DNA from: Aliivibrio fischeri ES114
GTDB taxonomy: Bacteria > Pseudomonadota > Gammaproteobacteria > Enterobacterales > Vibrionaceae
DNA length: 32,000 nt
NCBI RefSeq assembly: GCF_000011805.1
Contig: NC_006841.2
Direction: 5' to 3' (one strand)
How positions within the stretch are numbered: position 1 is the first letter of the stretch; every line of letters begins with the position of its first letter. Both the position numbers and the translations under genes were made by a program. Positions 1 to 32,000 of the stretch are shown here, one piece after another. The notes under the pieces were generated by a model. That model was not told where the DNA came from and made no database searches. It saw only the letters and a list, made by a program, of their open reading frames with translations.

Positions 1-758
1 GTATTCAAACAAGCTTTTTAGTTCTTGGTGTAGCCATTCTTATTATCGCTGTTCCTTTAGCGACAACGATCAACAACCCACCAGAAGGTTACCAACCAGA
101 AGAGCCTAAAGTTAAAGCTGGTAAAGCGCCAGTAACAACTCGTAAGCCAATGGATCTAAACTGGAAAGCAATGCTTAAAACACCACAGTTTTACTCATTA
201 TGGATCATGTATGCGTTTGCAGCGTCAGCTGGTCTTATGATCATTGGTAACATCACAACAATTGCAAGCATGCAAGCAAACCTACCGAATGCGGTTTACT
301 TAGCTTCTCTACTTGCTGTATTCAATTCAGGCGGTCGTGTTGCTGCTGGTATGCTTTCTGATAAGATCGGTGGTGTTAAAACATTACTTATCGCATTTGT
401 GCTTCAAGGTGCGAACATGGCTCTATTTAGCATGTACGACAATGAAGTAATGCTAATCATCGGTACAGCTGTTGCTGCTGTTGGTTACGGTACACTGCTA
501 GCCGTATTCCCATCACTTACTGCTGAGTTCTACGGTCTGAAAAACTACGGTACTAACTACGGTGTTCTATACACTTCATGGGGTATTGGTGGTGCTATCG
601 GTGCTGCAGTTGTTGGTTTCTCAATGACTCAAGGTGGCGACTATGCTCTAGCGTACACTATCTCTGCTGCGATGGTTGGTGTTGCAATTATTCTAGCTCT
701 AGTTACTAAGCCTATCTCTGAAGAGAAAGCACAACAACTAAGCCCTGCTACCGTTTAA
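1..758 (+). CDS. MFS transporter, oxalate/formate-antiporter-like, C-terminal half (5' end lies left of the window)
   Basis: Frame 3 is open from base 3 to the TAA at 756-758. The listed ORF 150..758 is only the part after an internal Met. Multiple hydrophobic helices and the MFS-type loop 'GGRVAAGMLSDKIGG'. An intrinsic terminator follows. Confidence 0.7.
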   Translation, partial: IQTSFLVLGVAILIIAVPLATTINNPPEGYQPEEPKVKAGKAPVTTRKPMDLNWKAMLKTPQFYSLWIMYAFAASAGLMIIGNITTIASMQANLPNAVYLASLLAVFNSGGRVAAGMLSDKIGGVKTLLIAFVLQGANMALFSMYDNEVMLIIGTAVAAVGYGTLLAVFPSLTAEFYGLKNYGTNYGVLYTSWGIGGAIGAAVVGFSMTQGGDYALAYTISAAMVGVAIILALVTKPISEEKAQQLSPATV

Positions 759-777
759 TATTATTCAATAAAATCAA

Positions 778-809
778 AGCCCGTTTGCAATTGTAAACGG
801 GCTTTTTTT
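778..809 (+). terminator. rho-independent terminator of the MFS gene
   Basis: Hairpin agcccgttt / aaacgggct with a 7-nt loop, followed by a T7 run. Confidence 0.85.
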
Positions 810-867
810 GTTTTTTTCCTCTTTTATTATTACAATATAACTTATCTTGAATTTATTGGATTTGCCT

Positions 868-3222
868 ATGTTTTCTAAACGCTCATTATTAATTGCTTTT
901 GTTGTTATTTTCTCCGGTTGTGCCACGTACGCCACATATAACTACGATCAATTATTTGGAGAGGAGCAAGTTCAAGAACGTATTCACGAATATAAGTCAC
1001 CAGAGAGTATTGATTACCTTGATGATGTGAAACCTCTTATCGATAAACGCTGTGTGGTATGTCACGCCTGCTATGATGCGCCCTGCCAATTAAAAATGTC
1101 TTCAGCGGAAGGTATTGATCGTGGTGCGCATAAATCGAAAATTTATGAAGGAACACGTTTAGTTGCTGCAAATCCTACTCGTTTATTTGAGGATGCTCAA
1201 ACGACGCAAGAATGGCGTGATATTGGTTTCTCTCCTGTACTTAATGAACGTGACCAGAATGAAATTGCAAACACCGAAGCTGGTGTTATGGCACGCATGC
1301 TGACTTTAAAACAGACAAATCCACTTGCTAAAGAGAAACAATTAACAGGTTATGATTTCTCTATCGATCGTGATCAACAATGCCCTACGATCGAAGAAAT
1401 GTCTGATTATGAGAGTCAATATCCAAGCTGGGGTATGCCATATGGAATGCCTGAGTTGTCTAATTCAGAACACGATTTACTAATGAATTGGCTAGAGCAA
1501 GGCGCTCATATGAGTGATATTGCTCCGCTTTCGGATTCTGATATTGCAAATGTTGAAAAATGGGAAACCTTTTTCAATGGTAATTCATTAAAAGAGCAAC
1601 TTACCGCTCGTTACCTATACGAACACTTATTTTTAAATCATTTATATTTTACAAAAGATCCTAATACGCTACGCTTCTTTAAAGTTGTACGTTCAGCAAC
1701 GCCTCCAGGTGAACCGTTATCACTTATCGCAACACGTCGCCCATATGATGATCCGGGTGTAGAGCGTGTTTATTATCGTGTAGTTCCTGTCAGAAGTAGT
1801 ATTGTTGATAAAACACATATGCCCTACTTACTTGATCAAGAACGTTTTGAAAAATGGACTAAGTGGTTTGTTACTGCAGATTATCAAGTAACATCGCTAC
1901 CAAGTTACTCAACTGAAATTGCCGCTAATCCTCTAGTTACTTTTGTGGATCTACCCGTTCACTCGCGTTACAGCTATTTATTGGATGAAGCACAAGATAC
2001 CATTCAAGGCTTTATTAAAGGTCCGGTTTGTCGTGGTCAACTTGCTCTTAATGTGATTAATGATCATTTTTGGGTTTTCTTTGTCGATCCAGACAAAACC
2101 GATAGTCCCGATGTGGTGAAGTTCTATCGTGAACAAAAAGAGAATCTTGCTTTACCTGCAGAGTTAGACAGTACAACAGTGCCAATTACAAGTTGGATTC
2201 AATATTCTCGAAATCAAGCAAGATATTTAGAAGCAAAAAATACGTATCTAAATAGTATCTTTTCTAATGGTCAGCACTTAACTCTCGATCTAATTTGGAA
2301 TGGTAATCAAACTAATGATAATGCGGCATTAACTATCTACCGTCATTTTGATAGTGCTTCAGTTATTAAAGGATTAAATGGACCTACTCCAAAAACAGCT
2401 TGGGTAATTGATTATGCATTATTAGAACGTATTCATTACCTATTGGTTGCTGGTTTTGATGTGTATGGTAATTTCGGCCATCAATTGATGACTCGTATGT
2501 ACATGGATTTCTTAAGAATGGAAGGTGAAAGTAACTTTTTAGCTTTATTACCTAAGAAAATGCGTAAGGCTGAATTTGAAAGCTGGTATCAAGATCCATC
2601 ACCTCAACTAAGTCGTTTCTTACAGCGTGATGTACAGCCATTTGAGCAGCCAACACAAATAAAATATATTTCTAATAATCCAAAAGATGAACTCTTTACT
2701 AAATTAAGAAAACGCATGGGTAGTGGTTTATCAACCCGTTACAATGTAACTAATTCTGAGTTGGATAAATCGTCTCACATTGCTTTAAATAGTATTGATC
2801 GCATTCAAGGCGATGGACTGCAATACTTACCTCAAATCATGACGGTTAAAGTTGTGTCTAATAAAGGAAAAAGTGAATTTTTCACCCTATTAAATACAAG
2901 TGCGCATAAGAACATTTCTTCTTTATTTAATGAAGAAGGAAATCGTATTCCTAAACTTGACCGCTTGTCTATCCTATACGGTGTTGTAGGTAGTTACCCT
3001 GCTGCCTTTTTAGAGATTGAAGAATCTAAATTACCTGATTTTGTTAAACAATTAAGCAAAGTCGGTTCTGAAGAAGATTACGTCGCATTACTTGATGGCT
3101 ATGCAATTAGACGCAGCTCAAATAAATTCTGGGCTTATAGTGACGAGTTAACAGAATGGTATAAAATGAAATATCCAATCGAAGCTGGTCTTTTAGATTA
3201 CAATCGATTTGAAAATAGATAA
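868..3222 (+). CDS. cti: fatty acid cis/trans isomerase (haem-c containing, periplasmic)
   Basis: About 780 aa with an N-terminal lipoprotein-type signal (..VIFSGC) and the haem-binding CxxCH in 'KRCVVCHACYDAPCQLKMSS', as in the Cti family. The ATG at 868 is preferred over the TTG at 847 used by the ORF track. Confidence 0.85.
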   Translation: MFSKRSLLIAFVVIFSGCATYATYNYDQLFGEEQVQERIHEYKSPESIDYLDDVKPLIDKRCVVCHACYDAPCQLKMSSAEGIDRGAHKSKIYEGTRLVAANPTRLFEDAQTTQEWRDIGFSPVLNERDQNEIANTEAGVMARMLTLKQTNPLAKEKQLTGYDFSIDRDQQCPTIEEMSDYESQYPSWGMPYGMPELSNSEHDLLMNWLEQGAHMSDIAPLSDSDIANVEKWETFFNGNSLKEQLTARYLYEHLFLNHLYFTKDPNTLRFFKVVRSATPPGEPLSLIATRRPYDDPGVERVYYRVVPVRSSIVDKTHMPYLLDQERFEKWTKWFVTADYQVTSLPSYSTEIAANPLVTFVDLPVHSRYSYLLDEAQDTIQGFIKGPVCRGQLALNVINDHFWVFFVDPDKTDSPDVVKFYREQKENLALPAELDSTTVPITSWIQYSRNQARYLEAKNTYLNSIFSNGQHLTLDLIWNGNQTNDNAALTIYRHFDSASVIKGLNGPTPKTAWVIDYALLERIHYLLVAGFDVYGNFGHQLMTRMYMDFLRMEGESNFLALLPKKMRKAEFESWYQDPSPQLSRFLQRDVQPFEQPTQIKYISNNPKDELFTKLRKRMGSGLSTRYNVTNSELDKSSHIALNSIDRIQGDGLQYLPQIMTVKVVSNKGKSEFFTLLNTSAHKNISSLFNEEGNRIPKLDRLSILYGVVGSYPAAFLEIEESKLPDFVKQLSKVGSEEDYVALLDGYAIRRSSNKFWAYSDELTEWYKMKYPIEAGLLDYNRFENR

Positions 3223-3238
3223 TTCTTATTTTTGAATA

Positions 3239-3916
3239 TTGAAAAGTGAGTGTACACAGGAGACACTCACCTTTTTAGGGGTATTTTACTTGTTGGAACA
3301 AATATTTATACAATGCCTTAATGCATTTAGTGATGATTACAAAACCATTTGTAAGCATCATTACCCTACTATTCATAATCGCGGAATGTCACCATCACAT
3401 CTAAGCTCTGCTTTTCACCGTCGACTAAAAGCGATCGTTCAAGCACAAGGTTACTCTTGTGAAATAACCCTTTTCTCGCATGATACAGAACATCAATTGT
3501 ATGTTTTTTCATTACTGATTAATGATGAACGTATATGGATGATCTACCCTCAGTTTTTGAATGCAAAAACAGAAGCCAAAACACAAATATATGCGGCTAT
3601 AGAAGAACTTAAGAAAAGTGATGTTTTATTATTGAATGACCACTTAATGGTATTGTGTGATCATTGGTTTGATAGAACAAGAAGCAGTAAAGAATTGTAT
3701 TTCTGGTGGACAGGCAAAATGCCTGAAGACAACGCAATGTATACTCACCAAGGCATTCATAACTTAATATCTGAAACCACACTCGATAAGCAATTAAATA
3801 ACTTAAGCATGACATGTTTGAATCGCTCTATATATCACCCCTTAGAGGCGAATCAACAACATGTCTTACTTAAATACTTTTTATGTTTTAGCCTTTTTCG
3901 TTATATTCATAACTAA
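3239..3916 (+). CDS. hypothetical protein (start uncertain)
   Basis: Long open frame with no recognisable motif. The listed TTG start lies inside the cti terminator hairpin, so the real start is probably downstream (first in-frame ATG at 3386). Confidence 0.4.
   Translation: MKSECTQETLTFLGVFYLLEQIFIQCLNAFSDDYKTICKHHYPTIHNRGMSPSHLSSAFHRRLKAIVQAQGYSCEITLFSHDTEHQLYVFSLLINDERIWMIYPQFLNAKTEAKTQIYAAIEELKKSDVLLLNDHLMVLCDHWFDRTRSSKELYFWWTGKMPEDNAMYTHQGIHNLISETTLDKQLNNLSMTCLNRSIYHPLEANQQHVLLKYFLCFSLFRYIHN
3246..3277 (+). terminator. rho-independent terminator of cti
   Basis: Stem gtgagtgt / acactcac, 9-nt loop, then cttttt. Confidence 0.8.
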
Positions 3917-3921
3917 TGGCT

Positions 3922-4296
3922 TTATCCAAGGCTTTCTTCACTATCCTTATTCGGATGCTCTATGTGAATAACCCCTTTACAGCCTAAATTTTCTATCTGC
4001 GTTTTATGCAGTTGAGTACTTAAATAAAAGCCGTATTGGTAAAGCGTTTCACCTTTTACTGATTTTATTTCTTTTCGATACACAATGTCGCCAATCATTG
4101 CAGGAAATGAACGAATTCTCAGTTCACAGCTGCCTTCTTGTAATTTACGTTCACTTGTAAAACCAAACCCTTTTTTAGATACATCCATTAATTTAACGCT
4201 AACAAAAGGCATCAATCTATGTGCCCAAAATATTTTAGCATTAACAGATTTTTTACACTCAAATCTGGGCCAACGGCGCTTTAATAAAAATTCCAC
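3922..4296 (-). CDS. PilZ-domain (c-di-GMP binding) protein
   Basis: N-terminal 'RRWPR' (RxxxR) and 'DVSKKG' (D/NxSxxG), the two PilZ signature motifs. GTG start preceded by aaggtgag. Confidence 0.65.
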   Translation of the reverse strand: MEFLLKRRWPRFECKKSVNAKIFWAHRLMPFVSVKLMDVSKKGFGFTSERKLQEGSCELRIRSFPAMIGDIVYRKEIKSVKGETLYQYGFYLSTQLHKTQIENLGCKGVIHIEHPNKDSEESLG

Positions 4297-4488
4297 ATCT
4301 CACCTTGAGTTTGTCTTTATGCGCTTATTCTCAACAAAAACCGAGGATATTTCAACAAGATTATCAGTAAAATTATCATGAATGATACACTGTATAATGG
4401 ATTATTTTTGATTTCAGTAAGATTATACAAACCATATATGTAAACAGCTTTTTATATTCATCGATATGAATGACTAAACATTCGTTCT

Positions 4489-5892
4489 TTAGTATGTTTG
4501 TGCAAGCTCAACTGGATACCCTCTTTCTATAGCAAACTGTTCGGCTAAATGACAAACGTCATCATTAGATGGCTGAGTAAGTGTATTAATTTCTGTGCTT
4601 AATTTTATTGTTTGCGCTATTTGTTTTGCGCATTCAATAGCAGATGAGGCTTTTACTATCTCTGCTCTAAAATAACCATGGCCATCATAATTAATCGTCG
4701 CTGCTCTTAGTGTTATATCATCACCTGGAATTTGTTGAGCACCATATAACGGTTTTCCTGCTGTGGATGCAGTTTCAAACGAAGAAATAAATTGTGATAA
4801 ATGTTTGATGGCCTTTTCAGTTCGCTCTTGCTGAATACTTTCTTTCCAACCGTTCGTAATTTTATTGATGAATTTTTCTGGTAACTGTGGTTGAGAAGAT
4901 AGCTCTGAAGAACGAGATAGCCCATCTTTAAATAACGTAATTTCTTCTGTCATACCGTGTAATTGAAAATAGCCATTAGGGTATGGAGTTAACTGTGCCA
5001 TTCCTTTTGGAGTGCCTCTTTCTCCATGAAATATTACTTCTGGCCATTTTCCAAAAAAGTCACTATTCCAATGTGTCACATACGCAGCTTTGAACTCAAC
5101 CAGCCTTTTGGTTTGCTGTTGTGCAAGATCATCTATGATACCGGTGCGAAATCCTGCACAATTGATGACATAATCAAAGTTACAGCTAGTGACAGTGTCA
5201 CTATTTGAAAAACTTAAAAACCAATTACCATTATCTTGTTTATTTAATTTTTCAACTCGACATGAAAGATGCAAATTTACATTGGATTGTTCACTGAGAA
5301 CTAATTGAGCAGTTGATGCCATTCTAAATACACTTAGCCCATACTCTTGCACGATGACTACTGGGTATTTTATTTGCTCTAAATCTGTGGTTTTAGCGAA
5401 TGGGATCATCCACTCTGTCATTGAGCGAGGTTGATTTGTTGGTTCAAGTTTTGCAATTTCAAATAATTCTTGTTTAGTAAACGTCGTGAAATAATCTTCT
5501 GGTCTACCAAACACTTCATTCTTTTTAGATTGTTCAATGAGTTCCAGATAGTGCTTTTGCAATAAATTTAAACGCGGTAAAAGATCGCTCGCTTCAGCTC
5601 TATCGTCTTTAGGTACTGCGATAATTGTCGGTCTAATATTTAATGAATGAGGGAAAAATTGAGCGGTTTGAATTGACTCTGTTAATAAAGCGATACATTG
5701 CTCATCAGAGATCTCACGGTACAAATTACCGCCGGCGTGTAAATGACAAATAGGCGGACCATTAACTAAACTGGTTCCTTGCTCAAAAAGATCAATTTCA
5801 ATATCAAATTTTGACAGATACATTGCAATTGTTGAGCCTGCAACGCCACCACCAATGATGGCTACTTTCTTTTTTGAAGGTTTTTTGTCCAT
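4489..5892 (-). CDS. FAD-dependent oxidoreductase
   Basis: N-terminal Rossmann dinucleotide motif 'KKVAIIGGGVAGS..DLFEQG'. The ATG at 5892 is preferred over the upstream TTG at 5913. Confidence 0.75.
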   Translation of the reverse strand: MDKKPSKKKVAIIGGGVAGSTIAMYLSKFDIEIDLFEQGTSLVNGPPICHLHAGGNLYREISDEQCIALLTESIQTAQFFPHSLNIRPTIIAVPKDDRAEASDLLPRLNLLQKHYLELIEQSKKNEVFGRPEDYFTTFTKQELFEIAKLEPTNQPRSMTEWMIPFAKTTDLEQIKYPVVIVQEYGLSVFRMASTAQLVLSEQSNVNLHLSCRVEKLNKQDNGNWFLSFSNSDTVTSCNFDYVINCAGFRTGIIDDLAQQQTKRLVEFKAAYVTHWNSDFFGKWPEVIFHGERGTPKGMAQLTPYPNGYFQLHGMTEEITLFKDGLSRSSELSSQPQLPEKFINKITNGWKESIQQERTEKAIKHLSQFISSFETASTAGKPLYGAQQIPGDDITLRAATINYDGHGYFRAEIVKASSAIECAKQIAQTIKLSTEINTLTQPSNDDVCHLAEQFAIERGYPVELAQTY

Positions 5893-6034
5893 TATTTTCC
5901 ACAATCCAAGCAATATTTATATTAACTTGGCTATTTTACTTTGCGTCACAAAAAAATAATAGAATAGAGAAAGAAAAAGCTTGATCTATATGTATTGTAC
6001 TTATAATTCAATAAGTTAAACTGTTATTCAAACA

Positions 6035-6069
6035 GTTACCCACAGAAATTGTGGATAACTGTGGGTAAC
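6035..6069. promoter_or_regulatory. perfect 11-bp inverted repeat enclosing a consensus DnaA box (may simply be a terminator hairpin)
   Basis: gttacccacag-N13-ctgtgggtaac. The loop contains tgtggataa, the reverse complement of TTATCCACA. Each arm holds TTACCCACA, a one-mismatch box. Confidence 0.4.
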
Positions 6070-6070
6070 T

Positions 6071-6304
6071 TTAACCCCACAAGGTTAATTTAATAATTCT
6101 GATAGCAACACCTATGATAAGTAGGCTAATACCAATTCGATACCACTTATATTCATTAACAGACATTTCAATTCGTTTTACAAACAGCATAACGGCACCA
6201 CTTATGTCTGATGTTCTTCGAGAATACTGGGTTATTGAGACTAATATGCACACCATACCAATCAACATAAATAAATACTGTGCTATATCAATGAGAAATT
6301 CCAT
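6071..6304 (-). CDS. small two-helix membrane protein
   Basis: 77 aa with two hydrophobic segments. Strong SD (taaggag) 8 nt upstream of the ATG. Confidence 0.55.
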   Translation of the reverse strand: MEFLIDIAQYLFMLIGMVCILVSITQYSRRTSDISGAVMLFVKRIEMSVNEYKWYRIGISLLIIGVAIRIIKLTLWG

Positions 6305-6467
6305 ATTTAAGCTCCTTATGTGTTCTATGTAACTATCTCTTTTTTCATTGATTAAAGTAAATTAGCAAATAGTCTTATATATTTTCAGTATGCTGTTATA
6401 AAGAGGTACTTATTCATCCTTGTATTTTGTTATACTGGTCACAACTTTATTAGATTATGTGAATGTA

Positions 6468-8114
6468 ATGGAACAGCTTGAAGCCAAACTAAAAAAATTA
6501 GAAAAACGAAACTACCGTAGTTATACCTCTATTAAAGGGGAATACGATTTTACCGACTTCACTCTGTATATCGATAATGTTCAATCTGACCCTTATGCTC
6601 CACCAACACGTATTCGTGCAAAACGTGCATGGTCGCTAACCCATCTTCAATGGCTTCAAGAAACGTCACTTGATTATCAACGTGCCGCTCGTGATTTTTT
6701 AGCTCGCCACTTTAGTGAGTTATTAGAAAAAGATGCAACGCTTTCAATTGCATTATCTGGTCAGACGGTTTTAGACCATACTTCAGTCATTTTTGATGAT
6801 GAAGGCATCGAACTTCGTTACAACATTAATTTACCGGCTGATGGTCGTGAGATTTTAGCGAAAAAAGCGATTAATATTTTAACTTACCATATGCCTAAAT
6901 ATGTACGCCGTACACTTTTAGCTCGCGAACTTCCTATTGAAGAGTTAAAAGAACATTGTAAAGTTATCGTTGACCAAGTTGCTCTTCGTCGTCAGCTTTC
7001 TGAGCACGGCTTAGTTGCTTTTGTTGCTAATGGCAGTATTTTACCTCGAATTGCTGGTAATAATGATCGTCCAATGAAGGATGCGATTGCATTTCAAAGC
7101 CCTGAGTCGTTAGAAGTCGAGCTAATGACGCCTAACCGTGGCCCTGTAAAAGGCATGGGAATTCCAAAAGGCATCACGTTAATTGTGGGTGGTGGTTTCC
7201 ATGGTAAATCAACACTATTGAATGCATTAGAACGCTCTATTTATGATCATATCCCTGGCGATGGTCGTGAATATATCGTAACAGAAGAATCTACAACAAA
7301 AATTCAAGCAGAAGATGGACGTTGTGTTCATAATTTGAATTTATCGAACTACATTAACCATTTACCTATGGGTAAAGACACAACATGCTTCTCAACTCAA
7401 GATGCATCAGGTTCTACATCACAAGCAGCATGGCTTCAAGAGTCACTAGAAGCTCAGGCTAAAACTCTTTTAATTGATGAAGATACGTCTGCAACCAATT
7501 TCATGATCCGTGATGAGCGAATGCAAGCATTAGTAAATAATGGTGCAGAACCCATTACCCCTCTTGTCGATCGCATTGGTCAGTTACGTGATGAAATGGG
7601 TGTTTCTACAATTCTTGTTATGGGTGGCTCTGGTGATTACCTTGATGTTGCAGACACGGTTATCCAAATGCATGACTACCAAGCAGTTGATGTTACTTCA
7701 AAAGCGAAAGAAGTGGTTGTTTCACACCCTACTACGCGTGTGCGTGAAGGCTCGGACAATTTGCTACCAACCGAGATGCGTCAATTAAACCGTTCTTCCC
7801 TTCAAGCGATTCTTCAAGAAGGCAAGTTCCGTATTCAAGCGAAAAACAAAGATTCGTTACGTTTTGGCCGTGAATATATTGATATTACCGCTATCTCTCA
7901 ACTTCAGTCTTCAGCGCAAGTTCATGCTATTGGTTGGATGTGGTTTCAGTTATCACAAACTCCAGGTTGGGAATCGAACCCTGTTGAGTTTATTGCTCAG
8001 CAACTTCATGATAATTGGTATGAAATGATGCCAAAGCACGGTGATTTGGCTAAGCCGCGTGTTATTGAGGTAATGGCGACACTTAATCGTATGCGTGTAG
8101 CTGAATTTAAATAG
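6468..8114 (+). CDS. ABC-class ATPase domain protein (COG3044-like, non-transporter)
   Basis: Walker A-like 'GGGFHGKSTLLNAL' and Walker B-like 'LLIDEDTSATNF'. The ATG at 6468 (MEQLEAKL..) is preferred over the TTG at 6420. Confidence 0.8.
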   Translation: MEQLEAKLKKLEKRNYRSYTSIKGEYDFTDFTLYIDNVQSDPYAPPTRIRAKRAWSLTHLQWLQETSLDYQRAARDFLARHFSELLEKDATLSIALSGQTVLDHTSVIFDDEGIELRYNINLPADGREILAKKAINILTYHMPKYVRRTLLARELPIEELKEHCKVIVDQVALRRQLSEHGLVAFVANGSILPRIAGNNDRPMKDAIAFQSPESLEVELMTPNRGPVKGMGIPKGITLIVGGGFHGKSTLLNALERSIYDHIPGDGREYIVTEESTTKIQAEDGRCVHNLNLSNYINHLPMGKDTTCFSTQDASGSTSQAAWLQESLEAQAKTLLIDEDTSATNFMIRDERMQALVNNGAEPITPLVDRIGQLRDEMGVSTILVMGGSGDYLDVADTVIQMHDYQAVDVTSKAKEVVVSHPTTRVREGSDNLLPTEMRQLNRSSLQAILQEGKFRIQAKNKDSLRFGREYIDITAISQLQSSAQVHAIGWMWFQLSQTPGWESNPVEFIAQQLHDNWYEMMPKHGDLAKPRVIEVMATLNRMRVAEFK

Positions 8115-8131
8115 CAAATCACAACTTTTAT

Positions 8132-8159
8132 AAAGCCTCCTTCTATAGGAGGCTTTTTT
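8132..8159 (+). terminator. rho-independent terminator
   Basis: aagcctcc / ggaggctt hairpin followed by a T run. Confidence 0.85.
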
Positions 8160-8388
8160 GTATATAATGCTTTTCTTTTAACAAATAACAATCAAATTGA
8201 TTACAAATTAAACATTCAATAATGATTATCTACTGAATAAAAGTGAATAATTACTTTTTTTTAATGAATAGTATTCCACTTCATTAGAAAACAGTGTAAT
8301 CTCCACTTTATTGAATGAATACGGAAATTTAGTGAATAATAATGCTAAGGAATAGCAGTTTATTAACTAGTGGTAATTTGAGAGATTT

Positions 8389-9756
8389 ATGCAAAATTCA
8401 AGTGAGAGTGTACCTATGAGCAAGAAGAAGAATCTTCTAATGTTCCTTATCCCGTCATTAATCGGCTTGTTCCTTTTTATGGCACCAATAACCTATAACG
8501 GTGATATTACTATCCCAGTTGCCGTTTTAGCTAAATCAATTCAAGCTTTATTCGGTGAGCACCTAGTAGCTATGGTTACTGGTATCACTCTGTTTATGGC
8601 AGTAGTAACTATCTTGTTTAAATTATTTAAACCAAGTTTTATTACCAGCAATGAATTCCTATTTGGTCTATTGAACCCAAGCCCACTTTGGTTCGTCGTT
8701 CGCCTAATTGGTGGTGCAGCGGCAGCAATGGTATTTTTTCAATTCGGTCCTGAAGCTATTTGGGAACCAAATACTGGTGGTTTAGTATTAAACGATTTAC
8801 TTCCTGTTCTTTTTTCTGTATTCATTTTTGCAGGTTTATTATTACCTCTTCTTCTTAACTTTGGTTTACTTGAATTATTTGGTGCTTTGTTAAGTAAAGT
8901 GATGCGTCCGGTTTTCAATCTACCAGGTCGTTCAGCTATTGACTGTATGGCATCGTGGTTAGGTGATGGCTCTGTTGGTATTCTTTTAACAAGCAAACAA
9001 TATGAAGGTAAGTTTTATACTCAGCGTGAAGCTGCTGTTGTTGGTACGACTTTCTCTGCAGTATCAATTACTTTCAGCCTTGTTGTTATTGCTCAAGTTG
9101 AACTAGAAAGTTATTTCTTACCATTTTATTTAACTGTATGTCTTGCTGGTGTTGTGGCTGCTATTATCATCCCTCGCCTACCACCATTAAGTCGTAAAAA
9201 AGACCTGTTCATTGATGGTACCGAGCGTGATGCCGATGCTGAATTAATCCCAGAAGGATACACAACATTTTCTTGGGGTTTAGAGCAAGCGATGAACAAA
9301 GCCGCTAAAGTAACTTCTATTAGAGGCGTATTTGGTGAAGGCGTTAAGAATGCAGTAGATATGGTATTTGGCGTATTACCAGTGGTTATGGCATTAGGTA
9401 CTGTGGCTCTTGTTATTGCTGAATATACTTCTGTTTTCACTGTACTAGGTCAACCGTTTATTCCGTTCCTTGAATTACTAGGTGTTCCTGAAGCGGCTGC
9501 TGCATCTCAAACGATTGTTGTTGGTTTTGCTGATATGTTTATTCCATCAATCTTAGCGGCATCAATCGATAGTGAAATGACTCGTTTTGTGATTGCTGCA
9601 ATGTCAGTTACACAGTTAATTTATATGTCTGAAGTTGGTGCTTTATTACTTGGTAGTAAGATCCCTGTAAACATTTTTGAACTGTTTGCTATCTTCATCT
9701 TACGTACTATTATCACACTTCCAGTAATTGCAGGTATGGCACATTTAATTTTCTAA
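8389..9756 (+). CDS. multi-pass inner-membrane protein, nucleoside-recognition (Gate)/YjiH-like (tentative)
   Basis: 455 aa, hydrophobic throughout with more than 10 predicted helices. Family assignment is from memory of similar Vibrio proteins, not verified. Confidence 0.6.
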   Translation: MQNSSESVPMSKKKNLLMFLIPSLIGLFLFMAPITYNGDITIPVAVLAKSIQALFGEHLVAMVTGITLFMAVVTILFKLFKPSFITSNEFLFGLLNPSPLWFVVRLIGGAAAAMVFFQFGPEAIWEPNTGGLVLNDLLPVLFSVFIFAGLLLPLLLNFGLLELFGALLSKVMRPVFNLPGRSAIDCMASWLGDGSVGILLTSKQYEGKFYTQREAAVVGTTFSAVSITFSLVVIAQVELESYFLPFYLTVCLAGVVAAIIIPRLPPLSRKKDLFIDGTERDADAELIPEGYTTFSWGLEQAMNKAAKVTSIRGVFGEGVKNAVDMVFGVLPVVMALGTVALVIAEYTSVFTVLGQPFIPFLELLGVPEAAAASQTIVVGFADMFIPSILAASIDSEMTRFVIAAMSVTQLIYMSEVGALLLGSKIPVNIFELFAIFILRTIITLPVIAGMAHLIF

Positions 9757-9777
9757 TTAAACGTCACTCTCACCTAT

Positions 9778-9960
9778 TTAAAGCGATCTCTTATGAGGTC
9801 GTTTTTTTTGACTTAAATACTCATAGAAGACAAATGATAATATTGGTGTGAATAATAATGAGAAAATGAAAGCTATTGGGCCTGAACGATCATAGCTTTT
9901 AGCTATAACGGCGACCCCTAATGATAATGAAATATATATCCATAAAGAGAAGTAAATCAT
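9778..9960 (-). CDS. possible small membrane protein
   Basis: 60 aa with two hydrophobic segments, but no SD. Its 3' end overlaps the plus-strand terminator. Confidence 0.3.
   Translation of the reverse strand: MIYFSLWIYISLSLGVAVIAKSYDRSGPIAFIFSLLFTPILSFVFYEYLSQKKRPHKRSL
9784..9809 (+). terminator. rho-independent terminator
   Basis: cgatctc / gaggtcg stem (one G-U pair), ttat loop, T8 run. Confidence 0.8.
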
Positions 9961-10096
9961 ATAAGACCAACATGTTACACAATAAAAACAATGCTAGCGT
10001 TATATATCTTCTATACCATTAGTGATACTTGATTTGGCAAAATGTGCTGAATTATCAGCAATTATAGGATTTAACAAATTATGTTAGATTATTAGA

Positions 10097-10127
10097 TAAA
10101 AAAGGCTTAGCAATAAACCTAAGCCTT
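10097..10127 (-). terminator. rho-independent terminator of the DUF3297 gene
   Basis: On the minus strand: aaggcttag / ctaagcctt hairpin followed by a T run. Confidence 0.65.
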
Positions 10128-10151
10128 TCAATACTTATAATAAGTAAATGC

Positions 10152-10406
10152 TTATTTATAAAAAGCTTCAACTGTGCCTTTTAATTTAATTAGCATTGGT
10201 TGTCCACGACGATCAAGTGCTTTAGGTGAAGGGATCTTAACCCAACCTTCGCTGATGCAATATTCTTCAACATCAAAACGCTCTTTACCATTTAAACGAA
10301 TACCAATGTGATGCTCAAAGCATTCAGCAACGTGATGTGGGCTACGAGGATTGCCAGAAAGGTGGTCTGGTAAAGTTGGTTGAGTTTTAGCGTCGTTCAT
10401 GTTCAT
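10152..10406 (-). CDS. DUF3297-family small protein
   Basis: 84 aa. '..NPRSP..GIRLNGKERFDVEEYCISEGWVKI..DRRGQP..KLKGTVE' matches my memory of the DUF3297 pattern. Confidence 0.7.
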   Translation of the reverse strand: MNMNDAKTQPTLPDHLSGNPRSPHHVAECFEHHIGIRLNGKERFDVEEYCISEGWVKIPSPKALDRRGQPMLIKLKGTVEAFYK

Positions 10407-10580
10407 GACCTATAAAATAAAAGTGCGTCATTGTAGTCAATCTAAGACTAAGTCACAAGTGCTCTTCATCAATATCATTTATGATACTTACCTAGCGGAG
10501 TTAATTTTTATTATTTCTTGTTCTAGCTGTTTTGTGATGGGCATCCTTAAATCTTTTTCCTATACTAGTCATAATATTAG

Positions 10581-10832
10581 ATGAACAATATGGAGATAAT
10601 GCAAATGGATACAACGTCACTCATCTATAACACTCTCACAAATTTAGCAACCGCAGAGCCGACTCAATGCGCTCAAATTCGACAAAAACTGTATGATGAA
10701 CTTAACTTATCATTTGATAAAAAGTTTGCATTATATTCAAGTGTGCTTGGTCCGGTGAGCGCAGGAAGAATTGACGATCTTAATGATGCAGTTAATAAAG
10801 CTCGTGCTATTTTAGAAGATAAAAATTATTGA
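10581..10832 (+). CDS. hypothetical small protein
   Basis: 83-aa ORF with four clustered ATGs at the 5' end. The GGAGA SD best fits the ATG at 10605. Confidence 0.5.
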   Translation: MNNMEIMQMDTTSLIYNTLTNLATAEPTQCAQIRQKLYDELNLSFDKKFALYSSVLGPVSAGRIDDLNDAVNKARAILEDKNY

Positions 10833-10903
10833 TGCTGTAATATGTCATTCTAGCCTTTTAATTAAGGCTAGAAATCTATTTGTAAATAATGAGGCTTGTC
10901 TTG

Positions 10904-11434
10904 TTAAAAAGTGCTCAGTATCTTTATAGAGCTAATTTTATTATCAAACCCTTTCGCATTCCCTTCCCCACTTTTACGAGTATAAAAACCACCAGTATAG
11001 TTTTTACCTTCATAAAAACGAACAGTCCAACCTGATGGGATATCATAAGAAGACATTCTATCGTCAAAGTTGTAATCACTTAAATCAGGTTCATTATGCT
11101 CAATACTTATCGATGACCCCATTTGATTACTGTGACTGTAAATCTCCACGCTCTTATTTGTGTTTGATTCTAAACCAAGTACGATTGTTGATTGGTTGCA
11201 TTTCGCTTCGCGAGACTTACAAAAAATACTATCTTCACCTTGAGATTTTTCACAGCGTCGTTGTACTTTATAACGTGCAATATCCTCTGTTATTCCTGCT
11301 TCTGCAAAAATGTCTTGGAACGGTTGAAGAGTACAGATGTATATCCGGCTCTCGTTATCAGAATCAAAATTAAATCCAGCATAAGAAGCTGAACTCAAAC
11401 CTAAAAGAGTGGTTAAAATGATTATTTTTTTCAT
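10904..11434 (-). CDS. secreted protein with C-terminal beta/gamma-crystallin-like module (tentative)
   Basis: Signal peptide MKKIIILTTLLGLSSASYA. C-terminus 'GWTVRFYEGKNYTGGFY..FDNKISSIKI' resembles a Greek-key motif. Confidence 0.6.
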   Translation of the reverse strand: MKKIIILTTLLGLSSASYAGFNFDSDNESRIYICTLQPFQDIFAEAGITEDIARYKVQRRCEKSQGEDSIFCKSREAKCNQSTIVLGLESNTNKSVEIYSHSNQMGSSISIEHNEPDLSDYNFDDRMSSYDIPSGWTVRFYEGKNYTGGFYTRKSGEGNAKGFDNKISSIKILSTF

Positions 11435-11629
11435 GATTACTATCTACCACAGCAACTACATTGCCATCATAAAGCACCCAAAAAGCCACCAAAAAACTGA
11501 TGGGAAGATTATCGTAACGCAAGATATATTAGAACAATATGACTGAATTTCAAACGGTTATATTATTAATTATTCGATAACCTAGAGATACATCAACATT
11601 ACTTCTCTGTGAATTAAATACTCTTTTTG

Positions 11630-12205
11630 TTAAATTGGTCTTGTCATAATTAATGGGTTTGGATTTAGTGTTTCGCAGTCTTTGTATAAATCAGCAGATA
11701 ATTGGCGAAAAGCGGCTTGTTTAATATATGAGGTTTTAAAGGCAATCATTGCTTCTTCTATTTTGTTAGAATATATAGGGGTAATAGACACATTATTCCA
11801 CTGATAATTAACATCGGTAACGTACACATTTAACGCGTCATAAGGTAATTGAAATACTAATGTTTGATTGCAAGGAGTAAAGGTTCCCAAAGGCGTCCCA
11901 CTTGCATCTTGTGCTTTAGTGGACGTAATAGCGATAAAACTCCCCGCTTTAGCTGACCCTACAATATACCGTCTATCTTTTGTATATTGATAAGACAAAG
12001 AAGAAAACCAATCTTCTTTAAAAACCGCATTTTCAAAGTCAATTTTACCTAATGACAATTTAATATCATAAATACTCGTAATGTTACCTATAACAAAGTT
12101 CACATTATGTAATTCTGTTTCTTTTTCAGTTACCACTTCGGTTTTCGTCGTTGAACATCCACTTAGGGCCAAGATCAGGGCTAAATTAAACATCCTTGCT
12201 AACAT
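11630..12205 (-). CDS. lipoprotein, unknown function
   Basis: Lipobox 'LALSGC'. The ATG at 12205 sits 6 nt after aaggtgg (the track start at 12214 is a GTG inside that SD). Confidence 0.65.
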   Translation of the reverse strand: MLARMFNLALILALSGCSTTKTEVVTEKETELHNVNFVIGNITSIYDIKLSLGKIDFENAVFKEDWFSSLSYQYTKDRRYIVGSAKAGSFIAITSTKAQDASGTPLGTFTPCNQTLVFQLPYDALNVYVTDVNYQWNNVSITPIYSNKIEEAMIAFKTSYIKQAAFRQLSADLYKDCETLNPNPLIMTRPI

Positions 12206-12349
12206 GTAAGCCACCTTATGCGTATAAAAGCTTATTGATTTAAATTAATTAAATCTTATAACATTGCTAAATACCCAACAGGTATAAAAATGTGAACTGA
12301 TTCGAATATATTCAATAACACGGTAACCCCGAACAGCTCTCTTAACTAT

Positions 12350-12480
12350 AAAAAAAGGGACTCAATGACTCGAATGAGTCCCAAATCTGTAATATCCATT
12401 TACAGTAATACTTATAAATAAGGAGTAAATACACCTTATCACTATGTCATTTATTAACCAACTGTTAAATAAAACAGGTT
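12350..12480 (-). ncRNA. sRNA-like element, copy U0 (homologous to the two units in cassette 29262-29705)
   Basis: Minus-strand 5' block aacctgttttatttaacagttggtt, a central hairpin carrying ACUCCUUAU, and the terminator gggactca / tgagtccc + U7. Confidence 0.45.
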
Positions 12481-12518
12481 TTCCTCCTTAATTTACTTAT
12501 TTCAGGTTGTTTAGGGAA

Positions 12519-12620
12519 TTATGAAATTTGTTCTGAAATAACAAATAGTATTTCAAGCAAGCTAGATACAATCAAATCAAAAAATACATAGAAAAGTTCA
12601 TCATTGATATAAGTAGTCAT
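12519..12620 (-). CDS. possible 33-aa hydrophobic peptide
   Basis: MTTYINDELFYVFFDLIVSSLLEILFVISEQIS. SD gaggt 6 nt upstream of the ATG. It ends 38 nt upstream of U0. Confidence 0.25.
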   Translation of the reverse strand: MTTYINDELFYVFFDLIVSSLLEILFVISEQIS

Positions 12621-12948
12621 TTAATTACCTCGCCTTTAGTTATCATGTTGGAGATTATTAGAAAATCACGGAAATACAACTTCAGTAACTGTAAAATATT
12701 ACAGTTTTAATATTTGTATTAGCACCTAATTTCAGGGAGTAACATACTGATATTAAAGATTATTATAACTCATACTTGATGCTTTTATACTGTTATTATT
12801 TAATAAGTTTCTTGTTACTTATTTGCATTTAAAGAAAGGAGTAAATCTATTATTGGAAACTATAAATATTTGCATTAATCATTGACATTACACTAAGGGG
12901 AGAGTTTAAAGTTAACTCAAATGTACAAATTGATTAATGAGGTAACTT

Positions 12949-13056
12949 ATGGGATGTTGTAATAAAACACCAAATGGAGGAGCCCCTCTAGGGTTATTAT
13001 TAAAAGTAATTTTTTGGATTGGACTTTTTATATTTTTGATCGCTTTATGGCAGTAA
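12949..13056 (+). CDS. possible 35-aa membrane peptide
   Basis: MGCCNKTPNGGAPLGLLLKVIFWIGLFIFLIALWQ. SD tgaggt. Upstream TTGACA (12882-12887), 17 nt, TTTAAA (12905-12910). Confidence 0.3.
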   Translation: MGCCNKTPNGGAPLGLLLKVIFWIGLFIFLIALWQ

Positions 13057-13178
13057 GCTTAATGAGTTCAATCGTAATGATTGTTCACATATACTAAAAA
13101 CTAAAACGCAAAAACAACTTATAGAATCAAGTAATTTATCTATGAAAATAGTGACATATGAAATTGAAAAAATTCATA

Positions 13179-13281
13179 TTTACGACGATTCGGTCATAGT
13201 CAAAATTGACGTATTAAAACGATAAACACCCGGCAAAATGAGATTGTCGAGTGTAGCAAATCGTGTTGATGCATTTGTTAT
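13179..13281 (-). repeat. attC, truncated terminal copy (R''/L'' half only)
   Basis: Aligns with full attCs from tttacgacgatt.. to ..cgtgttgatgcatttgttat, but the taacgcctgcataacacg arm is absent. Confidence 0.75.
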
Positions 13282-13994
13282 ATTGCAACACCTGAAATCG
13301 CTAATTGTACAGCTTGAGCCGCATGAATTTCAGTTATGTCGTATAATGGAACTTCTGTATATGCTTGCTGAATAAGTAGAGCAATTTCAGTACTACCTAA
13401 AATTACAGCTTCAGCACCCTGCTCATGCAAACTTTTAACGATACTTAAATACTTTTCTCTTGAATCTGAGTTTATTACACCTCTACACAATTCGTCGTAA
13501 ATGATGTTATGAACAGTCGTACGATCATTCTCTTCTGGCACAACAACTTCAATACCAAATTTTTCGGCCAAACGACTTTTATAGAAATCCTGCTCCATAG
13601 TAAAACGGGTACCAAGCAAGCCAACTTTTTTAATGCCATTGATAACCAATTTATTAGCTGTTGCATCGGCAATATGAAGAATTGGAATTGATATATTACT
13701 TTCAATTTCAGGTGCAACTTTATGCATAGTGTTAGTACAAATAATTAGGAAATCAGCGCCACCAGCTTCAACCGATTTCGCAGCTTCAACAAGAATTAAT
13801 GCAGTTTCATCCCATTCCCCCTGATGTTGTAATTTTTCAATTTCATCAAAGTTCACGCTGTATAGGCAGATTTTCGCAGAATTAAGGCCACCAAGTTCAT
13901 CTTTTATGCCTTCATTAATAGCTTTGTAATAACTTGCAGTGGATTCCCAACTCATGCCACCTAACATTCCAATTGTTTTCATCTTGTACTTCAT
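13278..13994 (-). CDS. aspartate/glutamate racemase-family protein (YgeA-like), second catalytic Cys replaced by Ser
   Basis: 'IICTNTMH' (first catalytic Cys) and 'ILGSTEIALL' where the family normally has GCTE. The stop codon lies inside the attC. Confidence 0.8.
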   Translation of the reverse strand: MKYKMKTIGMLGGMSWESTASYYKAINEGIKDELGGLNSAKICLYSVNFDEIEKLQHQGEWDETALILVEAAKSVEAGGADFLIICTNTMHKVAPEIESNISIPILHIADATANKLVINGIKKVGLLGTRFTMEQDFYKSRLAEKFGIEVVVPEENDRTTVHNIIYDELCRGVINSDSREKYLSIVKSLHEQGAEAVILGSTEIALLIQQAYTEVPLYDITEIHAAQAVQLAISGVAI

Positions 13995-14008
13995 TCCTTA
14001 AAAGTAAT

Positions 14009-14110
14009 ATAACGCGTATATAATACGTTTTCTGCCATGCAAACTTACCACTAAATACGGTAAACACAAAGGAATTAGAATGCAGCAAAACCTGTTAATT
14101 CATTTGTTAT
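14009..14110 (-). repeat. attC, degenerate (102 bp)
   Basis: ataacgcgtatataatacgttt ... cctgttaattcatttgttat. Both arms are recognisable but mutated. Confidence 0.6.
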
Positions 14111-14116
14111 GTGACT

Positions 14117-14566
14117 TCATTCCATTAGTAATTTAGGCCAATTTACATCAGCTTTAACAACATTACCTTTGATGTCTTTTCTCCAAGTCTTTTGGACTGA
14201 TTTACTATAATTAAGGTACAGCTTACCTTCAAAAATATCCCAAGCATTAGGGTCTATTTTTGCTGTATAACCTTCACTCACGGCCCACGCGCAGTAACCA
14301 CCATATTGAGGTGCATATATTGTAGGATTAGATACAAATAGTTTAAGATTGTTTTGTGAACAAAAGTACCATTTTGAACCATTCCATTTGTAAGTAATAT
14401 TTTTGTTACCTTTTATAGCTTGGCTTTCTGTAAAGTATGCGACGGGATCATACCCTTTGATAGCTTTACCGAAAAAGTCACTGTTTACAGGCTCAACTGA
14501 AAAAGCAGGTGTGAGTAAACCTAACCATAAAAAGAATGTAAATATTAATTTTGTATAATGACTCAT
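14117..14566 (-). CDS. YHS-domain periplasmic protein
   Basis: Signal peptide, then 'AIKGYDPVAYF..YAPQYGGYCAWAV..GKLYLNY', typical of YHS-domain proteins. SD agggag. Confidence 0.75.
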   Translation of the reverse strand: MSHYTKLIFTFFLWLGLLTPAFSVEPVNSDFFGKAIKGYDPVAYFTESQAIKGNKNITYKWNGSKWYFCSQNNLKLFVSNPTIYAPQYGGYCAWAVSEGYTAKIDPNAWDIFEGKLYLNYSKSVQKTWRKDIKGNVVKADVNWPKLLME

Positions 14567-14627
14567 ATTAACTCCCTGATTTAACGAATCGATAAACTAA
14601 ATAAAAATTTTAGGAATTACATAACGG

Positions 14628-15062
14628 CTAACAACATTTGACCATTTTAATGTGAGGAACACCTGTTACTTTAGCTATATAAGAATTCCCTATCGTTTCA
14701 AAGCCAATTTTTTCATACATTACTACTGCATTTAATCTAGCATGTAAAAACACTTCTTCAGCTCCTTTTTCCAAAGCTAAATTTACTAACTCTGATAAAA
14801 TTCTAGTCCCTAAACCCTTACCTTGCATTTTGGGTTGTACAACCATCTGGGATATTTTAAAAATACCTTTTGCAATTTCACTTAACCGACCATACGCATA
14901 TAACTCGCTCTTCTCAACGATAGCTACATGAGTACTATTTTCTTCCAAATCATCAACTAGAATTTCTTTTGGTAATCCTGGTTCGCGAAAAAATAAATCG
15001 TATCGTAAATTTAAGGCTTGTTGATATATATCATCCGTACTTTGTAAGTTGATAATTTCCAT
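14628..15062 (-). CDS. GNAT family N-acetyltransferase
   Basis: Acetyl-CoA motif 'VVQPKMQGKGLGTRIL'. SD aggagg 4 nt upstream. Confidence 0.8.
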   Translation of the reverse strand: MEIINLQSTDDIYQQALNLRYDLFFREPGLPKEILVDDLEENSTHVAIVEKSELYAYGRLSEIAKGIFKISQMVVQPKMQGKGLGTRILSELVNLALEKGAEEVFLHARLNAVVMYEKIGFETIGNSYIAKVTGVPHIKMVKCC

Positions 15063-15077
15063 TTTTCCTCCTTTTCC

Positions 15078-15162
15078 ATAACACCGGTCAACTTATAATG
15101 ATAATCATACTCGAAATTAAAAGCGCCGAATGTTGTAAGTAGCGTGTTGATGGCTTTGTTAT
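15078..15162 (-). repeat. attC, short variant (85 bp)
   Basis: ataacaccggtcaac ... gttgatggctttgttat. The two ends are mutually complementary. Confidence 0.7.
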
Positions 15163-15312
15163 ACGCACTGCTTAACTGAACTGCTAGCTAATTGTTTAGT
15201 CTCTGATAAGTTTTGATACCAGTTATTAAAAACCAATTGAAATTCAGTAAAAGTCATAGTACCAAAATCATAAAATTTGTATCGATTTAATACATCTATC
15301 ACTTTATCTCTA

Positions 15313-15861
15313 TTAATTAATTAATTGAGACGTAAATCTGACTGCTGTTACATGAGCTGTACTAAGTCTATATCTGCTATCAATCGTGGTGTGTAATGAA
15401 GATTCTTGATATCTATTTCTCAATTTATTTCGTAACTCATTTAAACCTTCTCCAATAGGAAATCCTTGAATTAAAATGCAAGATGTTGATATTGTTACTC
15501 CTTCAAATTTAATACTTATCGACTCTGTGTCTTGCATGCATTGTTTGAAAATTTGAACATATGAAAAGGTATCGATATCAGCCAGTTGGAATCCAGGTAT
15601 GCAGCTAATAATAGAGAGAATAGTTAAATGTAATTCTTCTTCAGGATAGTAATATTGCTTAGGTTCGACTTTCTTTAATTCACATAAGAATTCAGTTATT
15701 TTTCGGCTAACTTTACTCTCATTATTTTGTAGATAAGTTAAAGCCGTGACACCTCTTCGAGTATCGTTAGGGTCACTAATTAACTTATCAATATCGCACT
15801 GTCCACTTTTTATTTTTGAATACGAAGAATCCCACATTTCATCATAAATTGTCTTTAGCAC
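15313..15861 (-). CDS. 2H phosphoesterase superfamily protein (LigT/cyclic phosphodiesterase-like)
   Basis: Two H-x-T-x motifs ('LHLTIL' and 'AHVTAV') at the spacing expected for the 2H fold. GTG start with gtgagg SD 8 nt upstream. Confidence 0.6.
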   Translation of the reverse strand: MLKTIYDEMWDSSYSKIKSGQCDIDKLISDPNDTRRGVTALTYLQNNESKVSRKITEFLCELKKVEPKQYYYPEEELHLTILSIISCIPGFQLADIDTFSYVQIFKQCMQDTESISIKFEGVTISTSCILIQGFPIGEGLNELRNKLRNRYQESSLHTTIDSRYRLSTAHVTAVRFTSQLIN

Positions 15862-15880
15862 AGAATCGACCTCACTAAAT

Positions 15881-15992
15881 TAACATATAAGTTTTATAAC
15901 AACTTTACTACTATGCAGGTTAGACTCAAATTGGTAAACCCAAAGAAACCTAGAATGCCGAGTGTAGCAAATCGTGTTGATGCATTTGTTAT
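15881..15992 (-). repeat. attC (112 bp; R' arm degenerate, C-like centre)
   Basis: taacatataagttttataacaac ... gtagcaaatcgtgttgatgcatttgttat. Confidence 0.75.
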
Positions 15993-16128
15993 ACGAATAG
16001 AATGAACGTGAGATTATATCTTATAAATCAGGATGTCACATAAGAAGGATTACATGTCCTTTTGCCGATATATATACATAAATGGACATGTTAGCATCAT
16101 TTCTTTTATGACAAAAATTGAGTTACTA

Positions 16129-16920
16129 ATGAAAAAAATAACCATCTCAGATTTAAACAACTGGAAAGAAGTAGGTGAAAAATTTGCATCAATAACCGCT
16201 TATGATGCCAGCTTTGCTAAAATATTTGAAGAGCAAAGTATGCCTGTCATAATTGTCGGAGATTCACTTGGTTCTGTCATACAAGGTAAGCCAACAACTT
16301 TAGATGTAAGTATTGAAGAATTGGTTTATCACACAAAATGCGTTAGAGCAGGAAGTCCAAATGCTTTCATTATTTCAGACCTGCCTTTCATGAGTTATCA
16401 CACCCCTGAAGCAGCATGTGGTTCAGCAGCTAAATTAATGAAAGCAGGTGCAAATATGGTAAAGATTGAAGGCGGTAGTTGGTTAATTAATACAGTTAAG
16501 ATGTTAACTGAACGCGCAGTACCAGTTTGTGCTCATTTAGGTTTAATGCCACAAGCCGTAAATATATATGGTGGATATAAACTTCAAGGTAAAACAGAAG
16601 AACAAGCCACAAAAATGCTAGAAAATGCAAAAGAACTTCAGCGTGCAGGTGCTCAAGCACTGATACTTGAATGTATCCCTGCGAAATTGGCACGACAAAT
16701 CACATTAGAATTACACATTCCAGTAATAGGAATTGGTGCAGGTAATGATACCGATGGTCAAGTTTTAGTTATGCATGATATTTTAGGTATATCTGCTAAT
16801 TATATTCCAAGATTCTCTAGAAATTTCCTCGCTGAAACCGGGTCGATCGAAGCCGCTGTAAAAAAATATATAGATGAAGTCAAACAACAAACCTTCCCTG
16901 GTGAAAAACATTGTTTTTAA
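16129..16920 (+). CDS. panB: 3-methyl-2-oxobutanoate hydroxymethyltransferase (ketopantoate hydroxymethyltransferase), cassette-borne copy in reverse orientation
   Basis: Collinear with E. coli PanB as I recall it: '[10 protein letters not shown]', 'GDSLG', 'DLPFMSY', '[10 protein letters not shown]', '[12 protein letters not shown](M/T)PQ', '[15 protein letters not shown]', 'NFLAETG'. The ATG at 16129 gives the normal 263 aa; the track start at 16033 adds a spurious leader. Confidence 0.9.
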
Positions 16921-16932
16921 TGTAAGTAATTT

Positions 16933-16958
16933 AAGCCGATTAACCACATCGGCTTTAT
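16933..16958 (+). terminator. hairpin after panB (weak U tract)
   Basis: aagccgat / atcggctt stem. Confidence 0.5.
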
Positions 16959-16991
16959 AACTTATATTTCAAGATAGTTAATAAATTCGCC

Positions 16992-17111
16992 TAACGCCTG
17001 CATAACACGTTTACTACTATGCGATTATACTCAAAATTGACGCCTTAAAACGAGAAACACCCGACAACCTGAGATGCCGAGTGTAGTAAATCGTGTTGAT
17101 GCATTTGTTAT
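16992..17111 (-). repeat. attC subtype A (120 bp)
   Basis: Both conserved arms intact. Confidence 0.92.
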
Positions 17112-17119
17112 GCCCGTAC

Positions 17120-17374
17120 TCAAACTTTATTAATTATCACTTTTAGGTATACGTCGTTTACCGATGTAAAAACAAACGGCCTACCATTTGCTATCACTAC
17201 GTTTTTATTCATATCACAGATTGAAATTACATGTTTAGCTGGAATTATAATTAATTCTCCCTTCTTACAGTTTTGATAAGAAGTACAATATTCCTCAGAT
17301 TTAGTATCAAATACACTCGCTTGTACCATTATTGAGAACATAAAAGTCAGAATTACAATCAGAAATTTTTTCAT
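17120..17374 (-). CDS. small secreted protein, unknown function
   Basis: 84 aa with signal peptide MKKFLIVILTFMFSIMVQA. Second gene of a two-gene cassette. Confidence 0.5.
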   Translation of the reverse strand: MKKFLIVILTFMFSIMVQASVFDTKSEEYCTSYQNCKKGELIIIPAKHVISICDMNKNVVIANGRPFVFTSVNDVYLKVIINKV

Positions 17375-17405
17375 AATTTGAACCTAAAAATATTAAAATA
17401 AAGCG

Positions 17406-17768
17406 TTATGTTAGATATTTATATGTGGCTTTTTGGGAATATTCAGCAATACCGAGTATTTCAAATACACCACCAATAGTTGTAAAGTTACACCCTCCTT
17501 CTTTCGCACATGCTTTAAGGTTTTCATTAAACCAAGTTCGAGTAAAGAAACCTGTATTTACTAACCTTTGATGAGCTTTTTCAAATTCATTAATTGTCAC
17601 CCCTTTTTCATAATATTGAGCTTTAGTTGAATGAGATGGGATTCTATAAATTAAAGCCTCTTCATTACGACGCATCCCCATTCCCTTTATTTTAAATTCC
17701 GCTTTAGCTTTGGGTTTCGGAATAACTAGCCCAGATTCCTTAGCTAATTTTTTAATCATTAATTCCAT
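17406..17768 (-). CDS. hypothetical protein (possibly related to 26019..26387)
   Basis: 120 aa. SD ggagga upstream. C-terminal pattern '..GGCNFTTIGGVFEILGI..'. Confidence 0.6.
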   Translation of the reverse strand: MELMIKKLAKESGLVIPKPKAKAEFKIKGMGMRRNEEALIYRIPSHSTKAQYYEKGVTINEFEKAHQRLVNTGFFTRTWFNENLKACAKEGGCNFTTIGGVFEILGIAEYSQKATYKYLT

Positions 17769-17784
17769 TTATCCTCCGAGGGCA

Positions 17785-17886
17785 TAACGCCGCAATAACA
17801 CGTGCGAACGACCGACTTTCAAAACCAATTACACTCCAAACCACAAACGCCGAGTGTAATTAGCATCGTGTTGATTGCTTTGTTAC
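17785..17886 (-). repeat. attC subtype E (102 bp)
   Basis: taacgccgcaataacacgtgcgaac ... gcatcgtgttgattgctttgttac. Confidence 0.9.
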
Positions 17887-18345
17887 ACGATCTTTGTCAA
17901 CGCTTCGCTTTAATTGGTAAAGAACTGATTTACCGATAATATTTAAAAACCAATTCTAAATTACAAAAGCTAATTTAGCGAACAAAAGAACCGTTCAACT
18001 ACAAAAACTGCGAAACGAAGCAATCCTTTTTCTAGCACCATTTTAACGATTTAGTTTCAGCAAGTTTGGGGCTGATAAACCAAATATCCTAACCACAATT
18101 GGGATTGAAAATGCTACGAGCAAAGCACGAATGCAGGATAAAATGAGGCAACACCAAAGAACAATTGAAGCGTGAATTGGTTTCTGAAATCCATGAACTT
18201 TTGGCAATAATGGTTAATTGCCGAACCTGATGAAACGGACATTAAAAGGCAACAAAGAAAAAGGAAATCCACCCTACTTTCACGTCTAAAAAACTAACGG
18301 CTCAATCACTGGACTGAGCCAAAAAACTGCAATCTTTAGTTCGTG
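17887..18345. repeat. ORF-less integron cassette, family copy A1
   Basis: No ORF of 60 aa or more. Near-identical to 23856..24314 and shares conserved core blocks with 23276..23733. Confidence 0.85.
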
Positions 18346-18467
18346 TAACGCCTGCATAACACGTTTGCTACGATACAGACCTAGCTGAATTTTACTGCCT
18401 TAATCACTGAAACTAAAGGCAAACTGACAACGCCGAGTGTAGCAAATCGTATTGATGCATTTGTTAT
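18346..18467 (-). repeat. attC subtype B (122 bp)
   Basis: Both arms intact (one A for G change in cgtattgatg). Confidence 0.92.
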
Positions 18468-18988
18468 GCCTGTGCATATTTATGTGAATACAAAACAACC
18501 AATTCATCTAATGCTTGTCTAGCTAAAGCAATATTTTCTCCCGTTCTTTCAAAGGCTTCACGATTGTGCGCAGCAGCTTGAGTACTAAAACCATATGAAA
18601 CATCATTTCGATAACTTTTGATTAGGACTTCATAATGAGCAACGTAATTATTTTGAAAATCGGCACATGCATCTCGAAACTCAGGAAAATATATTAGCGA
18701 TAATGAAAAAGCTTTTCTTGCCGGTATATTTACACCGTATTTTGTTATTTCATCCATACTTTTGCATTCACCAGCCTCAACACTCCAGACTAAGGATTCC
18801 TGAATACAATCCATCAATTGTTCATACTTTTCACGAAGTAGTACATTTTTAAGATGTTTTTTATTTAGGTGCTCCTTCAGTAAAACTGCAAATTGAGAAA
18901 CTAGTACACCAGCAAGAGCTGAACTTGCCGAAACAACTGAAATTAATACTGTTTTATCCATTACATTATTCTCACCAGAAAAAGGCAT
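18464..18988 (-). CDS. hypothetical protein with N-terminal TM helix
   Basis: 174 aa. TM 'VLISVVSASSALAGVLVSQFAVLL' followed by a helical domain. The first ATG lies in the GTTATG of the upstream attC; the alternative ATG at 18961 has a ggtgag SD. The stop codon lies inside its own attC. Confidence 0.65.
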   Translation of the reverse strand: MPFSGENNVMDKTVLISVVSASSALAGVLVSQFAVLLKEHLNKKHLKNVLLREKYEQLMDCIQESLVWSVEAGECKSMDEITKYGVNIPARKAFSLSLIYFPEFRDACADFQNNYVAHYEVLIKSYRNDVSYGFSTQAAAHNREAFERTGENIALARQALDELVVLYSHKYAQA

Positions 18989-19108
18989 AACGCCTGCATA
19001 ACACGTTTACTACTATACAACTATACTCAATATTGACGCCTTAAAACGAGAAATACCCGGCAAACTGAGATTGCCGAGTGTAGTAAATCGTGTTGATGCA
19101 TTTGTTAT
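18988..19108 (-). repeat. attC subtype A (121 bp)
   Basis: Both arms intact. Confidence 0.92.
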
Positions 19109-19109
19109 G

Positions 19110-20063
19110 TTACGCTTTCAATTTACTGCTTAATATTTTCAAATAGTTAACATCATTATAATGTTTATATTCTTCAATACAGCTAAATACTAATTTTATA
19201 GTATGATCATTATTGCTATTTATCACCGTCTGAACGTCCAGATTTCCTAAGTACTCACCTTCAATAATTAAATTAAATTTTAAATCTTTAATAGAAAGAA
19301 TCGCGACTAAAGATGCTGACCAATATGATTTTAATGCTGTATCTTTATCATCTATATATGGCAACAAAACCCTCATTGCATGACAACTTGTAACTGTATG
19401 AAGTACAGTGAAATCATGGCTTTGCAGATACAATTTAGAAAACAGTTTACTGCAAGCTCTTAATGTTAAGCCTGCAGGATAATAATTTACGCTACTGTAT
19501 TCAGGCTTCGTTGAAATATCTGTAATTCTCTTAGTCACAGAGTCACCAACCGCTACATATTTAGAAAAAGCTCTCAATGCATTATTTATAACACTTTCTG
19601 GCTTGGTGTTAACCTGTATTGGAACTGGCAACGGCATAAAATGTGATGACATATGAGCCAGACCAAAAGCAATTTCCTTATGGTTTTCTTGAATAATTCC
19701 GTAGCTTAACCGAATTAACGCATGAAATGCAGATGCAGCACAACCTTGAATAAGCCTATTAATATATTTACTTAGAGCTAATTTTATTCCAAGCAAAGAA
19801 ATTTGGTCGAAATAAAAGCTTAGATATACATTAAATTTATCTTTATCACCTAAATGTTCAAGCCAATTAAAATCTTGATCATATGCAGAACATTGAAATG
19901 GTTTAAGTTTTTCGGAGTAAGACAAGAAATATTCATCTAAACGTTCAGGGGTAGCTCCTAATCTATCTAGTGCAATTAAAGCCATAGGCAAATGATTTGT
20001 GATCCCTTCTACTTTAGTTTCTATATCATAACATTGAGCACGTTCCAGTAATTGATTTAGCAT
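19110..20063 (-). CDS. DUF4243 / questin-oxidase-like family protein
   Basis: 'NHLPMALIALDRLGA', 'FHALIRLSYGI..EIAFGLAHM' and 'VLHTVTSCHAMRVLLP' match the DUF4243 pattern from memory. The ATG at 20063 has a perfect ggagg SD; the track start at 20132 runs into the attC. Confidence 0.7.
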   Translation of the reverse strand: MLNQLLERAQCYDIETKVEGITNHLPMALIALDRLGATPERLDEYFLSYSEKLKPFQCSAYDQDFNWLEHLGDKDKFNVYLSFYFDQISLLGIKLALSKYINRLIQGCAASAFHALIRLSYGIIQENHKEIAFGLAHMSSHFMPLPVPIQVNTKPESVINNALRAFSKYVAVGDSVTKRITDISTKPEYSSVNYYPAGLTLRACSKLFSKLYLQSHDFTVLHTVTSCHAMRVLLPYIDDKDTALKSYWSASLVAILSIKDLKFNLIIEGEYLGNLDVQTVINSNNDHTIKLVFSCIEEYKHYNDVNYLKILSSKLKA

Positions 20064-20099
20064 AAAGCCTCCCTGTTTTATACGGTAAAACCTGTAACA

Positions 20100-20219
20100 T
20101 AACGCCTGCATAACACGTTTACTACTATGCAATTATACTTAAAATTGACGCGCTAAAACGAGAAACACCCGACAACCAGAGATGCCGAATGTAGTAAATC
20201 GTGTTGATGCATTTGTTAA
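20100..20219 (-). repeat. attC subtype A (120 bp)
   Basis: Both arms intact. Confidence 0.92.
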
Positions 20220-20352
20220 ATGCCTTTACCTTCAGTTTTTAACCAGTTCATATGCTTTGATAACCCATCAAGATCTGGAAATATACCTAACTCATTGATC
20301 CCATATAAATTTAATTCATCAATAATCTCTGATTTTGCATGAGATTTGATAA

Positions 20353-20931
20353 TTATTTTTTCAATTGCTGCCCACTGAAAGGCTCTCCAATATCACCAAA
20401 ACCAATTGGTTCTGATGGATTTGGGTGATATGTAAAACGGCCACTTTGATTAATTATTCTCGAAGCAATTGAACGCGGAATATATTGCTTAATTTTCTTC
20501 TCTTCTCTAAAGTTAAACGTTTCTTCTTCAAGCAATGTCTTAGGGTAATAAAGATAAAGAGCAGCATCAACTTCAGGCAAGTCTTTACAAGCAAAATATG
20601 TAGCAACCAAAGGATTATTTGACCAATCAAGAAGCCTTGTTGCTAGCCCATGATGTTGAGCAATGGCTAAACATTCCAGCTCATTTTCAGGTAATTGTGT
20701 AAAAGCAACAGCTTTATCCTTCCAAATTGAAAACATCGACCAATCAGAACCACCTCTAACCTTAAACTCCGGACGCCCAGCCTTTGGAATTAATGGCCAT
20801 GAATGGTCAGAATGTCCACGAAACAACCAACCTCCAATGTGTTCAACTGGCTTATATGTTTTAAATATTGTTTGCAATTCGTTCAAGCTTTCGACTTCAT
20901 AATCAATAATATCATCAGAGACTTTAATCAT
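20353..20931 (-). CDS. FRG-domain protein, probably C-terminally truncated by a frameshift
   Basis: '[21 protein letters not shown]' and '[26 protein letters not shown]' are FRG-domain signatures. SD gagga. See the finding on the A6 tract. Confidence 0.8.
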
Positions 20932-20960
20932 ATTCTATCCTCAATTTTTCCCTTGGCATT

Positions 20961-21082
20961 TAACGCCGCAATAACACGTTTATTACTACGACGATTTAGG
21001 TGAATTTTACTACCTTAAACACCTAAACCAAAGACAAACCTACAATGCCTAATGTAATAAATCGTGTTGATTGCTTTGTTAA
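20961..21082 (-). repeat. attC subtype D (122 bp)
   Basis: taacgccgcaataacacgtttattactacg ... cgtgttgattgctttgttaa. Confidence 0.9.
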
Positions 21083-21090
21083 ATGCGAGT

Positions 21091-21252
21091 TTATTTTTTT
21101 GAGAGTTTGCACCAAATTCTTTTCAGTGATTCCCAAATTGATATTGAAACAATCATTATAAACACTGCTTCGCTACCTACGAAGTAAGAGATACAAACAA
21201 TCAAAATTACAGCTAAAATTGAACTCACAACTAATAATAATCGATCAGGCAT
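21091..21252 (-). CDS. 53-aa double-TM membrane peptide (below the ORF-track cutoff)
   Basis: MPDRLLLVVSSILAVILIVCISYFVGSEAVFIMIVSISIWESLKRIWCKLSKK. Its ATG overlaps the upstream stop codon as ATGCCTGA. Confidence 0.5.
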   Translation of the reverse strand: MPDRLLLVVSSILAVILIVCISYFVGSEAVFIMIVSISIWESLKRIWCKLSKK

Positions 21253-21625
21253 GAAGTAACTCCGGATTCTGTGAAAGAATTGTTTCTAACCATGACCCAG
21301 TAATACCATTATCACGACCAAAGTCGATAACTTGTGAAAGTGAACAACTTGTATTTCTGTAAAAGGATCTTGCCGAACTACCAATAACTGCACCAGCCCA
21401 AAAAGCAGCATACACACCGGCACCCGCGGCTCCAGCTCGAGCTACTACCGATAATGGAAGTTTAGGGTTACTTGCTAATGTTATCGCTTTATCAATTCGA
21501 TCAATCATTACCCAAGATAAAGCGCCTGCACCAACAACAGTCTCTGTCGTTGGAAGATTTAACAGTTTAAGATTTTCATCAATATCATATTTAAACGAAT
21601 TTAAATCCATAGAACAGCTTGTCAT
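21245..21625 (-). CDS. hypothetical protein with glycine-zipper-like hydrophobic segments
   Basis: 126 aa. 'VVGAGALSWVMI' and 'ARAGAAGAGVYAAFWAGAVIGSSA'. Strong SD ggaggtg. Confidence 0.65.
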   Translation of the reverse strand: MTSCSMDLNSFKYDIDENLKLLNLPTTETVVGAGALSWVMIDRIDKAITLASNPKLPLSVVARAGAAGAGVYAAFWAGAVIGSSARSFYRNTSCSLSQVIDFGRDNGITGSWLETILSQNPELLHA

Positions 21626-21768
21626 AAATCACCTCCAATAAATTAATTGGACAAAACTATAACAGCAGCTCAACTAAACCATACTTCCAATATCAATTTT
21701 ATGGATCGATAGCTAAAGATATACAATAACAAATCAATCAGTTACATATCTCACATCAAAAAAGCATT

Positions 21769-21888
21769 TAACGCCTGCATAACACGTTTACTACTATGCA
21801 ATTATACTTAAAATTGACGCCTTAAAACGAGAAACACCCGACAACCTGAGATGCCGAGTGTAGTAAATCGTGTTGATGCATTTGTTAG
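21769..21888 (-). repeat. attC subtype A (120 bp)
   Basis: Both arms intact. Confidence 0.92.
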
Positions 21889-21894
21889 CTGCTT

Positions 21895-22119
21895 TCAGAT
21901 ACGGTTTTGTGTATAGCCTTTAGTATTTATATAAGCTTCTTCACAAGCAGTTCGCTTTTGATATTCTGGTGAAGAATTGATTAATTTCTTTATTCTATAT
22001 TGATTATTTTTATTAAGGGATTTCCATTCTTGGGTAGAAATATCCATACCTCTCGAAGCCACTTTAAACTCCTTCAGTATTGGTTTTATATTTTCAATAC
22101 GCCACTTTTCATAATTCAT
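21895..22119 (-). CDS. hypothetical basic protein (in frame with, and possibly once fused to, 22222..22737)
   Basis: 74 aa from the ATG. The frame stays open for a further 34 codons upstream, back to the TAA of the preceding ORF. Confidence 0.45.
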   Translation of the reverse strand: MNYEKWRIENIKPILKEFKVASRGMDISTQEWKSLNKNNQYRIKKLINSSPEYQKRTACEEAYINTKGYTQNRI

Positions 22120-22221
22120 GTTTTCAGCATTACATACTTTTTTCCATTCATTATTGAATTTTGTATATGCGTCATATGATGATATATATATTAATTTATT
22201 ATGAACTGTAGCTATATTCTT

Positions 22222-22737
22222 TTACTCATTACTTACTCTGGGCTTTGAAATAATAATCGGAATTTTGTTCTTAGCATCCTCTCTCTCAATCATAGGAAAG
22301 TCTGTAATATAAATCATCGAAGCACCACTACCTTTGGTGCTAATAAGATAAGTTCGGTTGCCATGAATTACCGCAATGTTATGAGCATTTTTTATCATTG
22401 TTACTTCATTATGATCTAGCTTATTATCCATAATAATCCCATCGACAATTAACTGAACTTTTTGCTTATTAACAAAAGCAAATACGTTTTCACTATTTGA
22501 ACGAGAGTGGAATGCAAGTTCGGCAAATATACCGTCTAACTTAACATTTGCTTGCTTATAAATAACCCCGTCATTTTGTGTTACAACGTATGTTGTGTAA
22601 TCACCAAAATCTTTATGCTTTTCAGCTCGAGCGACTCCAGATAATACACTTATCAGTGCAGTAAAAATTAAGATTATACGTAATTTATTTCTCATTAATT
22701 GATACCTATTTAGGAGAAAAATGAAGTAATCTAGCAA
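22222..22737 (-). CDS. secreted hypothetical protein
   Basis: Signal peptide MRNKLRIILIFTALISVLSGVARA if translation starts at the ATG at 22695. Confidence 0.6.
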   Translation of the reverse strand: MLDYFIFLLNRYQLMRNKLRIILIFTALISVLSGVARAEKHKDFGDYTTYVVTQNDGVIYKQANVKLDGIFAELAFHSRSNSENVFAFVNKQKVQLIVDGIIMDNKLDHNEVTMIKNAHNIAVIHGNRTYLISTKGSGASMIYITDFPMIEREDAKNKIPIIISKPRVSNE

Positions 22738-22800
22738 GACTGAAATTATGAACTTAGGCAGACTACAATTTGTAATAATTTACTAAAAACAACAATCTGT

Positions 22801-23085
22801 TTACACGCTCAGTAATTGAGATTTTCTATAACTTATCGCCACTAGTTGACTAGATTCTGGAGAATAGAAATCGAAGGCATCTTGTTCGAAACTAACTTTC
22901 ATATTTAGAACCTGATTTGCATTTGTTGGGTTCGTTGAGTGATACGCAACTTCAGCTCCAGAAAACAAATCTTTAATAATTACAACATACTCTCCATCAC
23001 TTATTGGTGGCCATTCATCATTATAAGCAGCATGTAATTTATAGTTCTTCCCATCAATTATATACATTTCTTTCTTAGATGACAT
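22801..23085 (-). CDS. hypothetical protein
   Basis: 94 aa. SD gggggtgg upstream. First gene of a three-ORF cassette. Confidence 0.6.
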   Translation of the reverse strand: MSSKKEMYIIDGKNYKLHAAYNDEWPPISDGEYVVIIKDLFSGAEVAYHSTNPTNANQVLNMKVSFEQDAFDFYSPESSQLVAISYRKSQLLSV

Positions 23086-23154
23086 ACCACCCCCATAAAT
23101 AGAATGATATTCTATAATATCAAATAACTATTTTAACTACAAGCCTATAGCAGC

Positions 23155-23275
23155 TAACGCCTGCATAACACGTTTACTACTATACAATTATACTGAATAT
23201 TGATGCCCTAAAACGAGAAACACTCGGCAAACTGAGATTGCCGAGTGTAGTAAATCGTGTTGATGCGATTGTTGT
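23155..23275 (-). repeat. attC subtype A (121 bp; R'' variant ..gcgattgttgt)
   Basis: Both arms present. The core reads GTTGT rather than GTTAT. Confidence 0.9.
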
Positions 23276-23733
23276 GCGGACTCTCTTTCGGCTTGGACAA
23301 CTTGGTAAAGAACTGCCCCGCCAAAATTGTCTAAGCCCTGATTCTAATTTAACGATGCTAATTAAGCGAACAAAATGTTCTTAAACTGCGAGATGAAGTA
23401 AATGGAAAACAGATACATTTTTTACACCATTTGAACGACTTGGTTTCAGCAGATTTTGAGCTGATAAACCAAATATCCTCGCCACAACTGGGATTGAAAA
23501 TGCTGCGAGGAAAACACGGATGCAGAGTAAAATGATGCAACACCAAAGAACCATTGAAGCGTAAAAATGCCTCTGAAACGCCTGAACTTAGACCGACAAT
23601 GCTTAATTGCCGAACCTGATGAAACGAACGCTAAAAGGCAACAAAGAAGAGGATTTGTGATAGCTAAATAGCGTTTAAAAAAAGTCTCGTTTCTATTGAG
23701 GAACCGTGCAAAAAATTTCGGGCTTAGTACGCA
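23276..23733. repeat. ORF-less integron cassette, diverged family copy B
   Basis: Shares blocks of perfect identity with A1/A2 in a ~210-bp core. The listed 62- and 96-aa ORFs have no ATG start or no counterpart in the other copies. Confidence 0.8.
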
Positions 23734-23855
23734 CAACGCCGCAATAACACGTTTATTACTACGACGACGTAGCTGAATTTTACTGCCTTAAACACCGAAA
23801 CCAAAGACAAACCTACAACGCCGAATGTAATAAATCGTGTTGATTGCTTTGTTAC
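23734..23855 (-). repeat. attC subtype D (122 bp; R' reads caacgcc)
   Basis: caacgccgcaataacacgtttattactacg ... cgtgttgattgctttgttac. Confidence 0.9.
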
Positions 23856-24314
23856 ACGATCTTTGTCAACGCTTCGCTTTAATTGGTAAAGAACTGATTT
23901 ACCAATAATATTTAGAAACCAATTCTAAATTACAAAAGCCAATTTAGCGAACAAAAGAACCGTTCAACTACAAAAACTGCGAAACGAAGCAATCCTTTTT
24001 CTAGCATCATTTGTACGATTTGGTTTCAGCCAGTTTTGAGCTTATAAACCAAAAATCCTTACCACAATTGGGATTGAAAATGCTACGAGCAAAGCACGGA
24101 TGCAGAATAAAATGAGGCAAAACCATGAACAATTGAAGCGTTAATTGGTTTCTGAAATCCATGAACTTTTGGCAATATAGAGTAAATTGCCGAACCTGAT
24201 GAAATGAAATCTAAAAGGCAGCAAAGAAAAAGGAAATCCACCTTACTTTCACGCCTAAAAAACTAACGGCTCAATCGCTGAACTGAGCCAAAAAACTGCT
24301 ATCTTTAGTTCGTG
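23856..24314. repeat. ORF-less integron cassette, family copy A2
   Basis: Near-identical to A1 (17887..18345) by eye. Confidence 0.85.
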
Positions 24315-24436
24315 TAACGCCTGCATAACACGTTTGCTGCGATACATACCTAGCTGAATTTTACTGCCTTAATCACTGAAACTAAAGGCAAACTGACAAC
24401 GCCGAGTGTAGCAAATCGTGTTGATGCATTTGTTAT
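24315..24436 (-). repeat. attC subtype B (122 bp)
   Basis: Both arms intact. Confidence 0.92.
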
Positions 24437-24440
24437 GAGT

Positions 24441-24986
24441 TTATACTTTCGGTTTTGGTAAACAATCAGCAAATCGACGCTGTATAGGAGGGATTTTACC
24501 AATATATTCACCGCCGCCGTGTAAAATAATTAATAACATTCCAGCCATGATTGATACCCCATTAGAAATAATCAACATTTGCTCAAGAAAGCGAATTGGA
24601 TAACCTTTATTATGTCGATTCACCGCATGTATTCCGCCATGTACAAAAGAGCTTAATGGTTTCCAAGAGTATTCTTTAAATTCAATTAGCATATCCAAAG
24701 CTTCTTGGGGAGCCTTACCTTCAAGTTTAATTAACATTTCACTTAGCATCGGTAGTTTATTTGCTTTGTGAGCTGATTCAGCTGTAAGTTCACACATTAA
24801 TTTTGATACCGCTACATCAGAAGCACTATAAAGTAACCACATAGCCCTTACAAAAGCTTCATACTGTAATCGAACAAGACCTGATGCCGAGGTATAATTT
24901 CCAGACGCTAATAATATTTTTGCGCTTTCTGCATGTTCAAATGCAATACTACACATAATTTTGCTGACACGAACTCGTTCAGACAT
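24441..24986 (-). CDS. all-helical hypothetical protein (AbiV/DUF5677-like impression, unverified)
   Basis: 181 aa. 'AFEHAESAKILLASGNYTSASGLVRLQYEAFVRAMWLLY' and 'SSFVHGG'. No SD before the ATG. The frame stays open 26 codons upstream to an aaggag-N6-ATC. Confidence 0.55.
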   Translation of the reverse strand: MSERVRVSKIMCSIAFEHAESAKILLASGNYTSASGLVRLQYEAFVRAMWLLYSASDVAVSKLMCELTAESAHKANKLPMLSEMLIKLEGKAPQEALDMLIEFKEYSWKPLSSFVHGGIHAVNRHNKGYPIRFLEQMLIISNGVSIMAGMLLIILHGGGEYIGKIPPIQRRFADCLPKPKV

Positions 24987-25089
24987 ATTACAAGGAGCTA
25001 AAGCAAGGAAAACTAAAAGTTCTTTTTCTAACTCAGCAGATCTCGATAATAGATGATTGATAAATTACTCCTTATTTAGCTTTAACTCA

Positions 25090-25210
25090 TAACGCCTGCA
25101 TAACACGTTTACTACCAAACAATTATACTTAATATTGATGCCTTAAAACGAGAAACACCCGGCAAACTGAGATTGCCGAGTGTAGTAAATCGTGTTGATG
25201 CATTTGTTAT
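25090..25210 (-). repeat. attC subtype A (121 bp)
   Basis: Both arms intact. Confidence 0.92.
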
Positions 25211-25229
25211 ATGCAAACAACCATTCTTA

Positions 25230-25859
25230 CTATGAGGTCATTACTTTAATGCCAAAAATGGTAAACAATCCACCTGTGACATAATCCATAACCCCAGAAA
25301 TACGAGCATAAACACTTTTAGTTGATTCATGGGAAAACGCCGTAGCTAAAAATAAATGCCAACTAAGCGTAATTGAGACCATTGTTAGCATGATCGCAAA
25401 TATCATCGTTGCACTCATGTTTTCAGGCATGGAAACACTAAATAAACTGACAACGAAGAAACCCGTTTTCGGATTTAAAATACTGGTGATAAACGCTGAA
25501 ATGAAAACCTTCCTTTTCGATGGTGATATCGTTTGATTGATTTCTGTTAACTCACCTAACCTCTTTATTTTTCGAGTTAGATAAATCTGACGCATTCCCA
25601 AATACAATAAATAACTGCCACCTAACACTTTCATTAAACCAAATAATTGAGGAAAATGTGAAAAGAGAATAACTAATCCAGAGCCACCAAAAAACGACCA
25701 CAGTAACGTCGCAAAACTAACACCGAAAGCAGAAAAAGCCGCAATTTTACGGTCGTAATTAAGTGCAGTGTTGATCGTTAAAAGGACATTAGAACCAGGG
25801 GTTGCGACAGCTAGCATCCAAATTAAAGCCACATGAATAAGAACCAATAAATATTCCAT
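25230..25859 (-). CDS. LysE/RhtB-family amino-acid exporter
   Basis: 209 aa with six hydrophobic helices. N-terminal '..ATPGSNVLLTINTAL' is typical of the LysE family. Confidence 0.8.
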   Translation of the reverse strand: MEYLLVLIHVALIWMLAVATPGSNVLLTINTALNYDRKIAAFSAFGVSFATLLWSFFGGSGLVILFSHFPQLFGLMKVLGGSYLLYLGMRQIYLTRKIKRLGELTEINQTISPSKRKVFISAFITSILNPKTGFFVVSLFSVSMPENMSATMIFAIMLTMVSITLSWHLFLATAFSHESTKSVYARISGVMDYVTGGLFTIFGIKVMTS

Positions 25860-25902
25860 TATCTACAATCCAATAAAATAGCCCTTGAGCTTAAAATGCA
25901 TA

Positions 25903-26022
25903 TAACGCCTGCATAACACGTTTGCTACCATTCAGATTAAGCCTAAATTTACCACTTAATACGGTAAAACCAAAGAAACCTAGAATGCCGAATGTAGTAA
26001 ATCGTGTTGATGCATTTGTTAG
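25903..26022 (-). repeat. attC subtype C (120 bp)
   Basis: Both arms intact. Confidence 0.92.
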
Positions 26023-26387
26023 GCGAATGTTGTGTAGAACGGGTTCCCTCGTACACCTTTACCACCGATATCATTGGAAAGCCCCATTTGATTCAATATT
26101 GTAAAAGCAAAAGTACAATGACAACTATGTCCACTTTTTGTTGAATCAAACACACTGGGTTTTAGTTGTTTTAAGTCACTACTTGAAACTTTAGAGTTTA
26201 TTTCCAGCTCTTTGTAAACGAGATACAAGTCATCTAACAGTAAAGTCATTCGCGAATTACCACGCTTGTAAACCACTCGGTCAACGCTTGTTTTGCAAAC
26301 TGTCGATGTACCACCTCCGGGATTTAAAAATACCGTGTTGACTTGGACACTCCGTCTGAAAATTGATTCGAACAAAATTCTATCCAC
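26019..26387 (-). CDS. hypothetical protein (possibly related to 17406..17768)
   Basis: 122 aa. GTG start 6 nt after aggag. The stop codon lies inside the attC. Confidence 0.6.
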   Translation of the reverse strand: MDRILFESIFRRSVQVNTVFLNPGGGTSTVCKTSVDRVVYKRGNSRMTLLLDDLYLVYKELEINSKVSSSDLKQLKPSVFDSTKSGHSCHCTFAFTILNQMGLSNDIGGKGVRGNPFYTTFA

Positions 26388-26406
26388 TTAATTCTCCTAA
26401 TTTGCC

Positions 26407-26528
26407 TAACGCCTGCATAACACGTTTGCTACGATACAGACTTAGCTGAATTTTACTGCCTTAATCACTAAAACTAAAGGCAAACTGACAACGCCGAGTG
26501 TAGCAAATCGTGTTGATGCATTTGTTAT
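26407..26528 (-). repeat. attC subtype B (122 bp)
   Basis: Both arms intact. Confidence 0.92.
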
Positions 26529-26540
26529 GTGCTTACAAAC

Positions 26541-26951
26541 TTAGTTAGCTTGATTTAGCTGCAATAAGTCCCATTTTGTACCGTATAAATCTTTAAATAC
26601 AACAACTGTACCGTACTCTTCAATACGAGGTTCTTCAGTAAATTCGACACCTTGAGCTTTCATCAACTCATAGTCACGCCAGAAGTCATTGGTTTGAAGA
26701 AATAAGAAAACACGACCACCCGCTTGATTACCAACTGATTTTAATTGCTCTTCATTACTTGCTTGAGCCAATAGTAAATTTGTACCCGTTGAATTAGGTG
26801 GAGATATTTGAACCCAACGCTTACCACCGCCTAAATCCGTATCTTCGATAAGCTCAAATTGAAGTTTTTTAGTATAAAATTCAATTGCATCATCATAATT
26901 TTCAACAACTAAGGCGATGTTACCAATTCTTTGTTCGATGGGCTTATTCAT
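26541..26951 (-). CDS. VOC (glyoxalase/bleomycin-resistance/dioxygenase) family protein
   Basis: 'IGNIALVVENYDDAIEFYTKKLQFEL' ... 'FKDLYGTKWDLLQ'. The ATG at 26951 (SD gtgag) is preferred over the TTG at 26972. Confidence 0.8.
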   Translation of the reverse strand: MNKPIEQRIGNIALVVENYDDAIEFYTKKLQFELIEDTDLGGGKRWVQISPPNSTGTNLLLAQASNEEQLKSVGNQAGGRVFLFLQTNDFWRDYELMKAQGVEFTEEPRIEEYGTVVVFKDLYGTKWDLLQLNQAN

Positions 26952-27016
26952 TTGCGGCTCACTACAGTTCAAAAATAGAATTCTACCCTATTTAGCTCAT
27001 AAACTCATTTTGCATA

Positions 27017-27136
27017 TAACGCCTGCATAACACGTTTACTACTATGCGATTATACTTAAAATTGACGCCTTAAAATGAGAAACACCCGACAACCTGAGAT
27101 GCCGAGTGTAGTAAATCGTGTTGATGCATTTGTTAA
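27017..27136 (-). repeat. attC subtype A (120 bp)
   Basis: Both arms intact. Confidence 0.92.
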
Positions 27137-27196
27137 ATGGCTTCTATCGACAACATTGAAATTTTAATTATTAATTTATGCAGCATGTTAGAGATA

Positions 27197-27505
27197 TTAA
27201 TAATCAAATTGACAATTTAACGCTTCACCAACCACAACTGTTGTATCAATGTTAGAATCGATATTTACAACTCGAACAGCGTTAGCTCCAGCTTTGGCTG
27301 CTTTGTTCATAATTTCATTCATCGCTCCCTCTGCATCGTGCGCAGTTGTCCAACCAGTGGAACCTGAACCTGTTACCGTTGTAACAAACTTGCAGTTATA
27401 TTCACTTTGGTTATCAACCATTCTCACCATGCGTCCTTCTGGGGTTGGAGCTACAATACAACCATTAAGAAGCATAACTCCCATTAAAAGAACCAAAACT
27501 CTCAT
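27197..27505 (-). CDS. DUF4156-type lipoprotein
   Basis: Lipobox 'LLNGC'. 'C.F...V.GSG...W.....EGAMNEIMNKAAKAGANAV' matches the DUF4156 pattern from memory. Confidence 0.7.
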   Translation of the reverse strand: MRVLVLLMGVMLLNGCIVAPTPEGRMVRMVDNQSEYNCKFVTTVTGSGSTGWTTAHDAEGAMNEIMNKAAKAGANAVRVVNIDSNIDTTVVVGEALNCQFDY

Positions 27506-27537
27506 TACTTGCTACCTATATTTATTTGCTGGCCATT

Positions 27538-27657
27538 TAACGCCTGCATAACACGTTTACTACTATGCAATTATACTTAAAATTGACACCTTAAAACGAG
27601 AAACACTCGACAATCTGAGATACCGAGTGTAGTAAATCGTGTTGATGCATTTGTTAT
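27538..27657 (-). repeat. attC subtype A (120 bp)
   Basis: Both arms intact. Confidence 0.92.
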
Positions 27658-27782
27658 GTGTTAATCAGCCTAACTTATTGTTGTAAATCAATATTTAATT
27701 ATTTACTTTTTATATATCTTTCTTAAATTTACTTTTGCTGATAAAAACAAAACGGGAAACAATAACTATAATGGAGTAAACC

Positions 27783-28151
27783 ATGTCTGATATTCATGAT
27801 CATTTCTTTAATCCTGAAGTAAACCGCTATGTTTTTAGCGAAGAACAAATTGATGCAATTACTGATAATTCTCATATTATTTATAGAGAAATGATCACTA
27901 GCGAACTACGTAAATGTTCACATGATACATTAAATGAATTAGCTATCGACATTGATAATGCATCTAATGGAGTTAGTCCACTACCTAAAAACATTACATT
28001 TGAATCAGTTGCCGAGCAGATGTGTAGCATACACAACATACCTTTTAGTGAACTTAATGATATCACTGAAAAATATGAAATAGCCTCTCCCGCAACTCGC
28101 GATTATTTTGATGGTAAATTCCTATTTGATAATGGATATGAAAACATTTAA
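27783..28151 (+). CDS. acidic hypothetical protein, reverse-oriented in its cassette
   Basis: 122 aa. SD ggag 6 nt upstream of the ATG. A hairpin follows at 28163-28186. Confidence 0.6.
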   Translation: MSDIHDHFFNPEVNRYVFSEEQIDAITDNSHIIYREMITSELRKCSHDTLNELAIDIDNASNGVSPLPKNITFESVAEQMCSIHNIPFSELNDITEKYEIASPATRDYFDGKFLFDNGYENI

Positions 28152-28162
28152 TTAAACCCTAT

Positions 28163-28190
28163 GGGGCTAGCTAAACAACTAGCTCCATTT
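28163..28190 (+). terminator. hairpin plus short U tract after the reverse-oriented ORF
   Basis: ggggctag / ctagctcc stem (one G-U pair), then atttt. Confidence 0.55.
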
Positions 28191-28202
28191 TACAAAAACA
28201 CA

Positions 28203-28323
28203 TAACGCCTGCATAACACGTTTACTACCAAGCAATTATACTTAAAAGTAATGCCTTAAAACGAGAAACATCTGGCAACCTGAGGATGCCGAGTGTAGTA
28301 AATCGTGTTGATGCATTTGTTAT
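28203..28323 (-). repeat. attC subtype A (121 bp)
   Basis: Both arms intact. Confidence 0.92.
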
Positions 28324-29111
28324 AAGCACCTTTCACCAAATAGACTATTTGTAATGGGTTGGTGATTTAGCTTCAGATACTCGATGTCAGCTAAATAAGC
28401 AAGATGATGTCCATTACTGATGTTTTCAATAAATGCCTCATTACCGTTGTCAGCTTCACTTTGCATGAAATCGACTAAGGTTTTAACCCTAGCAATCATA
28501 GTTTCAACTAACTTCTCACGTTCAGCATTTGATAAACCATAAGAATCACAAAACAACTTAGCCCTAGCCGATTGAGAGTTTAAATCACCTAATGCATCAT
28601 ACTCATTGGTCTTAAACGGTGCCCAACAATAAACAGCATACGCAATATCCCAAAGTCTTGGTGCAGGATGAGCCGTATCAAAGTCAAAAATACCGACAGT
28701 TTGATTTCCATTTAAAGCTACATTGTAAGGAGCGAAATCTCCATGACAAATAACTTCATACGGTTTTCTGCTTGGTAGCATCCATTCAGTTTTTTGAAAT
28801 GACGGACTAGAAATAAATGAAACCGTTGAATCATGATATTGACGCAAAAGCTTGCCAGCAGAAATTAATGCTTCATCCGTGGCTATATTTCCAGACAATG
28901 GATAATTGTAAACTTCACCCGAGACATAAGACAAAATCTCATTTCCATTATCGTCAAAACCAAAGGATTTTGGAGCGCCACTAAAGCCATCACTTTCGAG
29001 GTGAGACAGCAACTTATGAATTGAAACAGACCAAAAACCACTTGGTCGATATACTTTATCTTCAGAGCGAAAAACTAACCCTTCGCGCCCGCCTTGAAGT
29101 TCTTCCATCAT
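28320..29111 (-). CDS. aminoglycoside-phosphotransferase-like (APH/ChoK family) kinase
   Basis: Catalytic 'CHGDFAPYNV' and 'GIFDFDTAHP' (Brenner and DFD motifs). The stop codon lies inside the attC. Confidence 0.8.
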   Translation of the reverse strand: MMEELQGGREGLVFRSEDKVYRPSGFWSVSIHKLLSHLESDGFSGAPKSFGFDDNGNEILSYVSGEVYNYPLSGNIATDEALISAGKLLRQYHDSTVSFISSPSFQKTEWMLPSRKPYEVICHGDFAPYNVALNGNQTVGIFDFDTAHPAPRLWDIAYAVYCWAPFKTNEYDALGDLNSQSARAKLFCDSYGLSNAEREKLVETMIARVKTLVDFMQSEADNGNEAFIENISNGHHLAYLADIEYLKLNHQPITNSLFGERCL

Positions 29112-29140
29112 AATTCCTTTTCATGAAAAACCAGTGCTTA

Positions 29141-29261
29141 TAACGCCTGCATAACACGTTTGCTACTATGCAATTATACTTAATATTGACGCCTTAAAAC
29201 GAGAAACACCCGGCAAACTGAGGTTGCCGAGTGTAGTAAATCGTGTTGATGCATTTGTTAT
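29141..29261 (-). repeat. attC subtype A (121 bp)
   Basis: Both arms intact. Confidence 0.92.
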
Positions 29262-29351
29262 ACGTGTCTACTTTAGTTTGAATAAGTACATATACAAAAC
29301 TTAATATAACTTACAGTTCATCACAGCTAAAACAGCACAAGAGGTATGAAT

Positions 29352-29480
29352 AAAAAAAGGGCTCGATGACTGGAATCGAGCCCTGAACGTGAAATGCCTG
29401 TCTACAGCAACACAAAATTAGTGAGGAGTTCCAGTTTATTACTGGAGTCACTCCCAACCAACTGTAAAATAAGACAGGTT
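29352..29480 (-). ncRNA. sRNA-like unit U1
   Basis: Minus strand: aacctgtcttattttacagttggtt, a hairpin containing ACUCCUCAC, gttgctgtagacaggcatttca, then the terminator gggctcga / tcgagccc + U7. Confidence 0.5.
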
Positions 29481-29533
29481 TGTTTTTAACGCTACATCCT
29501 TTGAAATCAAGTGAAACCCTTGATATTTCACAC

Positions 29534-29665
29534 AAAAAAAAGGGACTCATTGGCTAAAATTGAGTCCCAGACATGAAATGCTTGTCTACAGCAACACATA
29601 AGTAAGGAGTGACTACAATTTTATTACATTGACACTACCTTACTAACTGTAAAATCAGGTAGGTT
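29534..29665 (-). ncRNA. sRNA-like unit U2
   Basis: Minus strand: aacctacctgattttacagttagt, a hairpin containing ACUCCUUAC, gttgctgtagacaagcatttca, then the terminator gggactca / tgagtccc + U8. Confidence 0.5.
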
Positions 29666-29705
29666 ACTATTAAATATTTATAATTTGAACGTCATTGATT
29701 TCGTA

Positions 29706-29825
29706 TAACGCCTGCATAACACGTTTGCTACCAAGCAGATTAAGCTCAAATTTACCACTTAACTCGGTAAACCAAAAGAAATCTAGAATGCCGAATGTAG
29801 CAAATCGTGTTGATGCATTTGTTAG
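29706..29825 (-). repeat. attC subtype C (120 bp)
   Basis: Both arms intact. Confidence 0.92.
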
Positions 29826-29873
29826 CCTTATTAACTTAATTAGTATACTATACCTTAAATTTAAATATTAAGG

Positions 29874-30251
29874 ATGGCAATTATGCTAATGGCTCTTAAC
29901 ACTCATAATTTTGACCACAAAAAAGCTTACGGTTACGACAACATTGTTATGGATGCAGACTATTCACAAGTTGACCGTGCAAATATCGAAAATCTAAATA
30001 ACATAACAGCAATGGTACGCTTTAGTTATACCGAAAATAGACAAATTACTATCGAAAAATTCGAAAATATAACTGTAATAGAGTCGATAACGACAAAAGA
30101 TTTCGACTTCAAAGATGCTGCCAAAGGAGTTTTATTCCTAGGAGAGCGTATTTCCATCGAAATCGTCAATAAAGACTCTGCTGCCATTTTATACCCAAAA
30201 GCTTTCAACAAGCTTGGGCACTTTAATCAATTTACACTTAAGTTAACTTAA
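29874..30251 (+). CDS. hypothetical protein, reverse-oriented in its cassette
   Basis: 125 aa. The aagga SD fits the ATG at 29883 better than the one at 29874. Confidence 0.5.
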   Translation: MAIMLMALNTHNFDHKKAYGYDNIVMDADYSQVDRANIENLNNITAMVRFSYTENRQITIEKFENITVIESITTKDFDFKDAAKGVLFLGERISIEIVNKDSAAILYPKAFNKLGHFNQFTLKLT

Positions 30252-30257
30252 TAGGGC

Positions 30258-30377
30258 TAACGCCTGCATAACACGTTTGCTACCATGCAGATTAAGCTTA
30301 AATTTACCACTTAACACGGTAAACTAAAAGAAACCTAGAATGCCGAATGTAGCAAATCGTGTTGATGCATTTGTTAT
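30258..30377 (-). repeat. attC subtype C (120 bp)
   Basis: Both arms intact. Confidence 0.92.
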
Positions 30378-30817
30378 AAGCACATTCTTACACGGTTCAT
30401 ATGAACAAATTGAGCATCTTCTGATGTTACTTGGAAACCAAATTTACGATATAAACCGCCTACCCGATTGCCTTGTAAATAACACAATTTCACTGGTTTA
30501 TTTTCACTATCAGCAAACTCTAAACATTGGCTCAAAACCTGACTTCCTATTCCTTTTCCGTGAAAGCTTGGTAATAAAAAGAAACGGCAAAAATAAAAAT
30601 GCTCACCTTTGTTTTGAAGCAAATAGCTACCTATTGCTTCACCTGACATTTCAATAATGGTTGGTTTTTCTTCATCCCATTCATCTTGATGCATTTCACG
30701 TTGGATTTTATCGTCCCAACCAAACACAGCCTTAATTGGCTCAAATTCAGCTGCCTTTTTAAGTTCAAATAAGAACTCAAAATCACTATCTTTCGCTGAA
30801 CGCGTAGAAAATTTCAA
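30374..30817 (-). CDS. GNAT family N-acetyltransferase
   Basis: 'FLLPSFHGKGIGSQVL' acetyl-CoA motif. TTG start after agagg. The stop codon lies inside the attC. Confidence 0.8.
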   Translation of the reverse strand: MKFSTRSAKDSDFEFLFELKKAAEFEPIKAVFGWDDKIQREMHQDEWDEEKPTIIEMSGEAIGSYLLQNKGEHFYFCRFFLLPSFHGKGIGSQVLSQCLEFADSENKPVKLCYLQGNRVGGLYRKFGFQVTSEDAQFVHMNRVRMCL

Positions 30818-30860
30818 ACCTTTACCTCTGGCTCAAATAACCTTAATAAATCGGTGCTTA

Positions 30861-30962
30861 TAACGCCACAATAACACGTGCGAACACCTTACTTTCCAAA
30901 CCAATTAAACTTCAAACCACAAACGCCGAGTGTAATTAGCATCGTGTTGATTGCTTTGTTAT
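30861..30962 (-). repeat. attC subtype E (102 bp)
   Basis: taacgccacaataacacgtgcgaac ... gcatcgtgttgattgctttgttat. Confidence 0.9.
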
Positions 30963-31417
30963 GCGCGCTTACTTAAGTAAACCCTGACAAACCCAAATTC
31001 TTCGTCCTTTTCTTCCCTATCAATTACCCAAGCATTTTTTAGATAAAACTTAATGGCTTGTTCATTACCTTTGAAAGTTTCAAGGCGATAAGTTTGGTGA
31101 CCTAATAGTGTCATTTTATTTTCAACATGTTTAAGAAGATTAGAACCTAGACCAGAACGCTGAATTTGAGGAGAAACCATTAAGATATGCACGAAGTCAT
31201 TTTCAAATGCACAATAACCTTGAATTTGGTTATTTAATTCAAGTACAACACAGTTTGACAGTTGTTTTTCAATTTCCTTATCTGACTCACCACTGTTAAT
31301 AAACCAATCAACACCCTCATCACCCAAGAAAGAACGATAACAAGTATTAATCGTGTCTCTAGCTAATTCTTGGATCGACGTTAAGTCAGTCCCCTGAGCT
31401 TTTCTAATATTTGCCAT
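30959..31417 (-). CDS. GNAT family N-acetyltransferase
   Basis: 'MVSPQIQRSGLGSNLL' acetyl-CoA motif. SD aaggaaagg. The stop codon lies inside the attC. Confidence 0.8.
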   Translation of the reverse strand: MANIRKAQGTDLTSIQELARDTINTCYRSFLGDEGVDWFINSGESDKEIEKQLSNCVVLELNNQIQGYCAFENDFVHILMVSPQIQRSGLGSNLLKHVENKMTLLGHQTYRLETFKGNEQAIKFYLKNAWVIDREEKDEEFGFVRVYLSKRA

Positions 31418-31440
31418 ATAACCTTTCCTTTTTTAGCACA

Positions 31441-31560
31441 TAACGCCTGCATAACACGTTTACTACTATGCAATTATACTCAATATTGACGCCTTAAAAC
31501 GAGAAACACCCGACAACCTGAGATGCCGAGTGTAGTAAATCGTGTTGATGCATTTGTTAA
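31441..31560 (-). repeat. attC subtype A (120 bp)
   Basis: Both arms intact. Confidence 0.92.
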
Positions 31561-31571
31561 CAAGCAATTAT

Positions 31572-32000
31572 CTACCTAGCTTTATAAGCTATTAAAGCTT
31601 GCTGCAACCAAGAATCTTGTTCCTTGATATTTTTAATCACCCAATTAATGAATTTAGCTGAATACCTGTGAATATCAGTATAATTATGATACTCAGAATT
31701 ATTATTTGCTTTAATTTTATGTTTATAACAGATAGCTTGAAAAGAGTGTTGATTTAATACTACCTTTGATTGCTCTCTATTCATTTGTTCAATAGCAGCC
31801 TTTGTTGTAAAAGGATGCGTTGTATTTAAATCTTTAGCTTGAGTGATAATAACTGCTTGTTGACCATTATCACCAACACTCAGAGTTAAATCGGCCTGAC
31901 TTGGATTTTTTGTTAAAGCTAATTTATAGTCAATTGAGATAGAGTATTTATCTGAGCCAATCTCTTTACTTGTACTTTCAAATTGCTTTAAAAAGTTAGT
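31572..32000 (-). CDS. hypothetical protein, 5' end beyond the right edge
   Basis: The listed 70-aa ORF (31572..31784) begins at an internal Met. My hand translation shows the same frame open, with no stop, all the way to base 32000. Confidence 0.55.
   Translation of the reverse strand, partial: TNFLKQFESTSKEIGSDKYSISIDYKLALTKNPSQADLTLSVGDNGQQAVIITQAKDLNTTHPFTTKAAIEQMNREQSKVVLNQHSFQAICYKHKIKANNNSEYHNYTDIHRYSAKFINWVIKNIKEQDSWLQQALIAYKAR

Follow-up and report, generated by a model that had tools for sequence, protein, structure and literature searches.

A large, recombining family of gene-less integron cassettes in Aliivibrio superintegrons that includes published promoter cassettes

The window, i.e. 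the whole 32 kb stretch of the Aliivibrio (Vibrio) fischeri ES114 genome analysed here, contains an integron array with ~22 attC repeats of ~100–145 nt, from ~13.2 kb to its high-coordinate end (32 kb). The ORFs of the cassettes lie on the minus strand, with their 3' ends adjoining the lower-coordinate attC. In the standard attC model the recombinogenic strand is the bottom strand, which carries the extra G. The extra-helical G of the attC sites in this array was found on the plus (bottom) strand and, because the ORFs also end at the lower-coordinate attC, the sense strand of the cassettes was assigned to the minus strand. An earlier note on this DNA had described three homologous elements, A1 (17887–18345), B (23276–23733) and A2 (23856–24314), and all three were found there. 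Exact cassette limits were taken from the R' and R'' boxes. Cassette A1 spans 17788–18348 (minus strand) and consists of a body and its own ~101-nt attC (17788–17888), with R' GTTACAC at 18349–18343 and R'' GTGTAAC at 17888–17882. Cassette A2, with limits read from the sequence, spans 23737–24317 (minus strand) and has its own 121-nt attC (23737–23857), and cassette B, which equals the published gene-less cassette F3 discussed below, spans 23158–23736 (minus strand) with its own 120-nt attC (23158–23277). An element was accepted as an integron cassette when it was bounded by attC sites with R''/R' boxes and started with a TTRRRY motif complementary to its own R''. A1 and A2 start with TTACAC and carry R'' GTGTAAC; B starts with TTGTGC and carries R'' GCACAAC. 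This shows that A1, A2 and B are bona fide integron cassettes in a superintegron of the Vibrio fischeri type.

The relationships described earlier between the three elements were reproduced. A1 and A2 are ~93% identical, being separated by scattered substitutions and two 1-nt indels, while B can be aligned well only over a central core and a short block close to the low-coordinate (3') end. The blocks of perfect identity are also real: exactly three copies of the 20-mer TTTCATCAGGTTCGGCAATT (0.0 expected by chance) and three of the 14-mer CAGTTCTTTACCAA (0.3 expected) are present in the window. Homology between A1 and A2 (94%) extends through the attC on their higher-coordinate side (18346–18468 versus 24315–24437), which in the minus sense belongs to the preceding cassette, and ends 22 nt into their own attC. 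This extended homology suggests a segmental duplication by homologous recombination and not a copy made by the integrase. Assignment of A1 and A2 as plus-sense cassettes, based on the homology passing through the higher-coordinate attC, was considered and ruled out by the asymmetry of the attC sites, the orientation of the genes and the association between attC and body. A search for internal repeats in the cassette bodies gave only short matches of chance size, and no match to B was found among the PLSDB plasmids by blastn.

The distribution of these cassettes was determined by scanning one genome per species with a degenerate pattern and confirming the matches by tblastn, which identified 64 loci. 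The hosts were A. fischeri, A. sifiae, A. finisterrensis (two genomes), A. logei, three Aliivibrio sp., one Aliivibrio MAG and Photobacterium lutimaris. The cassette bodies matched these 64 loci at ~160 places by blastn, with a single relative orientation throughout, and 127 unique complete copies were obtained. The family comprises at least 125 distinct copies across nine Aliivibrio genomes and one Photobacterium, and the number of copies per genome reaches at least 22, which is a lower bound. The homology behind the earlier proposal of a three-copy family was therefore correct, but its count did not hold, since other genomes contain at least 125 distinct copies. Directly adjacent cassettes made up 32 of 72 pairs of successive family members. 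Among 116 copies, the cluster of the downstream attC tracked the type of the body and that of the upstream attC did not, as is the case for a body that travels with its own attC. This indicates that the members of the family are normal mobile cassettes. Core distances were equal within genomes (0.147) and between genomes (0.150), and the nearest neighbour was in the same genome for 23 of 125 copies, with 16 expected at random. Among the gene-less cassettes of Aliivibrio superintegrons, the paralogous family that includes A1, A2 and B is the dominant one. The sole Photobacterium copy (P. lutimaris, L060) was 0.2% different from an A. sifiae copy (L047, 2443–2900), which indicates either a very recent intergeneric transfer or assembly contamination.

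Alignment of 125–127 copies showed that the cassettes share a core of ~235 nt, at about 85–320 of the 460 consensus columns, which forms one cluster with a mean pairwise distance of 0.15. The shared core (family consensus 80–325) is located on the minus strand at 18022–18266 in A1, at 23410–23655 in B, where it contains the 21-mer TCGGCAATTAAGCATTGTCGG, and at 23991–24235 in A2. The 5' flank (consensus 1–84) and the 3' flank (321–460), on the other hand, each fall into three mutually unalignable types. Within a subfamily defined by its flanks, distances were 0.06–0.13 for the flanks and 0.09–0.13 for the core, and A1 and A2 had 24 substitutions in 227 core columns versus 8 in 235 flank columns. 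The conservation of a core, as described in the earlier note, is thus seen only in comparisons between subfamilies, and among copies of one subfamily the flanks are conserved as much or more. Linkage, measured as r2, fell from 0.42 for sites up to 20 nt apart to 0.10 for sites 121–200 nt apart, and over the same distances the four-gamete fraction increased from 0.50 to 0.92. Gene conversion or homologous recombination among copies is extensive. The single cluster of cores, the split flanks, the decay of linkage and the equal distances within and between genomes indicate that the core is the segment common to all subfamilies and is reshuffled by recombination. Near-invariant sites in the core were clustered, with 45 runs versus 59 expected and three runs of at least 8 sites versus 0.46 expected, so that some site-specific constraint is likely, and this clustering suggests a sequence-specific role. 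Conservation of the core can be owed partly to exchange and gene conversion and partly to clustered constraint. An inverted repeat in the core, GGCAAT...ATTGCC, was rejected as a candidate element as its register shifts between haplotypes without clean compensation.

Three gene-less cassettes of V. fischeri ES114 were synthesised by Blanco et al. (2024, NAR, PMC11014356), where gene-less means that a cassette has no annotated gene and no ORF of at least 70 aa from ATG, GTG or TTG. Cassette F3, as given in the supplement of that paper, matches the window from 23736 to 23155 with 99% identity over 585 nt (blastn), and the few mismatches are of a kind that could arise when the supplement PDF is read by machine. 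Cassette F2 is 80% identical to A2 and 79% identical to A1 (blastn) over its whole body. F2 and F3 resemble A1, A2 and B in that all are classed as gene-less and lie in the same kind of array in the same orientation. All three V. fischeri cassettes raised expression of GFP on the sense strand by 27- to 101-fold in a plasmid assay, and F3 had the highest activity, being about as effective as Plac. With F3 upstream of a promoterless dfrB9 gene, the trimethoprim MIC rose as it did with the Plac control, by more than 500-fold in V. cholerae and by 2000-fold in E. coli. These reporter assays used plasmids, with V. cholerae and E. coli as hosts, and not the native array or host. F2 was also active in the antisense direction, and its transcription starts, mapped by 5'-RACE, were at position 239, at 408–474 (3' flank) and at 490 and 510 (attC); the authors considered that this scatter possibly reflects spurious initiation on AT-rich DNA (PMC11014356). 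The published F3 data support the earlier proposal that these elements are cis elements carried as cassettes, given the 99% identity of B, and at the same time remove its novelty. As B is 99% identical to a cassette with demonstrated activity as a strong internal promoter, the finding is largely known and does not represent a new RNA.

Non-coding cassettes in Vibrio arrays were also described by Boucher et al. (2006, BMC Evol Biol, PMC1382264), who found them to be paralogous as a rule, with more than 80% identity between species and no synonymous-site pattern, and who put forward two options, selfish elements or carriers of promoters or RNAs. Their entry for V. fischeri ES114 has 7 non-coding cassettes in 2 paralogous groups. 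The families in that study are like the present one in having no ORF, many paralogues per array and a restriction to Vibrionaceae. However, that study gives counts, whereas the present analysis provides the anatomy of the cassettes, coverage of nine Aliivibrio genomes, the modular flanks and a measurement of recombination. ORF-less cassettes of oral Treponema integrons (Sci Rep 2019, PMC6557892) are likewise described as driving reporter expression; they occur in another host clade and another type of integron. A term search of the main text of Blanco et al. (2024) found no statement on the relatedness of F2 and F3, and the 5' hairpin, the core and the family size shown here are not described in the text searched. 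The finding is already covered by the integron literature, and the contribution here is limited to context at the level of the family.

The start zone of F2 (408–474) maps to family consensus ~403–461, in the 3' flank. This flank is located on the minus strand at 17885–17982 in A1, where it corresponds to the F2 start zone, at 23273–23370 in B and at 23854–23951 in A2. Only two islands of the 3' flank are kept in all subfamilies, consensus 361–375 and the 14-mer CAGTTCTTTACCAA at 420–433 (17927–17914 in A1, 23315–23302 in B and 23896–23883 in A2), and these bracket the F2 start zone amid otherwise unalignable flanks. A candidate promoter, TTCGCT-18-TAGAAT, is present at equivalent positions in the three cassettes, with the −35 hexamer at 17982–17977 and the −10 hexamer at 17958–17953 in A1, at 23370–23365 and 23346–23341 in B, and at 23951–23946 and 23927–23922 in A2. 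This site had a PWM score of 7.1. The best scores in a sigma-70 PWM scan of the three cassettes were 7.1–7.4, below the mean maximum for shuffled sequences (8.7), and the sequence therefore does not allow a promoter to be assigned, a conclusion also reached in the paper. Promoter activity was shown for B (as F3) as a whole cassette, and the −35 and −10 hexamers are candidates only. A perfect TATAAT was also observed on the sense strand of the attC of B (23195–23190), within CAGTATAATTG. Many attC sites in the window are of the same type as that of B, and initiation within attC may therefore contribute to the reported activity; part of the activity of F3 could come from its attC.

A terminator-like hairpin was detected at the other end of the A-type cassettes. 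In a scan with the consensus, a 10-bp hairpin followed by a T-run was found on the minus strand of A1 at 18288–18321 (−14.4 kcal/mol, z = −3.8), and the equivalent hairpin and T-run of A2 were at 24257–24290 (minus strand; −12.6 kcal/mol, z = −2.5). In both cassettes the element is on the sense strand, 25–60 nt into the cassette, and the T-run begins 5 nt past the stem, so that A1 and A2 have the sequence signature of a putative intrinsic terminator, a G+C-rich hairpin with a U-tract behind it on the transcribed strand. A hairpin and T-run were present in 40 of 76 A-type copies versus 7 of 125 shuffles, and in the A-type hairpin 94.8% of cells were paired, with one covarying pair (CG<->UA). 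The 5' end of B has a T-run without a hairpin (−1.1 kcal/mol) and lacks this signature. We infer that the A-type hairpin would stop read-through from upstream.

Considered together, A1, A2 and B are probably gene-less promoter cassettes from which transcription starts anew inside the array. Promoter activity has been demonstrated for B, as F3, and for F2, the ~80% relative of A1 and A2, and by this relationship A1 and A2 would behave like F2. Promoter starts on the sense strand, mostly in the 3' flank and attC, would restart transcription of downstream cassettes far from Pc. In A-type copies the 5' hairpin and T-run would first terminate incoming transcripts and, as the hairpin would stop read-through, each A-type copy would constitute a terminator-then-promoter unit. 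The family spreads as ordinary cassettes, because the type of the body goes with the type of its own attC, and copies are exchanged between species and reshuffled by homologous recombination. Several observations were counted against the promoter-cassette reading. The reporter data come from plasmids outside the native array, an arrangement in tandem is hard to reconcile with a promoter, and the 5' hairpin is missing from B. The mapped starts of F2 are scattered and the sigma-70 scores are below those of shuffled sequences. In addition, the core lies mostly upstream of the mapped starts, and promoter function therefore does not explain the core. Gene-less cassettes account for expression of the distant parts of very long integron arrays, and a mobile integron that captured one could begin to express resistance cassettes that were silent, as was seen for dfrB9 with F3. 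What is added here is that the tested cassettes F2 and F3 are part of one large, recombining, cross-species family. The common core, the subtype-specific 5' hairpin and the islands around the start zone provide handles for dissection of the promoter.

The main rival explanation is a paralogous family that is selfish or close to neutral. In this view the cassettes persist because the integrase and homologous recombination mobilise and copy them efficiently, the likeness between species results from recent exchange and gene conversion, and promoter activity is incidental on AT-rich DNA. This explanation is consistent with the equal core distances within and between genomes, with the number of same-genome nearest neighbours, with the close match between the Photobacterium and A. 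sifiae copies, and with the extensive recombination and the many adjacent copies. Divergence within a subfamily is ~10% and even along the whole cassette, the scatter of F2 starts led the authors themselves to discuss spurious transcription (PMC11014356), and selfishness is one of the options proposed for such cassettes by Boucher et al. (2006; PMC1382264). However, the clustering of near-invariant sites and the islands conserved across unalignable flanks indicate a site-specific constraint, and the activity of F3 equals that of Plac, which is well over typical spurious initiation. Selfish or near-neutral spread was judged a clearly less probable explanation than that of promoter cassettes.

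A further possibility concerns the core, which the promoter-cassette reading leaves unexplained. Tentatively, and with considerable doubt, the ~235-nt core may be a functional module defined by its sequence, with neither coding capacity nor structure, either a platform for binding of a factor of the host or the integron or an unstructured pairing RNA. Its role would be in strong promoter activity or in amplification of the cassette itself, for example through transcription across the neighbouring attC that favours folding. In the same doubtful reading, the putative module would be common to subfamilies with unrelated flanks across Aliivibrio and, distantly, to the gene-less V. parahaemolyticus cassettes P1 and P4 of the 2024 paper. 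Weak collinear similarity to consensus 78–210 was found for P1 and P4 (nhmmer 14.6 and 9.5 bits, respectively), and as these scores are low homology is only suggested. The exact 21-mer TCGGCAATTAAGCATTGTCGG, which is at ~23594–23614 in B and in six B-type loci (L001–L005 and L007), is also present in P4. The remainder of P1 and P4, including their attC, is unrelated to the present family. P4 is a very strong promoter, and P4 and F3 are the two strongest cassettes in the paper (PMC11014356).

The earlier note had also proposed a novel structured non-coding RNA or a decayed small gene, and neither was borne out. Conserved structure was sought on both strands with RNAalifold, using 78 diverse cores filtered at 93% identity, and with a covariation scan of all column pairs. 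The consensus fold of the sense strand had a free energy of −5.68 kcal/mol and 25 pairs, of which 2 had any compensatory change, and that of the antisense strand had −2.16 kcal/mol and 4 pairs, none of them compensatory. The scan of all column pairs on both strands yielded no well-supported covarying helix; the sole run with two covarying pairs was 4 bp in length with 148 nt between its arms and is probably due to chance. No match to the window was found in Rfam 15 at the gathering score, and a relaxed search gave only chance-level matches (E-value of 1.4 or higher). The statement that no described RNA family matches was correct for RNA families in Rfam but overlooked the integron literature (Boucher et al., 2006; Blanco et al., 2024). 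An RNA that acts over the core by unstructured base pairing, sense or antisense, in trans or cis on other copies or on other targets, is unlikely. Conservation at the nucleotide level without a codon pattern is compatible with such an RNA, as are the activity of F2 in both directions and an antisense sigma-70-like site on the A-rich strand, TTGGTA-17-TAATAT (17914–17942 and 23883–23911), the −35 of which is within the invariant block CAGTTCTTTACCAA. However, besides the lack of conserved structure, covariation or an Rfam match, only 1 of 125 copies has a terminator-like site after the core on the antisense strand, the mapped sense starts are mostly downstream of the core, and no target is known.

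Protein-coding potential was assessed in all frames. The earlier conclusion that no ORF is conserved among A1, A2 and B was confirmed. The longest ORFs in A1 and A2 are 45–54 aa, below the 70-aa limit for gene-less cassettes; B has a TTG-started ORF of 96 aa (23446–23736), yet the same cassette was selected as the gene-less F3 in the paper. Substitutions between A1 and B were distributed evenly over the codon phases (15/14/9), no peak of period 3 was present in the column entropy of the family alignment, the autocorrelation of variability at lag 3 was 0.05, and the synonymous fraction was close to that expected in each of the six frames, whether all variants or only the common ones were counted. 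The longest sense-strand ORFs fell in different frames, covering all three, from copy to copy, and ORF lengths were equal to those of dinucleotide shuffles (75 versus 66 codons for sense and 57 versus 53 for antisense). Five conceptual translations produced nothing above curated cut-offs in Pfam, and comparison of the 96-aa sense ORF of B with 5.8 billion proteins gave one partial hypothetical protein of A. fischeri only. A type I toxin-antitoxin locus, for which a conserved small hydrophobic ORF with a start and Shine-Dalgarno plus an overlapping antisense RNA was required, was rejected, as the hydrophobic-looking frames of the T-rich strand switch between copies and are of shuffle length.

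The shared minus-strand frame pointed out previously does exist. A frame of ~50–90 aa on the antisense strand (window plus), '...FLTPFVRFGFSKFGADKPNILATIGIENA...KMRQNHEQLKRE...', is open over consensus 190–330 in about two thirds of copies, with 45 hypothetical proteins (59–87 aa) annotated on it in Aliivibrio, V. lentus and one Vibrio sp. These annotated proteins differ in their starts and have at least three alternative C-termini, and the C-terminus of the frame is altered by two frequent 1-nt indels, one after consensus 126 and the other at 188. A profile of the annotated ORFs, when searched against 1.84 billion protein representatives, detected its own family and two unrelated repeat proteins only. 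A small or decayed protein gene on this strand is very unlikely: its open frame, its annotated proteins and the C-terminal changes made by two common indels speak for it, but start codons vary by copy with no conserved Shine-Dalgarno, about a third of copies are broken, the synonymous fraction, lag-3 autocorrelation and ORF lengths are those of non-coding sequence, and neither a Pfam match nor distant homologues were found. The protein-coding tests failed overall, with no single frame kept open, no third-position excess and no homologues beyond the element itself, and for the decayed small gene there was no coding signal in any frame and no intact parent protein family. In the favoured reading, A1, A2 and B encode neither a protein nor a structured RNA, and both the unstructured RNA and the small antisense protein are less likely than selfish spread.

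A further gene-less cassette was observed in the window at 29140–29708 (minus sense), with 86.6% identity to the published cassette F1. It consists of two tandem units of ~184 nt, each with a LexA-box-like CTGT-N8-ACAG palindrome followed, after ~110 nt, by a strong hairpin and a T7–8 run on the minus strand. The exact CTGT-N8-ACAG in this cassette is at 29462–29477, and two more exact boxes with similar flanks are located just beyond the low end of the array, at 12462–12477 and 12689–12704, giving three exact boxes in the window versus 0.3 expected. By their sequence, the repeat units of this F1-like cassette look like sRNA-like units preceded by an SOS box.

What the first reader, a model, noticed from the sequence alone, without database searches (positions are those of the whole stretch)
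29262..29705. Cassette containing only two tandem ~130-nt terminator-ended sRNA-like units
The cassette has no credible ORF; the listed 79-aa ORF runs straight through a terminator hairpin. On the minus strand (the cassette sense strand) it holds two tandem units, U2 at 29665-29534 and U1 at 29480-29352. Each unit has a conserved 5' block (aacct..attttacagtt(g/a)gt). Next comes a central hairpin whose sequence differs but whose 3' arm always exposes ACUCCU(C/U)A, complementary to a Shine-Dalgarno AGGAG. Then comes the conserved gttgctgtagaca(g/a)gcatttca, and a strong intrinsic terminator. The terminator stems differ by compensatory changes (gggctcga/tcgagccc vs gggactca/tgagtccc), which supports a conserved RNA hairpin. 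A third homologous unit lies outside the array at 12350-12480. A cassette dedicated to a duplicated anti-SD-bearing sRNA would be an unusual integron cargo; it could be a trans-acting translational repressor or an RNA antitoxin-like element.
Basis: seen in the sequence. Interest (0 to 1): 0.7.

Follow-up and report, generated by a model that had tools for sequence, protein, structure and literature searches.

The report
Gene-less integron cassette, twin RNA modules
This protein-free integron cassette of the squid symbiont Aliivibrio fischeri holds two copies of a ~135-base module with a likely DNA-damage (LexA) switch site, a strong terminator and a backward-facing promoter; a near-identical cassette ('F1') was already shown experimentally to fire transcription in both directions, so it is best read as a regulatory cassette, not the proposed ribosome-site-blocking small RNA.

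Summary
The cassette (29708-29144, minus sense) holds two tandem ~135-nt units (29668-29535 and 29483-29351). A third copy lies at 12483-12350. Each ends in a strong intrinsic terminator with compensatory stem changes. No credible ORF and no Rfam family were found.

The interpretation needs revision:
- The window is Aliivibrio fischeri. The cassette is 98%/88% identical to gene-less cassette 'F1' of strain ES114 (Blanco et al., NAR 2024). F1 has measured promoter activity on both strands and silences an upstream gene. Its mapped sense 5' ends lie just upstream of each unit. Its antisense 5' ends lie inside each unit's CTGTAGACA block.
- The 'conserved 5' block' is a CTGT-N8-ACAG LexA/SOS box. 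It is intact in U1, U3 and U4 and decayed in U2.
- The 'ACUCCU anti-SD' is base-paired, not exposed. It is deleted in U3's orthologue, and the central hairpin is significant only in U1 and U2.
- The other conserved blocks coincide with my proposed antisense promoter (-35 in the terminator loop, -10 in CATTTCA).

Best reading: a compact, probably SOS-gated, convergent sense/antisense transcription module acting mainly in cis on neighbouring cassettes. The family is tiny: A. fischeri and one relative.

The parts
29144..29708 (-). Complete integron cassette. It runs from the TT of the upstream R' core GTTATAC (29709-29703) to the G of its own R' core GTTATAA (29144-29138). Its own attC lies at about 29262-29138.
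   Evidence: Sequence read. attC R'' matches at 29239-29259 and 29803-29823. An 800-nt stretch spanning this cassette (window 29101-29900) is 100% identical in a second A. fischeri assembly, L028. It is 97.8% / 87.8% identical to published cassette F1.
29535..29668 (-). Unit U2, the promoter-proximal module of the cassette.
   Evidence: Covariance-model hit of 140 bits. Alignments A1-A3. MFE z-score -3.1. In F1 a sense 5'-RACE end maps 9 nt upstream of its AACCT, equivalent to window position ~29674.
29351..29483 (-). Unit U1, the distal module of the cassette.
   Evidence: Covariance-model hit of 146 bits. MFE z-score -6.0. In F1 a cluster of sense 5'-RACE ends (191/194/197) maps 7-13 nt upstream of its AACCT.
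29462..29477 (.). LexA/SOS-box core of U1: CTGTCTTATTTTACAG (CTGT-N8-ACAG).
   Evidence: It is one of only 3 exact CTGT-N8-ACAG matches in the 32-kb window, against 0.3 expected. It scores 13.4 bits with a matrix built from 93 published LexA sites and ranks 3rd of about 32,000 window positions.
29647..29662 (.). Decayed box of U2: CTACCTGATTTTACAG. The first half-site is lost.
   Evidence: Sequence read. It scores only 4.2 bits, below all 93 published sites. The RNA helix P1a is also broken in this lineage.
29534..29568 (-). U2 intrinsic terminator: GGGACTCA, an 11-nt loop, TGAGTCCC, then T8.
   Evidence: Stem pairs covary with those of U1.
29351..29384 (-). U1 intrinsic terminator: AGGGCTCGAT, a 7-nt loop, ATCGAGCCCT, then T7.
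   Evidence: Found by the terminator scan, with 10 pairs of which 6 are G-C. Fold. Covariation.
29574..29597 (-). U2 3' conserved block GTGTTGCTGTAGACAAGCATTTCA. The antisense start maps at about 29587. The proposed antisense -10 is TGAAAT on the + strand at 29574-29579. The proposed -35 is TTGGCT on the + strand at 29550-29555, inside the terminator loop, with an 18-nt spacer.
   Evidence: The F1 antisense 5'-RACE end 122 maps to the A after CTGT. The -35 and -10 assignments are my own reading of the sequence. The consensus promoter scan did not call them.
29390..29413 (-). U1 3' conserved block GTGTTGCTGTAGACAGGCATTTCA. The antisense start maps at about 29403. The proposed antisense -10 is TGAAAT on the + strand at 29390-29395. 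The proposed -35 is ATGACT on the + strand at 29366-29371, inside the terminator loop, with an 18-nt spacer. The block also forms the 3' strand of RNA helix P1 with the 5' block.
   Evidence: The F1 antisense 5'-RACE end 283 maps within about 2 nt of the position homologous to end 122 in U2. P1 pairing is shown.
12350..12483 (-). Unit U3, the third copy, in the decayed distal fringe of the array. Its LexA-box core is at 12462-12477.
   Evidence: Covariance-model hit of 131 bits. The box scores 13.7 bits and ranks 2nd in the window. Orthologues at L019 9745-9865 and L020 3834-3954 keep the box, the 3' block and the terminator but lack the CUCCU segment.
12686..12707 (.). 'Box 4': the best LexA-like site in the window (core CTGTAATATTTTACAG at 12689-12704). 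It lies 64 nt upstream of the 33-aa ORF VF_A0623.
   Evidence: 16.0 bits, rank 1 in the window. It is an exact CTGT-N8-ACAG. It is conserved in L019 and L020. Its similarity to the units is limited to the 22-nt box.
12519..12620 (-). 33-aa ORF identical to VF_A0623 of ES114 (MTTYINDELFYVFFDLIVSSLLEILFVISEQIS). It lies directly upstream of U3.
   Evidence: ORF list. Exact match to the annotated ES114 protein, seen on 38 contigs. Called as a gene in L019 and L020.

Best explanation
The cassette is a non-coding regulatory cassette. It is built from two tandem copies of a compact bidirectional transcription module.

ANATOMY OF EACH MODULE
1. A promoter lies just upstream. It starts a sense RNA whose first ~30 nt contain a LexA-type operator. 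The operator is intact in U1, U3 and U4 and decayed in U2.
2. A structured body follows: helix P1 between the 5' and 3' conserved blocks, plus a variable central hairpin.
3. A strong intrinsic terminator ends most transcripts at about 135-145 nt. A fraction reads through into the downstream cassette.
4. A second promoter sits on the other strand. Its -35 lies in the terminator loop and its -10 in the CATTTCA block. It starts inside CTGTAGACA and fires back through the module, the upstream attC and the neighbouring cassette.

PROPOSED MODE OF ACTION
The module acts mainly in cis. It stops incoming sense transcription and re-emits some sense transcription. It sends antisense transcription into the upstream cassette. 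The convergent sense and antisense promoters interfere with each other. LexA bound at +10 to +30 would keep the sense promoter down in unstressed cells, so the balance would flip during the SOS response. That is the same signal that switches on the integron integrase.

SHOWN (for the F1 copy, by Blanco et al.): promoter activity on both strands, the mapped 5' ends, and silencing of an upstream gene.

SHOWN HERE: the tandem modules, the terminators with covariation, the LexA-motif matches, the absence of coding potential, and the third and fourth copies.

INFERRED: LexA control, the exact promoter hexamers, sense/antisense interference, and discrete ~140-nt RNAs.
For: IDENTITY WITH A TESTED CASSETTE
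- The F1 sequence comes from the paper's supplement. It aligns at 97.8% over the U2 half and 87.8% over the U1 half plus attC.
- All three ES114 gene-less cassettes (F1-F3) showed sense promoter activity, 27- to 101-fold.
- F1 had the strongest antisense activity of the 29 cassettes tested (14-fold).
- F1 placed downstream of dfrB9 abolished trimethoprim resistance.

MAPPED 5' ENDS
- Table S3 gives sense ends at 35 and at 191/194/197. These lie 9 nt and 7-13 nt upstream of the AACCT of U2 and U1.
- Antisense ends 122 and 283 fall within about 2 nt of homologous positions in the CTGTAGACA block of the two units.

TERMINATORS
-. Across 7 copies, 97% of cells are paired and 3 of 10 pairs are compensatory.

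LEXA BOX
- All 3 exact CTGT-N8-ACAG matches in the window (0.3 expected) fall on U1, U3 and box 4. In the fetched Aliivibrio loci, exact matches occur only at U4 and at the U3 and box-4 orthologues.
- With a matrix from 93 published LexA sites, these three are ranks 1-3 of about 32,000 positions, at 16.0, 13.7 and 13.4 bits. The published sites have a 10th percentile of 10.2 and a median of 17.1.
- CTGT-N8-ACAG is the validated Vibrionaceae LexA motif.
- In the U3 lineage the 3' partner strand of helix P1 changed while the CTGT core did not. G-C and U-A became G-U and U-G. This suggests an extra, DNA-level constraint on the box.

CONSERVATION PATTERN
- Among the cassette-borne units U1, U2 and U4, the 5' block is 83-92% identical and the 3' block 89-95%.
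- The central region is only 47-63% identical across all four lineages.

NON-CODING
-. The 79-aa frame is broken in F1 (read by eye).
Against: - No transcript data exist for the native locus. The F1 data come from a multicopy plasmid in V. cholerae.
- Blanco et al. themselves raise spurious transcription in AT-rich cassettes.
- The RACE primers lay downstream of the terminators, so the mapped sense RNAs are read-through species. RACE does not separate primary from processed ends.
- My numbering of Table S3 carries an uncertainty of about 5 nt.
- The consensus promoter scan found no sigma-70 promoter inside the units on either strand. The -10 upstream of the 191-197 ends in F1 is unconvincing.
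- The LexA scores are only 1.5-2 bits above the best chance hits in the window, which score 11.9 and 11.8.
- The three boxes in the units are homologous copies, not independent events. CTGT and ACAG also take part in RNA helix P1, so conservation alone cannot separate protein binding from RNA pairing.
- U2 has lost the box.
- The family is tiny and young, so much of the 'conservation' may be recent common descent.
Confidence: 0.55

Rival explanations
1. Trans-acting small RNAs. Each unit would encode a ~130-nt sRNA whose ACUCCUYA motif pairs with Shine-Dalgarno sequences of target mRNAs, or acts as an RNA antitoxin, to repress translation.
For: - The units have the overall look of enterobacterial or vibrio sRNA genes. 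Each has its own 5' ends and a strong terminator with a 7-8 U tail.
- A CUCCU motif is present in U1, U2, U3 and U4.
- A copy exists outside a cassette context. That is easier to explain for a gene product than for an array-specific cis element.
Against: - CUCCU is paired, with an unpaired probability of about 0 in U1 and U2.
- The motif is removed by a natural ~12-nt deletion in the otherwise intact U3 orthologue of two strains.
- The hairpin carrying it is not better than shuffles in U3 and U4.
- Conservation of CTCCT on the sense strand is equally conservation of AGGAG on the antisense transcript.
- No above-chance complementarity to the neighbouring small-ORF mRNAs was found.
- No genome-wide target search was possible with these tools.
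Confidence: 0.12
2. Relic or orphan half of an SOS-controlled type I toxin-antitoxin-like locus. In this view the ancestral arrangement is the one seen at U3. A LexA-boxed small hydrophobic ORF (VF_A0623) has an mRNA that ends at the unit's terminator, and the unit's antisense promoter makes a convergent antisense (antitoxin-like) RNA. The cassette copies would have lost the ORF and survive as orphan antisense or 'anti-addiction' modules.
For: - At U3, the best LexA site in the window lies 64 nt upstream of a 33-aa hydrophobic ORF, which is followed immediately by a unit.
- The ORF is annotated in ES114 and intact in a diverged strain.
- By my reading, U3 has the best antisense promoter match: ATGACT, 19 nt, TAATAT (sequence).
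- From general knowledge: SOS-induced type I toxins (tisB, dinQ, symE) are known. dinQ is opposed by the tandem, homologous sRNAs agrA and agrB. 3'-overlapping antisense antitoxins are known in Bacillus.
Against: - No remnant of the ORF is present in the cassette. Similarity between the region upstream of U3 and the units is limited to the 22-nt box.
- Comparing the window with L019 by eye, VF_A0623 shows 3 synonymous against 6 non-synonymous codon changes. That gives no clear sign of purifying selection.
- The peptide is strongly acidic and has no basic residue. In my recollection this is atypical for known type I toxins.
- No toxicity data exist.
- Strain L021 lacks the whole module without an obvious replacement.
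Confidence: 0.15
3. Functionless duplicated DNA. In this view the cassette is a decaying repeat whose AT-rich sequence gives fortuitous promoters. Only the terminators have any consequence.
For: - Distribution is very narrow. A pattern scan of one genome each from 185,579 species found one true hit. Metagenome and viral scans gave only chance hits.
- There are signs of decay. The U2 box is lost, U3 carries a deletion in other strains, and the spacer between U2 and U1 differs by an indel between the window and F1.
- Blanco et al. could not exclude spurious transcription, and in-silico promoter prediction failed.
Against: - The terminator stems carry compensatory double changes.
- Both units are retained in two copies of the cassette that have diverged by up to 12%.
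- Antisense starts fall at homologous positions in both units.
- lacZ control fragments of the same size gave no reporter signal.
- Exact CTGT and ACAG cores are kept in four of five lineages while the spacer varies.
Confidence: 0.15
4. Protein-coding cassette. The candidates are the 79-aa ORF, or small peptides on either strand, for example the 9-codon antisense frames that follow the AGGAG motif.
For: - An ATG ORF of 79 aa exists at 29550-29311.
- The antisense strand carries a strong SD-like AAGGAG or GAGGAG in every cassette unit. It is followed by equal-length short frames beginning ATT ACN (my reading of the sequences).
Against: - The 79-aa ORF starts inside one terminator and runs through another. 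It is not on record among about 15 billion predicted proteins. It is interrupted in F1 (read by eye).
- The short antisense frames start with ATT or ATC, lie 9-13 nt from the SD-like motif, and differ in sequence between units.
- No ATG, GTG or TTG frame is shared by the units on either strand.
Confidence: 0.03

Closest known systems
Gene-less 'promoter' cassettes of Vibrionaceae sedentary chromosomal integrons, specifically cassette F1 of V. fischeri ES114 (Blanco et al., Nucleic Acids Res 2024, PMC11014356)
   Same: - It has the same architecture and nearly the same sequence: 97.8% over the U2 half and 87.8% over the U1 half plus attC.
- It contains no gene.
- Promoter activity was measured on both strands and 5' ends were mapped.
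- It silences an upstream gene.
   Different: - The paper treats F1 as a black-box promoter cassette. In the passages I read or searched it does not describe the two tandem units, the intrinsic terminators, the LexA-like boxes or the third copy next to VF_A0623 (word counts for LexA and hairpin were 0). It states that small RNAs were not excluded.
- The window's copy carries a spurious 79-aa ORF. This exceeds the paper's 70-aa limit, so it would not have been picked up as 'gene-less'.
- Whether F1 is an allele or a second paralogous cassette in the same array could not be settled.
LexA-controlled integron integrase promoters (Guerin 2009; Cambray et al. 2011, PMC3108266)
   Same: - Both carry a CTGT-N8-ACAG operator in an integron.
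- The predicted input signal, SOS, is the same.
- The unit boxes score within the range of the 93 published intI LexA sites.
   Different: - The operator here lies inside a mobile cassette, and in the transcribed 5' part of a non-coding RNA. It is not at the platform's integrase promoter.
- Binding has not been tested.
SOS-induced type I toxin-antitoxin loci with small RNAs (tisB/istR, dinQ/agrAB, symE/symR). This comparison rests on general knowledge; none of these was tested here.
   Same: - A LexA box controls a very short transcript.
- A constitutive opposing small RNA is present.
- The RNA genes occur as tandem homologous copies, as in agrA/agrB.
- At the U3 locus a LexA-boxed 33-aa hydrophobic ORF is adjacent.
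   Different: - The cassette contains no toxin ORF.
- There is no sequence similarity to any of these loci, and Rfam gave no hit.
- No toxicity evidence exists.
- Complementarity tests were negative.
ORF-less promoter cassettes of Treponema / oral-metagenome integrons (Tansirichaiya et al. 2019, PMC6557892)
   Same: Both are cassettes without ORFs that supply promoter activity to the array. I saw only the title and abstract of this paper.
   Different: - The host lineage and the sequence are unrelated.
- I did not read the paper's main text, so I do not know whether terminator-ended tandem modules or an SOS box are described there.

Membership tests
Integron gene cassette (Vibrionaceae chromosomal array) | The cassette is bounded by the R' core (GTTRRRY) of the upstream attC and carries its own attC, with R'' and R' cores, at its 3' end. 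It has the same orientation as its neighbours. | tested here: met
   GTTATAC lies at 29709-29703. The cassette's own attC lies at 29262-29138 and ends in GTTATAA. There are 21 co-oriented attC sites in the window.
Gene-less (ORF-less) regulatory cassette | The cassette contains no credible protein-coding gene. | tested here: met
   - The only long ORF (79 aa) runs through two terminators.
- It is not on record as a called protein.
- It is disrupted in F1 (read by eye).
- Formally it exceeds the 70-aa limit used by Blanco et al..
Gene-less (ORF-less) regulatory cassette | The cassette has measurable promoter activity that affects neighbouring cassettes. | not testable with these tools
   This was shown experimentally only for the F1 copy, which is 88-98% identical. 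The data are sense and antisense reporters, RACE and dfrB9 silencing.
Independent small-RNA gene ending in an intrinsic terminator | A G+C-rich stem followed by a U-tract on the sense strand, with the stem kept by compensatory changes. | tested here: met
   Across 7 copies, 97% of cells are paired and 3 of 10 pairs changed on both sides.
Independent small-RNA gene ending in an intrinsic terminator | A discrete transcript of the predicted size is made in the native host. | not testable with these tools
   Only plasmid-borne 5'-RACE ends of read-through RNAs exist for F1. No A. fischeri paper in the library mentions the loci.
LexA (SOS) regulon member | A CTGT-N8-ACAG operator lies at or just downstream of the promoter. 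| tested here: met
   - U1, U3, U4 and box 4 have exact cores.
- Their scores are 11.6-16.0 bits, within the range of 93 published sites.
- In U1 the box lies about +10 to +30 from the mapped F1 5' ends.
- U2 does not meet this feature (4.2 bits).
LexA (SOS) regulon member | LexA binds the site, and expression is induced by DNA damage. | not testable with these tools
   No EMSA or expression data exist. The margin over chance hits in the window is small: 13.4-16.0 bits against 11.9.
Trans-acting anti-Shine-Dalgarno sRNA | An accessible (single-stranded), conserved CU-rich seed. | tested here: not met
   - CUCCU has an unpaired probability of about 0 in U1 and U2.
- The motif is deleted in the U3 orthologues.
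- The hairpin is not significant in U3 and U4.
Type I toxin-antitoxin locus | A small hydrophobic toxin ORF is overlapped by, or complementary to, the small RNA. | tested here: not met
   This holds for the cassette. No shared ATG, GTG or TTG frame exists on either strand. At the U3 locus the result is inconclusive: VF_A0623 is adjacent, but nothing shows toxicity or selection.
Any curated RNA family (Rfam 15), tRNA or tmRNA | A match at the family's gathering score. | tested here: not met
   There were 0 gathering-score hits in the window. The best sub-threshold hits scored at most 23 bits against thresholds of at least 41. ARAGORN found 0 genes.
Riboswitch or cis-regulatory leader | A constant association with a particular downstream gene. 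| tested here: not met
   The downstream partners differ. U1 is followed by attC and an APH-like gene, U3 by a lipoprotein gene, and U4 by a 170-nt tail and attC. The lipoprotein gene exists without the unit in L021 and in other species.

The most novel reading that the evidence does not exclude
The module is an SOS-gated convergent sense/antisense RNA switch carried as mobile integron cargo.
- In unstressed cells, LexA would hold the sense promoter off. The antisense promoter would silence the cassette upstream.
- DNA damage would remove LexA and fire the terminated sense RNA. That RNA would shut down the antisense transcript by collision and duplex formation.
- The expression of neighbouring cassettes would thus be re-wired at exactly the moment the integrase reshuffles the array.

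This would make it a cassette whose 'function' is to make other cassettes damage-responsive.
Probability: 0.2. Interest if true: 0.75.

Novelty: new variant of a known kind. Interest (0 to 1): 0.45.

Why it matters
Large chromosomal integrons hold hundreds of cassettes, and how their expression is organised is an open question. Gene-less cassettes were recently shown to act as internal promoters and silencers, but how they work is unknown; the authors state that it 'remains uncertain'.

This analysis gives one of those tested cassettes a concrete anatomy:
- two tandem modules,
- real terminators,
- an antisense promoter built into the terminator,
- a LexA-type operator.

If LexA control is real, cassette expression, and not only cassette shuffling, would be wired to the SOS response by a mobile non-coding element. 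This is directly testable with EMSA, mitomycin-C RNA-seq and box mutations in the existing F1 reporter plasmids.

The analysis also corrects an attractive but unsupported idea, the anti-SD sRNA.

Tried and rejected
1. RFAM AND tRNA. Rfam was run at gathering score on the whole window and at E<=10 on 29100-29900. Only sub-threshold noise came back. ARAGORN found nothing.

2. COLLECTION SCANS
- The 5'-block pattern on genome contigs gave 14 loci, of which 1 was real: Aliivibrio sp. EL58.
- The 3'-block pattern on metagenome contigs and viral contigs, and the 5'-block pattern on viral contigs, gave only chance matches in coding or GC-rich DNA.
- BLASTN against plasmids found no match.

3. EXACT-SEQUENCE LOOK-UPS
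- Three window ORFs were looked up and none was on record.
- For the real genes this is probably a matter of start-codon choice. That cost two look-ups.

4. MORE ARRAYS. I fetched ten loci (L019-L028) from A. fischeri, A. salmonicida and two unnamed Aliivibrio species, anchored on the neighbouring genes. I scanned them with a covariance model with filters off. Apart from the U3 orthologues and the identical cassette in L028, no new unit was found.

5. TRANS-TARGET TEST. RNAduplex of sense and antisense unit RNAs against the VF_A0623 and 35-aa-ORF mRNAs, with shuffled controls, was not significant. The first attempt timed out.

6. IS THE REGION UPSTREAM OF U3 A DIVERGED UNIT? It is not. Similarity is limited to the 22-nt box.

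7. HOMOLOGY SEARCH FOR THE 33-aa ORF.

8. IDEAS CONSIDERED AND DROPPED
- Riboswitch or leader: the downstream genes are not constant.
- Type III ToxI-like repeats: no toxin gene is present and the repeat size is wrong.
- MITE or IS ends: there are no terminal inverted repeats.
- attC-like recombination hairpin: there are no R or L cores.
- IS110/IS1111 bridge or seek RNA: no transposase is nearby.
- Pairing of the 3' block with attC RNA: only 6+6 nt, which is at chance level.

9. LITERATURE. Searches for the locus tags and for A. fischeri sRNA or TSS maps found nothing that covers these loci.
Full report
SETTING

The window is Aliivibrio fischeri.
- The lipoprotein gene at 11630-12205 is 99% identical to an A. 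fischeri protein.
- The 33-aa ORF at 12620-12519 is identical to VF_A0623 of ES114.
- The 125-aa ORF at 29874-30251 is 100% identical to VF_A0644.

A chromosomal integron array runs on the minus strand, with 21 co-oriented attC R'' matches from 31558 down to 13259 against 0 expected. The finding's region is one cassette. It runs from the TT of the GTTATAC core at 29709-29703 to its own attC at about 29262-29138.

CHECKING THE OBSERVATION

The tandem units are real.
- The direct repeats have a period of 184-185 nt.
- The three copies align with 79% mean column identity.
- A covariance model built from four copies scores U1 at 146 bits, U2 at 140 and U3 at 131.

Each unit ends in a strong intrinsic terminator. 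Across seven copies the terminator stem is 97% paired, and 3 of 10 pairs changed on both sides.

There is no sign of a protein or a known RNA.
- No Rfam family, tRNA or tmRNA matches.
- The 79-aa ORF starts in one terminator and crosses the other.
- That ORF is not on record as a protein.

What does not hold is the 'exposed ACUCCUYA' motif.
- In U1 and U2 the CUCCU bases are almost always paired with a GGAG-like 5' arm.
- The central hairpin beats shuffles only in U2, U1 and U1 of F1, with z from -4.2 to -3.2. It does not in U4 (0.0) or U3 (-0.85 and -0.5).
- In the U3 orthologue of two other strains a deletion of about 12 nt removes the motif. The box, the 3' block and the terminator stay intact.

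RELATIVES ELSEWHERE

The family is very small.
- A pattern scan of one genome from each of 185,579 species found one true hit. It is a single-unit cassette (U4) in Aliivibrio sp. EL58.
- Metagenome and viral scans returned only chance matches.
- Ten loci (L019-L028) from A. fischeri, A. salmonicida and two unnamed Aliivibrio species, scanned with filters off, added only the U3 orthologues and an identical copy of the cassette.
- One A. fischeri strain (L021) lacks the U3 module altogether.

THE DECISIVE LITERATURE LINK

Blanco et al. (NAR 2024, PMC11014356) synthesised 29 gene-less cassettes from four Vibrionaceae. Their cassette F1 from V. fischeri ES114, given in full in the supplement, is this two-unit cassette. 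It is 97.8% identical over the U2 half and 87.8% over the U1 half plus attC. Whether F1 is an allele or a second paralogous cassette in the same array could not be settled. The window's copy carries an ORF above their 70-aa cut-off and so would have escaped their screen.

What they measured:
- All three ES114 gene-less cassettes (F1-F3) had sense promoter activity, 27- to 101-fold. F1 was PcW-like in strength.
- F1 had the strongest antisense activity of all 29 cassettes (14-fold).
- F1 abolished trimethoprim resistance when placed downstream of dfrB9.
- Their 5'-RACE table gives sense ends at 35 and at 191/194/197, and antisense ends at 122, 240 and 283.

I mapped these ends on the sequence.
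- The sense ends lie 9 nt and 7-13 nt upstream of the AACCT that opens U2 and U1.
- Antisense ends 122 and 283 fall within about 2 nt of homologous positions in the CTGTAGACA block of the two units.
- My numbering carries an uncertainty of about 5 nt.

In the passages I read or searched, the paper does not describe the units, the terminators or any LexA site (word counts for LexA and hairpin were 0). It notes that small RNAs were not excluded.

RE-READING THE CONSERVED BLOCKS

1. The 5' block is a LexA box.
- U1 reads CTGTCTTATTTTACAG, U3 reads CTGTTTTATTTAACAG and U4 reads CTGTCTGATTTCACAG.
- CTGT-N8-ACAG is the validated LexA motif of Vibrionaceae.
- The window has only three exact matches, against 0.3 expected. 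They fall on U1, on U3 and on a further site ('box 4', 12689-12704) that lies 64 nt upstream of VF_A0623.
- In the fetched Aliivibrio loci, exact matches occur only at U4 and at the U3 and box-4 orthologues.
- With a log-odds matrix from 93 published LexA sites, box 4 scores 16.0 bits, U3 13.7 and U1 13.4. These are ranks 1-3 of about 32,000 positions and lie within the published range (10th percentile 10.2, median 17.1).
- The next chance hits score 11.9 and 11.8, so the margin is modest.
- U2 (CTAC...) scores 4.2 and is presumably dead.

2. The 5' and 3' blocks can also pair as an RNA helix, P1.
- In the U3 lineage the 3' strand changed, giving one C-G to U-A double change.
- In the same lineage G-C and U-A became G-U and U-G, while the CTGT core stayed fixed.
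- This hints at a DNA-level constraint on the box in addition to RNA pairing.

3. The 3' block, CATTTCA and the terminator loop fit an antisense promoter.
- Read on the + strand they give ATGACT or TTGGCT, then 18 nt, then TGAAAT, then 7 nt, then the mapped antisense start.
- This assignment is mine. The consensus scan did not call it.
- Among the cassette-borne units U1, U2 and U4, these blocks are the most conserved parts (83-95%). The central region is 47-63% identical across all four lineages.

MECHANISM I COMMIT TO (CONFIDENCE 0.55)

Each unit is a compact convergent transcription module.
- It makes a short, terminated sense RNA from a probably LexA-repressed promoter.
- It makes an overlapping antisense RNA from a promoter built into the terminator.
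- It acts mainly in cis on array expression. It terminates incoming transcription, leaks some sense transcription downstream and sends antisense transcription upstream.

In the window the upstream cassette carries VF_A0644 in inverted orientation. The antisense promoter would therefore drive that gene rather than oppose it.

The status of each step is as follows.
- Shown for F1: promoter activity on both strands, the mapped ends and silencing.
- Shown here: the module architecture, terminator covariation, the LexA-motif matches and the non-coding status.
- Inferred: LexA control, the promoter hexamers, interference between the promoters and discrete ~140-nt RNAs.

RIVALS

- Trans-acting anti-SD sRNA (0.12). 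The motif is paired, is dispensable and is not in a conserved hairpin. No complementarity above shuffles to the neighbouring small-ORF mRNAs was found. A genome-wide target search was not possible.
- Relic of an SOS-controlled type I TA-like locus (0.15). This is suggested by the U3 arrangement of LexA box, 33-aa hydrophobic ORF and unit. No ORF remnant is present in the cassette. There is no clear purifying selection on VF_A0623: 3 synonymous against 6 non-synonymous codon changes between the window and L019, counted by eye.
- Functionless repeat with fortuitous promoters (0.15). The narrow distribution and the decay of U2 and U3 favour it. Terminator covariation, homologous antisense starts and the negative lacZ controls argue against it.
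- Protein-coding (0.03).

NOVELTY AND SCORE

The cassette belongs to a described class, gene-less regulatory cassettes. It is essentially one of the published examples, so the bare existence of a non-coding, transcribed cassette is not new.

I found no description, in the papers read or in the literature searches run, of the following:
- the modular anatomy,
- the terminators,
- the terminator-embedded antisense promoter,
- the LexA-type operator,
- the extra copies next to a LexA-boxed small ORF and in a second Aliivibrio species.

I rate it a new variant of a known kind, with interest 0.45. The most novel reading still open is an SOS-gated sense/antisense switch that makes neighbouring cassettes damage-responsive. 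It has a probability of about 0.2 and would deserve about 0.75.

Noticed in passing
window 12949-13056 (+): An unannotated 35-aa ORF, MGCCNKTPNGGAPLGLLLKVIFWIGLFIFLIALWQ, with a good SD (GAGG 7 nt upstream).
- It has one clear transmembrane helix.
- It lies between the last, decayed attC and box 4, and faces away from U3.
- The exact sequence is on 49 contigs without any name.
- It is conserved in L019 (5 substitutions) and has two distant relatives that share MGCCNK..GGA.LGLLLK...WQ.
- It is probably a real small membrane protein.
   Followed up: partly
window 12519-12707 (-): VF_A0623 is a 33-aa ORF that is hydrophobic but strongly acidic.
- It is preceded by the best LexA-like site of the whole window (16.0 bits) and followed directly by unit U3.
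- The layout resembles SOS-induced type I toxins.
- Codon changes against strain L019 (3 synonymous, 6 non-synonymous) give no sign of purifying selection.
   Followed up: partly
window ~24313-23853 (-) and ~18344 downward (-); also L006 1374-862 (-): There are at least two more gene-less cassettes of a different type.
- They are related to cassette F2 of Blanco et al.
- Each begins, right after the attC, with a terminator-like hairpin: GGCTCAGTTCAGCGATTGAGCC followed by a T-run.
- In Aliivibrio sp. EL58 an F2-like cassette sits immediately upstream of the single-unit U4 cassette.
- They appeared as weak covariance-model hits of 17-20 bits.
   Followed up: partly
window 29874-30251 (+): VF_A0644 (122-125 aa, no Pfam domain) is oriented against the array.
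- It cannot be read from the integron's Pc promoter.
- It lies directly in the path of the antisense promoter of U2.
- Homologues occur in Vibrio and Moritella species.
   Followed up: partly
window 13279 to ~13190 (-); L022 6782-10570: The last attC of the array is decayed: its 3' half has diverged and the R' core is lost. The lipoprotein gene downstream of U3 is a regular cassette in A. salmonicida. There it is the second cassette after the integrase, behind a Kiwa (KwaA/KwaB) anti-phage cassette.
   Followed up: partly
window 29443-29454 and 29606-29617: There is a 12-nt inverted repeat, 92% complementary, between the 5' arm of U1's central hairpin (GGAGTGACTCCA) and the 3' arm of U2's (TGTAGTCACTCC). 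The two sense RNAs could therefore pair with each other over 9-12 nt. It may be chance, because both arms carry GGAG/CUCC.
   Followed up: no
window 29502-29529 (-): The spacer between U2 and U1 contains a hairpin, TGAAATATCAAG, then ggtttca, then CTTGATTTCA. It belongs to a ~35-nt segment that is replaced by CCGAGGGGG in published F1. This segment supplies the only good -35 (TTGATT) that I could find for U1.
   Followed up: no
window 28320-29111 (-): The cassette immediately downstream encodes an APH-family phosphotransferase-like protein (PF01636, E 4e-13). It would receive any sense read-through from the units.
   Followed up: no
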